Positions 1 through 64,000 of a stretch of DNA of 64,000 nucleotides are shown piece after piece. Position 1 is the first letter of the stretch, and every line of letters starts with the position of its first letter. The notes under the pieces were generated by a model that saw only the letters and a program-made list of their open reading frames with translations, did not search any database and had not been told where the DNA came from. Source of the stretch: Salinivirga sp. (GTDB taxonomy: Bacteria; Bacteroidota; Bacteroidia; Bacteroidales; Salinivirgaceae); the NCBI RefSeq assembly GCF_035268865.1, contig NZ_DATFKB010000024.1, positions 967-64,966 on the forward strand, in the 5' to 3' direction. Both the position numbers and the translations under genes were made by a program.

Positions 1-215
1 ACATCAGAGCCAACAATATACGTTCGGGATTAAACAGCCTGTTCGATGAAATCGATCAGCTTGAGAGAGCTAAAATGAAATCGAAAGTCTATGCCGAATA
101 CGACGAACAGTTTCAGTTTGCCGCCTGGATTGCCCTGTTTTTCCTGTTATTGGAATTCTTTATTCTGGAGCGGAAAAATAAATATTTGGCCAACGTAAAA
201 ATATTTCAAAAATGA
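1..215 (+). CDS. batB: 3' end of BatB (vWA-domain protein), partial
   Basis: Frame from nt 3 reads ...SKVYAEYDEQFQFAAWIALFFLLLEFFILERKNKYL...QK*. The stop overlaps the batC start (ATGA), and the position fits batABCDE order. Confidence 0.8.
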   Translation, partial: IRANNIRSGLNSLFDEIDQLERAKMKSKVYAEYDEQFQFAAWIALFFLLLEFFILERKNKYLANVKIFQK

Positions 216-1027
216 TGAGGAGATTAATTAACATATTGCTTTTGCTACTATTTGCCGGATTAACGCAGAGTTATGCGCAAAAAGAGCGCAAGTACATTCG
301 CAGTGGAAACGATATGTACTACGAAGCACTCGACGACTCCCTTAAGGTGGATAGCACAATGATGCAGAAAGCCGAGGTTGAGTACCGTAAAGCCATTGAG
401 AAAAAGCCCTCCACATATGAGGGCCGGAACAATTTGGCCAATAGTCTCTATCGCCAGAAAAAGTACGAAGAGGCCCTCAAAGAGTGGGAGTCGCTTACAA
501 GCCTTAATGTGGATGAACGCAAAAAAAGCAAATTGTATCACAACATCGGGAATGCTTACCTTATGAATAGTAAGCTTAAGGAGAGCATTGAGGCTTATAA
601 AAATGCACTGCGTAATTATCCCAGCGATACGGCTACAAAATATAACCTGGCTTTTGCGCAAAGCAAATTGCGCGAACAACAACAGCAACAAAAGAAAAAT
701 CAGCAAAATAAAAATCAACAAAACAAAGATCAGCAGAAAAAGAATAAGCAACAGCAAAAGCAACAACAAAAAGATCAACAACAGAAACAACAGCAATCGG
801 AACAAGAAAAGCGCAAACAAGAGCAGCAGGCTCAGCAAAAGCCCGGTGAACAGAAAAAAGCTCAGCAGAAACAAGGCAAAAAGGGCGAAAAAGGAGAGAA
901 AATTTCTAAAGAAGATGCCATGCGCATATTGAAAGCGCTTGAAATTGACGAGAAAAAGCTGCAGCAAGAACTAAAAAGAAGAACAAAGAAAAGTTCGAAT
1001 AGTAAAAAAACCGAGAAAGACTGGTAA
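212..1027 (+). CDS. batC: BatC TPR protein with Q/K-rich linker
   Basis: Signal peptide, TPRs (YHNIGNAY, KYNLAFA), poly-Q region, C-terminal ...EKDW; sits upstream of batD. Confidence 0.85.
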   Translation: MMRRLINILLLLLFAGLTQSYAQKERKYIRSGNDMYYEALDDSLKVDSTMMQKAEVEYRKAIEKKPSTYEGRNNLANSLYRQKKYEEALKEWESLTSLNVDERKKSKLYHNIGNAYLMNSKLKESIEAYKNALRNYPSDTATKYNLAFAQSKLREQQQQQKKNQQNKNQQNKDQQKKNKQQQKQQQKDQQQKQQQSEQEKRKQEQQAQQKPGEQKKAQQKQGKKGEKGEKISKEDAMRILKALEIDEKKLQQELKRRTKKSSNSKKTEKDW

Positions 1028-1062
1028 CTTTACAGGGTTTTTGACCCGAAAAATCGTACAAC

Positions 1063-2874
1063 ATGATAAGATTTTGGATTATAGCCATACAAATCATGAT
1101 TTTACCCTTTGCCGCCACAGGGCAGGGGGTTAACATCACCGGTGAAGCGCCCAATGTAGTAAAAGTAGGGGAGCGCTTCCGGTTGGTATATAAAGTAGAT
1201 GCTAAAACCGATGCGCCACATATCGAATTACCCGATGTTTTTACTGTACTGTCGGGGCCGGGTGTTTCGCAAAGTACAAGCATACAAATTATTAATGGGC
1301 GGCAAACCACCTCTTTTAATCTTACCTTTACTTATGTATTGGTGGCTGATAAAGCAGGTGAATACACCATACCCGCTGCAGAGGTAGAAAAAGACGGTGA
1401 AAAAGCCCGTTCCCGGCCTATTTCCATTGAGGTATTAAAAAGCAATGCCAGCCAAAACCAATCGCAAGCACAGAGCAACTCCAAAACTCAAAAGCAAGAG
1501 GTAAAGTCGGGTGGCAGTGATTTCTTTGTGCGTGTTCAAATCAGCAGAAACAATATTTACCAGGGCGAACACCTCGTTGCTACCCTCAAACTCTATACAA
1601 AACTGAGTCTTGCAGGTTTTGAAGATATTAAGTTTCCTTCGTTCAGCGGTTTTTTTAACCAGGAGATCGAAACACCACAACAGATTTCGCTTCAACGCGA
1701 AAATGTAAACGGACAAATTTATCAAACCGGTGTAATTAAAAAATACGTGTTGTTCCCACAGCGCAGCGGTAAACTTACCATCGATCCTTTTGAAGTGGAA
1801 GCTGTAGTCAGAGAGCGGGTAAGGAGCAACGATCCTTTCGACGATTTCTTTGGTGGACGATACCGGCGATACACCATAAAAGATGAAAGTCCACAAACTA
1901 CTGTAACAGTAAAGCCTTTGCCTGCAGGAGCACCTGCCTCTTTCAGCGGTGCTGTGGGTAATTTTAATCTCGAAACCTCGGTTGATAAAACATCCCTTAA
2001 AGCCAACGAGTCGCTGACATTAACCGTAAAACTCACCGGTGAGGGTAACCTTAAGTTGGTAGAGATGCCCAAACCCGAATTCCCGGGCGATTTCGAGGTG
2101 TACGATCCTAAAATCAAACCTGCAATTCGCGTAACGCCCAGCGGAGCGCGCGGTTCCATTACCTATGAGTACCTGCTTATACCAAGACACGAAGGAACAT
2201 TTGAGCTTAATCCTGTTACATTCAGTTATTTTAATCCTGCCACAAGGCAGTATAAAACACTCAAAGGACAATCATTCGACATTGAGGTAGAAAAAGGCGA
2301 CGGTTCCCAGAGCGGGGTCGTGGTTTCCAACTACAGCAAGCAGGATGTAACCAATATTGGAACAGACATACGTTTTATACAATCAGGCAATTTAGGGCTC
2401 CGGCCCATGAATACCGTATTCTTTGGAACTTCACTGTTTTGGCTCATTTATATTTTAGGCATCGGGCTCACCATCATTGTACTGCTCATACGCCGTAAAA
2501 AAATCAAAGAGAGCGCCGACCAGTTGCGCATGCGCACCAAAAAAGCCAGCAAGGTGAGTAAGAAACGCCTGCGCGCCGCTGCCAAAGAATTAAAAGCCGG
2601 TAACGATGGTGCAATGTACGAGGCTATTCTGAAAGCCATATGGGGTTACCTGGCCGATAAACTCACCATTGATGTGGCTTCGCTCACACGTGATAATGTT
2701 GGCGACATGCTAAAAGAGCAAGGTGTACCTGCAGAAATCATTGAAAAACTAATTAAGTTAATTGATGACTGTGAATTTGCCCGATACGCACCGTCGGCAG
2801 CTCAAAGCGACAGTAAAAAAGTATACAACGATGCCGCCGATATCATTGGTAAACTTGAAAAACAGATTAAATGA
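1063..2874 (+). CDS. batD: BatD oxygen-tolerance family protein
   Basis: Repeated beta-rich BatD domains (VLSGP..SQS, FSGAVGNF), C-terminal TM helix and CEFARYAP motif. Confidence 0.9.
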   Translation: MIRFWIIAIQIMILPFAATGQGVNITGEAPNVVKVGERFRLVYKVDAKTDAPHIELPDVFTVLSGPGVSQSTSIQIINGRQTTSFNLTFTYVLVADKAGEYTIPAAEVEKDGEKARSRPISIEVLKSNASQNQSQAQSNSKTQKQEVKSGGSDFFVRVQISRNNIYQGEHLVATLKLYTKLSLAGFEDIKFPSFSGFFNQEIETPQQISLQRENVNGQIYQTGVIKKYVLFPQRSGKLTIDPFEVEAVVRERVRSNDPFDDFFGGRYRRYTIKDESPQTTVTVKPLPAGAPASFSGAVGNFNLETSVDKTSLKANESLTLTVKLTGEGNLKLVEMPKPEFPGDFEVYDPKIKPAIRVTPSGARGSITYEYLLIPRHEGTFELNPVTFSYFNPATRQYKTLKGQSFDIEVEKGDGSQSGVVVSNYSKQDVTNIGTDIRFIQSGNLGLRPMNTVFFGTSLFWLIYILGIGLTIIVLLIRRKKIKESADQLRMRTKKASKVSKKRLRAAAKELKAGNDGAMYEAILKAIWGYLADKLTIDVASLTRDNVGDMLKEQGVPAEIIEKLIKLIDDCEFARYAPSAAQSDSKKVYNDAADIIGKLEKQIK

Positions 2875-3659
2875 TGACAAAAAAGTTAATCACATATATC
2901 GTTACAGGATGGTTTGCCATAGTAATGGCTATGGGAGCCACACCACAAGAAAACGAGGCTGCAAAGTATAAAACATGGATCGATTCGGCAGAAGCCGCTT
3001 ATACAAACCAAGACTATAGCAAAGCCGCAGATTTTTACCAACAGGTGTTGGAGCACGGCATGACATCAGCAGACCTGCATTACAACCTTGGGAACGCCTG
3101 GTATAAGCAGGGAGCGTTACCGCAGGCTATTCTGCATTATGAAAAAGCATTGAAATACAATCCGGCGCACGAGGATGCCCGTTTTAACCTGCAAATGGCC
3201 AATAGTCTCATAACCGACCGCATTGAGCCTTCACACGTACCATTTTACAAGCGGTGGTACAAACAATTATGGCAATCCATGCCCATTGATTCATGGGCCG
3301 TATTGAGTATTGTGGCATTTTTGGCACTTATCGGAGCCATACTGCTGTTTGTATTCACCCGCTCCATAGCACTTAAAAAGACAGTAGTGCCCATTGGCCT
3401 GCTGGGACTTGTACTCATGATTTTGAGTTTGACACTTGGCGCCGAGGCCCGGTCCTATTTGGAAGATACCCACAAGGCTATTGTGTTTGAACCAACCTTA
3501 AACGTAAAAAGCTCGCCCGATAACAGCGGCACAGATTTGTTTACCATCCACGAAGGATTGAAAGTTGAGGTACGTCAGGAGCTCGGCGAATGGTCAGAAA
3601 TTGAAATCGCCGACGGGCGCGTAGGCTGGGTACCCAACGAAAGCTTTAAAAAGGTGTAA
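2871..3659 (+). CDS. batE: BatE TPR + SH3-like protein
   Basis: TPR (YNLGNAWYK), two TM helices, C-terminal HEGLKV..W.EI.IADG..GWV. Confidence 0.9.
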   Translation: MMTKKLITYIVTGWFAIVMAMGATPQENEAAKYKTWIDSAEAAYTNQDYSKAADFYQQVLEHGMTSADLHYNLGNAWYKQGALPQAILHYEKALKYNPAHEDARFNLQMANSLITDRIEPSHVPFYKRWYKQLWQSMPIDSWAVLSIVAFLALIGAILLFVFTRSIALKKTVVPIGLLGLVLMILSLTLGAEARSYLEDTHKAIVFEPTLNVKSSPDNSGTDLFTIHEGLKVEVRQELGEWSEIEIADGRVGWVPNESFKKV

Positions 3660-3687
3660 CCAAAACATTGTTTTTACAATAAACCGG

Positions 3688-3732
3688 ATAAAAAGTGAGG
3701 GTTTCGCACAAAGCGAAGCCCTCACTTTTTAT
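3688..3732. terminator. Intrinsic terminator formed by a REP-like palindrome (family A)
   Basis: ATAAAAAGTGAGGGTTTCGC-ACAAA-GCGAAGCCCTCACTTTTTAT, just after batE. Confidence 0.8.
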
Positions 3733-4086
3733 TTACGATCTCGATGGAATCGAGAAAAGTAATTTGTCGCAAATTTTGTGTGTCCCGGCTGCTCCATAAT
3801 TGCAACTAAAACCAGCAACTCACCAGATGTATTGTTCATTAAATTTTACAAAGCAAACGTTCCGTATGTTGTGGAGTATTAAAGCCCTTAATAATAATTA
3901 TTTAGGATGGTGGGGGTTTGGGTTTCAGATCGCATGTGTGGCATTAATGCATTTTTCATGTTCATGACTAAGAAATACATGTTCAATCTCAGGATATGCG
4001 CAGTCGTCGGGTTTTAGTTTACCATGTTGTGCAGGCTGCATACTTTTGTTTCATCAGATTTATTAATAATTTAAAATCAAATAAAA

Positions 4087-4674
4087 ATGAAAACAAAAGT
4101 ATTAGTTATTACAAGCATGTTTGCACTTTTAACGTTGGGCGCAATGGCTCAAAAAAGTGATAAGAAATTTAGTGTAGAATTTAACGCCGGAGCAGCTTTT
4201 CCCGTGAAAGAAATCGGGGAGACTAAACTTAATCCCGGTGCAGGGTTTGAAGGTCTTTTACACTATCGTTTCATGCCGCATTTGGGCGTATATGCCGGTT
4301 GGGGCTGGAACAAGTTGTCGGCCAATAATTCATTTGCCGGCAGCGATATGTGTTTCGAAGAAACAGGTTATGTTTTTGGGTTACAGTTCATGCATCCCAT
4401 TGCCGATTACCCGTTTTCGTATTACGTTCGGGGCGCCGGCTTGTATAATCATATTGAGATTGAAAATGCTGATGGTGAAATTATTCACGATACCGGTCAC
4501 GGATTAGGTTTTCAGGTTGCAGGTGGTTTGAATTTCAATCTGGGTGAAAACTGGAGCCTGAATCCCGGTGTCAAGTTCAATACTTTGAGCCGCGATCTCG
4601 ATTTCGAAGGTATTTCAATGACTATGGATTATCAATACATTGCTGTGAGGGTAGGTGTAATCCGGAAATTTTGA
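4087..4674 (+). CDS. Outer membrane beta-barrel (OmpA/porin-like) protein
   Basis: Signal peptide, alternating beta-strand pattern, terminal Phe. Confidence 0.75.
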   Translation: MKTKVLVITSMFALLTLGAMAQKSDKKFSVEFNAGAAFPVKEIGETKLNPGAGFEGLLHYRFMPHLGVYAGWGWNKLSANNSFAGSDMCFEETGYVFGLQFMHPIADYPFSYYVRGAGLYNHIEIENADGEIIHDTGHGLGFQVAGGLNFNLGENWSLNPGVKFNTLSRDLDFEGISMTMDYQYIAVRVGVIRKF

Positions 4675-4685
4675 AAGCTATAGAT

Positions 4686-4722
4686 GAGCGGGTTTTGATG
4701 CATTTGCAAACCCGCTCTTTTT
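4686..4722 (+). terminator. Intrinsic terminator
   Basis: GAGCGGGTTT...AAACCCGCTC followed by a T-run. Confidence 0.7.
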
Positions 4723-4796
4723 ACAATTCACACGTCATGAGCTTTAAACAAAAAGTATCAACCTCCTCATTTAAACCCTTCTTTCAAATATTAAAT

Positions 4797-5876
4797 TCAC
4801 TCTCCGGGATAATTTAAAACATCTTCCTCTCCGTCATACATCCTGTAAAAACCTTCTGCCAAGGCTTCCATCTCACTTTCTCCGGGAAATACATGGTAAT
4901 CAGCAAGTGTAGCCACGTAGCTTTCTAAATCGTCAGTAAGCCTTTTGCTGTGTGCTATGCCACCAGTAATACCAATGCCCTGTGCACGTCCTTGTGAAGC
5001 GGCAATGCAGGCGCCTATCTCTTTGGCTACCTGGTAAACAAATGCATCGTAAATCAGTTCGGCTTTTTTATTACCATTGTCTATCATTTTAAGCACTTCC
5101 CGCACATCAGTGGTGCCCAGGTATGCTTTAAATCCGCTGTTTTGTGAGAATAGTTTTTTTACTTCCGGCTCCGGTTTGCTGTAGCATAATTCCATTACAC
5201 CACGCAAGGGAAGTGCTCCGGCACGGTTAGGAGAGAAGGGCCCCATTCCAAGCAAACCATCGTTTACATCTACTATGCGGCCACCACTGACAAGGGCTAT
5301 TGAGATACCACCACCCAGGTGTGCCACCACAAAGTTTGATTCATTAAATGGCACTTGATAGATTTTAGAGAGTTTGCGTGCTGTCATTTTTACATTTAGC
5401 GTATGCGCACGGCCATCGCGCACAATACAGGGTACTCCCGATATTTTGGCCACTTCACTTAATCTGCTGGTGGAAACCGGGTCTACCGTGAAACATTCCT
5501 CCAGGCCAAATTCTTTTTTTAGTTTATCTGCCAGGAGGCTGCCCAGATTAGAGGCATGTTCACCGTATTGAGCAGAGCGGGCATCATACAGGAATTCCTC
5601 ATTGATACGGTATGTGCCTCCACTGACGGGTTTTACAATGCCACCCCGTCCTACAATTCCAATTACTTTAACTGAATTATTTTTAATGTATTCGTCCAAA
5701 TAAAGTTTTATTTTTTTGTGGCGGTATGGCAGCTGATCAGCAATGCGCTCAAATTGCTGCAACTCGCTTTGGGGGTGGTCAATGTTCGCTGATGAGAGTT
5801 CGCCCTGGCGGTTGTAAAAAGCAACCTTAGTAGATGTGGAACCCGGATTAATGACTATTATAGCTTCGTTCTCCAT
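4797..5876 (-). CDS. buk: Butyrate / branched-chain carboxylate kinase
   Basis: INPGSTSTK, GRGG, GEHASNLG, HLGGGIS, GPFSPNRAG, TGGIAHS, GESEMEALA. Confidence 0.9.
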   Translation of the reverse strand: MENEAIIVINPGSTSTKVAFYNRQGELSSANIDHPQSELQQFERIADQLPYRHKKIKLYLDEYIKNNSVKVIGIVGRGGIVKPVSGGTYRINEEFLYDARSAQYGEHASNLGSLLADKLKKEFGLEECFTVDPVSTSRLSEVAKISGVPCIVRDGRAHTLNVKMTARKLSKIYQVPFNESNFVVAHLGGGISIALVSGGRIVDVNDGLLGMGPFSPNRAGALPLRGVMELCYSKPEPEVKKLFSQNSGFKAYLGTTDVREVLKMIDNGNKKAELIYDAFVYQVAKEIGACIAASQGRAQGIGITGGIAHSKRLTDDLESYVATLADYHVFPGESEMEALAEGFYRMYDGEEDVLNYPGE

Positions 5877-6045
5877 ATTTTGTTTTTGTGAGGATTTTTA
5901 ATTTAAAAAGGTATAAAAGATGCTTTTTTATCAATCTTTCATTCAGCCCGCTATTGTTGTAATTTAATAAAAGTAATAATTCTGACTTGTAAGATAAAAG
6001 ACTTTTAGGTCAACTTTTGTTCATGAATTTAGTTAAGTAATTAAA

Positions 6046-6291
6046 ACCCAACTTGAGCGGTTTGAACATAGTGAAAAAGCGTTTTTACGCCAGCAGGCAG
6101 ATAATTCTATGCTCCGCTGTCCACGTTTGCTGAAGCTATAGCGTTTCACCTGCGGCAAGTCTATGGCGAGCGAAGCGAAGCGAAAGCTACGCGAAGGCGA
6201 AGCCGATTTAGAAATTGTCGGTTTTCACCGAATAAGTGAGGTGAAAGGCATACAATTTCTTCATCGTGTCCAAAAAATGCTCAATTTGGAT
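6046..6291. mobile_element. Degenerate MITE-like element (~245 bp) with imperfect terminal inverted repeats
   Basis: Left end ACCCAACTTGAGCGGTTTGAACATAGTGAAAAA; reverse complement of right end ATCCAAATTGAGCATTTTTTGGACACGATGAAGAAA. The interior is GC-richer, with GCGAA repeats, inside an AT-rich intergenic region. Confidence 0.55.
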
Positions 6292-6434
6292 AAAAGTGAT
6301 ATGCATATACAAAATTTTACATAATAACAAATTAATATATTTATATGCTTTTATAGTTAAATTGATTTTATTAACTTGTATAACCAAATGATTGATTTTG
6401 TGGGCAGATTATTCATCACTAAAACTAAATTACT

Positions 6435-7577
6435 ATGCATTTTGAATACACCGAAGAGCAAATTATGGCGCAACAATCCGCAAGGGATCTTGCCCAAAAA
6501 GAGTTTATCCAGGATGTGATTGAGCGTGATACCCATGCTATTTTTCCTGAAAAACACGTAAAAAAGCTGGCCGAACTGGGCTTTATGGGTATGCAGGTCG
6601 ATCCGAAATACGATGGCACTGGTATGGATACGGTTTCGTATGTACTGGCGCTGGAAGAGATTTCAAAAGTTGACTCATCGTTGGCTGTGATCATGTCGGT
6701 GAACAACTCACTGGTATGCTTTCCAATAGAGAAATATGGCAACGAGGAGCAAAAAGAAAAATTCCTCATGCCACTTGCACGCGGCGATAAGCTGGGTGCA
6801 TTCTTGCTTTCCGAGCCCGAAGCCGGCTCCGATGCTACTAAGCAACGAACCATTGCAGAGGATAAAGGAGATTATTACATAATAAATGGTACCAAGAATT
6901 GGATTACAAGTGGTAATTCAGCCAATACTTATGTGGTTATTGCACACACACATCCGGAAAAGGGGCACAAGGGCATCAATGCTTTCATAGTGGATCGTCA
7001 TGCTGAAGGCATAAGTGTAGGCCAGCACGAGGACAAGATGGGCATGCGGAGCTCCGACACTCATTCAGTAATGTTTAGCGATGTGAAAGTGCCAAAGGAG
7101 AATCGCCTGGGTGATGATGGTATGGGTTTTAAAATTGCAATGAAAACTTTGGAAGCCGGCCGGCTGGGTATTGCAGCGCAGGCTCTGGGACTGGCTTCAG
7201 GTGCATATGAGCTGGCACTCAAATATGCCAAAGAGCGTAAAGCATTTGGTACTGAAATTATCAATCACCAGGCTATTGCCTTTAAGTTGGCCGATATGGC
7301 AACAGAGATAGAAATGATGCGATTGCTTGCTTTTAAAGCTGCCTGGCTCAAAGATAGTGGGAAACCTTTTGGAACCGCAAGTGCCATGGCAAAGCTCGCC
7401 TGCGCCGAAAAAGCCATGCAAATTACCACCGAGGCTGTACAAATTCACGGCGGTTACGGGTATGTGAAAGAATACCATGTGGAGCGCCTGATGCGTGATG
7501 CCAAACTCACCCAGATTTACGAGGGTACATCTGAAATACAAAAAATTGTAATCTCAAGAGCTATCACTTCAGCATAA
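6435..7577 (+). CDS. Short/branched-chain acyl-CoA dehydrogenase
   Basis: [53 protein letters not shown]. Confidence 0.92.
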
Positions 7578-7613
7578 CATGCTGCGGCTAAAAAACATCA
7601 AGAAATCAGTGTT

Positions 7614-10600
7614 ATGAAGAAACGTAAAGTGTACAATCCGACCAACAAGATCAGGGTGATCACAGCCACATCGCTTTTCGATGGGCACGATGCCACAATT
7701 AATATCATTCGCAGAATTTTGCAGTCGAGCGGTTGCGAGGTAATTCACCTTGGGCACAATAAATCGGTAGATGAGATTGTAAACTACGCCATACAGGAAG
7801 ATGTGCAGGCTATAGCTGTTACTTCTTACCAGGGCGGACACATCGAGTTTTACAAGTATATGTACGATTTGCTGAATGAACGGGGTTGCGGACATATTCA
7901 AATTTTTGGCGGTGGCGGAGGTGTAATTTTACCTGAAGAGCAGGAGGAACTGCATGAATATGGCATTGCCCGAATTTATTCACCAGACGATGGCCGCAAA
8001 ATGGGGCTACAGGGTATGATTAATGATTTGATGAAAAAAAGCGATTTCCCTGTAGGTCAACGCGAAGTTGATTTGGAAAAAGTAAAAGATCAGAATTCTT
8101 ATGAGATCGCCTCCCTTATTTCCAAAGTAGAGAATTACCCCGATGTGGCGAAAGAAATAATGGAGAAAGTCACTGCCGATACCCAAAAAACTCAAGTCCC
8201 CATCATTGGCATGACCGGTACGGGGGGAGCTGGTAAGTCATCTATGGTAGATGAAATAATTCGCCGTTTTAACGATATTTATCCTGAACTGAAAATCGGT
8301 ATTGTTTCGGTAGATCCAACACGCAGAAAAGGCGGCGGCGCCCTTTTGGGAGATCGTATTCGCATGAATGCCATCAATCATCCTAATGTATACATGCGCT
8401 CGCTGGCTACGCGATCAGAAAGCCAGGCCCTCTCAATTCATGTAAAAGATGCGGTTGACATTCTTAAATATGCCGGATTCGACCTTGTTTTACTTGAATC
8501 ATCGGGCATTGGGCAATCGGGCACAGAAATTATTGACCAGAGTGATGTATATTTTTATGTAATGACACCTGAATTCGGGGCAGCCACACAGCTCGAGAAA
8601 ATAGCCATGCTCGACTATGCCGATATTGTAGCCCTCAATAAGTTCGATAAACAGGGCGCACTGGATGCTTTGCGTGATGTAAAAAAGCAATATCAGCGCA
8701 ATCACATGTTGTTTGAACAGCCACTCGAAGAGATGCCGGTATATGGTACCATTGCATCGCAATACAATAACGAAGGGGTGAATATTCTTTTTGAAGCGCT
8801 AATTAATACCGTTACTGAAAAAACCGGATACAAATTTCCCGTAGTAAAGCAAAATCTGCGAATTAGTCATAATGACCAGGAGATTGTGCCATCGAACCGG
8901 GTACGTTATCTCTCAGAGATTGCAGAAACAGTGCGCAATTATAATCAGGAAATAGAAGAAAAAGCAGCGGTGGCCAACCGGCTTCAGGCACTGCTTACTG
9001 CCGCAGAAGAGCTTACTCGTGAAAAAGATATTGAAGCACTACTGAACGAAAAGGTGGAGTTGTTAAAGCAGGAACTGGGCAGCGAAAATTACTCTATTCT
9101 GGAGCAATGGGAAGCGAAAAAGCTACGCTATAGAGATGAACAATATACCTACAAAGTAAGAGGTAAAGAAATCAGGGTTGAAACGCATGTGGAAACGCTT
9201 TCGCATACCCGTATCCCGAAAGTATCTTTGCCAAAATATAAAGCCTGGGGTGATATTCTGAAATGGAACCTGAAAGAGAATGTGCCAGGTGAGTTTCCAT
9301 ATGCTGCCGGTGTTTTCCCATTTAAGCGCGAATTCGAAGATCCTACGCGCATGTTTGCCGGAGAGGGTGGGCCCGAACGTACCAACAAACGTTTTCATTA
9401 CCTGTCGAAAGACCAAAAAGCTAAAAGGCTCTCTACGGCTTATGATTCGGTGACTCTGTATGGCTCCAATCCCGATATACGACCCGATATTTATGGAAAA
9501 ATTGGTAATTCGGGGGTTTCTGTGGCCTGCCTCGATGATGCCAAGAAACTTTATTCCGGATTTGACCTGCTCGACCCGGCCACATCAGTTTCAATGACCA
9601 TCAACGGACCCGCACCTTTTATGGTTGGCTATTTTTTCAATGCGGCTATTGATCAGCAGTGCGAAAAATATATTGTAGAGCACGGCTTGGAAGACCAGGT
9701 CAAACAAAAGGTGAAGGAGATTTATAAAGATAATGGCATCAATTTGCCTAACTACCTGGGCGACCTTCCGGATAACAATGATGGTCTGGGCTTGAGGCTG
9801 CTCGGTGTGACAGGCGATCAGGTGCTGCCAGAGGATGTGTACAATGCCATCAAAGAAGAGACGCTGCAAAAAGTGCGTGGTACAATTCAGGCCGACATTC
9901 TGAAAGAAGATCAGGCCCAAAATACCTGCATCTTCTCAACAGATTTTGCCCTTACCATGATGGGTGATATTCAGCAATACTTTATCGACCACAATGTGAA
10001 AAATTTCTATTCGGTTTCTATTTCAGGGTATCATATTGCAGAAGCCGGAGCCAATCCCATCACACAGCTTGCCTTTACATTGGCCAATGGTTTTACATTT
10101 GTGGAATACTACCTGTCGCGGGGCATGCATATCGACGATTTTGCACCACGGCTCTCCTTCTTTTTCTCCAACGGGCTCGATCCCGAGTATTCTGTAATTG
10201 GGCGGGTTGCCCGGCTTATTTGGGCCAAGGCTATGAAGTATAAATACAAAGGCAATGCACTGTCGCAAAAGCTGAAATACCATATTCAAACTTCGGGCAG
10301 ATCGCTGCACTCGCAGGAGATCGAATTTAACGATATTCGTACCACACTGCAGGCATTGTCTGGTATTTACGACAATTGTAACTCCCTGCATACCAATGCA
10401 TACGATGAGGCCATTACCACACCTACCGAGGAATCGGTGCGCAGAGCAATGGCCATTCAAATGATTATCAATCATGAGTATGGCCTGACTAAAAATCAAA
10501 ATCCATTGCAAGGGTCATTTATTATAGAAGAATTAACCGACTTGGTAGAAGAGGCCGTGCTGGTAGAATTCGATAGACTTACAGCGCGCGGAGGAGTGTT

Positions 10601-10976
10601 GGGTGCCATGGAATCGATGTATCAGCGTGCTAAGATTCAGGACGAGTCGCACTATTATGAAGCGCTTAAACACAGCGGGCAGTTGCCAATTATGGGAGTA
10701 AATACTTTTTTGTCTTCCAGCGGTTCACCTACTATTGTGCCCAATGAAGTAATAAGGGCAACAGACGAAGAAAAACAACATCAGATTGAAAATATCAAAA
10801 AGTTTCATAAATTGAACAGTCAAAAAGCTGAAGAGATGCTAAAAGCGCTTAAAGCAGCTGTGCTGGAGAATAAAAATACATTTGAATACCTGATGGAAGC
10901 CACTAAATACTGTTCAATTGGTCAAATTACCAATGCATTGTTCGAAGTTGGTGGAGAATACAGACGCAATATGTAG
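7614..10976 (+). CDS. icmF: Fused isobutyryl-CoA mutase / G-protein chaperone IcmF
   Basis: N-terminal B12-binding DGHD, MeaB-type GTPase ([13 protein letters not shown]), mutase domain with RMFAGEG (Phe variant), [10 protein letters not shown]-terminal YRRNM; 1120 aa. Confidence 0.92.
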
Positions 10977-11027
10977 ACATATTTTTTATATTTATACAAA
11001 ATTATAATCCTCTAAAATCTATAGCAT

Positions 11028-12128
11028 ATGAATTTTAAGACTGATTATTCTGCTGAAAATCTTGTACTGGTTGTAAATCCAAGAGTCCCCTTTACAAAAA
11101 TCGGGGTCTACAATAATAGTAAGCTTGTTTTTTTAAAGAAAATAAGCCACAACGACGCAGATCTGGCGGAGTTTACAAAATATGAAGATCAGACAAACTA
11201 CCGCAAGGAGGCTATAATTAAAGAACTCAGAGAGAATGATGTGGATGTGGATAAAATTCGCATAGTAATTAGTCGTGGAGGCCTTATAAAACCGGTTAAA
11301 TCGGGTATTTATGCTGTAGATAAAAAAGTGAAAGATGATTTGTACAATTCTGTGCAGGGATCAGATATAGTGAATCTTGGCGGGTTGATCTCTGATGCCA
11401 TTGCATCTGAACTCCCCGATTCGAAGGCGGTTATTGCCGATCCTGTGGTGGTAGATGAGTATGATGATGTTGCCAGGGTAACAGGTTTACCCGAAATTGA
11501 GAGAAGATCTATTTTTCATGCACTTAATCAAAAACAGGCCGCATGCCGTTATTCCAAATCTATCCATAAAGCGTGTGAAGACCTGAATTTAATTATTGCC
11601 CACCTGGGAACTGGCATTACAGTAGGTGCGCACAACAAAGGACGCGTGATCGATGCCAATATGGGTTACGATGGCGATGGCCCCTTTTCACCCATACGTG
11701 CAGGAAGCCTGCCCACCGGTGACTTAATTAAACTATGCTATAGTGGTAAATATACCGAAGAGGAGATGCTTAAAAGAGTTAGCCTTGAAGGAGGTCTTTT
11801 TGCGCATTTTGGTACACCAAGCGGAATCGACGTGGACAAAATGGTGAAGCAGGGCGATAAGCAGGCAGAACTGGTGTTTAGTGCCATGGGTTATCAGGTG
11901 GCTAAAACTATCGGTTCAATGTATGCCGTGCTTTACGGACAGGTTGATGCCATTATTCTTACCGGTCCAATGGCCAATAGTGAATGGTTGGTGAAAAAAA
12001 TTGTGGACCGGGTAGAGCACTTCGGTAAAATTGTAGTGTATCCGGGTTCCGATGATATTGAAACACTTGCTATGAAAGGTGTTGGTGTAATCAATGGCGA
12101 AGAAGAAGTAAAAAAATATCAGGGCTAG
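11028..12128 (+). CDS. buk: Butyrate kinase family protein with divergent active-site motifs
   Basis: SRGG, IADPVVVDE, SIFHALNQK and GPFSP.RAG are kept. INPGSTSTK is replaced by VNPRVPFTK. Confidence 0.8.
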   Translation: MNFKTDYSAENLVLVVNPRVPFTKIGVYNNSKLVFLKKISHNDADLAEFTKYEDQTNYRKEAIIKELRENDVDVDKIRIVISRGGLIKPVKSGIYAVDKKVKDDLYNSVQGSDIVNLGGLISDAIASELPDSKAVIADPVVVDEYDDVARVTGLPEIERRSIFHALNQKQAACRYSKSIHKACEDLNLIIAHLGTGITVGAHNKGRVIDANMGYDGDGPFSPIRAGSLPTGDLIKLCYSGKYTEEEMLKRVSLEGGLFAHFGTPSGIDVDKMVKQGDKQAELVFSAMGYQVAKTIGSMYAVLYGQVDAIILTGPMANSEWLVKKIVDRVEHFGKIVVYPGSDDIETLAMKGVGVINGEEEVKKYQG

Positions 12129-12184
12129 TGTATTGTAGATCGCAATTGTGGGATAATTGATCACGAGCAGTATTCTTCAGTAAA

Positions 12185-12315
12185 CCATTGAGTAATTTAT
12201 GTGTTTGGATGTTGGAATCGAATTTAGCAGGCCATTGAGTAGCATGTGGGTTTGAAAGTGGGAATCGACTTTAGTGGGCCATTGAGTGGCATGTGGGTTT
12301 GAAAGTGGGAATCGA
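12185..12315. repeat. 47-bp tandem repeat, ~2.8 copies
   Basis: CCATTGAGT...GGAATCGA units start at 12185, 12232 and 12279. Confidence 0.85.
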
Positions 12316-12443
12316 AATGGCTGTTGTAAAACCTAACATCATTGACCCGCATCACAGTCCGGAAGGTCGTTTTAATATGTGCCGGGTATATTCTGGGCCT
12401 GGTGGATCGTCAATCATATATTTTGGATTTCTGGAAAAAGTTG

Positions 12444-12935
12444 TCAGCCATTCCCTTTCTCAATAATGTCTTTAATATACCGGTCGGGTACCTGGATTGT
12501 AACTACTTCTCCTGTGGCTGTGACTTCGTCTTTGGCCAATACACGTACATCAACAATTACTTTTTTACCTTTTATTTCACGTATGGTACCCCGTAGTTCC
12601 AATATGGTATTGATGGGGGTGGGTTTGATGTATTTAACGTTAAGCATTCCGGTAAGGAATCGGAAAGAAGGTTCGCTGTCCATAGGCCGGTTTTCTTTAC
12701 GATACATTGCTGCTGATGCTGATCCGGTTCCATGGCAATCGATTATTGAAGCCAGCAACCCACCGTAAACATATCCGGGAATGGCAGTTTGATAAGGTCT
12801 TGGTTTATATCGGGTTACTGTTTCATCACCATCCCAATAGGTTTTGATCTGGTATCCGTGCTCGTTCATCGTTCCACAGCCATAGCAATGGCTGAGATGG
12901 TCTGGGTAATATTCCTGAAAGGCTTTTGTTTCCAT
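12444..12935 (-). CDS. PaaI/hotdog-fold acyl-CoA thioesterase
   Basis: CYGCG, G.VYGGLLASIIDCH, FLTG.L.V.Y.KPTP; likely start METK at 12935. Confidence 0.8.
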   Translation of the reverse strand: METKAFQEYYPDHLSHCYGCGTMNEHGYQIKTYWDGDETVTRYKPRPYQTAIPGYVYGGLLASIIDCHGTGSASAAMYRKENRPMDSEPSFRFLTGMLNVKYIKPTPINTILELRGTIREIKGKKVIVDVRVLAKDEVTATGEVVTIQVPDRYIKDIIEKGNG

Positions 12936-12993
12936 AATATTGATTTTTATTTGATTACATAACAGGTTAGCGAGCTTTTCGTTTAAAATATAT

Positions 12994-13022
12994 AAAAAGG
13001 GGCTGCTTTTCAGCAACCCCCC
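12994..13022 (-). terminator. Intrinsic terminator after pckA
   Basis: GGGGTTGCTG-AAAAGCAGCCCC-TTTTT on the minus strand. Confidence 0.65.
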
Positions 13023-13043
13023 TGTGCTCAGTTTATTTGCTTT

Positions 13044-14690
13044 TTATTTTCCGGGACAGGATTTTATAATACCGTCACTTAAACCATGTGAGCCATAGGC
13101 TTTGTCAAAATGCTCAGAGAATTTTTGAGCAAGTTTTGCTGCTGTGGCGTCATAGTCGGCCTTGTCTGCCCATGTATTTTTTGGTATCAGCATTTCATCG
13201 GGTACATTAGATACCGACTTTGGCACGTTTACGTGGAATATATCGTTTTTCACATATTCGGCTTTCTCCAGTTCCCCATTAAGTGCGGCATCTACCATTG
13301 CACGGGTATACTTAAGTTTGATACGTGCTCCTACACCATATTTACCACCGCTCCAGCCGGTATTGATCAGGTAAACTTTGGTGTTGTACTTTTTCATTTT
13401 TTCGCCCAGCTGCTCAGCATACACACTGGGTTTACCCGGCATAAATGGTTGTCCGAAAAAACGGCTGAATGTAGCTTGTGGCTCAGTAACCCCGGTTTCT
13501 GTTCCGGCCAGTTTGCTGGTATATCCCATCAGGAACCAAAGCATAGCCTGGTCAGCATTGAGTTGCGATACAGGAGGTAATACTCCGTAGGCATCGGCTG
13601 TAAGGAAAAGAATTGTTTTCGGGTGGCCGGAGGTAGAGGCCGGTTTAATGTTAGACAAATATTTAAGTGGGTAAGATGCACGGCTGTTTGGTGTGTAACG
13701 ATCGTCGAAATAGTCTACAGTGCCATCGGGGTAAACCATCGCATTTTCTACTATTGAACCATGGTTTAACGGATCATCTTCGTGCATAACAGCTTTCCAG
13801 ATTTCCGGCTCGTTTTCTTCTTTGATATCGATCATTTTTGCATAACAACCATTTTCAAAGTTTGCAATGCCATCTTCGCTCCATCCGTGTTCGTCATCAC
13901 CAAGTAATGCGCGTTTGGGATCTGCCGAAAGGGTCGTTTTGCCTGTTCCTGATAGCCCGAGCAACAATGCGGAACTTCCGTCTGTTCCTTCATTTGCACT
14001 ACAGTGCAGTGGCAAAATACCTTCGAGTGGCAAATAGTAGTTCATTACGGTAAACATGAGTTTTTTGATGCTGCCCATGTAAGCTGAACCGAATACAATA
14101 CCAACTCTGCGGTCGAAATCCATGGCTACACACATGTTTGATGTAGTACCGTCTGGCATTTCACGTAAACGTCCTTTATAACGATCGGGGTTTAGTTTGT
14201 TGTCTGGAAGTGCCAAAAGGGTAAATCCGCGTTCAGCAAAAATACTTTTTTCGATATCTTCAGGCATATCGCGGAACATATTGTCTACAAATACTTGCGA
14301 AAGAGATTTGTTGACAACAGTTTTTACGGGAAGTGCATATTTCGAATCTGCTCCAATAACACGGTCAGTTACATAAACTTTACCCTTGTTCAGCGTCTCT
14401 AAAGCATCCTCAAATACCATTTCAAACGTTTGCGGGTCGAGTGGAACATTATTGGGCGAGGTCCAGTCGATCGTGTCAGCCGTAGCTTCGTGTTTTACAA
14501 TGTAAGTGTCTTTGGGGCTTCTTCCGGTCGATTCCGGGCGTGTCCAGGTTGCGAGTGCCCCACCTTTCATGGTGATGGCTTCTTTCCGGTCTAAAGACTG
14601 CTGGATTAGAGATTTACGTTCTGGATTAGATTCAACCGACTGGTGACGTTTTAGCATTTCCTCCAGTTGGTTTTGAAAAGTTGTACTCAT
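13044..14690 (-). CDS. pckA: Phosphoenolpyruvate carboxykinase (ATP)
   Basis: TGRSPKD, HCSAN, GLSGTGKTTLS, GDDEHGW, FE.GCYAK, NTGW.GG. Confidence 0.95.
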   Translation of the reverse strand: MSTTFQNQLEEMLKRHQSVESNPERKSLIQQSLDRKEAITMKGGALATWTRPESTGRSPKDTYIVKHEATADTIDWTSPNNVPLDPQTFEMVFEDALETLNKGKVYVTDRVIGADSKYALPVKTVVNKSLSQVFVDNMFRDMPEDIEKSIFAERGFTLLALPDNKLNPDRYKGRLREMPDGTTSNMCVAMDFDRRVGIVFGSAYMGSIKKLMFTVMNYYLPLEGILPLHCSANEGTDGSSALLLGLSGTGKTTLSADPKRALLGDDEHGWSEDGIANFENGCYAKMIDIKEENEPEIWKAVMHEDDPLNHGSIVENAMVYPDGTVDYFDDRYTPNSRASYPLKYLSNIKPASTSGHPKTILFLTADAYGVLPPVSQLNADQAMLWFLMGYTSKLAGTETGVTEPQATFSRFFGQPFMPGKPSVYAEQLGEKMKKYNTKVYLINTGWSGGKYGVGARIKLKYTRAMVDAALNGELEKAEYVKNDIFHVNVPKSVSNVPDEMLIPKNTWADKADYDATAAKLAQKFSEHFDKAYGSHGLSDGIIKSCPGK

Positions 14691-14863
14691 AACAGCTTAT
14701 TTTGATTACAATATTATTTTGATGTAGTTACAAAAATAGATATTTCGATATAATATGTGTTCTTCTTACCGGTTTTTTTTGTTTTCCGTTGAATTTAATA
14801 TGTATCCTTAACATCTGAATACTGTTTATGTTTTATTCATTTTTTTGATCGTGGCCCATTGCT

Positions 14864-15469
14864 TTATGCCATTTCAAGAAACAGTGAAACTATTACAGGA
14901 ACCAGAATTGTGAGCACAGTGCCATGAAAAACAGAGATAATTGCATATTCTTTACCCACATATCTTGTAATGACAGGCAGGGTGGTATCCATAGAAGTAG
15001 CACCAGCAGAGTTTACAGGAGCAAGTTTACCTGCTTTTTTTGCTAAAATTGGTGTGAGAATGAGGGTAATGATTTCGCGAATTACATTTGCTATGAGGGC
15101 AATCACGGCCAGGGTTTCTGTGCGCATTTCAGCTATAATGATGCTTGATAAACTATAATAACCATATCCTGCGCCTATGGCCTGTAGGTCTGTAAAACTA
15201 ATTTCTGCTAAAAATGGCATGATGAGGATCATGCCCAGAAAAGTGCCGACTATGGTTGCCAGGGGAACCAATAATATTTTAAGTTTAACTTGTTTAATGA
15301 CTTTAAATGCACTGGAATCTGCCCCAATACTTATACCTACCAAAAACATGAGTAAATATAAAGCGTATACCGAATAATCGTTTTTTAATAAATGACCGGG
15401 CAATAGCCCCTGCCAGCTCAGTAGTAAACCCAGCGTAAAAAACAGTAATATGTAAATTGTGGCCCGCAT
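14864..15469 (-). CDS. LysO/YbjE (DUF340) lysine exporter, large part
   Basis: GYGYYSLSSI, GATSMDTTLP, multiple TM helices. Confidence 0.85.
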   Translation of the reverse strand: MRATIYILLFFTLGLLLSWQGLLPGHLLKNDYSVYALYLLMFLVGISIGADSSAFKVIKQVKLKILLVPLATIVGTFLGMILIMPFLAEISFTDLQAIGAGYGYYSLSSIIIAEMRTETLAVIALIANVIREIITLILTPILAKKAGKLAPVNSAGATSMDTTLPVITRYVGKEYAIISVFHGTVLTILVPVIVSLFLEMA

Positions 15470-15472
15470 ATT

Positions 15473-15748
15473 TCAGTATTTTTTACGAAAAAAGAAATAA
15501 TATACCACACTTCCAGCTACTACCGAACCTGCAATTCCCACTACAGCAATGAGCAGGGCCTGGGCTCCAAGCACTGGTAGTTTTTGGATGATTGTTGGAT
15601 TACTACCTATGGCCACACCCATCAAAAACAGCAGTCCAAAAACTGCAAGCATGATCAATTTGTCATTAATCATCACTATTTTGGGCTGTTTTCGCAAAAA
15701 ATAGCCCAGCAAGGCGCCTGCTGTCATAATTACCAATACTGCAACCAT
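15473..15748 (-). CDS. LysO family transporter, small N-terminal part
   Basis: Three TM helices, LLFLMG..IG motif, directly adjacent to the larger LysO part. Confidence 0.75.
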   Translation of the reverse strand: MVAVLVIMTAGALLGYFLRKQPKIVMINDKLIMLAVFGLLFLMGVAIGSNPTIIQKLPVLGAQALLIAVVGIAGSVVAGSVVYYFFFRKKY

Positions 15749-15760
15749 TGTATTATTTTT

Positions 15761-16666
15761 TTACCACAGTTTCTCGGGATAAATATTTTGTGCAATCATT
15801 TCCTGTATGCGTTGTATGGTGGCCTCTTTATCGGCCTTATAGGTTACTCCAAACCATTGGGCTGTGGTATCAAGTACTTTAACAGTAGCTTTTTGCTGCT
15901 CAATGAGGTTGGTAACGGTGGCCGGTATGTAAAATTCCGATTTGAGTTCGTTTCCTTCAGCTTTAAGAAAACGAATAAAATCCTCACCGGATTGTTTGAA
16001 ATAGTGCTGCGAGAATCCCCAGAAGTTCATAGATACCTGGGCATCCTGCGGAACTTCACCGCCGTCTTTTTCCGATGTTATTTTGTCATTTTTCCATCCA
16101 ATGGCTTCACGTTCTGTAACATTTATGAGGTGTCGTTTTTCGTCTACTTTGCATACGCCTCGATTTACAGTGCCATGTTCCGATAGTGTATTTGTTACAG
16201 GGTAACCTACCATACTGTATTCGGTGCTATCGCTTTCAAGTTTCTCCAGGTATTGTGCCATCACCTTAAAAGCATCGGCTCCATAAAAATCATCGGCATT
16301 AATTACGGCAAAAGGTTCATTTACAGCGTTTCTTGCTGCCCATACGGCATGATTTGTTCCCCAGGGCTTTGTGCGGCCTTCCGGTACTTTAAAGCCCTCC
16401 GGTAAATCGCTGAGTTCCTGAAAAACATAGTCTGTGGCAATTTTATCTGAAATTTTGTGAATGAATCGTGCTTTAAATGCCTCTTCGAAATCTTTTCTGA
16501 TAACGAATACCACTTTTCCAAAACCGGCTCTTAATGCATCGTAAACCGAATAATCCATAATGGTTTCACCATTGGGGCCCATTTGGTCGAGTTGTTTTAA
16601 TCCGCCGTAGCGACTGCCCATTCCGGCTGCCAGAATAATGAGTGTGGGTTTCTTCTTTTGTTGCAT
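15761..16666 (-). CDS. Sugar-phosphate nucleotidyltransferase family protein
   Basis: LAAGMGSRYGGLKQ, KPWGT.HA, INADDFYG. Confidence 0.85.
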   Translation of the reverse strand: MQQKKKPTLIILAAGMGSRYGGLKQLDQMGPNGETIMDYSVYDALRAGFGKVVFVIRKDFEEAFKARFIHKISDKIATDYVFQELSDLPEGFKVPEGRTKPWGTNHAVWAARNAVNEPFAVINADDFYGADAFKVMAQYLEKLESDSTEYSMVGYPVTNTLSEHGTVNRGVCKVDEKRHLINVTEREAIGWKNDKITSEKDGGEVPQDAQVSMNFWGFSQHYFKQSGEDFIRFLKAEGNELKSEFYIPATVTNLIEQQKATVKVLDTTAQWFGVTYKADKEATIQRIQEMIAQNIYPEKLW

Positions 16667-16881
16667 GGTTAATATGAATTGTTTATGCTTAGGTGCAAAA
16701 GTATAGAAAAACCTGAGATTGCAGGAAAATATTATTAAAAGCTTAAATTAATTAATTGTATTGAAATTCGAATGAGCTGAAAATACCTCCTGGTATAATT
16801 CATGAAAATTGTTTGTTTTTTCTTAACTTTGATACTAACCATACTTCAAAAATCAACTAAATACCATAAAAAAATAAACAT

Positions 16882-18639
16882 ATGAATAAACCCATTACCT
16901 ATTTTCCTGCTATTGCGGCAGTTACAATTATTGCAGGAGCAATGGCATATTGGGTGGTTGTTAACAACAATCAAAAGTCAGCACAAAACGACAAAGAGCT
17001 GTTAAAAAGGGCCCGTACTAACTATAAGTCAGTTATAAATGGGATTAATAAATCAGCCGATTTGTTTTACAGGCAGGTAGTGAACCAACCGGAGGTATTG
17101 CAAATAATGGAAAAGGCAGCCAGTGTTTATGGGGATGACCGTGATGCATACAGAGGACAATTGTACCAGAAATTATTGCGTCATTATGAAGATTTAAAAG
17201 AGATTGGGTTTCGCCAGTTGCATTTTCATTTGCCCAACGGGACGAGTTTTCTCCGTTTTCACCGGCCCTCAAAATTTGGCGATAACTTAAAACCTTTTCG
17301 TTATTCTGTAAAAAGAACAAACGAAACGCTTGAGCCAACCTCAGGTTTCGAAGAAGGCAGGATTTTCAATGGTTACAGATTTGTATATCCACTGCTGAAA
17401 GGAGAAAAACATATTGGTAGCGTTGAGGTGAGTTCTTCTTTTTTGCAGGTTAGTCAGGACCTGAAAAACCTGGAAAAATCCTATTCAAATGTAATATTAA
17501 AGAAGTCGGTTACAGAGAGCAAGCTTTTTGATGATGAAAGAAAGAATTATAAAGTTTTCGACCTGCAGCAAAGCTACGTTTGGGATAGAAATATTATTGA
17601 GACAACTGATGGTAAAGTTGATTTTGAGTTTTTGCGCAATCTCATTGCTCAGGCTCCGGATCAGGCTTTAAAGGCCATCAATAAAAATTTCGCAAGTCTG
17701 ACCAACATTAAGCTTGAAGATCAGAATTTTGCGTTTATTGTTTTACCAGTACCCAATATTCAGGGTACACATGTTGCCAGCTTGCTGATAGCTTATTCAA
17801 ATTGCTATGCAACGCAATTGAAAGAGGAACTTAAGGTCAGACTGGCCATTCTAATTTTTCTCTATTTGCTCATTATGTTCGCTTTTATAGTTATTATAAG
17901 GCGCGACAGACGCATTTTAAAAACTACCAGGAAGCTTCAAAAATCGCAGCTTGATCTTGCCGAGGCTGATGAGGTGAAGGCCAAACTTTTTGAAATTATT
18001 ACACACGATATGCGTAACCATTTCAGCGCAGTAAATGGTTTTTCAGACCTGTTGAACCGCAAGTTTTACGGCAACCAACCCCAAATGGATAAGTTGCTTA
18101 ATGGTCTTAAAGATTCTATCCATCTTACAAACAGCCTGATGAATAATTTATTTGTATGGTCGAGAATTCAAATAGGTAAAATCGATTATAAACCCGAGTT
18201 ATTTGAGGCTACGAAATGGGCAGGTAAACTTATAGATAATTATGCAACTATAATGGAACGCAAGCAGGTGAAGCTTGTAAATGAAACCCGTGGTCCGGTT
18301 TATATTTATGGGGATAAAGATATGATAGCATATATAATCAATAATATTTTGCATAACGCCATTAAATACTCCGGAAAAGGATCTGAAATTAAGGTAATTA
18401 TTACCGATGATACTAAAAAAAGTGTGATTGTGGTGCAAGACCAGGGAAAAGGGATGACACAGCAAAAGGTTGAGCAAATTATGAGCAAAGAGAACTGGAG
18501 TGGAAGCAAGGAGGGGAATGATATTGGCCTTGGCTTACTTATTACCCGGCGCCTAATCAATTACCATGAAGGAGCAATAAATATTGAAAGCGAAGCCGGC
18601 GTTGGCACTACGGTCACTGTAACGATTCCCAAAAAATAG
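16882..18639 (+). CDS. Orphan sensor histidine kinase with Cache-type periplasmic domain
   Basis: Two TM helices, FLRFHRP..FGD/GFEEG Cache motif, H-box THDMRN, NAIKYS, DQGKGM, GLGL. Confidence 0.85.
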   Translation: MNKPITYFPAIAAVTIIAGAMAYWVVVNNNQKSAQNDKELLKRARTNYKSVINGINKSADLFYRQVVNQPEVLQIMEKAASVYGDDRDAYRGQLYQKLLRHYEDLKEIGFRQLHFHLPNGTSFLRFHRPSKFGDNLKPFRYSVKRTNETLEPTSGFEEGRIFNGYRFVYPLLKGEKHIGSVEVSSSFLQVSQDLKNLEKSYSNVILKKSVTESKLFDDERKNYKVFDLQQSYVWDRNIIETTDGKVDFEFLRNLIAQAPDQALKAINKNFASLTNIKLEDQNFAFIVLPVPNIQGTHVASLLIAYSNCYATQLKEELKVRLAILIFLYLLIMFAFIVIIRRDRRILKTTRKLQKSQLDLAEADEVKAKLFEIITHDMRNHFSAVNGFSDLLNRKFYGNQPQMDKLLNGLKDSIHLTNSLMNNLFVWSRIQIGKIDYKPELFEATKWAGKLIDNYATIMERKQVKLVNETRGPVYIYGDKDMIAYIINNILHNAIKYSGKGSEIKVIITDDTKKSVIVVQDQGKGMTQQKVEQIMSKENWSGSKEGNDIGLGLLITRRLINYHEGAINIESEAGVGTTVTVTIPKK

Positions 18640-18667
18640 GCAAGCTCCCAAAAATTTGGAAGCTTGC
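18640..18667. terminator. Hairpin between convergent genes
   Basis: GCAAGCTCCCAAA-AA-TTTGGAAGCTTGC. Confidence 0.55.
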
Positions 18668-18688
18668 TCAATTCCATTGTAAGTAAGT

Positions 18689-19570
18689 TTAGTAATGGTA
18701 TCCGGATTGCCTTATTGCGGCGGTATCCCAAATGGCTTGTGCGCTTTTTACTGATGCTGTCATAAAAAATCCAAATACATTCGTTCCTTCCAAATTATGC
18801 TCTACATTCGATGGTGGGCCGCTGAAGAGCGGTGCAGAATAGTTGGCCTCTTCCTGCGCTCTTAAAATAAACTCATAAAGTGGTTCTGTGAGCGCATAAA
18901 TCTTCAGTGTAACAGTATCATTTGGATATAAACGCTCATCAGTATCTTCTTCGTTTAAAAAATACGATTCCAGGCCATTTATGTACTCACCATTGAAAAA
19001 TACATCGTCTGTTACAAAAATTTCGTAGAGTGTATCTGTGACGAGCGTATCGTTTACAAATGCTTTGAACATGTAAAAGTTTTCTTCATCGCCTGGTTCA
19101 TTGGCATAGGCCCTTATTGCCCAGGCTTCCCAGGGATCAATCCATTCCAGCTGAATGCTATCGAGCGGTTCTACATGTGGTACAGAATCGCTTGCAGTAA
19201 TGGGGTCGAAATTTCCGTCGTTATCGGTATCTACACTGTCAATGAATAAATAGTACCGCTGGCCTTCTACTGCATGAAAATTTTCAGGTGTATAGTACTC
19301 GCCGGGTTCTTCTTCGGTCAATATAATTTCCTGATTGTTACCTGTTATTTTTACACTTGCACCTGTTATCTTTTGCGGTTCCTGGTCATTGTATAATGAT
19401 TTAGACCAGCTTAGTTTGATTACATGTGCCGTGGTGTCGGTGGTTATCATTCCCTCCACTACAGCGTGAGGGGGAAAGTCTTTACCCAGTTCAGAATCCA
19501 GTTCAATGCGTTCTGTGCATGAGAACGCGAGTAAGGTGCTGAGTATAATTAGAAATATGATTTGTTTCAT
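18689..19570 (-). CDS. DUF4249-like lipoprotein
   Basis: Lipobox FSC, VVEG.IT, N...N..GFF; directly downstream of a TonB receptor. Confidence 0.75.
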   Translation of the reverse strand: MKQIIFLIILSTLLAFSCTERIELDSELGKDFPPHAVVEGMITTDTTAHVIKLSWSKSLYNDQEPQKITGASVKITGNNQEIILTEEEPGEYYTPENFHAVEGQRYYLFIDSVDTDNDGNFDPITASDSVPHVEPLDSIQLEWIDPWEAWAIRAYANEPGDEENFYMFKAFVNDTLVTDTLYEIFVTDDVFFNGEYINGLESYFLNEEDTDERLYPNDTVTLKIYALTEPLYEFILRAQEEANYSAPLFSGPPSNVEHNLEGTNVFGFFMTASVKSAQAIWDTAAIRQSGYHY

Positions 19571-19573
19571 GAC

Positions 19574-21922
19574 TTAAAATTTAATGTTGAATGAAACAGT
19601 AGGTAAAATACCAAACAGATAGGTCTTTTCAGCATATATTTTATGCGGATTTTGCTTGTCCTGCTCAAAATTTATGGCCCATGCATTGTGCCGGTCATAA
19701 AGGTTGTAAACTGAAAGGTTCCAATTGCTTTCTACTTTTCTGTCGCCAGCCATCATCGGTTTGTTCTCCCATGTAAGTGAGAGGTCCATACGATGATAAT
19801 CGGGGTAGCGGTCTTCATTTCGGTCTGAATAAATCGGCACATAATTTCCATAAACTTCTGCCATTCCGCGTGGGAATGTAGCCGGCAATCCTGATGAATA
19901 TACCCATGTGGCTCCAACAGAGAGTCGTTTCATGATTTCGTAATTAAGCACAATTGATACATCGTGCGGTTTGTCATATGGAGCAAGAAATGGTTCTCCT
20001 TCATTTACACCATTGATTTTCCGTTCTGCATGAGAATAGGTGTAGCTTGCCCAGCCATTGAACCGCTCAAACTGAAATTTCACCATCAATTCTGTACCAT
20101 AGGCCCATGAACGGCCAAAACGCAATTCGCCCTCCAGGTCTTCATTTAAAAGTAGTACCGCATCATCTTTAAAATCTATGGTGTTTTCCATCCATTTGTA
20201 GTAAACCTCGGCTGAAGCTTTAAGTTTATTGTCAAAAAAGTTTCTGAAAAAGCCAAGTGCAACCTGATCGCCTATTTGTGGTTTTACATTGGGCGATGCC
20301 GAAAACCAAATGTCCAGCGGTGTGCCGGCATTGCCGTTCCGGGCCATTTGTATGTATTGTGTTGTTCTGGCATAACTGGCCTTTATGGATGAATATTCAT
20401 TCAAAGTGAGGTTCATGCTCAATCTTGGTTCCCAGTTAAAATAGGTTTGGTATATACCTCCGCTGTGTTCGGTAGTATCGACACGTTCACTGTTTTCATA
20501 TGTGTAGGTTGGTTTATTTCCATAATTACCAAACGACGAGTTGCGCAACCCACCTTTGAAAGCGAGCAGCGCATTTACTTTATATTCGAATCCCACATAA
20601 ATGCCATTTTCTATGGAGCGGTTAATGGGCACGCGCACCGACCCTAAAGACGACACACTATCGCTGGTTCCTCTGGCATACCCCGGGTTAAACACATGCA
20701 ATGTGCTTTGAATACCGTAGTTAACTTTGAGCCTGGGTGTGGCGAAATAGGTAAAATCGTATTTTGCAGTTAAGTCATTGAGTCCGGCTTCCCATAGAAA
20801 TGAATTGGCTTCATTTTCGGGTGTTCCAAGTGAGTAATAATAGTTGCTGTAAACTACTGAGAGGTTGGAGAACAATTTTTTCGAAAATAGATGATTCCAT
20901 CGAATTGTTCCGGTGCCATTTCCATAACCCATGCGGGCAAACTCCGAGCCGAATACATCGCGGCCAAAATAGCCTGACAGAAATACGCGGTCGTTGTTGC
21001 TTATTTTATAGTTGATTTTCGTATTGAGATCGTAAAAAAACAAAGTATTGTTTCTGATATCTTCATTGCGGGAGAGTGGTAAAAATAAGTCCACATAGGT
21101 TCTGCGGCCCGAGGCCATGACGGAGATTCGGTCTTCCCACAGCGGCCCCTCTATTGTGGCTCGTGATGAAATGAGACCGATTCCGCCCACACCACTAAAT
21201 TGCTTATTGTTTCCCTCGCGCATGTGTATGTCGAGCACAGAAGAGAGCCTGCCACCGTATTTTGCAGGTATATCTCCTTTGTAAAGCTTTACATCTTTAA
21301 TGGCGTCGTTGTTGAATACCGAGAAAAAGCCCATCAGGTGAGAAGCATTGTACACATTCGCTTCATCTAAAAGAATAAGGTTCTGATCCAGATTTCCTCC
21401 GCGTACGCTGAATCCGCTTGAACCTTCTGCCGGTGTTTGAACTCCGGGCAGTAGCTGTATGGCTTTAATGATATCGACTTCACCCATCAGTGCAGGGATT
21501 TTTCTGATATCGTCGCTGCCCAGTTGTTCTACACTCATTTCTGTTTTGGTGATATTGGCATTGGATTTTTCGCCTGTTACAACTACCTCCTCCAGCTCCT
21601 CCGCAGTGGGTTCAAGTTCAATATTGCGCGATAAATCTTTATCAGATATGGTAATGGTGAATGTTTTCGCTCGATAGCCAATAAAGCTGTATCTCACATT
21701 GTAAGTCCCCGGCGCAAGACTGATGGAATAAAAACCGTAGACATTGGTAATGGTACCCTGTCCGATTTCCTGCACGTAAACCGTCGCACCTATAAGGTCT
21801 TCGCCTGTGGCAGCGTCAGTAATATATCCGCTGAGTACAGGTTTACGTTCATTGGTATTGTCGGCCCTGTTTGCAATTGGACCCAACAATAGAAGTATGG
21901 TGATAATTATAAATAATCTCAT
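19574..21922 (-). CDS. TonB-dependent receptor with N-terminal carboxypeptidase-regulatory-like domain
   Basis: TGEDLIGATV, LEEVVV, VRGG..DQNLILLD, YGGRLSSVLDI, terminal F. Confidence 0.92.
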   Translation of the reverse strand: MRLFIIITILLLLGPIANRADNTNERKPVLSGYITDAATGEDLIGATVYVQEIGQGTITNVYGFYSISLAPGTYNVRYSFIGYRAKTFTITISDKDLSRNIELEPTAEELEEVVVTGEKSNANITKTEMSVEQLGSDDIRKIPALMGEVDIIKAIQLLPGVQTPAEGSSGFSVRGGNLDQNLILLDEANVYNASHLMGFFSVFNNDAIKDVKLYKGDIPAKYGGRLSSVLDIHMREGNNKQFSGVGGIGLISSRATIEGPLWEDRISVMASGRRTYVDLFLPLSRNEDIRNNTLFFYDLNTKINYKISNNDRVFLSGYFGRDVFGSEFARMGYGNGTGTIRWNHLFSKKLFSNLSVVYSNYYYSLGTPENEANSFLWEAGLNDLTAKYDFTYFATPRLKVNYGIQSTLHVFNPGYARGTSDSVSSLGSVRVPINRSIENGIYVGFEYKVNALLAFKGGLRNSSFGNYGNKPTYTYENSERVDTTEHSGGIYQTYFNWEPRLSMNLTLNEYSSIKASYARTTQYIQMARNGNAGTPLDIWFSASPNVKPQIGDQVALGFFRNFFDNKLKASAEVYYKWMENTIDFKDDAVLLLNEDLEGELRFGRSWAYGTELMVKFQFERFNGWASYTYSHAERKINGVNEGEPFLAPYDKPHDVSIVLNYEIMKRLSVGATWVYSSGLPATFPRGMAEVYGNYVPIYSDRNEDRYPDYHRMDLSLTWENKPMMAGDRKVESNWNLSVYNLYDRHNAWAINFEQDKQNPHKIYAEKTYLFGILPTVSFNIKF

Positions 21923-21959
21923 AATGAAAGTAAATACTTATTAAGTGATGCTGTCAACA

Positions 21960-22631
21960 CTAATCCTTTTTTGCTCCAAATCCGCCAAATGAGAAAGTTA
22001 TATTACCGAAAGGCGCATTGAATGCATCATCTTCAAAATATCGCTTGGTGTTTTCCTGGTCGTCAGCAATGTAAGTTTCTGTGCCAATACCTGTTACAAA
22101 ACGGTACCCGGCGCCGAAACTAATTTTAAACCAGCGTGTCAGATTCATTTCCACTTCTGCCTGTGGGGCTATTACGCCTATAAAATCGTTATGGCGATCA
22201 TTTTCATCGTATTCAAAATCAGAATCGTAGAGTGAAATAGTGCCGAGGCCGAATTTTGAGCTTATACCAAAATGTACCGGATTGTTGGGCATAAAAATAT
22301 AACCCATCCAAAGCCCACCTGAGCCAAATTCAACATTATAATTCACATTGATTTTGTTGCCGTGCTGGTCATAAATTTGTGGAAACTGGTGCTCTGAAGC
22401 CATTCCCATACCATAACCTCCAATAAAAAAGGTATTGTTGAAAATAGCGGCACCGCCACCGCCACTAAATACAGCAAAGTCTCCATCGTAGGTACTGAAT
22501 TGTACAATTGGCGCACCAAAACCGCTAATGCGGTAGTCTTTATTGCTGAAAATGTAGCGCATTTCGTCTTCCTGCGCCTGTAATGTCATGCTTAACAATA
22601 CAGCTAAAACGGTTAGATAAATAGGTTTCAT
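21960..22631 (-). CDS. Secreted / outer-membrane beta-rich hypothetical protein
   Basis: Signal peptide from MKPIY, Gly/aromatic-rich strands. Confidence 0.65.
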   Translation of the reverse strand: MKPIYLTVLAVLLSMTLQAQEDEMRYIFSNKDYRISGFGAPIVQFSTYDGDFAVFSGGGGAAIFNNTFFIGGYGMGMASEHQFPQIYDQHGNKINVNYNVEFGSGGLWMGYIFMPNNPVHFGISSKFGLGTISLYDSDFEYDENDRHNDFIGVIAPQAEVEMNLTRWFKISFGAGYRFVTGIGTETYIADDQENTKRYFEDDAFNAPFGNITFSFGGFGAKKD

Positions 22632-22895
22632 AATTAATGGTTTTGGGTTAAGAAATCTCTGCAAAAATAGTTGAACGCTTGAAACCCACAAGATGGTATT
22701 GCAAGTTTAAACATTAATTAACAGAAGATGCTCAATAGCAGGTTGATGATTTGCCTTTTTAACTCATTTAGCTGATTAATGTTATTCAATCCCGGATTCC
22801 TTTAGAAATTCCGAACCGTGACACTCCCTGCGAGCGGAACCCTTACCTTCAAAGAATTGATTTTCTCAGTTGATCGATTTTAGTTTGTTTTTCGT

Positions 22896-22903
22896 TACAT
22901 TTG
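22896..22903 (+). promoter_or_regulatory. Bacteroidota -7 promoter element upstream of repeat 1
   Basis: TACATTTG matches TAnnTTTG; the -33 element is weak. Confidence 0.4.
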
Positions 22904-22921
22904 TTGTTAGTGTAATTATTT

Positions 22922-22999
22922 CAAATCGACCAACTGGTTTACGAGCTATACGGCTTAACCGAAGAAGAAATACAGATTGTGGAGGCGGGGGTGCAATAG
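22922..22999 (+). repeat. Repeat copy 1: 3' tail of a Type IIG-like RM gene
   Basis: Translates QIDQLVYELYGLTEEEIQIVEAGVQ*. An in-frame TAA at 22913-22915 just upstream means there is no parent ORF. Confidence 0.85.
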
Positions 23000-23090
23000 A
23001 AAGAACCGGACACTGCTGCCGCGCGATTAGCTACGCTGAGCTCCCTACGGTCGGTTGTATCGCGTGGTTACGTGCAATAACCGGAGACCT

Positions 23091-23125
23091 TAATCGGAGC
23101 CCGACTCCGAGTCGGACTCCGATTA
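23091..23125. repeat. REP-like palindrome family B, copy 1
   Basis: TAATCGGAG-C-CCGACTC-C-GAGTCGG-A-CTCCGATTA. Confidence 0.8.
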
Positions 23126-23182
23126 GGCAACGTTGAAGCTGCCCACGACCCATTACCTTTACTTGCAAAAACCGATAGCAAT

Positions 23183-23920
23183 ATGGAAAACAAACGAAAA
23201 TACACACTCGAAAAATGGTACGAAGTAGACGATTCGTACTACGACAACCCCACTGATTATGAAAAGCTGGGTTACCAACAAGGGGATGTCAATATGTTAA
23301 ATTATGACCAATGGTTATACCAGGAAAACTATCTGTTTGATTATAAGGGGCGCATTGTTCGGAAGTTCGATTATCATATCGCCCATTGGTGCGATTATAC
23401 CAATGAACCATTCGATAATGGCGTATCGTTCGTAATGGACGACCATAAAAAAGATTTTCTTGACAGAAAATATGCACTGGTCGACATTTACGGCAACCTG
23501 CTTACCAAATTTTTCGATGATGTGGGCGAAGGTTGGATCGATAGCACCTATATTATGGTTCAAAAAAACGGAAAATGGGGTTATATCGATAAGCGAGGCC
23601 GGCAGGTTACTGACTTCAGGTTTGATGTCCCGGGTATGGACTACGAATGGCTTAATTTGAGCCATAATTATGAAATCGTACGTTTGGAAATGGAACCCGA
23701 AGGTGTTTATAAGTTTGGATTATTTGCTTTTACCGGGGTGTTGGTGTTGGAACCAAAATACAAAAACATTGAAATCAAATCCGATTACCATTGGTTCGAA
23801 AATAATCACGAACGAATAGGAGCAATGCTCAACGATGAAATTATCGTTACAGACTTTGATGATCAAATGTACCAATGGACGCACCGATATGGGTTAAGAA
23901 AAGTTCAAAGAAATCCATAA
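23183..23920 (+). CDS. WG-repeat (KWG) protein
   Basis: VQKNGKWGYIDKRG, YALVDIYGNLL, KFGLFAFTG...PKY; no signal peptide. Confidence 0.75.
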   Translation: MENKRKYTLEKWYEVDDSYYDNPTDYEKLGYQQGDVNMLNYDQWLYQENYLFDYKGRIVRKFDYHIAHWCDYTNEPFDNGVSFVMDDHKKDFLDRKYALVDIYGNLLTKFFDDVGEGWIDSTYIMVQKNGKWGYIDKRGRQVTDFRFDVPGMDYEWLNLSHNYEIVRLEMEPEGVYKFGLFAFTGVLVLEPKYKNIEIKSDYHWFENNHERIGAMLNDEIIVTDFDDQMYQWTHRYGLRKVQRNP

Positions 23921-24017
23921 AAATGAAATTTCGGAAGTAGAGAAGCATTTTTTACATCAAATTGAACACACACAAAAGAAATTAAAGAACAAAAACAAAA
24001 ACGAACAGGACGGTTAT

Positions 24018-24092
24018 ACCGCCCAACTGGTATATGAGCTTTACGGTTTAACGGAAGAAGAAATACAGATTGTGGAGGCAGGGGTACAATAG
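24018..24092 (+). repeat. Repeat copy 2: 3' tail of a Type IIG-like RM gene
   Basis: Translates TAQLVYELYGLTEEEIQIVEAGVQ*. Confidence 0.85.
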
Positions 24093-24104
24093 AAAGCACC
24101 GAAC

Positions 24105-24192
24105 AGCGAGGGCTTCGCCTGGAGCGAAACCCTCGCTTGCAAGTTTATGCGGGGCCGTAATCGGAGATCAGTTTTGAGCCGGCCTTCGGCTA
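24105..24192. repeat. REP-like palindromes A (24105-24137) and degenerate B (24158-24192)
   Basis: AGCGAGGGCTTCGC-CTGGA-GCGAAACCCTCGCT and TAATCGGAGATCAGTTTTGAGCCGGCCTTCGGCTA. Confidence 0.75.
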
Positions 24193-24219
24193 ATTAAAGT
24201 AGAACCATATACCAGATTG

Positions 24220-24265
24220 TTTGGACAGCAAGGCATCTTTTTTGTATATTTGGTTAAAAAACCAA
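24220..24265 (+). promoter_or_regulatory. TA operon promoter with candidate operator
   Basis: TTTG (24220), 21-nt spacer, TATATTTG (24245); inverted repeat TTGGTT-AAAA-AACCAA at 24250-24265. Confidence 0.65.
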
Positions 24266-24507
24266 TGGATATTCAGGCACGAAAAATACAATTTATACAG
24301 GAGTTTCTTAAGTTGAAAAATGAGGATATGATTGCTAAACTTGAAAATCTTTTGCAGCAAGAAAGGCAAAAGCAATACCAAAGCATAAATGAGCCCATGT
24401 CGACTGAAACGTTTAACAGTATGATAGACCGTGCTGAAGATGATTCAAAAAATAGCCGTATAACTTCTGCTGGTGACCTGAAAAATGAAATAGACACATG
24501 GAGCTAA
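24265..24507 (+). CDS. Putative antitoxin (80 aa)
   Basis: MDIQARKIQFIQEFLKL... small protein whose end overlaps the RelE/ParE toxin start. Confidence 0.7.
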   Translation: MDIQARKIQFIQEFLKLKNEDMIAKLENLLQQERQKQYQSINEPMSTETFNSMIDRAEDDSKNSRITSAGDLKNEIDTWS

Positions 24508-24815
24508 AGGTGTTTTGGACAGATACTGCCAGGTATCAATTCGAAGATATTTTCGATTTCCTGAAGTACAAGGCTGGTGTTAACATAGCTAAAAATATTG
24601 TGACCCGAATCATCGATAAGACACTTACGCTGGAAAAACATCCAACTATAGGGCAGATTGAAGAACTATTACAAAACAGGGAGTATGATTACCGGTATTT
24701 AATTGAAGGCAATTATAAAATTATTTACTGGATAGAAAACAACTACATAAAAATTGCTGCAGTTTTCGATTGCAGGCAAAATCCCCATAAAATGCAGCAG
24801 GTTGACAATTATTGA
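24498..24815 (+). CDS. RelE/ParE family toxin
   Basis: V.WTD.A..., L.KHP.IG, YR.LIEGNYKIIY, VFDCRQNP. Confidence 0.88.
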   Translation: MELKVFWTDTARYQFEDIFDFLKYKAGVNIAKNIVTRIIDKTLTLEKHPTIGQIEELLQNREYDYRYLIEGNYKIIYWIENNYIKIAAVFDCRQNPHKMQQVDNY

Positions 24816-24919
24816 TTCATAATTTTTGAGGTAGCCAAAAAATAAATGCCGGGGAATAGCATGAAGTAGACCAAAATCAAAAAAAATTAAATTACAATGT
24901 TAACGGCATTTCCAAAACC

Positions 24920-24997
24920 CAAATCGACCAACTGGTATACTAACTTTACGGCTTAACGGAAGAGGAGATACTGGTTGTGGAGGCGGGTGTGCAATAA
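24920..24997 (+). repeat. Repeat copy 3: 3' tail of a Type IIG-like RM gene, with internal stop
   Basis: Translates QIDQLVY*LYGLTEEEILVVEAGVQ*. Confidence 0.85.
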
Positions 24998-25074
24998 TCG
25001 GAGACCGACTTGGAGTCGGCCTCCGATTGGCATTATCGAATAGCGAGGGCTTCACTTAGCGCGAAACCCTCGCT
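24995..25074. repeat. REP-like palindromes B (24995-25029) and A (25042-25074)
   Basis: TAATCGGAGACCGACTTGGAGTCGGCCTCCGATTG and AGCGAGGGCTTCACTTAGCGCGAAACCCTCGCT. Confidence 0.8.
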
Positions 25075-25278
25075 TGCAAGTTTTAATGGAGCCCTTAGGA
25101 GGCTGTTAAAAAAGTCTTTTATAAAAGCTTTACTGAAAATAAGGTTTTGTCCCAAATCTTAATCACTACCTGGGATTCATGGAAGCGGAATTTCAAAAAC
25201 GTATTTTATTTTTATTCAAAATATTTACATTCTGCTTGCACCAATAGGCCTTCCCTGAGTTTGCAGCATAGCAGCAAG

Positions 25279-26775
25279 CTACTCCACCCGCAATATCTTG
25301 TATTGCTTTTGCTCAACCAGGTAATGAAAACTGGTATCGTTGAGTAGGGCAAGCATGGAGCGGGGTTCGAGTGCCAGTACCAATTTATTGGCTGCTAACT
25401 GAGTGGTGGGAACCTCAATATAAGCCTTGTCTGCAGGTACGCTCGTTTTCATATCTGCATTTACTTTTACATTCAGAAAATCCCAACCTTCGTTGCATGT
25501 GGCTGTATCTACTTTTTGAATGGTATATTGTGTGATTTTTTCCGTTTCGCCGGGTTCGTAATCTTCATATTCAATGTGATGCTTTTGCAGCCATGCATTG
25601 AGCTTGAAGTCATCTTTCGGTATCAGGTAAGCCTTTGGCCGATCAACGGTTTCTGTTGATTTTCTTACAGAATGATATTCCTTGACCATAAAAATGGTGT
25701 CTTTATCTGTTTTTATAGACCGCAAGGGATAGGCCAGTTTCTGTTTTCCTTTAACATGGGCAAAGCGTATACCCACCTTTTCTCCTGGTTTTGCATTTTT
25801 TAGCTCGCGCCTTGCTTTTGTAACGATGTTCGATGCACGGGTGGCATTCTGGTAAAACCAGGCAATAAGGGATTCAAGCAATACCAACTGGCTTTTGGTG
25901 CGTCGTTCAAGGTTGTGGTTGGTCGTTTTGCCGTTTTTACCCTCTATGATCATGGGAAAGCTGTGCATAATACCAAAACTTTGTCGTCCATCATCAATGT
26001 GGGTTGTGCTGTGGCGCAAACGCCCACCTTCGCTGTGAATTTGGCCCAGTGTGTATTCAAAAAAGCTGTATCCGGCATCTTCTACCGCATTTTTAGCGTA
26101 AGGGAGTACCTCATCATAAAACAGATCGAACAACGAATGATTTATATTAGGATTGGTAGGGCCGCCAAGCTGTACGTCGAAATTTTTAATGTAGCCAAAT
26201 TCTTCCCACGACGACCGGTATGGGTAATACTCGTGCACATCAATGGTGATTTCAGGTTTGTATTTATGAAATACCTTATGTACTATACGGTTCGCTTTTG
26301 TGGCCAGTACAAGATGATCGCGGTTAAGGTCGAAATCACCGGCTGTGCGCCGTTCGTCATGATCGTTTCCCCAGGGGTTTACCTGTGGCATAATCAGAAG
26401 GTTTATGCTATCGAGTACGGCCATGTATTTTTTATTGGCAAAACCGGCGATTAGTGCCAGTGCAGCCTCTTTACCCGATGGTTCATTGCCATGTTGCTGT
26501 GCAATGATGAATACGGTTGGCTTGTATTGTTTCGTTTGCTTTTGAATTTTTACTAAAGGAATTGCCATTGCTGAACTGGTGTGTCCGGCATTTTTTACTG
26601 TAATATAGCCTGAAGCAGTGTCGACCTTTTGCAAAAAAGTCATTAGTGCTTTATGGGTTGTAACTTTTGAGAAATTGTTTTGCTGAATGGGATAAGTTAT
26701 CGATTGCTTACCTGTTTTATCGCACCCCCAAAAAAGTAATGTTGCCGCAATAATAGGGAAAAGAAGCGTTTTCAT
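25279..26775 (-). CDS. M14 zinc carboxypeptidase family lipoprotein
   Basis: Lipobox WGC, HGNE, NPWG..RR, DLNRDH, IDVHE. Confidence 0.85.
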   Translation of the reverse strand: MKTLLFPIIAATLLFWGCDKTGKQSITYPIQQNNFSKVTTHKALMTFLQKVDTASGYITVKNAGHTSSAMAIPLVKIQKQTKQYKPTVFIIAQQHGNEPSGKEAALALIAGFANKKYMAVLDSINLLIMPQVNPWGNDHDERRTAGDFDLNRDHLVLATKANRIVHKVFHKYKPEITIDVHEYYPYRSSWEEFGYIKNFDVQLGGPTNPNINHSLFDLFYDEVLPYAKNAVEDAGYSFFEYTLGQIHSEGGRLRHSTTHIDDGRQSFGIMHSFPMIIEGKNGKTTNHNLERRTKSQLVLLESLIAWFYQNATRASNIVTKARRELKNAKPGEKVGIRFAHVKGKQKLAYPLRSIKTDKDTIFMVKEYHSVRKSTETVDRPKAYLIPKDDFKLNAWLQKHHIEYEDYEPGETEKITQYTIQKVDTATCNEGWDFLNVKVNADMKTSVPADKAYIEVPTTQLAANKLVLALEPRSMLALLNDTSFHYLVEQKQYKILRVE

Positions 26776-26779
26776 AATG

Positions 26780-29746
26780 TTATAGTCCTTTAGATTTGAA
26801 CAGCTCTACATATTCCTGATCTTCGGTAGCAAAATGATTTTCGATCCATGCTTTAAGGAAGCGCATTACATCGTCGTAGAATTTTATGCGGCCTGCCTGG
26901 TATTTTTTACGAAAACCATCAATATGATCGATAAATGCCTTGTGGCTGGCTTTGTGTGATTCGGTATTTTCAAATTTATATTCTTCGAAATATCGCTCTT
27001 CGTTGCTGAAATGCCATGCTGTGAAGTCCACCAGCATTTTAAGGGTTTCTTTGATTTCTTTTTTGGGTTTGTCGGTGCGCAACCCAATATACACTTCATT
27101 TATGAGCTCTACTATTCTGTGATGCTGATCGTTTAGTTCGCCAATGGCATTTTCCATTTCGGGCACGAAAGCAATCAGAGGTTCTCCGGCCGGTGGCAAT
27201 ACTACCTGCGGCGCATCCTGATCCAGTTTAGCCTCAGGGTCGCCTGCTTTTACGTTGCGTTGGGGGGTGTGCTTAAGCTCCTCGGCCAGTCTTTGGCTGT
27301 TTTTTCTTTCTTCTTCGAGTTGCTTCTCAATGGTATTTTTTTGCAGCTCCAGTGTTTCTATTTTTTCATCTTTTGCTGAAAGTGCTGCTTTTTGCTTTTC
27401 AATTTTAGCTTGTGCATTTTTCAGTTCAGTGATATCCACAGCAATTTTCACCACCTTATAGGGTATATCATCTTTATCGAGTACCGGTGTGTATGTTTCG
27501 TAAAGGTATAGCTCACGCTCATTATATTCAATCCGCGTTTCTTCGGTCCGGGTATGGCCGTGGCGCAGATCTTCCCAGAACTGGGAATAATTCTGCTTGT
27601 TTAATCCGCTCATTTTAAGGCCGTCGCGGTGATTCATGCCAATAATTTGTTCTTTGGCCAGTCCAACAAGAGTCGCAAAGCGTTCGTTTACTTCGGTAAT
27701 AATTCCATGCATATCGTATTCCACCATGTAATTGGCCACGCTTAGCGCTTCAATCAGGTTGCGTAGTTCAAATTCCCTGCGCGAAGCCTCTTCCTGTGTG
27801 GTTTGGAGTTCTTCGAGGTTCTGGCGCATCTCTTCTTCCTGTGAGCCCAGCTCTTCTTGCTGATGTTGCGATTCTTTCAGCAACTCCTGTGTACGCTCCG
27901 ATACTTTGACGTTGGCAATTGTAGAGGCTACACTTTCACCTATTTTCTCTACAAATTCAATTTCAAAAGCTTCGAGTTGCCTGAAAGATGCCAGTTCCAT
28001 AATGGCGTATACCTTGTCATTAAGTACAGCCGGTACAATGAGTAAAGTGTTTGGTCGTGCTTCGCCCATGCCTGAAGTAATTTTTATGAAGTCTTCCGGC
28101 ACTTCCTTCAGGTATATGGTTTTGCCTTCGTGCGCACATCTGCCTATTATGTCTTCTCCGATTTTAAACCGTGTTTTATTGAATTGTCTGCGATTAAATG
28201 CTATGGTGCTTTTTGCCTCGTAATATGTTGTTTTTTCCTCTTCTTCGATCACAAAAAGGGCGCCCTGGTTTACCTCAAGGTAGTTGATGAGGTTGCGCAT
28301 GAGCTCAAATGACAATTTTTTGATGTTGTCATTGTTTTGACGCAATATATCGGCAAATTTTGCAATTCCTTCGTTGGTCCATCGGTGTTTTTTGTCTTCT
28401 TCTTTTCGTTTCTCCTCTTCCTGTCTTGCTTTTTTTAGGTTATCGCGCATTTGCATGAGCGATTTTCCCAGTTTATCTTCATCGCTGAGTAAATCCAGTT
28501 TTTCGTCTAGCTCGCCGTCGCCAATACGGGAGGCAAAATGTGTTTTTTGCGTATAACCATCGATGTATTTGTTCAGTGCAATGGCCATGTCATTTATTTC
28601 ATCACCGGTACTGATATTGAGTTTTTGCTTTGTCGATACATCGCCCTGCGAAATTTTATCCATCACATGTGTGAGTTTTTTTATGGGCCTGGTTATTTTT
28701 CTTGCAAGCATGGTGATTATGATGGCAAGAAAAATGAGGCCGGCAAGCGCAACCAGTAGGGCATTGTAGATGGTAGATAATGCATTCTCGGTTATATGGC
28801 TTTCCGGAAGGGCCATGTTTACGTACCAGCTGGTGCTGGTACCGGTAATTTTTACGGGTGCGGCTGTAATGTAATATTTTTGATTGTCGTAATTCGTATA
28901 ATATGAATAAGTTTCACCGGAGTTTATTAATGCGTTCAGATCAAGTGAGTCATTGGAGATAAATCCAATATCATTTAAATTTTTCCCAATTGCGTTTTCT
29001 TCCGGGAAGCTCACAATTTGTCCGTGGTGCGAGAGCAAAAATGCGAAACTACCCTCAATGGGCTGGTATTGGTTTATTTGTTCGCTTATGGTAATCAGCG
29101 GTACATCAATACCCACCACCCCAAGAAAATTATCGTTTTCTATTACCGGACTTACAATATTGGTTTCGAGTATTTCATCTGATTTATTTCCGGAATAGGA
29201 ATAATAATAAGGGTCCACAACGGTGATTTGCATTCGTTGCTTAACTAGCGAATATACATTACCCGAGAGCACTGCTTCCGGATCCTGTTCTACGTAGCGG
29301 CTTAGTACAATTTCATCATCCTGCCGGTAATATACATATCTGAAATTACCTAAAATCGTGCTGCCCACCTTGTTTTTGTATTGTTGTTTTAAGGTGTCGA
29401 GTGCATCAGGTTCAAGAATTGACCATACCGATAAAAACTTAGGGTTATCCCTGAGTGTGGTTTTGAGATAGTTACTCAAAATTTCGCGACGTCGATTATG
29501 GGGGAGGAATGTATAACCTTCAAAAACTGATTGTAAAAATAGCGCTGCATCGGCATAATAGTTCAGTTCATCGCTTGCCCGGTTGGCATATTCACGGGCA
29601 TAGGTATCGGCAAGGTCTCTTGAAACCGAAAGCATTTTTTCTTTCGACTGCCAGCCGGTGTAACCGAGGCTTATGATGAAAATCAGTGCAACTGACGATA
29701 ATATGTAAATCTGAATTTTTTGCTGTATTCCTAATTTTCTTTTCAT
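26780..29746 (-). CDS. Membrane sensor: dCache-HAMP-GAF-coiled coil-PAS-bacteriohemerythrin
   Basis: TM, DPY / GVVGID dCache, HAMP, GAF, EEEMRQNLEELQTTQEE, PAS, hemerythrin ligands H..HFSNEE..HKASH..HFATED; likely start at 29746. Confidence 0.85.
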   Translation of the reverse strand: MKRKLGIQQKIQIYILSSVALIFIISLGYTGWQSKEKMLSVSRDLADTYAREYANRASDELNYYADAALFLQSVFEGYTFLPHNRRREILSNYLKTTLRDNPKFLSVWSILEPDALDTLKQQYKNKVGSTILGNFRYVYYRQDDEIVLSRYVEQDPEAVLSGNVYSLVKQRMQITVVDPYYYSYSGNKSDEILETNIVSPVIENDNFLGVVGIDVPLITISEQINQYQPIEGSFAFLLSHHGQIVSFPEENAIGKNLNDIGFISNDSLDLNALINSGETYSYYTNYDNQKYYITAAPVKITGTSTSWYVNMALPESHITENALSTIYNALLVALAGLIFLAIIITMLARKITRPIKKLTHVMDKISQGDVSTKQKLNISTGDEINDMAIALNKYIDGYTQKTHFASRIGDGELDEKLDLLSDEDKLGKSLMQMRDNLKKARQEEEKRKEEDKKHRWTNEGIAKFADILRQNNDNIKKLSFELMRNLINYLEVNQGALFVIEEEEKTTYYEAKSTIAFNRRQFNKTRFKIGEDIIGRCAHEGKTIYLKEVPEDFIKITSGMGEARPNTLLIVPAVLNDKVYAIMELASFRQLEAFEIEFVEKIGESVASTIANVKVSERTQELLKESQHQQEELGSQEEEMRQNLEELQTTQEEASRREFELRNLIEALSVANYMVEYDMHGIITEVNERFATLVGLAKEQIIGMNHRDGLKMSGLNKQNYSQFWEDLRHGHTRTEETRIEYNERELYLYETYTPVLDKDDIPYKVVKIAVDITELKNAQAKIEKQKAALSAKDEKIETLELQKNTIEKQLEEERKNSQRLAEELKHTPQRNVKAGDPEAKLDQDAPQVVLPPAGEPLIAFVPEMENAIGELNDQHHRIVELINEVYIGLRTDKPKKEIKETLKMLVDFTAWHFSNEERYFEEYKFENTESHKASHKAFIDHIDGFRKKYQAGRIKFYDDVMRFLKAWIENHFATEDQEYVELFKSKGL

Positions 29747-29902
29747 TATGCAGCGCTGATTACTGTTTTGCTTTGTAATTTGTGTTTCTGGCAAAACATC
29801 TGTTTAAGACTGTTAAAATTAAGCATTAATTCTTTTTTATCAATACTGCCACAAGCTTATTTCCGTTTAGCGGTTTCTACCAGTCTCTGTTATATTTAAT
29901 TT

Positions 29903-32848
29903 TTATAACCCTTTTGATTTGAAGAGATCAACGTATTTTTGATCGTCATTTGCAAAATGTGATTCAATCCAGTGTTTTACATACAGCATAAATTCTTCGT
30001 ACTTTTCTATTCTGCCTTTGTCATAGGTTTTGGAGAATTTTTGTAATTCACTGGTAAATCCGTTATGCGATTTTTTGTGTGCATCAGCTTCCTCAAAACC
30101 AAATTGTTCAAAATATCGCTCTTCATTACTAAAGTGCCATGAACTGTAATCGATCAGTGTTTTAAGCGATTCTTTTATTTGACTACGGTTCGTTTTTGAG
30201 CGGAAAGCTTCAAAAATATCATTCACCATATCAATAATTCTATCATGTTGCTCATCTAACTCTTCTATACCAGTTCGTAAAGATTTGTTTTTATTGATAA
30301 GCGGCTTACCCGGTTCCGGCAGTTCCTTATTTTCAGTTGTTGTTTTTTTACTGGCCGATTTTTCAGGGTTGGCATTCTGAACTTCTTCCAGTTGGTTTTT
30401 TAGTTTGATATTTTCGGCTTTTTCTGTATTTACCTGCTGTTTAAGCTCCTCAATTAGCTTCGTATTTTGTTCGTGCGATTCTGAGAGCTTTTGCAATTCT
30501 TGTTGGGCTTTTTCCAGTGCTTTTTCGTTTTGATATTGCTCTGTGATATCGATACCAATTTTGAGTACCTTATAAGGCTTGTCATCTTCGTCAAGGATTG
30601 GTGTGTATGTCTCTCTGAGATAAATGTCTTTACCGCCGTAATTGATGTGGTTTATATCAGAACGTGGAATTCCGTGGCGCAAATCTTCCCAGAATCGTTC
30701 ATAGTCTTCTTTCGATTTTCCTGTCAAATCTACCCCATCGCTGTGATTCAACCCAATCATTTGTTCTTTGGTCATACCTATAAGTGCTGCAAACCTGTCG
30801 TTCGTGTCTGTGATGGTTCCATGTAAATCATATTCAACAGTGTAGGTTGACGCGCTAAGGGCATTGATGAGGCCACGGGTTTCAAATTCGCGGCGTGCAG
30901 CTTCTTCCTGCGTGGTTTGAAGCTCTTCAAGATTTTGCCGCATCTCTTCTTCCTGGGCTGAAAGCTCTTCGCGCTGGCGCTGCGATTCTTTCAGTAGTTT
31001 TTGTGTTCTCTGGTTTACTTTAACACTATTGAGTGTGGAAGCAATACTTTCGCCTATTTTTTCGACAAAGTCAATCTGGTACTGCGTCATTTCATTAAAA
31101 GATGCCATTTCTACCACACCATAAACAATGTCATTCATCATTACCGGAACAATCAATATGGAATTTGGATTGGCTGTTCCCATTCCGCTTGTTATTTCTA
31201 CATAATCATCCGGTACATCAGTCATGTAAATAGTGGCTTTTTCGTGTGCACACCTACCTACGAGGTCTTCACCTGTTTTAACTTTTTTCTGCATGTACCT
31301 TCTACGGTCGTAGGCTATTGAGGAAAGTAATTCAAAATACTGGTCGTTTTCATCATGGTCATTCAGTACGAATATGGCACCCTGATTGGCGTCCAGATAA
31401 TCAACAAGATTGCTGATAATATTAAACGACAATTGCTCAAGGTTATCATTATCCTGTCGCAGTATTTCTCCAAATTTAGCCAATCCATTGGTTATCCAGC
31501 GCTGTTTTTCATCTTCGGCTTTACGTTTCTCCTCTTCTTCTCTGGCACTTTGAAGGCTTTGGCGCATTTCAATCAATGCATTGCCCAATACATCTTTTTC
31601 GCTTTTGGGCTTATAGTCAGAAGTTAAGTTTCCTTTCCCGATCTCTTCGGCAAATCTGGCAGTTTCGTTTAGGCCTTCTGTAACCATATTCAGCGAATTT
31701 GCCATATCACCAATTTCATCGTGTCGATCAATTTGTATTTTATCAATGTTGTGGATGTCGCCATCTTCAATTTTCTTGAGCATTTTGGTAGCCCGGCTAA
31801 TCGGACTGGAAATACGGATGGCAATGAAATAAATGATAATTGTTAGCAATACCAGTCCGATTAAAGTAACCAAAATACTGATCAATAGGTTATTATCAGC
31901 CTCTGCTGTAATTATGTCGACCGGGATACTTAACCCGATAGACCAGGGTGTATTGGTTTTTCCAACAATTACAGGAGCGTAAGACCGATATGTTTCCGTT
32001 TCCAGATGGTTATCTGTTTCCCTGTAAGCAATTTTTTTACCTGCTTTTATTTTCTCAGCCAGGTCGTATTTCAGATCATGGTCGGGCATTACCTCTGTTA
32101 TAGATTTTCCAATGGCAGCTGTATCGGGATGACTTATGAGTGTGCCCTCGTTCGATATTAAAAAGGCATAACTGCGTTCCATGGGGCGAATGTTACTCAC
32201 AATTTCCTGGAGTGCATCCATGGTGATATCTACAGCAATAATTCCGGCATATTTTCCATCTTTTTTGATGGGTACAGACATGCTGGTCATGAATTGCCTG
32301 GTTTCGCCCTCCTCGCTAAAAACATCCCAATAAGGCTCCCAAATCGATTCCCGGGCCTCCTCTTTAATTTTGGCATAAAGTGGTGGATCCTGGTTAATAC
32401 TGCGTTTTTGGGCTGTAAATTTTATTTTTCCGTTTAATCGATAGTAGGTATTGGTATAGCGTCCGTAGGGTAGATTGTAATCATCATCAACCATATTCAT
32501 TTCCCAGCTGTCCCATAATTTGTATATCTGTGGGTTTTCTTTATAAACCGGGTAATACATTTCCTGTACATAATGCTGCCAGACAGTGTCGGGCCACATT
32601 TCCCATTTGCTGAACGATTGTGCAAGCGTACGAATGACGTCCATACTCACGTTGAGCTTGTTCTCAATTTCTAGTGCAGATTGTGCTGTAATCTTATCGG
32701 CATTCTTTTTGGCACTTTTATAGGCCATACTTCTTGAAGAAAGTCCTATGTAACCAACTGCAACAATAAATATTACAATCGTAAATGAAAGTATTAAAAA
32801 CAGCATTCTGTTTTTGAGATTCATGCGCAAAGTGAAAATTGATTTCAT
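29903..32848 (-). CDS. Paralogous membrane sensor: dCache-HAMP-GAF-coiled coil-PAS-bacteriohemerythrin
   Basis: Same architecture; EPY / GIIAVD, QH..HFSNEE..HKKSH..HFANDD. Confidence 0.85.
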   Translation of the reverse strand: MKSIFTLRMNLKNRMLFLILSFTIVIFIVAVGYIGLSSRSMAYKSAKKNADKITAQSALEIENKLNVSMDVIRTLAQSFSKWEMWPDTVWQHYVQEMYYPVYKENPQIYKLWDSWEMNMVDDDYNLPYGRYTNTYYRLNGKIKFTAQKRSINQDPPLYAKIKEEARESIWEPYWDVFSEEGETRQFMTSMSVPIKKDGKYAGIIAVDITMDALQEIVSNIRPMERSYAFLISNEGTLISHPDTAAIGKSITEVMPDHDLKYDLAEKIKAGKKIAYRETDNHLETETYRSYAPVIVGKTNTPWSIGLSIPVDIITAEADNNLLISILVTLIGLVLLTIIIYFIAIRISSPISRATKMLKKIEDGDIHNIDKIQIDRHDEIGDMANSLNMVTEGLNETARFAEEIGKGNLTSDYKPKSEKDVLGNALIEMRQSLQSAREEEEKRKAEDEKQRWITNGLAKFGEILRQDNDNLEQLSFNIISNLVDYLDANQGAIFVLNDHDENDQYFELLSSIAYDRRRYMQKKVKTGEDLVGRCAHEKATIYMTDVPDDYVEITSGMGTANPNSILIVPVMMNDIVYGVVEMASFNEMTQYQIDFVEKIGESIASTLNSVKVNQRTQKLLKESQRQREELSAQEEEMRQNLEELQTTQEEAARREFETRGLINALSASTYTVEYDLHGTITDTNDRFAALIGMTKEQMIGLNHSDGVDLTGKSKEDYERFWEDLRHGIPRSDINHINYGGKDIYLRETYTPILDEDDKPYKVLKIGIDITEQYQNEKALEKAQQELQKLSESHEQNTKLIEELKQQVNTEKAENIKLKNQLEEVQNANPEKSASKKTTTENKELPEPGKPLINKNKSLRTGIEELDEQHDRIIDMVNDIFEAFRSKTNRSQIKESLKTLIDYSSWHFSNEERYFEQFGFEEADAHKKSHNGFTSELQKFSKTYDKGRIEKYEEFMLYVKHWIESHFANDDQKYVDLFKSKGL

Positions 32849-33116
32849 TGCTCTAGATTTTCTGGTTTAAAGCGAGCCCTGGCAAAATAATTCCTTTCCG
32901 GCATATCAGTTGTGATGTTAATTTGCTTCAGTATTGTAGAATCTAAAACTGCCATGGTCTCTACAAAAATAAAAAATTAATATAAACTTAATCATTTATG
33001 AAGCTTAATAATTGCAAACTATAAAAAACAGGGAGCAGAGTGCATTAAATGGATTGGAACATTTGCGCAAAATACTATGATGTCGTAACTTTCGGCTCTT
33101 GTCAAAAATATATAAG

Positions 33117-36023
33117 ATGATTGAGTTAAAAAACCAACTGTCAGGTGAGTTACATACCGACTACCGCACACGATTATTATACGCCACAGATGCTTCTGCA
33201 TATCGGGAAGTGCCTCGTGCAGTAGTGTATCCGAAGAATAAATCGGACATTAAACTGGTCATAAACTGGGCTGCAGCAAATAAAAGTTCTGTAATTCCCC
33301 GCACCGCAGGAACTTCTCTGGCCGGACAGGTTGTGGGGGGTGGAGTAGTGGTTGACGTTTCCCGTTACCTTACGAATGTTATTGAACTCAATAAAACTGA
33401 GCGATGGGTGAAAGTAGAACCCGGGGTTATTTTAGATGAACTTAACATGATGCTGGAACCCGATAACCTCTTTTTTGGTCCAGAAACCAGCACCTCCTCA
33501 AGGTGTATGATGGGCGGTATGGTAGGTAATAACTCTTGTGGTTCACACTCAATTATTTACGGAACAACCAGGGACCATACGCTAGAAATAGAGGCCGTTT
33601 TAAGTGATGGAAGTGAAGTGGTTTTTAAAGATATTACAAAATCGGAATTTAATGCAAAGTGCAGGTTAGAATCACTGGAAGGTGATATTTACAGACATAT
33701 ACGCGACGAATTGTCTGATACTGATGTGCAAAAGCGAATACAAGAATATTATCCCGAACCTTCAATCTATCGGCGGAATACCGGGTATGCAATAGATTTG
33801 CTCCTAAATACTGAAGTTTTTGGAGGGGCTCAGCTTTTTAATTGGGTTAAGGTGTTGGCAGGGTCTGAGGGTACCCTGGCATTTACAACAGCCATTAAAC
33901 TGAATCTTGTTGCAACACCTCCTCCTGTAAAAGGACTTGTGTGCGCCCATTTTGAGACACTTGAGGCGGCTTTACACGCCAATTTAATTGCCCTGGAACA
34001 TAAACCCGGCGCGGTGGAGCTTATGGATGATATTGTACTGGAGGCTACAAAAGATAATATTACACAGAATAAAAACCGCTTTTTTCTAAAAGGAGATCCC
34101 CAGGCCATATTAATTATTGAGTTTGCCCGCGAAACCGAAGAGGAAATCAGAAAGTTGGCCGGTGATGTGGAACAATCAATGCGCGAAAAAGGCTATGGAT
34201 ATCACTTTCCGCTTGTTTTAGGAAATGATATACCTAAGGTCTGGGCTTTAAGAAAAGCCGGCCTGGGCGTTTTGTCGAATATTCCCGGTGATGCCAAGCC
34301 TGTTACTGTGATAGAAGACACTTCTGTAGATGTGAAGGTTTTGCCCGATTATATCAGAGATTTTCGCAAGGTACTTGATCAGCAAAACATGTCGTGTGTG
34401 TTCTATGCTCATGTGGGATCAGGAGAAATACACCTGCGGCCAGTGCTGAATTTGAAAAAAAGCGAAGATGTGGAGCGTTTTCGCACAATAGGCCTGGAAA
34501 TAGCTAAACTCGTTAAAAAGTATAAAGGCTCCTTAAGTGGCGAGCACGGAGACGGTAGGCTACGCGGTGAGTTCATCCCATTGATGATCGGCGATGAAAA
34601 CTATGAATTGCTCAAGCGCTTGAAAAAGACCTGGGACCCGAATGGCATATTTAACCCAGGAAAAATTACCGATACCCCTGCAATGAATGAAAGTTTGCGG
34701 TATGAACCAGATCGCGAAATCAAAGAACCAGATACTATTTTTGATTTTAGCCGTGAGGGTGGCATACTCAGGGCAGCTGAACTGTGTAACGGGTCTGGCG
34801 ATTGCCGAAAAACGCATCTGAGTGGAGGGTCCATGTGCCCAAGTTACATGGCTACGTTAGATGAATCAGCCACGACAAGGGCGCGAGCCAATATTTTGCG
34901 GGAATTTTTAACACACTCGCCCAGGAAAAACCCGTTCGATCATGAGGAGATTTATGAAGTGCTTGACCTCTGCCTTTCGTGCAAGGCCTGCAAAAGCGAA
35001 TGCCCCTCAAGTGTCGATATGGCTAAACTTAAAGCGGAGTTCTTACAGCATTATTACGATGCAAACGGTATTCCGCTGCGTACCAGGGCAATTGCAAATA
35101 TAAGCCGCATTAATGCCATGGGTAGTTTGCTCCCGGGTATCACCAATTTCTTTCTCCAAAACAGAGTTACATCAAAATTTATAAAACGCACGCTTGGATT
35201 TGCAGTAGATCGCAGTATTCCTGCTTTACAAAAAAGAACGCTTAGTAAAGAGGTGAAACGCTATGCGCAAAAGTTAAATGAAGGTACAAGGGGAGCTGTT
35301 TATTTGTTTATCGATGAGTTTTCTAATTTCAACGACACACATATTGGAGTTAAAACCATCATGTTGCTTAATAAACTGGGATATCAGGTAAAGACTGTGA
35401 AACACTCCGAGAGCGGAAGGGCATTTATGTCAAAAGGTTTATTACGCAGCGCACGGAAACTTGCAGAAAGAAATGTGCGAAAATTTGCCGATATTATCTC
35501 TGCAGATTCCCCACTTATTGGTATTGAACCATCGACAATACTCTCTTTTAGAGATGAATATCCGGAGCTTGTAGGTGAGGAGTTGCGCGAAAGTGCAAAA
35601 AAAATAGCACCAAACGCCCTTATGTTTGATGAGTTTTTTGTCAGAGAATATGAAAAGGGCAACATTAAAGCTGAGTTTTTTACTGATGAGCAACTGGAGA
35701 TAAAACTGCACGGGCACTGTCAGCAAAAAGCTGTGGCATCTACAAAACCGACAATGAAAATGCTGTCGCTACCTGAAAATTACAGCGTTAGCGAAATACC
35801 TTCAGGATGTTGCGGTATGGCCGGAAGTTTTGGTTACGAAAAAGAGCATCATGAATTATCGATGAAAGTGGGTGAACTTGTATTATTCCCGGCAGTCAGA
35901 GCTGCATCAAAAGAGTCTGTTATTGCAGCTCCGGGAACCAGTTGCCGTCACCAGATAAAGGATGGTACCAAACGCGATGCTTTACACCCCATTGAAATTA
36001 TGTATTCAGCGCTAAAAAGTTAA
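33117..36023 (+). CDS. FAD-binding and 4Fe-4S oxidoreductase (GlcD/GlcF fusion, D-2-hydroxyacid dehydrogenase-like)
   Basis: GTSLAGQ, GSEGTL, SGEHGDG, CNG.G.C, CLSCKAC..EC, HGHC.Q, CCGMAGSFG. Confidence 0.88.
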   Translation: MIELKNQLSGELHTDYRTRLLYATDASAYREVPRAVVYPKNKSDIKLVINWAAANKSSVIPRTAGTSLAGQVVGGGVVVDVSRYLTNVIELNKTERWVKVEPGVILDELNMMLEPDNLFFGPETSTSSRCMMGGMVGNNSCGSHSIIYGTTRDHTLEIEAVLSDGSEVVFKDITKSEFNAKCRLESLEGDIYRHIRDELSDTDVQKRIQEYYPEPSIYRRNTGYAIDLLLNTEVFGGAQLFNWVKVLAGSEGTLAFTTAIKLNLVATPPPVKGLVCAHFETLEAALHANLIALEHKPGAVELMDDIVLEATKDNITQNKNRFFLKGDPQAILIIEFARETEEEIRKLAGDVEQSMREKGYGYHFPLVLGNDIPKVWALRKAGLGVLSNIPGDAKPVTVIEDTSVDVKVLPDYIRDFRKVLDQQNMSCVFYAHVGSGEIHLRPVLNLKKSEDVERFRTIGLEIAKLVKKYKGSLSGEHGDGRLRGEFIPLMIGDENYELLKRLKKTWDPNGIFNPGKITDTPAMNESLRYEPDREIKEPDTIFDFSREGGILRAAELCNGSGDCRKTHLSGGSMCPSYMATLDESATTRARANILREFLTHSPRKNPFDHEEIYEVLDLCLSCKACKSECPSSVDMAKLKAEFLQHYYDANGIPLRTRAIANISRINAMGSLLPGITNFFLQNRVTSKFIKRTLGFAVDRSIPALQKRTLSKEVKRYAQKLNEGTRGAVYLFIDEFSNFNDTHIGVKTIMLLNKLGYQVKTVKHSESGRAFMSKGLLRSARKLAERNVRKFADIISADSPLIGIEPSTILSFRDEYPELVGEELRESAKKIAPNALMFDEFFVREYEKGNIKAEFFTDEQLEIKLHGHCQQKAVASTKPTMKMLSLPENYSVSEIPSGCCGMAGSFGYEKEHHELSMKVGELVLFPAVRAASKESVIAAPGTSCRHQIKDGTKRDALHPIEIMYSALKS

Positions 36024-36052
36024 TTTGTTTATAACCTGATTCGTATCTGAGT

Positions 36053-36448
36053 TTACTTCATCAGCCCTTCGTCTCGCAAAACCATTAATATGGCTGATTG
36101 CGGTACGATATAGTATTTTTCATTATTCAGCTGTATTTCATATCCCGATTTCGGGAGATATACCGCCAGGTCGCCCTCTTTTGGTTGCACTGGCACATAT
36201 TTCACGTCATCTCCTTTGGGTTTCCAGGCTTCATCTTCGTCATTCATAGAAGGTATCGGATAACCCGGGCCCACTTTAATTACATAGCCCGACTGTACTT
36301 TTTCTTTCTCCTGTACATTAGGCGGGAGATAAAGCCCGGATTTTGTTTTGTTCTCGGGATTGCGCGGTTTTACAAGTATACGGTCACCAATGAGTATAAT
36401 ATTCGATAGGTCTGCTTTTTCAATTTCGTGCGTCATCATAATCTTCAT
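36053..36448 (-). CDS. GroES/Cpn10 family protein with no adjacent groEL
   Basis: GDRILVKP, KTKSGLYLP, G.VIKVGPG; start uncertain (36439-36448). Confidence 0.8.
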   Translation of the reverse strand: MKIMMTHEIEKADLSNIILIGDRILVKPRNPENKTKSGLYLPPNVQEKEKVQSGYVIKVGPGYPIPSMNDEDEAWKPKGDDVKYVPVQPKEGDLAVYLPKSGYEIQLNNEKYYIVPQSAILMVLRDEGLMK

Positions 36449-36572
36449 TTTTTGTTGCCACAAAAATATAAATTTCCATTAAAACTATTTTCTGTTTTGC
36501 TTTAATGTAAATTATCATCTGTAAAGGTGATAATTTACTATCTTTGCAGCTCGAAAATAAAGAATACTCAGA

Positions 36573-38357
36573 ATGAATATAGAACAGTACCTTAACCAGG
36601 AGATTCATAAGGCTTTAGAGCGGATTTTTGAACAGGAAATCGATCCGAAGCAGGTTCAGATTCAAAGAACAAAAGCTGATTTTGAAGGAGATTTTACGTT
36701 AGTTGTATTTCCATTGCTTCGACTGGCAAAAACAAAACCCGAGGATGCCGCCAAACGAATTGGTGATTTTTTGGTTGAGAAATCTGTGGTTTTTGACCGG
36801 TTCAATGTGGTTAAAGGTTTTCTGAACCTTACATTGTCGCATGGATTTTGGTTAAATGCATTGCAGGATATTGTTCAACAACCTGATTTTGGTTTTGCAG
36901 AAAAGGGATCGGGCAAAAAAATCATGATTGAGTATTCCTCCCCTAATACCAATAAACCACTACACCTGGGGCATATTAGAAACAATTTACTTGGCTATGC
37001 TGTGGCTCGTATTCTTGAAGCTTGTGGAAATGAGGTGGTTAAAGTAAATCTGGTGAATGACCGGGGTATTCATATTTGTAAGAGCATGCTGGCCTGGCAA
37101 CGTTGGGGCGAAGGGAAAACACCCTCAGATTTAGGTGTGAAAGGGGATAAGTTAGTTGGTGACTTTTATGTACGTTTCGACCAGGAGTATAAAAAGCAAA
37201 TTGAGGCGCTCAAACAAGAAGGAAAAACCGAGGACGAAGCCAAAGATCAGGCGCCCTTAATACTGGAAGCACGTGAAATGCTGCGCAAATGGGAAGATCG
37301 CGATTCTGAGGTGATGAAGTTGTGGGAACAGATGAACAGTTGGGTTTATGAAGGTTTCGATGAAACGTATAACCGGTTGGGAATTGAGTTTGATAAAGTA
37401 TATTATGAGTCAGATACCTACAAAAAGGGAAAAGAGCTTGTACTGAATCATTTAGAAAAAGGATTGTTAAAGAAGAAGGAAGATGGTTCTGTGTGGGCTG
37501 ATTTAACCGAAGACAAGTTAGATGAAAAGATCTTGCTGCGCAGCGATGGTACTTCAGTTTATATGACACAGGATTTGGGTACTGCCGTACAGCGATTTGC
37601 CGATTATGACATTGACCAACATGTTTATGTTGTTGGAAATGAGCAGGATTACCATTTTAAAGTACTGTCGCTTATTTTAAAGAAGATGGGGTATGAATGG
37701 GCTACACAGCTGTTTCACCTTTCTTATGGCATGGTAGAATTGCCATCAGGTAAAATGAAATCAAGGGAAGGTACTGTGGTTGATGCCGATGATTTAATCG
37801 ACACCATGATTAGTACAGCTGCAAAGGCTTCGGCTGATTCTGGTAAACTTGAAGGAATGAGTCAGTCTGATATCGCGTATGTACATAATATTGTTGCACT
37901 CGGGGCGCTAAAGTATTTTATACTTAAAGTCGATCCCAAAAAGAATATGCTCTTCAATCCCGAAGAGTCCATTGATTTTAACGGCAATACAGGGCCGTTT
38001 ATTCAATACACTCATGCACGCATACGCTCATTGATGCGGAAAGCAGATGTAGAAAACCAACTACCGCAATTCCCGTTAAGCATAGATTTGCAACCGAAAG
38101 AGCAAGAGCTTATTCAGCAATTTGGGCATTTTCCTAATGTGGTAGCCGAAGCGGGCAAAAGTATGAACCCCGGCTTTGTAGCCAACTATTTGTTTGACCT
38201 TGTTAAAACCTTCAATCAGTTTTATCATGATCATTCTGTGCTGAATGAGACCGATGAAGATGTTCGGAATCTGAGGTTAAGCCTTTCATGGCAAACCGGA
38301 CAAATTATAAAAAATGGCATGTGGTTGCTGGGCATTGATGTGCCGGAGCGGATGTAA
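36573..38357 (+). CDS. argS: Arginine--tRNA ligase
   Basis: EYSSPNTNKPLHLGH, KMKSREG, GNTGPFIQY.HAR, C-terminal PERM. Confidence 0.97.
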   Translation: MNIEQYLNQEIHKALERIFEQEIDPKQVQIQRTKADFEGDFTLVVFPLLRLAKTKPEDAAKRIGDFLVEKSVVFDRFNVVKGFLNLTLSHGFWLNALQDIVQQPDFGFAEKGSGKKIMIEYSSPNTNKPLHLGHIRNNLLGYAVARILEACGNEVVKVNLVNDRGIHICKSMLAWQRWGEGKTPSDLGVKGDKLVGDFYVRFDQEYKKQIEALKQEGKTEDEAKDQAPLILEAREMLRKWEDRDSEVMKLWEQMNSWVYEGFDETYNRLGIEFDKVYYESDTYKKGKELVLNHLEKGLLKKKEDGSVWADLTEDKLDEKILLRSDGTSVYMTQDLGTAVQRFADYDIDQHVYVVGNEQDYHFKVLSLILKKMGYEWATQLFHLSYGMVELPSGKMKSREGTVVDADDLIDTMISTAAKASADSGKLEGMSQSDIAYVHNIVALGALKYFILKVDPKKNMLFNPEESIDFNGNTGPFIQYTHARIRSLMRKADVENQLPQFPLSIDLQPKEQELIQQFGHFPNVVAEAGKSMNPGFVANYLFDLVKTFNQFYHDHSVLNETDEDVRNLRLSLSWQTGQIIKNGMWLLGIDVPERM

Positions 38358-38358
38358 G

Positions 38359-39102
38359 TTAATCGCTTAACCAGATTTCAAGGGCTTTTTCTGCCTGTTT
38401 TTCAAGCATGAGGGCGCCATTTATCACTTTAGCTCCATGTTTTTTACCCAGCTTCATAAACGAAGTTTCAGCTGGGTTATAGATCAGGTCAATTAAGGTA
38501 TGCTCTTGCGTTATTCCCGCTTCAGGAATTGGTAAAACATTTTCTATATCAGGGTGCATACCCACCGGCGTTGTATTTATTAATAAGTTGTACTTCCTAA
38601 TTGTTTCGGGTGTAAGGTCCTTGTAGTGGAGTCCTGATTTGTTGCGTGTTACAACTTCAAAAGTTATGTTTTTATTCATAAGTGCATGCTTAACTGCCTG
38701 GGCAGCACCTCCGTCCCCAAAAATAAGGGCGTTTTTATTTTGTATGCGATATTCCTCCAGGGTTTGCTGGAATCCATAGATATCGGTATTATAACCTTCG
38801 AGTTCATATAGGGCTCCTTTTCGCTTAACCTTAACTGTATTCACGGCGCCAATACCAGTTGCAACAGGCGATAATTTAGTAAGCCGGTTAAGTATTTGGT
38901 TCTTGTACGGTATGGTTACATTAAATCCAATTAAATCCTTATGCTTTTTAAGTAGTTGGGGTAATTCGTCAAGTGATTTCAGGGGGAACAGTTCATATTT
39001 GATTTCCTTTAAATCAGGCGTGGACAATAGCCGCTCGAAGATAGCCGGTGAATGGCTATGCGAAAGCGGATACCCTATGAGCCCTAAACGTTTTAGCATC
39101 AT
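38359..39102 (-). CDS. aroE: Shikimate dehydrogenase
   Basis: HS.SP, G.NVTIPYK, AVNT, NTD..GF, INTTPVGM, DLIYNP. Confidence 0.92.
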   Translation of the reverse strand: MMLKRLGLIGYPLSHSHSPAIFERLLSTPDLKEIKYELFPLKSLDELPQLLKKHKDLIGFNVTIPYKNQILNRLTKLSPVATGIGAVNTVKVKRKGALYELEGYNTDIYGFQQTLEEYRIQNKNALIFGDGGAAQAVKHALMNKNITFEVVTRNKSGLHYKDLTPETIRKYNLLINTTPVGMHPDIENVLPIPEAGITQEHTLIDLIYNPAETSFMKLGKKHGAKVINGALMLEKQAEKALEIWLSD

Positions 39103-40025
39103 TATTTTGTTAATCTTTTTGCGAAAAATTCAAATCCCCAAATAACCATAAAACCGATTACAGCGAATAATATGGCATATCCCAAAAAAGACGGTGATCC
39201 ACTTATTTGCTCATAAGCATGTGGTCCCACATTCTTTTCAACCAGAGGTACTATTTCATCATGCCTGTTTACGTAGGTTTCAACTGTTTTTTTCCATGGC
39301 CATACTTTGTTTAGTGATCCAATCATGAATCCGGCCAGCACCGAAATTGTAATGTCATGAAAACGATGTAACAGGTAAGAAAGCAGGTTAGAAAAAGATA
39401 AAATTCCAATGATTGCACCAACTCCAAAGATGGCAATTATTGTTATGTCGAGCTGACTGATTGCTCCAATAATGTATGCATATTTTCCCAATAATAGTAA
39501 AATAAATGCACCTGAAATGCCCGGGAGAATCATAGCACAAATGGCCAATGCACCCGAAAACATAACAAACCACCAGGTTTCAGGTGTTTGGGCAGGCGTT
39601 AAAACTGTCACGAAATATGCAACTATAGTTCCGGCTATCACAGCTATAACCTCGGAAAGTTCCCATTTCTTAATTTTTTTGAGAATGGTGATGGCAGAAG
39701 CAATGATGAGGCCGAAAAAGAATGACCACACCATAACAGGGTAAGTGCTCAGGAGCGTTTCTAATATTTTGGCCAATGAAAAAACACTTAAAAAAACGCC
39801 TGCAAAAACACTAACCAGAAACCATCCGTTTATGTGTTGCCAGAAGCTTTTAACCCCATCCTTAAACAGCAGTTTAACGGCTTGTGCATTGATTGATTTT
39901 ATAGAATCTACAAGTTCTTCATAAATGCCGGTTATAAGGGCAATTGTACCGCCCGACACACCTGGCACTACATCGGCAGCTCCCATTAATGCACCTTTTA
40001 GCAGATTAGTGATATATTTCAACAT
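39102..40025 (-). CDS. DUF368 membrane protein
   Basis: MGAADVVPGVSGGT and MILPGISG repeats. Confidence 0.88.
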   Translation of the reverse strand: MLKYITNLLKGALMGAADVVPGVSGGTIALITGIYEELVDSIKSINAQAVKLLFKDGVKSFWQHINGWFLVSVFAGVFLSVFSLAKILETLLSTYPVMVWSFFFGLIIASAITILKKIKKWELSEVIAVIAGTIVAYFVTVLTPAQTPETWWFVMFSGALAICAMILPGISGAFILLLLGKYAYIIGAISQLDITIIAIFGVGAIIGILSFSNLLSYLLHRFHDITISVLAGFMIGSLNKVWPWKKTVETYVNRHDEIVPLVEKNVGPHAYEQISGSPSFLGYAILFAVIGFMVIWGFEFFAKRLTK

Positions 40026-40044
40026 TATTTTAAGGTTTAGGTAT

Positions 40045-40083
40045 AAAAATGCCGGAAAAGCATAAACTTATCCGGCAGTTTTC
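40045..40083. terminator. Intrinsic terminator
   Basis: AAAAATGCCGGA...TCCGGCAGTTTT. Confidence 0.6.
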
Positions 40084-40097
40084 TTTATTTATTGGTC

Positions 40098-41432
40098 CTA
40101 TTTTTTGTAGTTGATAAAAGGTTCCCACAGTTTTTCATTGTAAACAGATCTTTCGTAACGATCTATTTCTTCAATAGATGAAGCATGTTGTGTGGTGTAA
40201 ATCATCTCTTCCATAAAGTTGGGTGCTCTGCGCACGCCTTCGCCAACATTAATCATTACGGTTTCGCCATTTTTGATAATGCCCTGATGTAATGATTCAA
40301 AGAACCCACCTACAGCAATTGCAGATGCCGGACCGATTTGAATGTGTTTGATGTAAGCAGTGAGTCTTGAGATATCGGCAATCATTTTTTCATTGAATTC
40401 AATGATCTCACCATTACTTTTTTTCGTAAGGCTTCCAATTATCGGGTATGTTCCGGGTTTTCCGGTTGCCAGTGTTGGTACTTTAGTCACCGGGTTCTCA
40501 AGTGTAGGGTAATCATTTTCCCAACCCTCAGGGAAACCGTTCGATTTGGCTTTGTCCCATGCCATACGCATTGGCGCACAATGGTCTGGCTGAACCATTA
40601 TAAATCGTGGTAATTTAATTTCAAGTTCTGAGCCTTTCAGGTCATTCACTGCTTTATCTATGGCTATAGGCCCTGTACCTCCACTGAGCGCTTGAATATA
40701 AACGTCAGGCATTTTGTTTATTTGGCGAAGCCATTCAAATACCATGGTCTTTTTTGCCTCAACACGCAGCGGGTCTGTATTTCCACCTGATAGTAATATG
40801 CCGTATTTTTCTGAATATTGCGCTGCTATTTCTTTGGCTTTGGCATAGTCGCCTTTAACCCGCACAACGCGCTGACCATAGGTATTTACCTCTGCTTCAT
40901 TTGCTTTTAGTGCATCTTGTGGAATAAATACTGTAAGCGATATACCTGCTTTTGCTAAATAATGGGCAAATGCATTTGCTATGTTACCGGTACTGGCCAC
41001 GGCATACTCTTTTATACCGTTTTCTTTTAAAGCGGAGGCTGCAACAGCTGCTGCTACATCTTTAAAAGTACCTGTACCGGGGTTCATATCATTCCGGTAA
41101 GCTACAACTTCGCAGTCAATTCCGTATTGTTTCTTTGCAAAATCGGCAAGGAAATCCCAGTTTTCAACCGGAATTACACCTTCTCCTGAGGTGATGATAT
41201 TTTCGCGATCATTTATTGGTAAGAAATCGAAATAGTGAAAAACATTTTTCGCTTTTCCGTTCTGTTCATTAATAAATGCTTTAACATTATTTATATCTTC
41301 GCTATATTCAGCATACACAACTTTATGTCCACACTTGGGACATTTCTGCATGTTGCTAAACCATTCGCTCAGGTCTTTTACTACATATTGGCACTTTTCG
41401 CACCGAAGTTGAAATTTCCGATTTTCCTTCAT
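40098..41432 (-). CDS. Threonine synthase-like PLP-dependent enzyme with N-terminal Zn ribbon
   Basis: CEKC..CPKC, NP.TGTFKD, ASTGN, SGGTG. Confidence 0.75.
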   Translation of the reverse strand: MKENRKFQLRCEKCQYVVKDLSEWFSNMQKCPKCGHKVVYAEYSEDINNVKAFINEQNGKAKNVFHYFDFLPINDRENIITSGEGVIPVENWDFLADFAKKQYGIDCEVVAYRNDMNPGTGTFKDVAAAVAASALKENGIKEYAVASTGNIANAFAHYLAKAGISLTVFIPQDALKANEAEVNTYGQRVVRVKGDYAKAKEIAAQYSEKYGILLSGGNTDPLRVEAKKTMVFEWLRQINKMPDVYIQALSGGTGPIAIDKAVNDLKGSELEIKLPRFIMVQPDHCAPMRMAWDKAKSNGFPEGWENDYPTLENPVTKVPTLATGKPGTYPIIGSLTKKSNGEIIEFNEKMIADISRLTAYIKHIQIGPASAIAVGGFFESLHQGIIKNGETVMINVGEGVRRAPNFMEEMIYTTQHASSIEEIDRYERSVYNEKLWEPFINYKK

Positions 41433-41464
41433 TTTATATTGTGTTTACTAATATTACTTTATCA

Positions 41465-42877
41465 TTAAAGTCCTTCATATAAATTGACGAGCTTTTTAAC
41501 AGCGTCAAAGCTAAGTATTTTTGGGTAAAAATATACAAAGTTGTTAAAGGCTTCCTTGTCTTTTTTGAGTCCGCTTTCAATTTTATTTAACCCGTCAGTG
41601 AGCTCCTCTTTTTCAACTAAAGCTGCTCCCCATAAATAATAAAAAGCCGGGTCACGGAATGTTTCTAACGCCGTTTCACAAAGCTCTATTGTTTCCTGGT
41701 ACTCTTTTAATTCAAAATGGCACTCAGCAAGGTGTACACGGGCTTTTTCATCAAAGGGGTCAAGTTTTATTACCTTTTTATATGATTTCACTGCATATGT
41801 CAGGTATTTCATGCTCTGCTGAATGGTAGCGAGTCTTAACCAGAATAGCGGTTCTTCAGGGTCTATTTTTATCGCTTTTCTTACGTAAACCAGGCTTTCG
41901 GTAATTTTATTTTCGTCGTAATAAATTTCTCCTATTCCAAACCATGCATCGGCAAAGTCAGGGTCCAGGCTCAGGGTTTTTTCAAAGTTTAGCATGGCCT
42001 GGTCTTTTTGGCCTGTTTGGTAGTAACTTTCTGCCAGGTAAAAGTAGGCATGCAGGTTTTTACCTTCGTGCGATATAAGCTCTTCGAGGTAATTTATGGC
42101 CTTGTCATATTGTTCATCACGACTGTAAATGAGAGCAATACTAAAGTAAGCCGAGGCGTATTCGGGCTCTATGGCAGCTGCAAACTCGTAGGCGTCCAGT
42201 GCCATTTTAGTGTCGTTTTTATACTCATAAAGGTTCCCCAATTGGTGCCAAATCATTTCGTTAAACGGATCGCGATCAAGATATTTATCAAACTCCTCAA
42301 TGGCGTGGGAAATTTGGTTTAATTCTTTGTAACAGGTACCTAAATCAATGAGCGCTTCGAAATCGTACTGGTCTATTTCAAGTACCTGATGTAAGTAATT
42401 TACAGCACTATGGTACTCTCCCTTATCCATCAGGTCATCTGTAATCATGTATAGAAGCGAAATTTTTTCGTCGATCTCAGCAAGTGTGAGAGCCGAATCG
42501 AAGTATCTGATGGCTTTGTTGAGTTTATCTGTTGCCAGTTGTAATTTTCCCAAATAGTAATAAATCTCAGCATCCGCTTTATTGGTGTTTAGCAGATCTT
42601 TGAGTATGTTTTTGGCGCGCTTGAAGTTTTGTGTAATGATTGAAAACTGAGCATCTTTAAGAATTAATTCTTCTGCATTAGGGTGTTGTTTTAACCCAAT
42701 TTTAAGTGCTTGCTTGGCTTTCTCTTTTTGGTTGGTGTCAATCAAATAATTAATTATCTCAGTGAATATTTCCACATCAAAATACTTTGCTCTTTCAAGC
42801 GTCAGCATTTCATCGAACTGCTTTAAAATATCACTAAAATCCTCATTATAATTGAATTTATCTGGTATATGCATCAT
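41465..42877 (-). CDS. Tetratricopeptide repeat protein
   Basis: Many TPR units; start approximate. Confidence 0.85.
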   Translation of the reverse strand: MMHIPDKFNYNEDFSDILKQFDEMLTLERAKYFDVEIFTEIINYLIDTNQKEKAKQALKIGLKQHPNAEELILKDAQFSIITQNFKRAKNILKDLLNTNKADAEIYYYLGKLQLATDKLNKAIRYFDSALTLAEIDEKISLLYMITDDLMDKGEYHSAVNYLHQVLEIDQYDFEALIDLGTCYKELNQISHAIEEFDKYLDRDPFNEMIWHQLGNLYEYKNDTKMALDAYEFAAAIEPEYASAYFSIALIYSRDEQYDKAINYLEELISHEGKNLHAYFYLAESYYQTGQKDQAMLNFEKTLSLDPDFADAWFGIGEIYYDENKITESLVYVRKAIKIDPEEPLFWLRLATIQQSMKYLTYAVKSYKKVIKLDPFDEKARVHLAECHFELKEYQETIELCETALETFRDPAFYYLWGAALVEKEELTDGLNKIESGLKKDKEAFNNFVYFYPKILSFDAVKKLVNLYEGL

Positions 42878-42960
42878 ATTCGGCAAGTAGATTAAAAATC
42901 GTTTTGCTCATTTTAAAAATGAGGACAAAGGTGCGAAAAAAATGTGTAAACACCTAACTA

Positions 42961-44511
42961 TTAAAACCTGTGTTCCTTGCGCAGAAGATCGTTAATGGTT
43001 TTCACCGGATTAAACGTTTCCATTGGTACTTCGACAAAAATTGTAGTCCAGTTTGCCATAGCGCCATTCCATAATCCAGGATGCTCAAGTGCTTTTACAG
43101 GCTTACCTTTCATCGTTTTGTGCGAAATAAAACCAGTTTCCGGATCAGCATATTTGTCAAGATCAAATTTATTGCCTTTAAAGTCTTTGGTTGAGCAAGC
43201 AATGTCAACAGGGTTGAAATGTGTGGCAGCCTCAAAAACCTTCATTTGAGTTTTGTCCTCTTTGTCAAATTGTGAACTTTCCACAATCTGAAGGCTTTCT
43301 TCTTCATTAACATCTTTTACCCAAAACGGACCTCCACCTGGTTCATCTTCATTCTTTACCATTCCGCAAACTCTGAAGGGACGGTTTAATTTCTCAATCA
43401 GGTACTTAATTTTTTGTGGCTTATCATAGCTTTTAAAATCATTCGGAATATCAATATTCAATCTTTGATTGGCAAAATTGGCAATTTTTGTAACATAAGC
43501 GTCTTTCAACTCTGCATTGCTCGTAAGCTTTTCCAGGTAATGATTGATTTTATCTTTAAAATCCAATAAAACGCCACCAAGTAGTTCTTTGTATTCAACA
43601 GTAACCGGCTTTAAACGATCGGTTACTATATTGTCGATGTTTTTTATGAAAATTAAATCGGCATCTATTTCATTAAGGTTAACCAATAATGATCCGTGGC
43701 CACCAGGTCTGAATACAAGGTATCCCTCATCGTCCCTGACCGGTTCATTTTTCATGGTTACAGCAATGGTGTCGGTATGTGCTTTTTGAACTGATAAATC
43801 AATGTTGAATTTAACATTGAAACGCTCTTCATATGTGGGGATTATTTCATTTATGTGTTTTTCAAACGAATCATAAAATTCCGGCGAAACTGTAAAGTGA
43901 ATATTGACTTCTTTGTTGGATTTGGCATACATGGCACCTTCAACTAGATGTTCCTCAAGTGCAGTGCGCTCTTCGTTTTTGTACTTATGGAATTTGATTA
44001 ATCCTTTTGGATAATTCCCATAGTTGAGGCCTTTCTCTGATACTATAAGGTTGAGGGCTCCTACATAGTCTTTTTTATTGAATTTACTTTCGATGCAGTC
44101 TCCTTTTTCGGAACAAATTTGTTCTAAGTCGTCATAAAAAGCAAAATCATGGATATGCTCGCAAAGGAAATACACTGAATTTGGTCCGCGATCTGTTAAA
44201 AGTTCCAAATATTTTTGTTCTGAACCGTCATAGGCTGCAAGTATCTCAAATATTTTTTTGAACATGCGGCTTGCAGCCCCGCTTGCAGGAACAAATTTAC
44301 ATATCTTGGCGTTTTTTTGTTTCTTCTGATAGAGGCTTCTCAACTTTTCTTTATCCTCTTCGCCATATCTGTTGATACCCTTTTCCGGAGTTGCCGGCGC
44401 TATAATATTCAGTTGTGGATAGCTGGTCTTAAACCTTTCCAGTTGTTGCTTAACTATTTGGGCATTCATGCCTTTTTCCTGCAGTTGTTGTTTATCCTTA
44501 TCTGTGAGCAT
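42961..44511 (-). CDS. DUF4301 family (nucleotide-diphospho-sugar transferase-like) protein
   Basis: KFVPASGAASRMFK, FRPGGHG, EPGGGPFW, THFNPVD, TFNPVKT. Confidence 0.88.
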   Translation of the reverse strand: MLTDKDKQQLQEKGMNAQIVKQQLERFKTSYPQLNIIAPATPEKGINRYGEEDKEKLRSLYQKKQKNAKICKFVPASGAASRMFKKIFEILAAYDGSEQKYLELLTDRGPNSVYFLCEHIHDFAFYDDLEQICSEKGDCIESKFNKKDYVGALNLIVSEKGLNYGNYPKGLIKFHKYKNEERTALEEHLVEGAMYAKSNKEVNIHFTVSPEFYDSFEKHINEIIPTYEERFNVKFNIDLSVQKAHTDTIAVTMKNEPVRDDEGYLVFRPGGHGSLLVNLNEIDADLIFIKNIDNIVTDRLKPVTVEYKELLGGVLLDFKDKINHYLEKLTSNAELKDAYVTKIANFANQRLNIDIPNDFKSYDKPQKIKYLIEKLNRPFRVCGMVKNEDEPGGGPFWVKDVNEEESLQIVESSQFDKEDKTQMKVFEAATHFNPVDIACSTKDFKGNKFDLDKYADPETGFISHKTMKGKPVKALEHPGLWNGAMANWTTIFVEVPMETFNPVKTINDLLRKEHRF

Positions 44512-44606
44512 AACCAATTAGATTTATAGGATTTCCATGAGAATCAAAAATAATCATATTTTTAATAATTTGGCAAATTATAAGGTTTTTACCTTTTAAA
44601 GCCTTT

Positions 44607-45512
44607 TTAAGTGTTTGTATTGGAGGGTTTTCGGAACTTGTTTGCATATTCAGTCCAGATTATGCCTGTAACAATAAGCACCAGTCCTCCAATGGTGGAG
44701 AGCAGGATGGGCTCATGTAAAAACGCGTTTATAAATACCAGCGACAAAAAGGGTGAGAAATAAATGTAATGGCTTATTTTATCGGTTGAAGATGCCAGCT
44801 GCAAAGCTTTGAGCCAAATCACAAAGGTAAGGGCCATCTCGAATAATGCTGCGTATATTGCTGCCAGGCTGCCTTGAAGTTGCGGAACTGGCAATCCATC
44901 TGTCAGTAATGTGTATGGCACCATTAAAACGATGGCAGATGTGAAGTTTAACCATATTTGCTGAATTGGGTGTGTGTTTGAAAGCTTATTTACAATCCAG
45001 TACGAGGCCCAAATTAAACTGCTACCAACAGCAAGCAAAATTCCGGTTAGGTTAACTTCAAGAGCTGAATGCATGCTGCCATAAGAAATAACGAATACTC
45101 CGCCAAATGAAATCAGCATACCCCAAAAGACCATCGGTTTAAAAGCCTGGCGCAAAAAGATGGAGGAAAAAATTACCAGTACAAGCGGCCATGTATAGTT
45201 CAATGATTGCGCAATTTGTGCAGGTAGCTGGTTGTATGCGTGAAACAGTACCAGGTAGTAAGCAAAAGGATTTAATATGCCTCCAGCCAGTGCGAGGTAT
45301 TTGCTGCGCTTATCGACTTTTATTTTCCATTTTCCGGTACTCAGTATAATAATGGTAAGTATTACCCATGCAATGATGATTACCCAGCATAGAAACTGCG
45401 TTGGAGTAAGTTGCTCAAGTCCGAATTTAAAGGCAGTAGCTACTGTTGACCAGAAAAATGTAGCCAGAAGAGCCAGTAAAGTAGCTTGTTTATTGTTTGA
45501 TAAGTTCCCCAT
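44607..45512 (-). CDS. EamA/DMT family transporter
   Basis: About 10 TM helices, WSTVATAFK, LNYTWP. Confidence 0.85.
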   Translation of the reverse strand: MGNLSNNKQATLLALLATFFWSTVATAFKFGLEQLTPTQFLCWVIIIAWVILTIIILSTGKWKIKVDKRSKYLALAGGILNPFAYYLVLFHAYNQLPAQIAQSLNYTWPLVLVIFSSIFLRQAFKPMVFWGMLISFGGVFVISYGSMHSALEVNLTGILLAVGSSLIWASYWIVNKLSNTHPIQQIWLNFTSAIVLMVPYTLLTDGLPVPQLQGSLAAIYAALFEMALTFVIWLKALQLASSTDKISHYIYFSPFLSLVFINAFLHEPILLSTIGGLVLIVTGIIWTEYANKFRKPSNTNT

Positions 45513-45689
45513 TGCACATAATTTTAACACAAAAAAACAAGATAATCCCGGAAATCCATCAAGGTTATATTAAAACATTGATATTTAACATATTTTTTTT
45601 CGTCTCTTTTTTAGAATTTTGCCCCGCAATTGGCCAAAAATTGTTATCTTTGGGCATTTATGGAATGCAAGTTAAAATACTGATTTACA

Positions 45690-46697
45690 ATGGATTTAAT
45701 TACAACAATTAAGGAAAAAGCGAAAGCGAATAAACAAAGGATAGTTTTACCGGAAGGCACAGAAGCCAGAACACTTGAAGCAGCCAATATTTTGATAAAA
45801 GAGGGTATTGCTGATATAATATTGTTAGGAGATGTAGCAAGGATTAAAGCAATGGCACAAGAAGCTGGTTTTTCTGAAATAGGAAAAGCACAAATTGTAG
45901 ATCCTAAAGACCATCCTAAGAAATCAGAATATATTGATGCCCTTGTAGAAATTCGAAAAAAGAAAGGGCTTACCAAAGAAGAGGCTGAAAAGTTACTGAA
46001 TGATCCATTGTATCTTGCAGTAATGATGATAAAACAAGGCGATGCAGACGGTGAAGTAGCTGGAGCAGACAATGCTACAGGAGACGTATTGCGCCCCGCT
46101 TTTCAGATTGTAAAAACCAAACCCGGCATCAGTGTTGTGTCTGGTGCATTTTTTATGATTTTGCCCGATAAAACATATGGCGAATCAGGTATTTTAGTTT
46201 TTGCCGATTGCGCAGTTCATCCCAATCCTACAGCTAAAGAACTTGCCGAAATTGCTGTGGCAACAGGAGAAACAACAAAAGCAATAGGCGGTTTTGAACC
46301 TCGAATTGCGATGCTATCATTTTCTACTAAAGGAAGCGCCAAAAATGAAATGGTCGATAAAGTTGTTGATGCTACAAAAATGGCCCAGGAAAAAGCTCCG
46401 GACCTGAAAATCGATGGTGAGCTACAATCTGATGCGGCCATTATTCCCGCTATTGGTAATAAAAAGGCACCGGGTAGTGAAATTGCAGGTAAAGCAAATG
46501 TATTGGTATTTCCTACATTAGAAACGGGTAATATCACATACAAACTTGTGCAGCGCCTGGCGGGCGCGGAAGCGATTGGTCCGGTCTTGCAGGGCATGGC
46601 TGCACCGATAAACGATTTGTCACGTGGCTGCTCGGTAAGCGATATTGTAAATCTGGTTGCTATTACAGTAAATCAGGCTGCCAGCGAAAAACAATAA
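45690..46697 (+). CDS. pta: Phosphate acetyltransferase
   Basis: IVLPEG, FADCAV, LSFSTKGS, DGELQ.DAA, NDLSRGC. Confidence 0.95.
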   Translation: MDLITTIKEKAKANKQRIVLPEGTEARTLEAANILIKEGIADIILLGDVARIKAMAQEAGFSEIGKAQIVDPKDHPKKSEYIDALVEIRKKKGLTKEEAEKLLNDPLYLAVMMIKQGDADGEVAGADNATGDVLRPAFQIVKTKPGISVVSGAFFMILPDKTYGESGILVFADCAVHPNPTAKELAEIAVATGETTKAIGGFEPRIAMLSFSTKGSAKNEMVDKVVDATKMAQEKAPDLKIDGELQSDAAIIPAIGNKKAPGSEIAGKANVLVFPTLETGNITYKLVQRLAGAEAIGPVLQGMAAPINDLSRGCSVSDIVNLVAITVNQAASEKQ

Positions 46698-46831
46698 TTT
46701 AAATTAAATAGCCCAATTAAAAGGGATGTATTGCAAAAAAATCAGAATAATATAATCGAATGGCAGATTGGTGTTTTGTTACACCTACTGCCATTTGGTA
46801 TTTAATACTAAAACATAAAAATTCAAGCCGT

Positions 46832-47812
46832 ATGTCGGAAATAAAAGTTGAACCTATTGAAAAATATGGTTTAAGCGCAAAATCAAAACCCAAAAGCCAG
46901 TTTTCAACCATTGGAATAGTTGGTTGCGGTAATACTGGTCAGCGAATAGCACTGATGGTTGCAGGAAAAGGTATTGAAGTCGTTTTTCTTGAGTTAAGTC
47001 AGGCTAAAATAGATCAGGCCTTCGCAGAAATAACCGAAGAGCTCGACCATCAGATTAATCATTGGGGTATGACAGAGGGAGATAAGAGAAGTATCTTATC
47101 ACGTATTAAAGGTACCCTGGATTATGCTGATTTTCAGAATTGCGATCTCGTTATAGAATCGATTTTATCACGTACACGTGAAGAATCTGTAGATATCAGA
47201 AAAGAGGTCTTCAGAAATATTGAAAAGCATGTTTCTCCTCACGCAATTATTGCAACAAATTCTACTACACTTGTCATTACTGAGTTGGCAGCGGAGCTGG
47301 AACATAAAGACCGGTGTATTAGTCTGCATATTTCAACTACTGCGCCTGAGGCCAGTATAATTGAAATAGTAAAAGGATTGCATACATCCGATGAAATTTG
47401 CGAGGATGTAAGACGTTTTGCGAAACTAATTGGCAAAACTGCGATTCCTGTACAGGAATCTCCGGGATTGGTAACAGCCCGTTTGGCAGTATCTTTCATC
47501 AGTGAGGCTTGCGATGTACTCATGGAACGCGTGAGCGATATGGAAAGTATTGATTTCAGTATGCGTAATGGTCTGGGGCTGCCTTTAGGACCTTTCGAGA
47601 TGGCAGATAAAATAGGCCTCGATCGCGTAATACGATGGATGGATAACCTTTACGAAGAATTTGGAGACTACAAGTATAAACCATCACCAATACTGAAAAG
47701 GTTGGTTCGTGCAGGTTATCTTGGCCGTAAAACGCATAAAGGATTTTATGAGTATGATGAGAATGGCCAGAAGCTTAAAAAAAATATTATTGAAGCCAGT
47801 ACCGAAAAATAA
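46832..47812 (+). CDS. 3-hydroxyacyl-CoA dehydrogenase family protein, divergent
   Basis: GCGNTG Rossmann motif, DLVIES, GPFEMAD.IGLD, G.LGRK..KGFY. Confidence 0.8.
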   Translation: MSEIKVEPIEKYGLSAKSKPKSQFSTIGIVGCGNTGQRIALMVAGKGIEVVFLELSQAKIDQAFAEITEELDHQINHWGMTEGDKRSILSRIKGTLDYADFQNCDLVIESILSRTREESVDIRKEVFRNIEKHVSPHAIIATNSTTLVITELAAELEHKDRCISLHISTTAPEASIIEIVKGLHTSDEICEDVRRFAKLIGKTAIPVQESPGLVTARLAVSFISEACDVLMERVSDMESIDFSMRNGLGLPLGPFEMADKIGLDRVIRWMDNLYEEFGDYKYKPSPILKRLVRAGYLGRKTHKGFYEYDENGQKLKKNIIEASTEK

Positions 47813-47915
47813 ATTATAAACATCAGAATTTCAGCCCTTGGTAAGATTACAGCAAGAAATGCTAAAGTCTTTATAAATTGATCTTTCTAAGGCATGAAAT
47901 CAAAAAAATAATCAA

Positions 47916-49118
47916 ATGAAAGTCTTAGTTTTAAATTGCGGAAGTTCATCTATCAAATTCCAGCTCCTGGAAATGACTACCGAAGAACTAATTATTAAAG
48001 GTATTGTTGAAAAAATTGGTTTAAAAGGTTCTTTTCTTAAAAGTAAGCGTAATGATGGCGACGAGGTGAAACTAGAAGGTGAAATCCTTGATCACCAAAC
48101 CGGAATTGAATATATTCTTGGAGTGCTAATTAGTAAGGAACACGGTTCTATTAAAAGCCTTGATGAAATTGGAGCAGTGGGCCACAGAGTAGCTCATGGT
48201 GGCGAACATTTCAAAGAAAGTGCACTGCTGACAGAAGAGGCAATAGGCAAAATAGAGGAGTGTGCTGAACTGGCACCCTTGCACAACCCGGCCAACCTTA
48301 AAGGAATTTATGCCATTCAGTTATTAATTCCCAATGTAGAACAAGTTGCTGTTTTTGACACATCTTTCCATCAAACCATGCCAGCTCATGCCTACATGTA
48401 CGGAATACCACAAGCACTTTACGAAAAGTACGGTATTCGCCGTTACGGATTTCATGGAACAAGCCACCGGTTTGTTGCACAGGAAACATGCAAGATGCTC
48501 AAGATTAAAATGGAAACCCACAAAATTGTAACCTGCCATTTGGGTAATGGTGCTTCTGTTGCTGCTATAGATCGAGGTCAGTCAATAGATACTTCAATGG
48601 GTTTCACTCCTCTGGAAGGCCTAATTATGGGAACTCGTTCAGGCGATTTGGATGTAGGTGCTTTTATGTTTATCATGGAAAAAGAGGAAATTGGACTAAA
48701 ATCTGCCAATACATTAGTAAATAAGCACAGTGGTATGGTTGGTTTAACTGGAGTTAGTTCAGATATGCGAACCATCGAAGAAGCTGCCGAAAACGGAGAT
48801 GAACGGTGTGCTAATGCTTTAAAAGCCTACGATTATCGCATCAAAAAATATATAGGGTCATACACAGCAGCTATGAACGGGCTTGATGTACTCATTTTTA
48901 CAGGTGGAATAGGCGAAAACGCCGACACAACACGCCGTGGTGTTGCCAGTGATTTAGAGTACCTTGGAATAAAAATCGATCCTGAGAAAAACGACGGTTT
49001 GCGCGGTAAGCCAACAGTAATTAGTACCGATGACTCCAGGGTAAAAGTTGTTGTTATGCCAACAAACGAAGAGTTGGTAATTGCCAAGGATACTGTAAAT
49101 ATTGTGGAAAATAAATAA
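47916..49118 (+). CDS. ackA: Acetate kinase
   Basis: LNCGSSSIK, GHRVAHGG, APLHN, FDTSFH, YGFHGTSH, TGGIGEN, TNEE. Confidence 0.96.
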   Translation: MKVLVLNCGSSSIKFQLLEMTTEELIIKGIVEKIGLKGSFLKSKRNDGDEVKLEGEILDHQTGIEYILGVLISKEHGSIKSLDEIGAVGHRVAHGGEHFKESALLTEEAIGKIEECAELAPLHNPANLKGIYAIQLLIPNVEQVAVFDTSFHQTMPAHAYMYGIPQALYEKYGIRRYGFHGTSHRFVAQETCKMLKIKMETHKIVTCHLGNGASVAAIDRGQSIDTSMGFTPLEGLIMGTRSGDLDVGAFMFIMEKEEIGLKSANTLVNKHSGMVGLTGVSSDMRTIEEAAENGDERCANALKAYDYRIKKYIGSYTAAMNGLDVLIFTGGIGENADTTRRGVASDLEYLGIKIDPEKNDGLRGKPTVISTDDSRVKVVVMPTNEELVIAKDTVNIVENK

Positions 49119-49136
49119 CGTAAAACTCAATATATA

Positions 49137-50039
49137 ATGATTAAGAAGCTCGATCAAATGTTTGATGCCCTGAAAAATCAGGACAGGAAAAAACTAGTTG
49201 CTGCCTGGGCCAACGATGCACATACAATCGGTGCTGTAAGCGAAGCTATTGATAAAGGTATAGTCGATGGCATATTGGTAGGCGATCAACAAGTTATTAA
49301 ACAAACATGTGAAAGCGAAGGAATTGACATCAGTAAATTCACTATTGTGCACGTCGATACTGACGTTGAAGCTGCCAATAAATCAGTAGAAATGGTGGCC
49401 AATGGAGATGGCGATGTACTTATGAAAGGCCTTCTGAGTACTGATAAATATATGCGGGGTATTCTGAATAAAGAATATGGTTTACTCCCTCCGAAAGGTA
49501 TTCTGAGCCACGTTACCGTTATCCAGAATCCAAAATACCATAAACTTCTGATTGTGGGGGATGTTGCTGTTATTCCGCAGCCAGACTTAAAACAAAAGAT
49601 TGCCATAACCAACTACCTGATTCACGCAGCCAAATCATTAGGTGTAGAAAAACCAAAAGTTGCAGCTATATCTGCTTCGGAGCAGGTTATTGCTGATTTG
49701 CCGTCCTCATCTGAAGCTACTATTCTGGCAAAAATGTCGGAACGTGGCCAAATTAAGGGGGGTATTGTCGAGGGCCCATTAGCACTCGATCTTGCTGTTG
49801 ATAAAGCATCAGCTCAAGTCAAAAAAATCGATAGCGAAGTGGCCGGCGATGCGGACTGCCTGCTTTTTCCGAATATTGAATCAGGAAATGTTTTTTACAA
49901 AACAAGTACGAAATTATCTGACACAGAACTGGGTGCAGTAGTGGCAGGAGCAAAGGTGCCGGCTGTATTGTCATCGAGGGGTGACAGTACGCAGACCAAA
50001 TTGTACTCTATTGCCCTGGCGGCCTTGATGTCAAAATAA
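49137..50039 (+). CDS. ptb: Phosphate butyryltransferase family
   Basis: LMKG, LSHV, GPLALD.A, P.IESGN, SRGDS. Confidence 0.85.
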   Translation: MIKKLDQMFDALKNQDRKKLVAAWANDAHTIGAVSEAIDKGIVDGILVGDQQVIKQTCESEGIDISKFTIVHVDTDVEAANKSVEMVANGDGDVLMKGLLSTDKYMRGILNKEYGLLPPKGILSHVTVIQNPKYHKLLIVGDVAVIPQPDLKQKIAITNYLIHAAKSLGVEKPKVAAISASEQVIADLPSSSEATILAKMSERGQIKGGIVEGPLALDLAVDKASAQVKKIDSEVAGDADCLLFPNIESGNVFYKTSTKLSDTELGAVVAGAKVPAVLSSRGDSTQTKLYSIALAALMSK

Positions 50040-50048
50040 TAAAATTGT

Positions 50049-50078
50049 AAACAGGGACTTCTTCGGAATTCCCTGTTT
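50049..50078. terminator. Intergenic hairpin between the two ptb genes
   Basis: AAACAGGGA...TCCCTGTTT. Confidence 0.5.
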
Positions 50079-50097
50079 GCTTTTAAAAGTGCAGCTT

Positions 50098-51015
50098 ATG
50101 AAACCAATCCGAAAACTCGACCAAATGGTTGAGTATTTAAAAAGCAAAGGAGAAAAAAAACGCATAGCTGTGGCCAATGCACAGGATACAAATACCATTG
50201 GAGCTTTAGCAGAGGCTGTGAAAAACGGTTTTGCAGAAGCATTAATGGTTGGCCCTAAAAGCGAAATTGAAAGCGCAGCAAGGCAACAAAATATTGATCC
50301 CGGTATTTTTCAAATCATTGATATTAAAGATGAAACTGAGGCCACATTTCATGCAAGAAAACTTGTTAAAAATGACGAGGCAGATGTATTAATGAAAGGG
50401 CTCGTAGGGACAGATAAGTTTTTAAAGGCAGTTCTTGATAAAAAAGACGGGCTGTTGCCACCAAAAGCTGTGATGAGTTATGTGTGTGCAATTGAATTGC
50501 CTAAATATCACAAACTTTTGTTTGTTACCGATACTGCAGTATTACCCTTTCCCGATTTGAAACAGAAGGTGGCCATGCTTAATTATAGCGTCCAAATGGC
50601 CAATAAGTTTGGTGTTGAAAAGCCCAAGGTAGCCCTTATTGGAGCATCTGAAAAAGTTAGCGAAGGGTTTCCCAATAGTATCGATTATGCTATGATTAGC
50701 AAAATGGCTGAGCGTGGGCAAACCAAACCATGCATTGCCGATGGCCCGCTGGATGTGTTTTTGGCATGCGACCCCGAAAGTGTAAAAATAAAAGGAGTAA
50801 ACACGCCCGTAGGAGGTGATGCTGATGTGCTTTTATTCCCAACACTGGAGGCATGCAATAGTTTTTATAAAGGTTTAATGTTGTTTGGCGGTGGTGAACT
50901 GGCCGGACTAATCCAGGGCACAGAAAAACCCGTTGTTGTAATGTCGAGAAGTGAAAGTGCGAAATCAAAGTTTTATTGTGTGGCCCTTTCATGTTTAATG
51001 AGCGAAAATAATTAG
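50098..51015 (+). CDS. ptb: Second phosphate butyryltransferase family protein
   Basis: LMKGLV, DGPLD, SRSES; paralog of the upstream gene. Confidence 0.8.
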   Translation: MKPIRKLDQMVEYLKSKGEKKRIAVANAQDTNTIGALAEAVKNGFAEALMVGPKSEIESAARQQNIDPGIFQIIDIKDETEATFHARKLVKNDEADVLMKGLVGTDKFLKAVLDKKDGLLPPKAVMSYVCAIELPKYHKLLFVTDTAVLPFPDLKQKVAMLNYSVQMANKFGVEKPKVALIGASEKVSEGFPNSIDYAMISKMAERGQTKPCIADGPLDVFLACDPESVKIKGVNTPVGGDADVLLFPTLEACNSFYKGLMLFGGGELAGLIQGTEKPVVVMSRSESAKSKFYCVALSCLMSENN

Positions 51016-51032
51016 TAAAAAACCAAATAGAT

Positions 51033-52112
51033 ATGGATTGCTGTTACAGAATTCTGGCTATCAATCCCGGATCAACATCCACAAAGATAGCCGTTTATGA
51101 AAACGACAAATCGTTATTCCTCAAAACCCTAAGGCATAATTGCGACGAACTCGAAAAATTTGAGAAAGTTGCTGATGAATTTCAGTTCAGAAAAGATATC
51201 ATTCTGCAAGAACTTGCTAATGCCGAAATAGAAATAGAATCATTAAGTGCTATCGTCGGACGAGGCGGACTAATAAAGCCTGTTGAAGGTGGTTGTTATG
51301 TTGTGAATGATAGGATGATAGAAGATTTAAAAAAGGCTGAGCGCGGTGAACACGCCTCAAACCTGGGTGCATTGATTGCACACAACATTGCCCGGGAAGT
51401 GAAAGATGCACAGGCATTTATTGCCGATCCTGTGGTTGTTGATGAATTACAGGATGTGGCACGTTTTGCTGGTCACCCAAAGTTTGAACGGAAATCTATT
51501 TTCCATGCACTCAACCAGAAAGCAATCGGAAGAATTCATGCCCGTTCAATGCACAAAAAATATCACGATTTGAATTTTATCGTTGCGCATATGGGTGGCG
51601 GTATTTCAGTTGGTGCACATCGTAAGGGTAAAGTAATAGATGTGAATAACGCCCTTGACGGAGAAGGTCCTTTTTCACCCGAACGTACCGGAACACTACC
51701 TGCTGGTGATTTGGCCAAACTCTGCTTTAGCGGCGAATTTACCCTTGAAGATGTGAAAAAAATGATTAAAGGGAAAGGCGGATTAGTAGCCTATATGGAT
51801 ACAAATGATGCCTATAGCGTAGAGAAAGCAGCTGGCAGTGGTGATGAAAAAGCGAAAATTGTTCAGGATGCAATGTGCTATCAGGTAGGCAAAGCAATAG
51901 GAGAGATGTCGGCTGTACTAAAAGGAGAAGTCGACGCCATATTACTGACCGGAGGAATTGCACATAACAAATATTTAGTTGATTATGTGCGCGAAATGGT
52001 GGGATTTGTTGCCCCGATTGTAGTTTATGCCGGAGAAGATGAAATGAAGGCGCTGGCAACAAATGCTTTATACGCACTAACAAACGAAATTGAAATAAAA
52101 GAGTATAAATAA
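51033..52112 (+). CDS. buk: Butyrate kinase
   Basis: INPGSTSTK, GEHASNLG, HMGGGIS, TGGIAH, GEDEM.ALA. Confidence 0.93.
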   Translation: MDCCYRILAINPGSTSTKIAVYENDKSLFLKTLRHNCDELEKFEKVADEFQFRKDIILQELANAEIEIESLSAIVGRGGLIKPVEGGCYVVNDRMIEDLKKAERGEHASNLGALIAHNIAREVKDAQAFIADPVVVDELQDVARFAGHPKFERKSIFHALNQKAIGRIHARSMHKKYHDLNFIVAHMGGGISVGAHRKGKVIDVNNALDGEGPFSPERTGTLPAGDLAKLCFSGEFTLEDVKKMIKGKGGLVAYMDTNDAYSVEKAAGSGDEKAKIVQDAMCYQVGKAIGEMSAVLKGEVDAILLTGGIAHNKYLVDYVREMVGFVAPIVVYAGEDEMKALATNALYALTNEIEIKEYK

Positions 52113-52199
52113 TAAGTTTATATAACCAGTTCAATAAAACCAACCAGCTAGTGCATTAATTTTTAATGTGCTAATTTTAAAAGACTGTAAACAAATTGC

Positions 52200-52231
52200 A
52201 AAGGGGTCTGTTTAAACGACAGCCCCTTTTT
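52200..52231 (+). terminator. Intrinsic terminator of the pta-ackA-ptb-buk cluster
   Basis: AAAGGGGTCTGT...ACAGCCCCTTTTT. Confidence 0.7.
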
Positions 52232-52469
52232 CATTATGATGCATTTGTAAGTAGAACTAAAATTGCACAGTTAGGGAAAACTAAAGGTGTGTTTATCGGA
52301 ATTATTTGTTAATTAATCGAAAAAGACTGTAGGGTAGTCAAATGCAGGGCAAATAATTTTTTTCTTAATAATTTGTTTGTAAATTTGTACGAAACAGATG
52401 CAAACTTAGAGTGTCAATAATCTGTTAATGATTGTAGGGGGTTGATATTCAATAGTTTAAGATTTACTT

Positions 52470-53414
52470 ATGAGTTCAAATACAAGATACTATCTTGATC
52501 CACATACATTAACCTATAAACCTGTAAAGAAAAACAGGAAACTTTTTTATAGAACAACCCTCTGGGTATCTTCTATAATTTTTGTCTTATCCATAAGCGC
52601 ATTTATATTTTTAAATAGCTATCGCTTAACTCCCCATGAATGGATACTTTCCAAGCAAAATGAAAGATTAGCCGAAGAAATTATTGAAAAGAAAGATGCT
52701 ATTTTCGCTTTGCGCGATACCTTGGTAGATATAGAAGAGAATGATGATATAATTTACCGCCCATTTGCCGAAATAAAGCCTATTCCCAAAGATATAAGGG
52801 AGGCAGGTTTTGGTGGTGTTGATCGCTACCGTGAATTTGCAGGAATGGAGTATGCCGACGATTTAAGTTCAGTGTTCCGGGAGTTTGATAAGCTTAAAAA
52901 GCAAATAGAAATACAAAAAAAATCATTCAATGAGGTTGAAAGTTTGGTGCAATATATTGATGAGTTTTATGCAGCAAAACCCGCAATAAGACCAATATCA
53001 CAAAAAGACGAGATTTATATTTCTTCATACTATGGCAGAAGACTGCATCCAATTTATAAACGATGGAAAATGCACCATGGAATCGATTATGCGGCGCAAA
53101 TCGGTAGTCCCGTTTACTCCACAGGTAAAGGCATCGTTAAAGCAGCTTATTATGCCTCAGGCTACGGCAAGGTAGTCAAAGTGGACCATGGGTTTGGTTA
53201 TCTTTCAATTTATGCTCACCTTAATAAATATATTGTTAAGAAAGGTGATACCATAGGCAGAGGGCAGTTAGTTGGTTATGTGGGGAACACCGGTAGCTCA
53301 ACCGGGCCACACCTTCACTATGAAATTAGAAAAAACAATCAAACCCAAAATCCGTTATATTTTTATATGGACGATCTGGAACCATATGAATATGACAGGA
53401 TCGTTTCTAAATAG
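52470..53414 (+). CDS. M23 family metallopeptidase
   Basis: N-terminal TM and coiled coil, HHGID, YAHL, GPHLHYE. Confidence 0.92.
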   Translation: MSSNTRYYLDPHTLTYKPVKKNRKLFYRTTLWVSSIIFVLSISAFIFLNSYRLTPHEWILSKQNERLAEEIIEKKDAIFALRDTLVDIEENDDIIYRPFAEIKPIPKDIREAGFGGVDRYREFAGMEYADDLSSVFREFDKLKKQIEIQKKSFNEVESLVQYIDEFYAAKPAIRPISQKDEIYISSYYGRRLHPIYKRWKMHHGIDYAAQIGSPVYSTGKGIVKAAYYASGYGKVVKVDHGFGYLSIYAHLNKYIVKKGDTIGRGQLVGYVGNTGSSTGPHLHYEIRKNNQTQNPLYFYMDDLEPYEYDRIVSK

Positions 53415-53447
53415 GCGTTTTGTACAACCTCTAAATTACTGCTGCAT

Positions 53448-54167
53448 ATGGAGAAAAAATTTATCGAAAGGTATGGTAGCCTTAAAAAGATAGAACCATT
53501 GAAATCTATCACCGACGACGCTGTGTTGCCAAATACACTTGCGTTTGAATGCCCTTCCCCTTTTCCTGGTTATTACGGTTCAAAGCCAACAGAAGAAATT
53601 CCACTATATGTTTATTTTATTTTGGATGGGTATCTGCATTTGGAAGATTTGTTACTGATTAAAGAAGATATTAAAAAGGTAGTGGATTTTGACTTTCATG
53701 CTACCATTTGTGCGCTTGAGTTTTTTGACGAAACCTTCAACGCGATAAGAGTCAGGCATGTAGAAGATTATTCTAAATTGCGTAAGTTACAACAATTATT
53801 AGTTGAGCACGGAATCCATTTTCATAAGAAGTCCAGGAAGTACAAATACATTGAAGATGCATTTATACGAATTAAGAAATTTTTCCAATTGGAAGAAATA
53901 GAGCCTGGTCTCTTCTTCGACCTTGTAGAGCATGACCATGGTTATATCAAGATTGATCAGCATCTTGAGATGAATGATTTTCTTGAAATAGCCAGGCAGG
54001 TCGACTATAACCTGGACATTATTGATTACGATGCTGCTTTGGCCTCCTATTTTGAAGACTATAAAGTGCATGATATGATCAGAATTTATACCGAAAAGAT
54101 CGGCAAAGAGCTGCTTCAAAATATAAAGGTCGAATATGAGAAGAAAATTAGGAAATTGTTGAGCTGA
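53448..54167 (+). CDS. Hypothetical protein
   Basis: 239-aa ORF with normal composition, followed by a terminator. Confidence 0.65.
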   Translation: MEKKFIERYGSLKKIEPLKSITDDAVLPNTLAFECPSPFPGYYGSKPTEEIPLYVYFILDGYLHLEDLLLIKEDIKKVVDFDFHATICALEFFDETFNAIRVRHVEDYSKLRKLQQLLVEHGIHFHKKSRKYKYIEDAFIRIKKFFQLEEIEPGLFFDLVEHDHGYIKIDQHLEMNDFLEIARQVDYNLDIIDYDAALASYFEDYKVHDMIRIYTEKIGKELLQNIKVEYEKKIRKLLS

Positions 54168-54175
54168 AAAACGTT

Positions 54176-54212
54176 AAAAAAGCTGCCCCCTAAAAGGAGC
54201 AGCTTTTTTTTT
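54176..54212. terminator. Bidirectional intrinsic terminator
   Basis: AAAAAAGCTGC.CC...GGAGCAGCTTTTTTTTT. Confidence 0.75.
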
Positions 54213-54259
54213 ACTTCAAATGTCTCGTCCTGAAATAGCGTTACACAAAAAGTAATGTT

Positions 54260-54694
54260 ATGAATGAAAAATCTGAAAGTAAGTATGTTAAAAGAACGCA
54301 AAAGGATTATTCTTACTCCTTTAAATTAGCAGTTGTCCAAGAGTTCGAATCTGGACAAATAAGCAAGGGAGAGTTAAAGCGTAAATATGGAATCCAAGGA
54401 GATTCCACCATAAGGAATTGGTTAGAAAAATATGGTACCTTTGATTGGGCTAATAAAACTCCAGGTACTATGCCAAAAACACCAGAACAAAAACTTTTGG
54501 AACTTGAACAGAAAGTACGCCTATTAGAAAAGCAGAAGAAAGAGTTGGAGCAACAAGTTGAGAAATCCGATAAAAAGGCCATACTTTTTGATATGATGAT
54601 CGATATAGCAGAAAAAGAGTTTAACATACCGATCAGAAAAAAATCCTTACCCGGGCAATCGAAACCTACCAAGAAGAATACAAAGAAGCAATAG
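54260..54694 (+). CDS. IS3 OrfA (HTH + coiled coil)
   Basis: YS.SFKL.VV, KYGI.G.STIR.W, leucine-zipper-like segment. Confidence 0.88.
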   Translation: MNEKSESKYVKRTQKDYSYSFKLAVVQEFESGQISKGELKRKYGIQGDSTIRNWLEKYGTFDWANKTPGTMPKTPEQKLLELEQKVRLLEKQKKELEQQVEKSDKKAILFDMMIDIAEKEFNIPIRKKSLPGQSKPTKKNTKKQ

Positions 54695-55557
54695 CTTCTA
54701 CCTGTAGATTACTCGGGGTAAATAGGCAGGTTTATTACCGGGCCAAAAGGAAAGAAAAGAGCAGAAGGTTAGTAGCTCAACAAGTTGTTGAATTAGTTAC
54801 TCAAGTTAGAGTTCAAATGCCCAAACTCGGAACCAGAAAGCTATATCATCTCCTTCGTCCACAACTTAAGGGTTTAGGTGTTGGCAGAGATCGATTATTT
54901 CAAATATTAAAAGCAAATTACATGTTGATAAAACCCCAAAGACAATACCATATTACAACAGACTCACATCATCATTTTCGAAAGCACAAAAACCTTGTTG
55001 AAGGTTTATATATTCACCGACCAGAGCAAGTCTGGGTGTCAGATATAACATATATTTGTACAAGAAAAAATCCAATGTATTTATTTTTAGTAACGGATGC
55101 ATATTCAAAAAAAATAATGGGATATACCGTTTCTGAAAGTCTAGCTTCAAATGGAGCTTTATCAGCTCTTGAGTCGGCCTTGAAAAATAGAAATTATAAG
55201 GATAAAGTATTGATACATCATTCTGATAGAGGTCTTCAGTATTGTTGTCATGAATATCAAGATATGCTTAAAAAGCATAATATTAGATGTAGCATGACTG
55301 AAAAATATGACCCTTATCAAAATGCAATTGCTGAAAGAGTTAATGGTATATTAAAACATGAATTCATCAATGGCATAAGTATTATCGATAAAGAGCTTTG
55401 GAGGCTCTTTATCGATAACTCGATTGGTATCTATAATAGTCAAAGACCTCATTATTCCTGTTATATGCTAACTCCAGATCAGATGCACAAACAAAATGAA
55501 ATTCAAATGAGAACATATAAAAAAAGTGAGAATGAAATTAATCCCATTCTCACTTAA
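54637..55557 (+). CDS. IS3 OrfB DDE transposase, likely fused to OrfA by -1 frameshift
   Basis: A7 run at 54637-54643; the -1 frame is open through CRLLGVNRQVYYR into WVSDITY / HSDRG.QY / NAIAER. Confidence 0.85.
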   Translation, partial: KKILTRAIETYQEEYKEAIASTCRLLGVNRQVYYRAKRKEKSRRLVAQQVVELVTQVRVQMPKLGTRKLYHLLRPQLKGLGVGRDRLFQILKANYMLIKPQRQYHITTDSHHHFRKHKNLVEGLYIHRPEQVWVSDITYICTRKNPMYLFLVTDAYSKKIMGYTVSESLASNGALSALESALKNRNYKDKVLIHHSDRGLQYCCHEYQDMLKKHNIRCSMTEKYDPYQNAIAERVNGILKHEFINGISIIDKELWRLFIDNSIGIYNSQRPHYSCYMLTPDQMHKQNEIQMRTYKKSENEINPILT

Positions 55558-55621
55558 TATTGTATTTTTAATCCATTAAAACCTGTAACGGTTATTTAGG
55601 ACTAGTCAACATTGTAATACA

Positions 55622-57187
55622 TTATTTTTTCCTTTTTTCGTATTGAAAAAAGCTTATGAGCTCAATGAGTTGTTCAGCCTGGGAAGATAGTTCCTCAGCA
55701 CTGCTCGAAAGCTCCTCGCTTGAACTGGCGTTTTGTTGCGCCACATTGTTTAGTTGCTGAACAGCTTTGTTTACCTCTTCAACACCACGTTTTTGTTCGT
55801 CACTTGCTGCAGAAATTTCTTTAACGAGTTCGGATGTTTTCTGTACTTCCGGCATCAGCTCATTCAATGAGTTTTCTGATTCTTCGGTAATTTTTAGGCT
55901 GTCTGAAGATAGTCCGATAATTTCATCTGCCGAGGCTTTACTTTTCTCAGCAAGTTTGCGAACTTCAGCAGCTACCACAGCAAAGCCTTTTCCGTGCTCG
56001 CCCGCTCTGGCCGCCTCTACTGCAGCATTGAGCGCCAGAATGTTGGTTTGTGCTGCGATATCGTTAATTACATTGATTTTTTCTGCAATCATACGCATCG
56101 ATTCCAGGCTCTTGTGGCTCGATTCTGCCATTTGTTGCATGCTCTGATTCGATCTTTCTGATATCTTTTCTGTTTCTGCTGCATTGTTGGCATTTTGCTG
56201 TATGTTGGCTGTTACCTGCTCAATGGTCGATGAAACCTCTTCAATTGAAGATGCCTGCTCATTGGCACCCTGGGCTATTGATTGTGACCCTGAACTTATT
56301 TGATCGCTTGCAGAAGAAATTTCTTTGGCTCCTCCGTTGATGGAACTTACTATTTCGCGCAATTGTTTCACCATTTTTCGCATACTATCAGCAAGGTTGC
56401 CAACTTCATCGTTATTGTTTATGTCAAACTTAACCGATAGCGCTCCAGTGGCAATTTTGTCTGCTATATGAGAAATCCGAACAATTGGTTTTGCCAGTCT
56501 TCTTCCCAGAAATAGAGCGGCTGCAAATGTAATGATTAACAATACTACCAATGTTGAAATGAGCCAGGTCATAAGCTGTTGATACGATTTTTTTGTGTCT
56601 TCAACATAAGTGGCTAACGTTTCTTCTATATCGTCAATATAGTTTCCTGTACCTACAGCCCAATCGAAAGGTTCAAAATATAAACTGTATCCTCTTTTAG
56701 GTAGCGGTTCGTCAGATCCGGCTTTGGGAAACCAATAATCGGTATATCCGCCACCTGATTTTGCCGCGTCAATAATTTCGCGAATAAGGTATTTCCCATT
56801 TACATCCTGTAAATCCATTCGGTTCTTACCCTCTGCATCTTTTCCAAGCAATACCACATTTGTTCCGTCTGACCGGTCGGCCCAGAAATATCCTTCTTTA
56901 CCGTAGCGTAACTCTCTCAAGATATTTGCACCAAGGATTTTGGCACTATCCTGACTTATTATGCCGCGTACACTTAGTTGATGAACCTGCTCCAGCATCG
57001 AGACAGCTGTTTCTACTTCAGATTTTATTAAGTTGTCATAATCTGTGTAGAGCAGTTCTCTTAATTGTTTTATATCCTTTTCATTCTTATTGGAAGAAAT
57101 TATTCCGATAATGAGGCCTGAGACAAGCGCCACAAAAAGCGCACTTACAACGGCCAGCAGAATAATTTTGTTGGTTATTTTATTCAT
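55622..57187 (-). CDS. Methyl-accepting chemotaxis protein with Cache_2-type sensor
   Basis: [44 protein letters not shown]. Confidence 0.93.
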
Positions 57188-57200
57188 AACGAGCCTTTTT

Positions 57201-58439
57201 CTAGAAGAAATATCTTGCTGCCAGTATTATCCGGTGATTTACAGATTGCTCTGTTTCATCAAACACACCATATTCATCAGGATCATCAGTTCCATAATCT
57301 GCTGCATTATAAATGTATTCAAATCCAAACCGGAAGTGGTTTATGGTGTATGTAATACGGGGTGAGACTCTTAAGAGCTGACTTATGCTGCCGCCGCGTG
57401 TGTATGTGTTATCTAAATCGACTTTTTCTTCGGTTCCAAGGTTGCCGGTTAAGCCACCAAATATACCAACCTGTAAATTATCATTGGGTTTGTATGCCAG
57501 CTCTCCCCACACAGAAAATATTTTGTATGGCGTATATCCAAAATCGTTAACCTCCAGTGTATCTGACAATAATCTTCCATAGCCTCCAAGCATTACGTAT
57601 TGGCTCATATTTTGGCCATAGCTGAATTTAGCCTGGGCTGTAAAGCGACCGGTGCTGTATTTTGCAAATGCATTAAAATTATAAGTGCCTATTGTGTTGT
57701 CGTTTAATCCATCGTTAGTTTCAACTCTCGGTTCGAGCATCATATAACCAGCTGTTATACCTACCTGGAATCCTTTCTTTTTACCTGCCAGTAATTGTAC
57801 CTGCATATCTGGTACTGCAGCATCGCGCTGATCGTCGGAGGCATCGATTCCACCATTTATGTCAGATGTGGGACCTTTACTGAAATGATATCCGTGTCCT
57901 AATGCTGCAAAGGTGGCACGGAAGCCCGGTGTCAGGTTGTAGTCGAAACGAATTTGAGGTGCCCTGTTGAGTGGATTATATATTGCTGCTGCACCAAAAG
58001 CCACTACACGTGGGAATACTTCAGGCCCAAACATTGGGTGCCAATATTGACCCATTAGCAATGATGCTTTATCCCATTTTAATTTCATAAATGCATGCCT
58101 GATGCGAAACAGGTTTTTATAGTCTTCGGATGTACCAAAAAAGTCCCCTTCTATTTTTCCGGATGATTGAGCTCCTAATACCATTGGTCCTTTTACATTA
58201 ACCCCAAGTCGTGATTGAAGTGCCAGCATCTCAAGTTGGCCGTTCGTGTTATTGTCGCCTTTTCTGCTTGGAAAAAGGTACAGTTCGGCATCTCGTGTTG
58301 TCACCGATTCGTAGGAGTCAAAAATAGATTCGTAATTGATGTATCCATACCATTTGACTACAGGCTTTTCATTTTCCTGTGCTTTTGCAAGATTAAAAAG
58401 ACTTGCGAAAATTAAGAATAGTACAATGTGGTTTCTCAT
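57201..58439 (-). CDS. DcaP-like outer membrane porin
   Basis: Signal peptide, SRLG, IEGDFFG, RIRHAF, GQ.WHPMF, PD motif, C-terminal YFF. Confidence 0.65.
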
Positions 58440-58533
58440 AAGAATATCAGTTTAATTTTGATCCAAAAATAAACTGAAATTTACTAAAAAATAATGGGTA
58501 AAAATACGCGATTCGGCAAAAGAAGAATAAAAG

Positions 58534-59334
58534 CTAAAACAATCTGATTGAGAATATGGTTTGAGCAAGATGGTCGCTAAAACTATTGTGTTTTTGCTTA
58601 TACTTTTTTAATAACCTTTTGCCTTCTGCTTTAGCGTTTTGTTTTATTCTTGTGCGAATGGCTTTCCTGAATACTTTTTTCGATATTTTATTGTCGACTT
58701 GCTCAAAAATGGGCTTGTCGGAGAGCTGTATTTGTAGTATTTCTGATTTATTTTTTTCTTTTATATTAATTGTTGTAAGAAATTGCCAGTGCATTAGCCA
58801 GGGGGGTAAAGCATGTTTTTGTTCATTTATTTGGCTTAATTTATAAAGTGTTTCAGTGTTTTTTTTGTTAAATTGAAAAACCATAATCCTAAGCCACATA
58901 ATATAACTACCGTTTGCTGAAGGGCCAATTTGGGCGAGTAGGCTATCTGTTTTTTCTATTTGTTTCAGGCTTAGACCTGTTTGCATAGCTGCCGTTTTAT
59001 AATATCTTTCATGATAGGAGGCAATTGAATCGTTTGGGTAAAGCGCTTTCTGCAGCGAATAACAAATGTAGCTTTTTTGAGGAATGTTCATTTTATGGTA
59101 AAACCTGCCTGCCTCACTTAAAAAATGTCCATTATAGGTTCCTGTTGGATCATTTTTAATAATGTGAAAAAGCGTTTTTTCTACATCAAAAATATTTTGT
59201 TTCATTAATAATTTGTTGCTCTGGGTATTGATATGTTTCAGGTAGAGATATTCTGTTTTTGTGCTGAACTGGCCCAATGCATCAATTTCAAATGTCAGAA
59301 TTAATATAATAATTATAAGGTATACATTTTTCAT
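58534..59334 (-). CDS. Hypothetical secreted protein
   Basis: N-terminal hydrophobic signal; 3 bp from the upstream gene. Confidence 0.55.
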   Translation of the reverse strand: MKNVYLIIIILILTFEIDALGQFSTKTEYLYLKHINTQSNKLLMKQNIFDVEKTLFHIIKNDPTGTYNGHFLSEAGRFYHKMNIPQKSYICYSLQKALYPNDSIASYHERYYKTAAMQTGLSLKQIEKTDSLLAQIGPSANGSYIMWLRIMVFQFNKKNTETLYKLSQINEQKHALPPWLMHWQFLTTINIKEKNKSEILQIQLSDKPIFEQVDNKISKKVFRKAIRTRIKQNAKAEGKRLLKKYKQKHNSFSDHLAQTIFSIRLF

Positions 59335-59337
59335 GAC

Positions 59338-59907
59338 TTAAAATTTGTAAGTGAGCATTAAAGAAGGTACATAATTCTTTTGGCTGTAATTTCTTTGGCT
59401 CTTTTCCAACTGCAGCTTTATGCCATATTTATATCTAATCAGCTCCTGTTTTTTTTCGAGCCGGTATTTCCCATGTATCCAGTCGAACAGCCAGGAGCCC
59501 AAAATCAAGATCGAGGATGTAATAAATAAATTTTGATCTTGTTTCAGGTTGTTTTTGCCCGTAATTATATTTTCTGCCCTTTTGTCAAAAATAATCAGTC
59601 GGTATGCATTGATTGCTAATCCGGTATAGCCAGCAATTCGGAGCCCCAGTAATGTGTAGCCCACTGTGTTGTCTTTGGCTTTGAAGTGGATGTAGCCTGG
59701 TACAATTAAACTATATGGCATATCCATCATACGAATATTACGGGACAGAAGGCTAAATTCATCAGCAGTCATGTTTGCATTGATTCCTGGAGTTTTTATT
59801 TTATCATCCTGTAATCTGGGGTATATATCAAAATCCTGAGCGCTGCTCATTACTGATATAAAAGTGAAGATAATAATCCACAAGTGAAATTTTTCCTGAA
59901 ACATCAA
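59338..59907 (-). CDS. Hypothetical membrane protein
   Basis: Signal peptide, S...PG..HF motif, two TM helices, terminal F. Confidence 0.6.
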   Translation of the reverse strand: MMFQEKFHLWIIIFTFISVMSSAQDFDIYPRLQDDKIKTPGINANMTADEFSLLSRNIRMMDMPYSLIVPGYIHFKAKDNTVGYTLLGLRIAGYTGLAINAYRLIIFDKRAENIITGKNNLKQDQNLFITSSILILGSWLFDWIHGKYRLEKKQELIRYKYGIKLQLEKSQRNYSQKNYVPSLMLTYKF

Positions 59908-59997
59908 ATTATTATTAGCATATGTTCATTTAATAGCTAGTCGAATAACAGATATGTTGCGGATAATGTTCACTAAAATTCTGCTTGTATAAGTTTC

Positions 59998-61191
59998 TTA
60001 ATACAAAAAGTCGTTGTAAGGATACCTTTTGGTATGTATATCTTTAACTTTTTCGTAAAGCATCTCTTTCAACTGATCGATATTGGTTCTTTCTTTGGCG
60101 GAAATAAATATACAGGAATCATTATTTTTCGCCATATAGCTACGCTGAAGTTCATCCAATGTCCAGTTTTCGCGGGTGCGCTCTGTAAGGTCGTCGTCGT
60201 CTTTAGCTGTGTAGGTGTACTGGTCAATTTTATTGAATACAAGGTGGGTGGGGGTATCTGTACAGCCTATTTCGTTTAGCGTAGTTTCAACTACATCAAT
60301 TTGTTCTTCGTGATTCGGGTGCGATATATCCACAACATGCAGCAGGATGTCTGCTTCGCGAACTTCGTCAAGTGTTGATTTAAATGCCTCTACAAGTGTG
60401 GTTGGGAGTTTCCTGATAAAACCAACGGTATCTGACATTAAGAACGGTAAATTACCAACAACTACTTTTCTAACGGTTGTGTCGAGTGTGGCAAATAGCT
60501 TATTCTCGGCAAAAACTTCCGATTTGCTGAGCATATTCATTAATGTTGATTTCCCCACATTGGTATAGCCTACAAGGGCCACCCGAACCATTTTGCCCCT
60601 ATTCTTACGTTGGGTAGCCATTTGTTTATCAATTCTACTCAATTGATCTTTAAGCCGCGCAATTTTATCTCTAATAATCCTACGGTCGGTTTCAATTTCG
60701 CGCTCACCAGGTCCGCGCATTCCAATACCACCTTTTTGTCGTTCGAGGTGGGTCCATAAACCGGCAAGTCTTGGAAGTAAGTATTGATACTGAGCCAATT
60801 CTACCTGTACTTTTGCATGTGCCGTTTGTGCCCTTTGTGCAAAAATGTCTAGTATGAGGTTGGTGCGGTCTATTACACGGCCTTTAATAGACTTTTCGAT
60901 ATTGCGTATTTGCGATGGAGAAAGTTCATCGTCAAAAATGACCATGTCTATTTCATGCTCCTCCATGTAATTCTTAATATCATTGAGTTTTCCCGATCCA
61001 ATAAATGTTTTCGGATTGGGCGTATCCAGTTTCTGTGTAAACTGTTTCTTTGGTTCAACACCTGCCGTTTTGGCTAAAAAAGCCAATTCATTCAAATATT
61101 CTTCTGTCTGCTCCTCCGTCTGATGCTGGCTTATTATTCCTACCAATACGGTTGTTTCTGCATCTTTTTTCTGTTCAATGATATCTTTCAC
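59998..61191 (-). CDS. hflX: Ribosome-splitting GTPase HflX
   Basis: GPGE.E.E.DRR, GYTNVGKST, LFATLD, DTVGF, NKID; likely GTG start at 61191. Confidence 0.95.
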   Translation of the reverse strand: MKDIIEQKKDAETTVLVGIISQHQTEEQTEEYLNELAFLAKTAGVEPKKQFTQKLDTPNPKTFIGSGKLNDIKNYMEEHEIDMVIFDDELSPSQIRNIEKSIKGRVIDRTNLILDIFAQRAQTAHAKVQVELAQYQYLLPRLAGLWTHLERQKGGIGMRGPGEREIETDRRIIRDKIARLKDQLSRIDKQMATQRKNRGKMVRVALVGYTNVGKSTLMNMLSKSEVFAENKLFATLDTTVRKVVVGNLPFLMSDTVGFIRKLPTTLVEAFKSTLDEVREADILLHVVDISHPNHEEQIDVVETTLNEIGCTDTPTHLVFNKIDQYTYTAKDDDDLTERTRENWTLDELQRSYMAKNNDSCIFISAKERTNIDQLKEMLYEKVKDIHTKRYPYNDFLY

Positions 61192-61387
61192 GAATAGAAT
61201 TTTTATAATTTGGCTTGCGAATTTACGGATTTTTTTGGGTTTCAAAAATATAGCTCCATATTCGCATGTGATTTGGAAAATGTAATTTTTTACAAAGCCT
61301 TTGTCAATTTTATTAATATATTCGGGGCTGAGTCAAAAAATGTACGAATTTTGATAAATTATTCTAGGAATTTCAAAAAATATACCA

Positions 61388-61900
61388 ATGGATACCTTAA
61401 ATGCAATTATGAGCAGAAGGAGTATTCGCAAATTTAAAGATACTCCGGTAACTGATAAACAAATTAAGAAAATACTTGAGGCGGCAATGAATGCTCCCAG
61501 TGCGGGGGACGGCAGGCCCTGGCATTTTGCTGTTATAAAAGATCGTCAAAAACTCGATGCTTTTGCAGAGAAAGTTGATGATGGAAATGAGATGTTTAAA
61601 CAAGCGCAGGCAGCGATTTTACTGGTTGGTGATCCTTCAAAAGAAGGTTTCCCTGGTTTTTACCCACAAGATTGTGCCTGTGCAGGTCAGAATTTGCAAT
61701 TGGCCACGCATGAGCTGGGTTTGGGTACAGTTTGGATTGCATTGTGGAGCGTGAAGCCCAGAATCGATGGAGTGAGGTCTGTAATAGATGTTCCTGAAAA
61801 TTTGGAACCTTTTGCGTTATTCCCAATCGGTGTTCCGGATGAGAACCTGGATGAGGAATATCGATATGACGTGGCGAAAGTTCATTATGAAAAATGGTAA
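61388..61900 (+). CDS. Nitroreductase family protein
   Basis: RRSIRKF, APSAG..PW.F, GLGTVW. Confidence 0.9.
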   Translation: MDTLNAIMSRRSIRKFKDTPVTDKQIKKILEAAMNAPSAGDGRPWHFAVIKDRQKLDAFAEKVDDGNEMFKQAQAAILLVGDPSKEGFPGFYPQDCACAGQNLQLATHELGLGTVWIALWSVKPRIDGVRSVIDVPENLEPFALFPIGVPDENLDEEYRYDVAKVHYEKW

Positions 61901-61916
61901 ATACACATTCAAAATT

Positions 61917-61948
61917 ATACCCGCAAGTAAGGCTTGCGGGTATTTTTT
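61917..61948 (+). terminator. Intrinsic terminator
   Basis: ATACCCGCAAG-TAAGG-CTTGCGGGTAT-TTTTT. Confidence 0.8.
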
Positions 61949-62029
61949 ATGTGTATAAAGTAATGAGTAGATGCTGTTATATTAGAAATGAAATCTTTGT
62001 TTATCTTTGCGTCCTTAAAAAAATAAAAT

Positions 62030-63193
62030 ATGTTACTTCTTGATAAACCATATGTTTCTGATCTACTGATTAATACAATCAGAAAAAATAACTGGCCTGT
62101 TGTGGGCACAAACATTGCGCGGGAAATGGCTCCTGAACTGCAGGATCTGTTTATGAGCGATGAAGAGGCTGTTGCTGCTTATGAAAAAAATCCCATGATG
62201 TATGTGAACTCAGAAAATACAATATCGTGGATTAATGAAAATTTGGCCCATACAAAGCTACCCGAACAAGTCAATACATTCAAAAATAAAGGCTTGTTTC
62301 GTGATATGCTCAGTGAGATTTACCCGGAATTTCGATATAAGAAAATTGAGTATCAGAATTTGAAAAACTATAATCCGGAAGATTTTGGTTTTCCTTTGAT
62401 CATAAAGCCTGCAGTAGGTTTTTTTTCAATGGGTATATACGTGGTAGAGAATATTGAGGATTGGAATAGTGCACTTGCAAAGCTGGAGCAGGAGCTTAAG
62501 CAGGTAAGAGGAATTTATCCTGAAGAGGTTATGAATAGCCAGATGTTCCTGCTCGAACAACTTATACCAGGGGATGAGTATGCCGTAGACGTTTATTTTG
62601 ACCAAGATAGTAAACCGGTGATTCTGAATATTTATGAACACATTTTTACTGATGCTAAAGATGTAAATGACCGGGCATATTTTACTTCTGTGAAAGTTAT
62701 AGATAAAACCCATGATGTATTCGAAGAGAAATTGCAGTTTATTGGTAAAAAGACCGGAGTGAAACTTTTTCCGATGCACATCGAATTTCGTATTACCCCA
62801 GAGGGTGAGGCCATACCAATTGAGTCTAATCCATTGCGCTTCGCCGGATGGTGTATGACTGACCTGAGCAAATATTCCTGGCGCATTAATCCATATGAAT
62901 ATTTTTTCAATCAGCAAAAACCAGATTGGCTATCGATATTTAAGGGCCGTACAGGCAGACAATATAATGCCATTATTGCCGATATCCCACGAAATGTTGA
63001 CTTGGAAAAAATCGACTACGTAGATTATAAAAAATTTGAAAATGATTTTTCCAATTTGCTGAATATTCACAAAACTAATTACAGGCAGTATCCTGTATTT
63101 GCTTTTGCATTTTCTGAAACAAGGTCAGCCGATAAAGAAGAGGTTGAACATTTTCTATATTCTGACTTAACGGAATATATATTGTTGAAATAG
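62030..63193 (+). CDS. ATP-grasp domain protein
   Basis: FKNK..FR, IIKPAVGF.S.G, EQ.I.G.EYAVD, H.EFR, IE.NP.RF.G. Confidence 0.85.
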   Translation: MLLLDKPYVSDLLINTIRKNNWPVVGTNIAREMAPELQDLFMSDEEAVAAYEKNPMMYVNSENTISWINENLAHTKLPEQVNTFKNKGLFRDMLSEIYPEFRYKKIEYQNLKNYNPEDFGFPLIIKPAVGFFSMGIYVVENIEDWNSALAKLEQELKQVRGIYPEEVMNSQMFLLEQLIPGDEYAVDVYFDQDSKPVILNIYEHIFTDAKDVNDRAYFTSVKVIDKTHDVFEEKLQFIGKKTGVKLFPMHIEFRITPEGEAIPIESNPLRFAGWCMTDLSKYSWRINPYEYFFNQQKPDWLSIFKGRTGRQYNAIIADIPRNVDLEKIDYVDYKKFENDFSNLLNIHKTNYRQYPVFAFAFSETRSADKEEVEHFLYSDLTEYILLK

Positions 63194-63298
63194 TGGGAGT
63201 TTATATCGGATTTTAAACTCCAATTTATTTTTGTGGTTGCCCAAAATGTTTTTTCTTTGTAAACGACAGGGAGCTTAATAACTTAAATAAAACTAAAA

Positions 63299-63916
63299 AT
63301 GAGAAAAATTGTAATTTTTGCAGCTATGATGGTTGCGCTGGCAGCTTGCAGTAATCAACAAGATGAGAAAAAAGTCGATGATAGTCAGGAAATGACTAAA
63401 TCTGAGGTAATGACCATTGATAAGTTTTTTCAAAAAGGCGAAGAACTTGCCGGTAAAACAGTATCGGTCAAAGGTCAGGTCGATCATGTATGTAAACATG
63501 GTGGAAAACGCATGTTCCTGGTTGGAAGTAAACCCGAATATCGTTTAAAAATTACCACAGGAGAAGATCTTCCAAGTTTTGATGTTGCCTATGAAGGATC
63601 AGAAATGCATGTAACAGGAACAGTTGAAGTAATGAAAATGGATTCAGCTTACCTGGCAAACTGGGAAAAAGAATTACGCGAAGGAGCAGCTGAGGAGCAT
63701 CAAGGACATGAGCATGGCGATGGAGAAGGAGATGGCACCGGAGAAGGAGAAGACCACGAACACGATCACACATCGCACGGTGAGCAAGCCGATATGGGCG
63801 AGCATATTCCGGGAATGGAAAAAGTTGAAGGTTACAGAGCAGAACTTAAAGAAACAGGGAAGGCATATATTCCTATCTTTTCTGTTGTAGCCGACAAGGT
63901 CGCTGAAACAAAATAA
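63299..63916 (+). CDS. Lipoprotein with OB-fold-like domain and His/Gly/acidic-rich insert
   Basis: Lipobox LAAC, V.G.V.HVC.HGG, HQGHEHGDGEGDG...HEHDHTSH. Confidence 0.7.
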   Translation: MRKIVIFAAMMVALAACSNQQDEKKVDDSQEMTKSEVMTIDKFFQKGEELAGKTVSVKGQVDHVCKHGGKRMFLVGSKPEYRLKITTGEDLPSFDVAYEGSEMHVTGTVEVMKMDSAYLANWEKELREGAAEEHQGHEHGDGEGDGTGEGEDHEHDHTSHGEQADMGEHIPGMEKVEGYRAELKETGKAYIPIFSVVADKVAETK

Positions 63917-63940
63917 TCCATAAATAAATTTCAGTAATAT

Positions 63941-63970
63941 AATCCCGGTGTGAGGCATCGGGATTTTTTT
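63941..63970 (+). terminator. Intrinsic terminator
   Basis: AATCCCG...CGGGATTTTTTT. Confidence 0.75.
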
Positions 63971-64000
63971 AATTTTGTGCTTTTATTAAATGCTATAAAA

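Follow-up and report, generated by a model that had tools for sequence, protein, structure and literature searches.

Integron cassette arrays and CALINs have a repeat-gene-repeat look, carry TA cargo and vary most in their first slot. Foreign DNA can also enter a genome by homology-facilitated illegitimate recombination, reportedly described by de Vries and Wackernagel in 2002. In the sections of PMC4437187 that deal with this process, there is one homologous anchor and a microhomology join at the opposite end, and foreign DNA replaces resident DNA. For rhs C-terminal displacement, the portions of Jackson et al. 2009 (PMC2935791) drawn on here present a model of circle pop-out and pop-in, and the corresponding portions of Furuta et al. 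2010 (PMC2853133) describe the insertion of restriction-modification (RM) genes with long target duplication as well as Type IIG TRD allelic exchange. The insertion of a REP inside a RAYT gene is known for subclass 2.4, according to a section of PMC6006769.

Here we describe a site in Salinivirga sp., within a 64,000-nucleotide stretch of DNA (the window), at which three repeats, hereafter tails, are followed by variable cargo. By sequence, each tail comprises the final ~25 codons of a Type IIG RM gene of the Eco57I/TaqI_C kind. As in integrons and CALINs, the site has a repeat-gene-repeat look, TA cargo and variation mostly in slot 1; unlike them, it has no IntI, no folding attC (the repeat is RM coding sequence) and no whole-cassette exchange, and it includes antisense cargo. 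It is similar to homology-facilitated illegitimate recombination in that one end has a homologous anchor and resident DNA gives way to foreign DNA; microhomology at the far end varies from clear to absent among the junctions, and the anchor here is a short, gene-less RM relic that is common to many genomes and repeatedly reused at one site. As far as the cited part of PMC2935791 describes them, rhs arrays likewise line up conserved gene fragments that vary in length, need no integrase and are pooled across strains; however, rhs varies a protein tip behind an intact gene, whereas here separate downstream genes vary, the parent is gone and swaps are partial. No intact Type IIG parent was found in the assembly that holds the window (G000), the likely donor subfamily is absent from a complete relative (G003), and no circles were seen in contigs. 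The RM loci treated in the cited part of PMC2853133 also have long direct repeats without an integrase, and a conserved end behind a variable TRD; there, it is the RM gene that inserts, with host target DNA forming the repeat, whereas here the repeat is RM-derived and the cargo unrelated. Finally, hairpins A and B at our site are REP-type repeats of G003 RAYT genes, including an in-gene insertion as in subclass 2.4 (the same section of PMC6006769), although REPs account for the hairpins and not for the tails or the cargo.

Tails and cargo in the window

The features of the site, with positions in the window, are the following.

22730-22920, no strand: spacer left of tail 1; non-native, as the empty sites of G004 and G005 align only up to about 22730
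22896-22903: TAnnTTTG box, lying in the spacer left of tail 1
22920-22999, + strand: tail 1, orphan last ~25 codons and stop, by likeness those of a Type IIG RM gene; anchors the hypervariable slot on the left
23015-23125, + strand: hairpin block 1, palindrome C with an inserted repeat, then REP A (23091-23125); differs among strains
23183-23920, + strand: cargo 1, WG-repeat-like protein of 245 aa (PF14903, E 1e-4, below cut-off)
23898-24008, + strand: RhuM-family 3' stub, earlier cargo; gene intact in G003
24020-24092, + strand: tail 2, Type IIG tail
24105-24191, + strand: hairpin block 2, REP B and a degenerate REP A
24265-24507, + strand: cargo 2, 80-aa putative antitoxin; overlaps the ParE gene
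24498-24815, + strand: cargo 2, ParE toxin (PF05016, above cut-off)
24914-24997, + strand: tail 3, with an internal stop; identical allele type in slot 1 of contig L102
24995-25083, + strand: hairpin block 3, REP A then REP B, in the order seen behind the G004 Type IIG gene
25158-25192, + strand: STAS-domain gene, 3' stub from earlier cargo; L102 has the intact gene behind a HATPase gene

An earlier, sequence-only reading of this DNA had described three same-orientation repeats with hairpins behind them, and both are present. The direct repeats, 86 nt each, lie at 22927, 24020 and 24925, copy 2 starting ~5 nt later than the other copies, and their pairwise identity is 79-88%. The hairpins behind the tails fold better than shuffled sequences (z -2.8, -3.3 and -5.0), and the tail regions, folded on the + strand, do not (z +1.6, +0.4 and -0.3). 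The translations give the C-terminal peptide that the same reading had ascribed to Type IIG RM proteins, with an internal stop in copy 3. This identification is well supported by a G004 protein with Eco57I and TaqI_C domains (PF07669 and PF12950), whose end is 92% identical to the tail; its gene has the A and B hairpins behind it, as at the window tails, and the binning of its contig is uncertain because the contig is short and its first gene looks unrelated. Two bases at the tail 5' edge (window:22929-22930 and equivalents) differ among alleles in slots 1 and 2, and they sit exactly at the start of tail homology.

Across the order, the tail profile matches 114 of 301 genomes, and the matches mostly end long ORFs, among the 150 of 346 that were listed. 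Viral contigs gave 0 matches to the tail pattern, and Rfam gave 0 within 22600-25300. The spacer at 22730-22920 is possibly a former RM promoter; its likeness to RM upstream regions was not above that of shuffles. The TAnnTTTG element reported before the first repeat exists, but the motif occurs at chance frequency (82 seen versus 80.6 expected).

The PF14903 match, though below cut-off, agrees with the description of the first cargo as a WG-repeat gene. Its last four codons and stop are supplied by the RhuM stub, and the seven WG homologues all have their last residue at the point where the window gene passes into this stub; therefore, the window gene has lost its stop only. Of the antitoxin and RelE/ParE toxin proposed as second cargo, the toxin holds; the 80-aa ORF matched no family and is labelled antitoxin by position only. 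The RhuM and STAS stubs are additional features, absent from the earlier description. Its suggestion that the TA module stabilizes the array is weakened by G003, in which the ParE gene carries a stop codon and the array is still present. PADLOC returned no match for the WG, TA, HATPase, STAS or DUF cargo and matched RhuM to the candidate PDC-S05. Elsewhere in the window, two ORFs (54260-55557) form what we take to be an IS3-family transposase pair look-alike.

Hairpins and RAYT genes

Hairpins A and B are REP-type repeats of RAYT genes. In G003, REP A adjoins such genes, and REP B is found both within and next to them, in G001 as well as in G003; two of the G003 genes with A/B hairpins next to or within them are intact 215-aa copies. 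The HUH nuclease that the earlier reading had suggested looking for is present in this sense, as a RAYT that matches the hairpins elsewhere in G003. Hairpin C has no RAYT match. In G000 (86% complete), the matching RAYT subfamily was not found, the best match (E 2e-10) being to other types. Lone REPs stand at ordinary gene ends elsewhere in G003, and few such sites have an orthologous counterpart in G000.

Two RAYT loci in G003 (L288 and L300, at G003:C1:1.21 Mb and 1.13 Mb) include two genes in tandem at one site, and the genes directly downstream are presumably cas1-like. Two Type IIG-like RM genes (L109, G004:C73, and L040, G025:C100) have a Y1_Tnp (RAYT-like) stretch in frame within the methyltransferase region. 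A dispersed repeat of several hundred bases adjoins a REP A variant on many G000 contigs (L291, L292; C62, C10, C47, C190 and others).

The site across the genus

The complete single-contig relative G003 has an identical layout with three tails. Three other species of the genus (G002, G004 and G005) have an empty site of 120-140 bp between the same flanking genes, and other genes occupy this gap in G001. All four tails of G000 are orphans. The full RM gene, which had been expected elsewhere in the genome, was not recovered: no Type IIG gene body was found in the 86% complete assembly, and the likely donor subfamily is absent from the complete G003, whose one Type IIG gene belongs to another subfamily and lies 1.1 Mb from the array. 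Of five genomes of the genus, one (G004) has DUF7149, which marks the N-terminal end of the likely donor subfamily.

The integron integrase (TIGR02249) stayed below cut-off in both genomes searched, one of them complete, and the tyrosine recombinase nearest to the array in G003 is ~777 kb away. As regards DNA uptake, a ComEC-family gene is present in both genomes, and likewise in 10 of 14 controls. In G003, ~10 copies of a paired tyrosine-recombinase unit lie within 200 kb (G003:C1:109000-303000).

Alleles and junctions

The window, G003 and four metagenome contigs (L100-L103) together carry five loads behind tail 1.

Window: WG gene, running into the last 110 bp of RhuM
G003: intact RhuM
L103: 5' part of RhuM, antisense DUF2283/DUF4258 pair, short RhuM stub
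L101 and L102: HATPase-STAS, then the L103-type DUF2283/DUF4258 pair and RhuM stub
L100: 5' part of RhuM, shorter than that of L103, plus other DNA

All four loci returned by the metagenome scan are this one site, and none holds a full-length donor gene with this tail. In L100, L101 and L103, the flanking genes share 99.4-100% identity with those of the window. Cargo varies among strains at exactly this site, in support of the earlier reading. The exchange does not take the proposed form of gain or loss of whole units: swaps are partial, with stubs in four of the five slot-1 alleles, and no allele has a different tail count. New DNA begins at the tail and ends raggedly, leaving 3' stubs of older cargo (RhuM and STAS). 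The alleles diverge in or directly behind tail 1 and its hairpins, the exception being the insertion of the DUF2283/DUF4258 pair, which sits antisense within RhuM with neither end at a tail. Co-orientation of cargo, put forward as a trait of the array, fails in other alleles, where some cargo is antisense, and hairpin blocks are reshuffled among alleles.

In public runs, the WG unit was recovered in three of four and the HATPase unit in all four, and the WG/RhuM, STAS/DUF and DUF/stub junctions are spanned by contigs in independent runs. Beyond tail 2, L102 carries an antisense ECF sigma pair; the ECF unit occurs in three of four public runs, visibly behind a tail in one, and no contig of these runs links it to the array. 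Contig depths suggest that several alleles coexist in one sample at about half the flank depth; depth is no measure of cell share, and we give it no weight as evidence.

Among five far junctions, microhomology was clear at one, ambiguous or likely at two and absent at two. At the RhuM/DUF junction, the match of the RhuM continuation to the recipient is equalled or surpassed by only 2 of 4000 random pairs. The WG/RhuM junction has a 7-of-8 match to both parents, a signal that may be partly diverged stub, and the ambiguous microhomology at the DUF/RhuM-stub junction may have the same source. The STAS-stub and L100 junctions showed no microhomology.

Ten distinct in-frame alleles from 12 tails (one frameshifted tail was dropped) show 13 synonymous changes out of 23, the other 10 being of other kinds, versus 22% synonymous sites (p 0.0004), a result carrying some bias because the metagenome search pattern favored conserved tails. 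The alleles are mosaic, with 20 of 171 site pairs failing the four-gamete test. Between the window and G003, tail 2 has 13 differences over 66 nt, against a divergence of 2% in the TA region beside it. Moreover, slot 1 of L102 holds the stop-bearing tail-3 allele, the A-B hairpins and HATPase-STAS, and slot 3 of the window retains the STAS stub only. This one contig, the only one on which the left flank is joined to the stop-bearing tail, suggests that cargo may have moved from slot to slot through the tail.

Tail loci and possible donors elsewhere

In L127, the best WG homologue immediately follows an RM-like ORF of 1112 aa with the tail at its end; the other of the two close WG loci is not tail-linked, and the WG protein was found in 0 of 300 genomes of the order. 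Tail linkage was seen for 0 of the 29 best RhuM loci, 1 of 28 ParE loci, 0 of 3 HATPase loci and 0 of 1 ECF locus, and a comparison of the tables by hand places at least four of 149 listed RhuM genes no more than 1.5 kb behind a tail that was also listed. Among 37 tail loci, six have orphan tails behind a full gene, in arrays of up to three behind full Type IIG genes, and four have lost the body of the RM gene, so that its start is fused to the tail or lies next to it; the 37 were hand-picked for having tails, and these counts cannot show preferential tail retention. The 5' ends of tails range over tens of codons elsewhere and are clustered within ~12 nt here.

A second orphan tail in G000 (C163:34070; L025, also L044 and L303) belongs to another Type IIG subfamily. 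It shares its upstream gene in G000, G002 and G001, with different cargo behind; G000 equals G002 up to the tail end and diverges behind it. The cargo at these tails is an 838-aa gene, which we assume to be DUF262-like, versus a toxin/HTH/SecB-like trio. At another locus (L081, G069:C86), a full Type IIG gene is followed by three orphan tails separating an ApeA-HEPN gene and other genes. At L266/L296 (G050:C156), a Type IIG gene has been cut to its first eight codons and fused to the tail, behind which lie a 240-aa gene, Cas13a (PADLOC E 1e-187) and a three-repeat CRISPR remnant.

Discussion

What we observed at this site is the identity of the tails, an assembly in which the RM body is missing, five loads in slot 1, far junctions that are ragged, cargo stubs and a mosaic, mostly synonymous variation of the tails. 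We suggest, with a probability of roughly 60%, that recombination here needs no integrase and uses the tail as its homology anchor, the far end being joined by microhomology. The differing loads are likely to result from foreign DNA that recombines in by way of the shared end piece, no integrase being required. An RM-linked tail array may have entered the gap and then lost its RM body, after which the tails would have anchored incoming DNA, with illegitimate joins downstream. Donors could have been DNA behind Type IIG genes of other bacteria as well as other slots in sister strains. Host recombination would supply the enzyme, and the direction of each swap event is likewise one that we infer. 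The chemistry is probably that of known recombination. In favor of this reading are the five loads between nearly identical flanks, the WG/RhuM and RhuM/DUF junctions, the synonymous and mosaic changes of the tails, the tail-3 allele in slot 1 of L102, the WG homologue behind an RM-like ORF in L127, the divergence behind the C163 tail and the four loci with a deleted RM body. Against it are the two junctions with no microhomology, the DUF2283/DUF4258 pair with neither end at a tail, cargo families that elsewhere mostly lack tails, the constant tail count, the lack of a full-length donor gene among the four metagenome loci and the single contig behind the join of left flank and stop-bearing tail.

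The main rival, which we consider rather unlikely, is that a RAYT assists: TnpA-REP would nick single-stranded DNA at the REP hairpins and start or catalyze the swaps, and the tail would be a passenger or a secondary anchor. It would fit the A and B hairpins flanking or inside G003 RAYT genes, two of them intact, the reshuffled hairpin blocks and, in the cited part of PMC3333891, the cleavage and recombination of BIMEs by E. coli TnpA-REP in vitro. However, RM-gene tail arrays in G069, G151, G245, G059 and G252 lack such hairpins, as judged by eye, and so does the variable C163 tail; furthermore, the matching RAYT subfamily was not found in the 86% complete G000, and in G003 lone REPs occur at ordinary gene ends. 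Still less probable to us is rhs-like homologous recombination between tails, in which circles pop out and in, whole units move and the stubs are later deletions. Although this would account for extra tails (a step of which no case was observed here), for the ragged tail 5' ends and for the up to three orphans in arrays behind full genes, no whole unit is gained or lost among the five alleles. Excised circles joined at the repeat, which the sequence-only reading had proposed to look for in reads, are required by no joint in six distinct runs, a check made on contigs, which could miss circles; the backward joints in public runs match known hairpin variants or the TA unit.

That reading's interpretation as a site-specific, integron-like array with the tail as att site and a recombinase acting in trans, was rejected and now seems very improbable. 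The clustering of tail 5' ends within ~12 nt and the two variable edge bases would be in keeping with it, but there is no integron integrase in either of the two genomes, no recombinase near the array (~777 kb in G003) and no whole-unit exchange; exchange is partial and ragged, some cargo is antisense, the tails do not fold (+ strand only), and tail 5' ends elsewhere spread over tens of codons. We attach as little weight to the idea that the alleles are chimeras assembled through the repeats. Contigs do break at tail 1 in all four runs examined for the WG unit, and the join of tail 2 to ECF in L102 is unbridged in the runs; however, the single-contig G003 genome has the same layout, and contigs from independent runs bridge the WG/RhuM, STAS/DUF and DUF/stub junctions, all three of which are in unique sequence.

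We found no published description of RM-tail arrays in the non-subscription literature, surveyed at the level of listings and the openings of abstracts. What is new here is an RM-less site with population-level alleles and junction anatomy. Under the anchor reading, the new element would be a reusable RM-derived anchor, working without its gene, together with these five alleles and their junctions. It would be tempting to go further and view the Type IIG 3' end with its REP hairpins as a portable docking site that outlives the RM gene, a population gene-exchange platform driven by RAYT nicking and an integrase-free counterpart of the integron that taps genes behind RM genes across Bacteroidales; we hold this broader idea to be speculative and doubtful.

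It is an open question how defence-type and TA genes come to accumulate at fixed spots when no integrase is involved. This site offers a concrete, testable route: its 75-nt anchor occurs in 114 of the 301 genomes searched in the order, and there are five natural alleles whose junctions can be read. If the anchor reading is true, the anchor still works after the loss of the RM gene, and the DNA behind RM tails would be a place to mine mobile defence genes, such as the ApeA-HEPN gene and the Cas13a locus found there.
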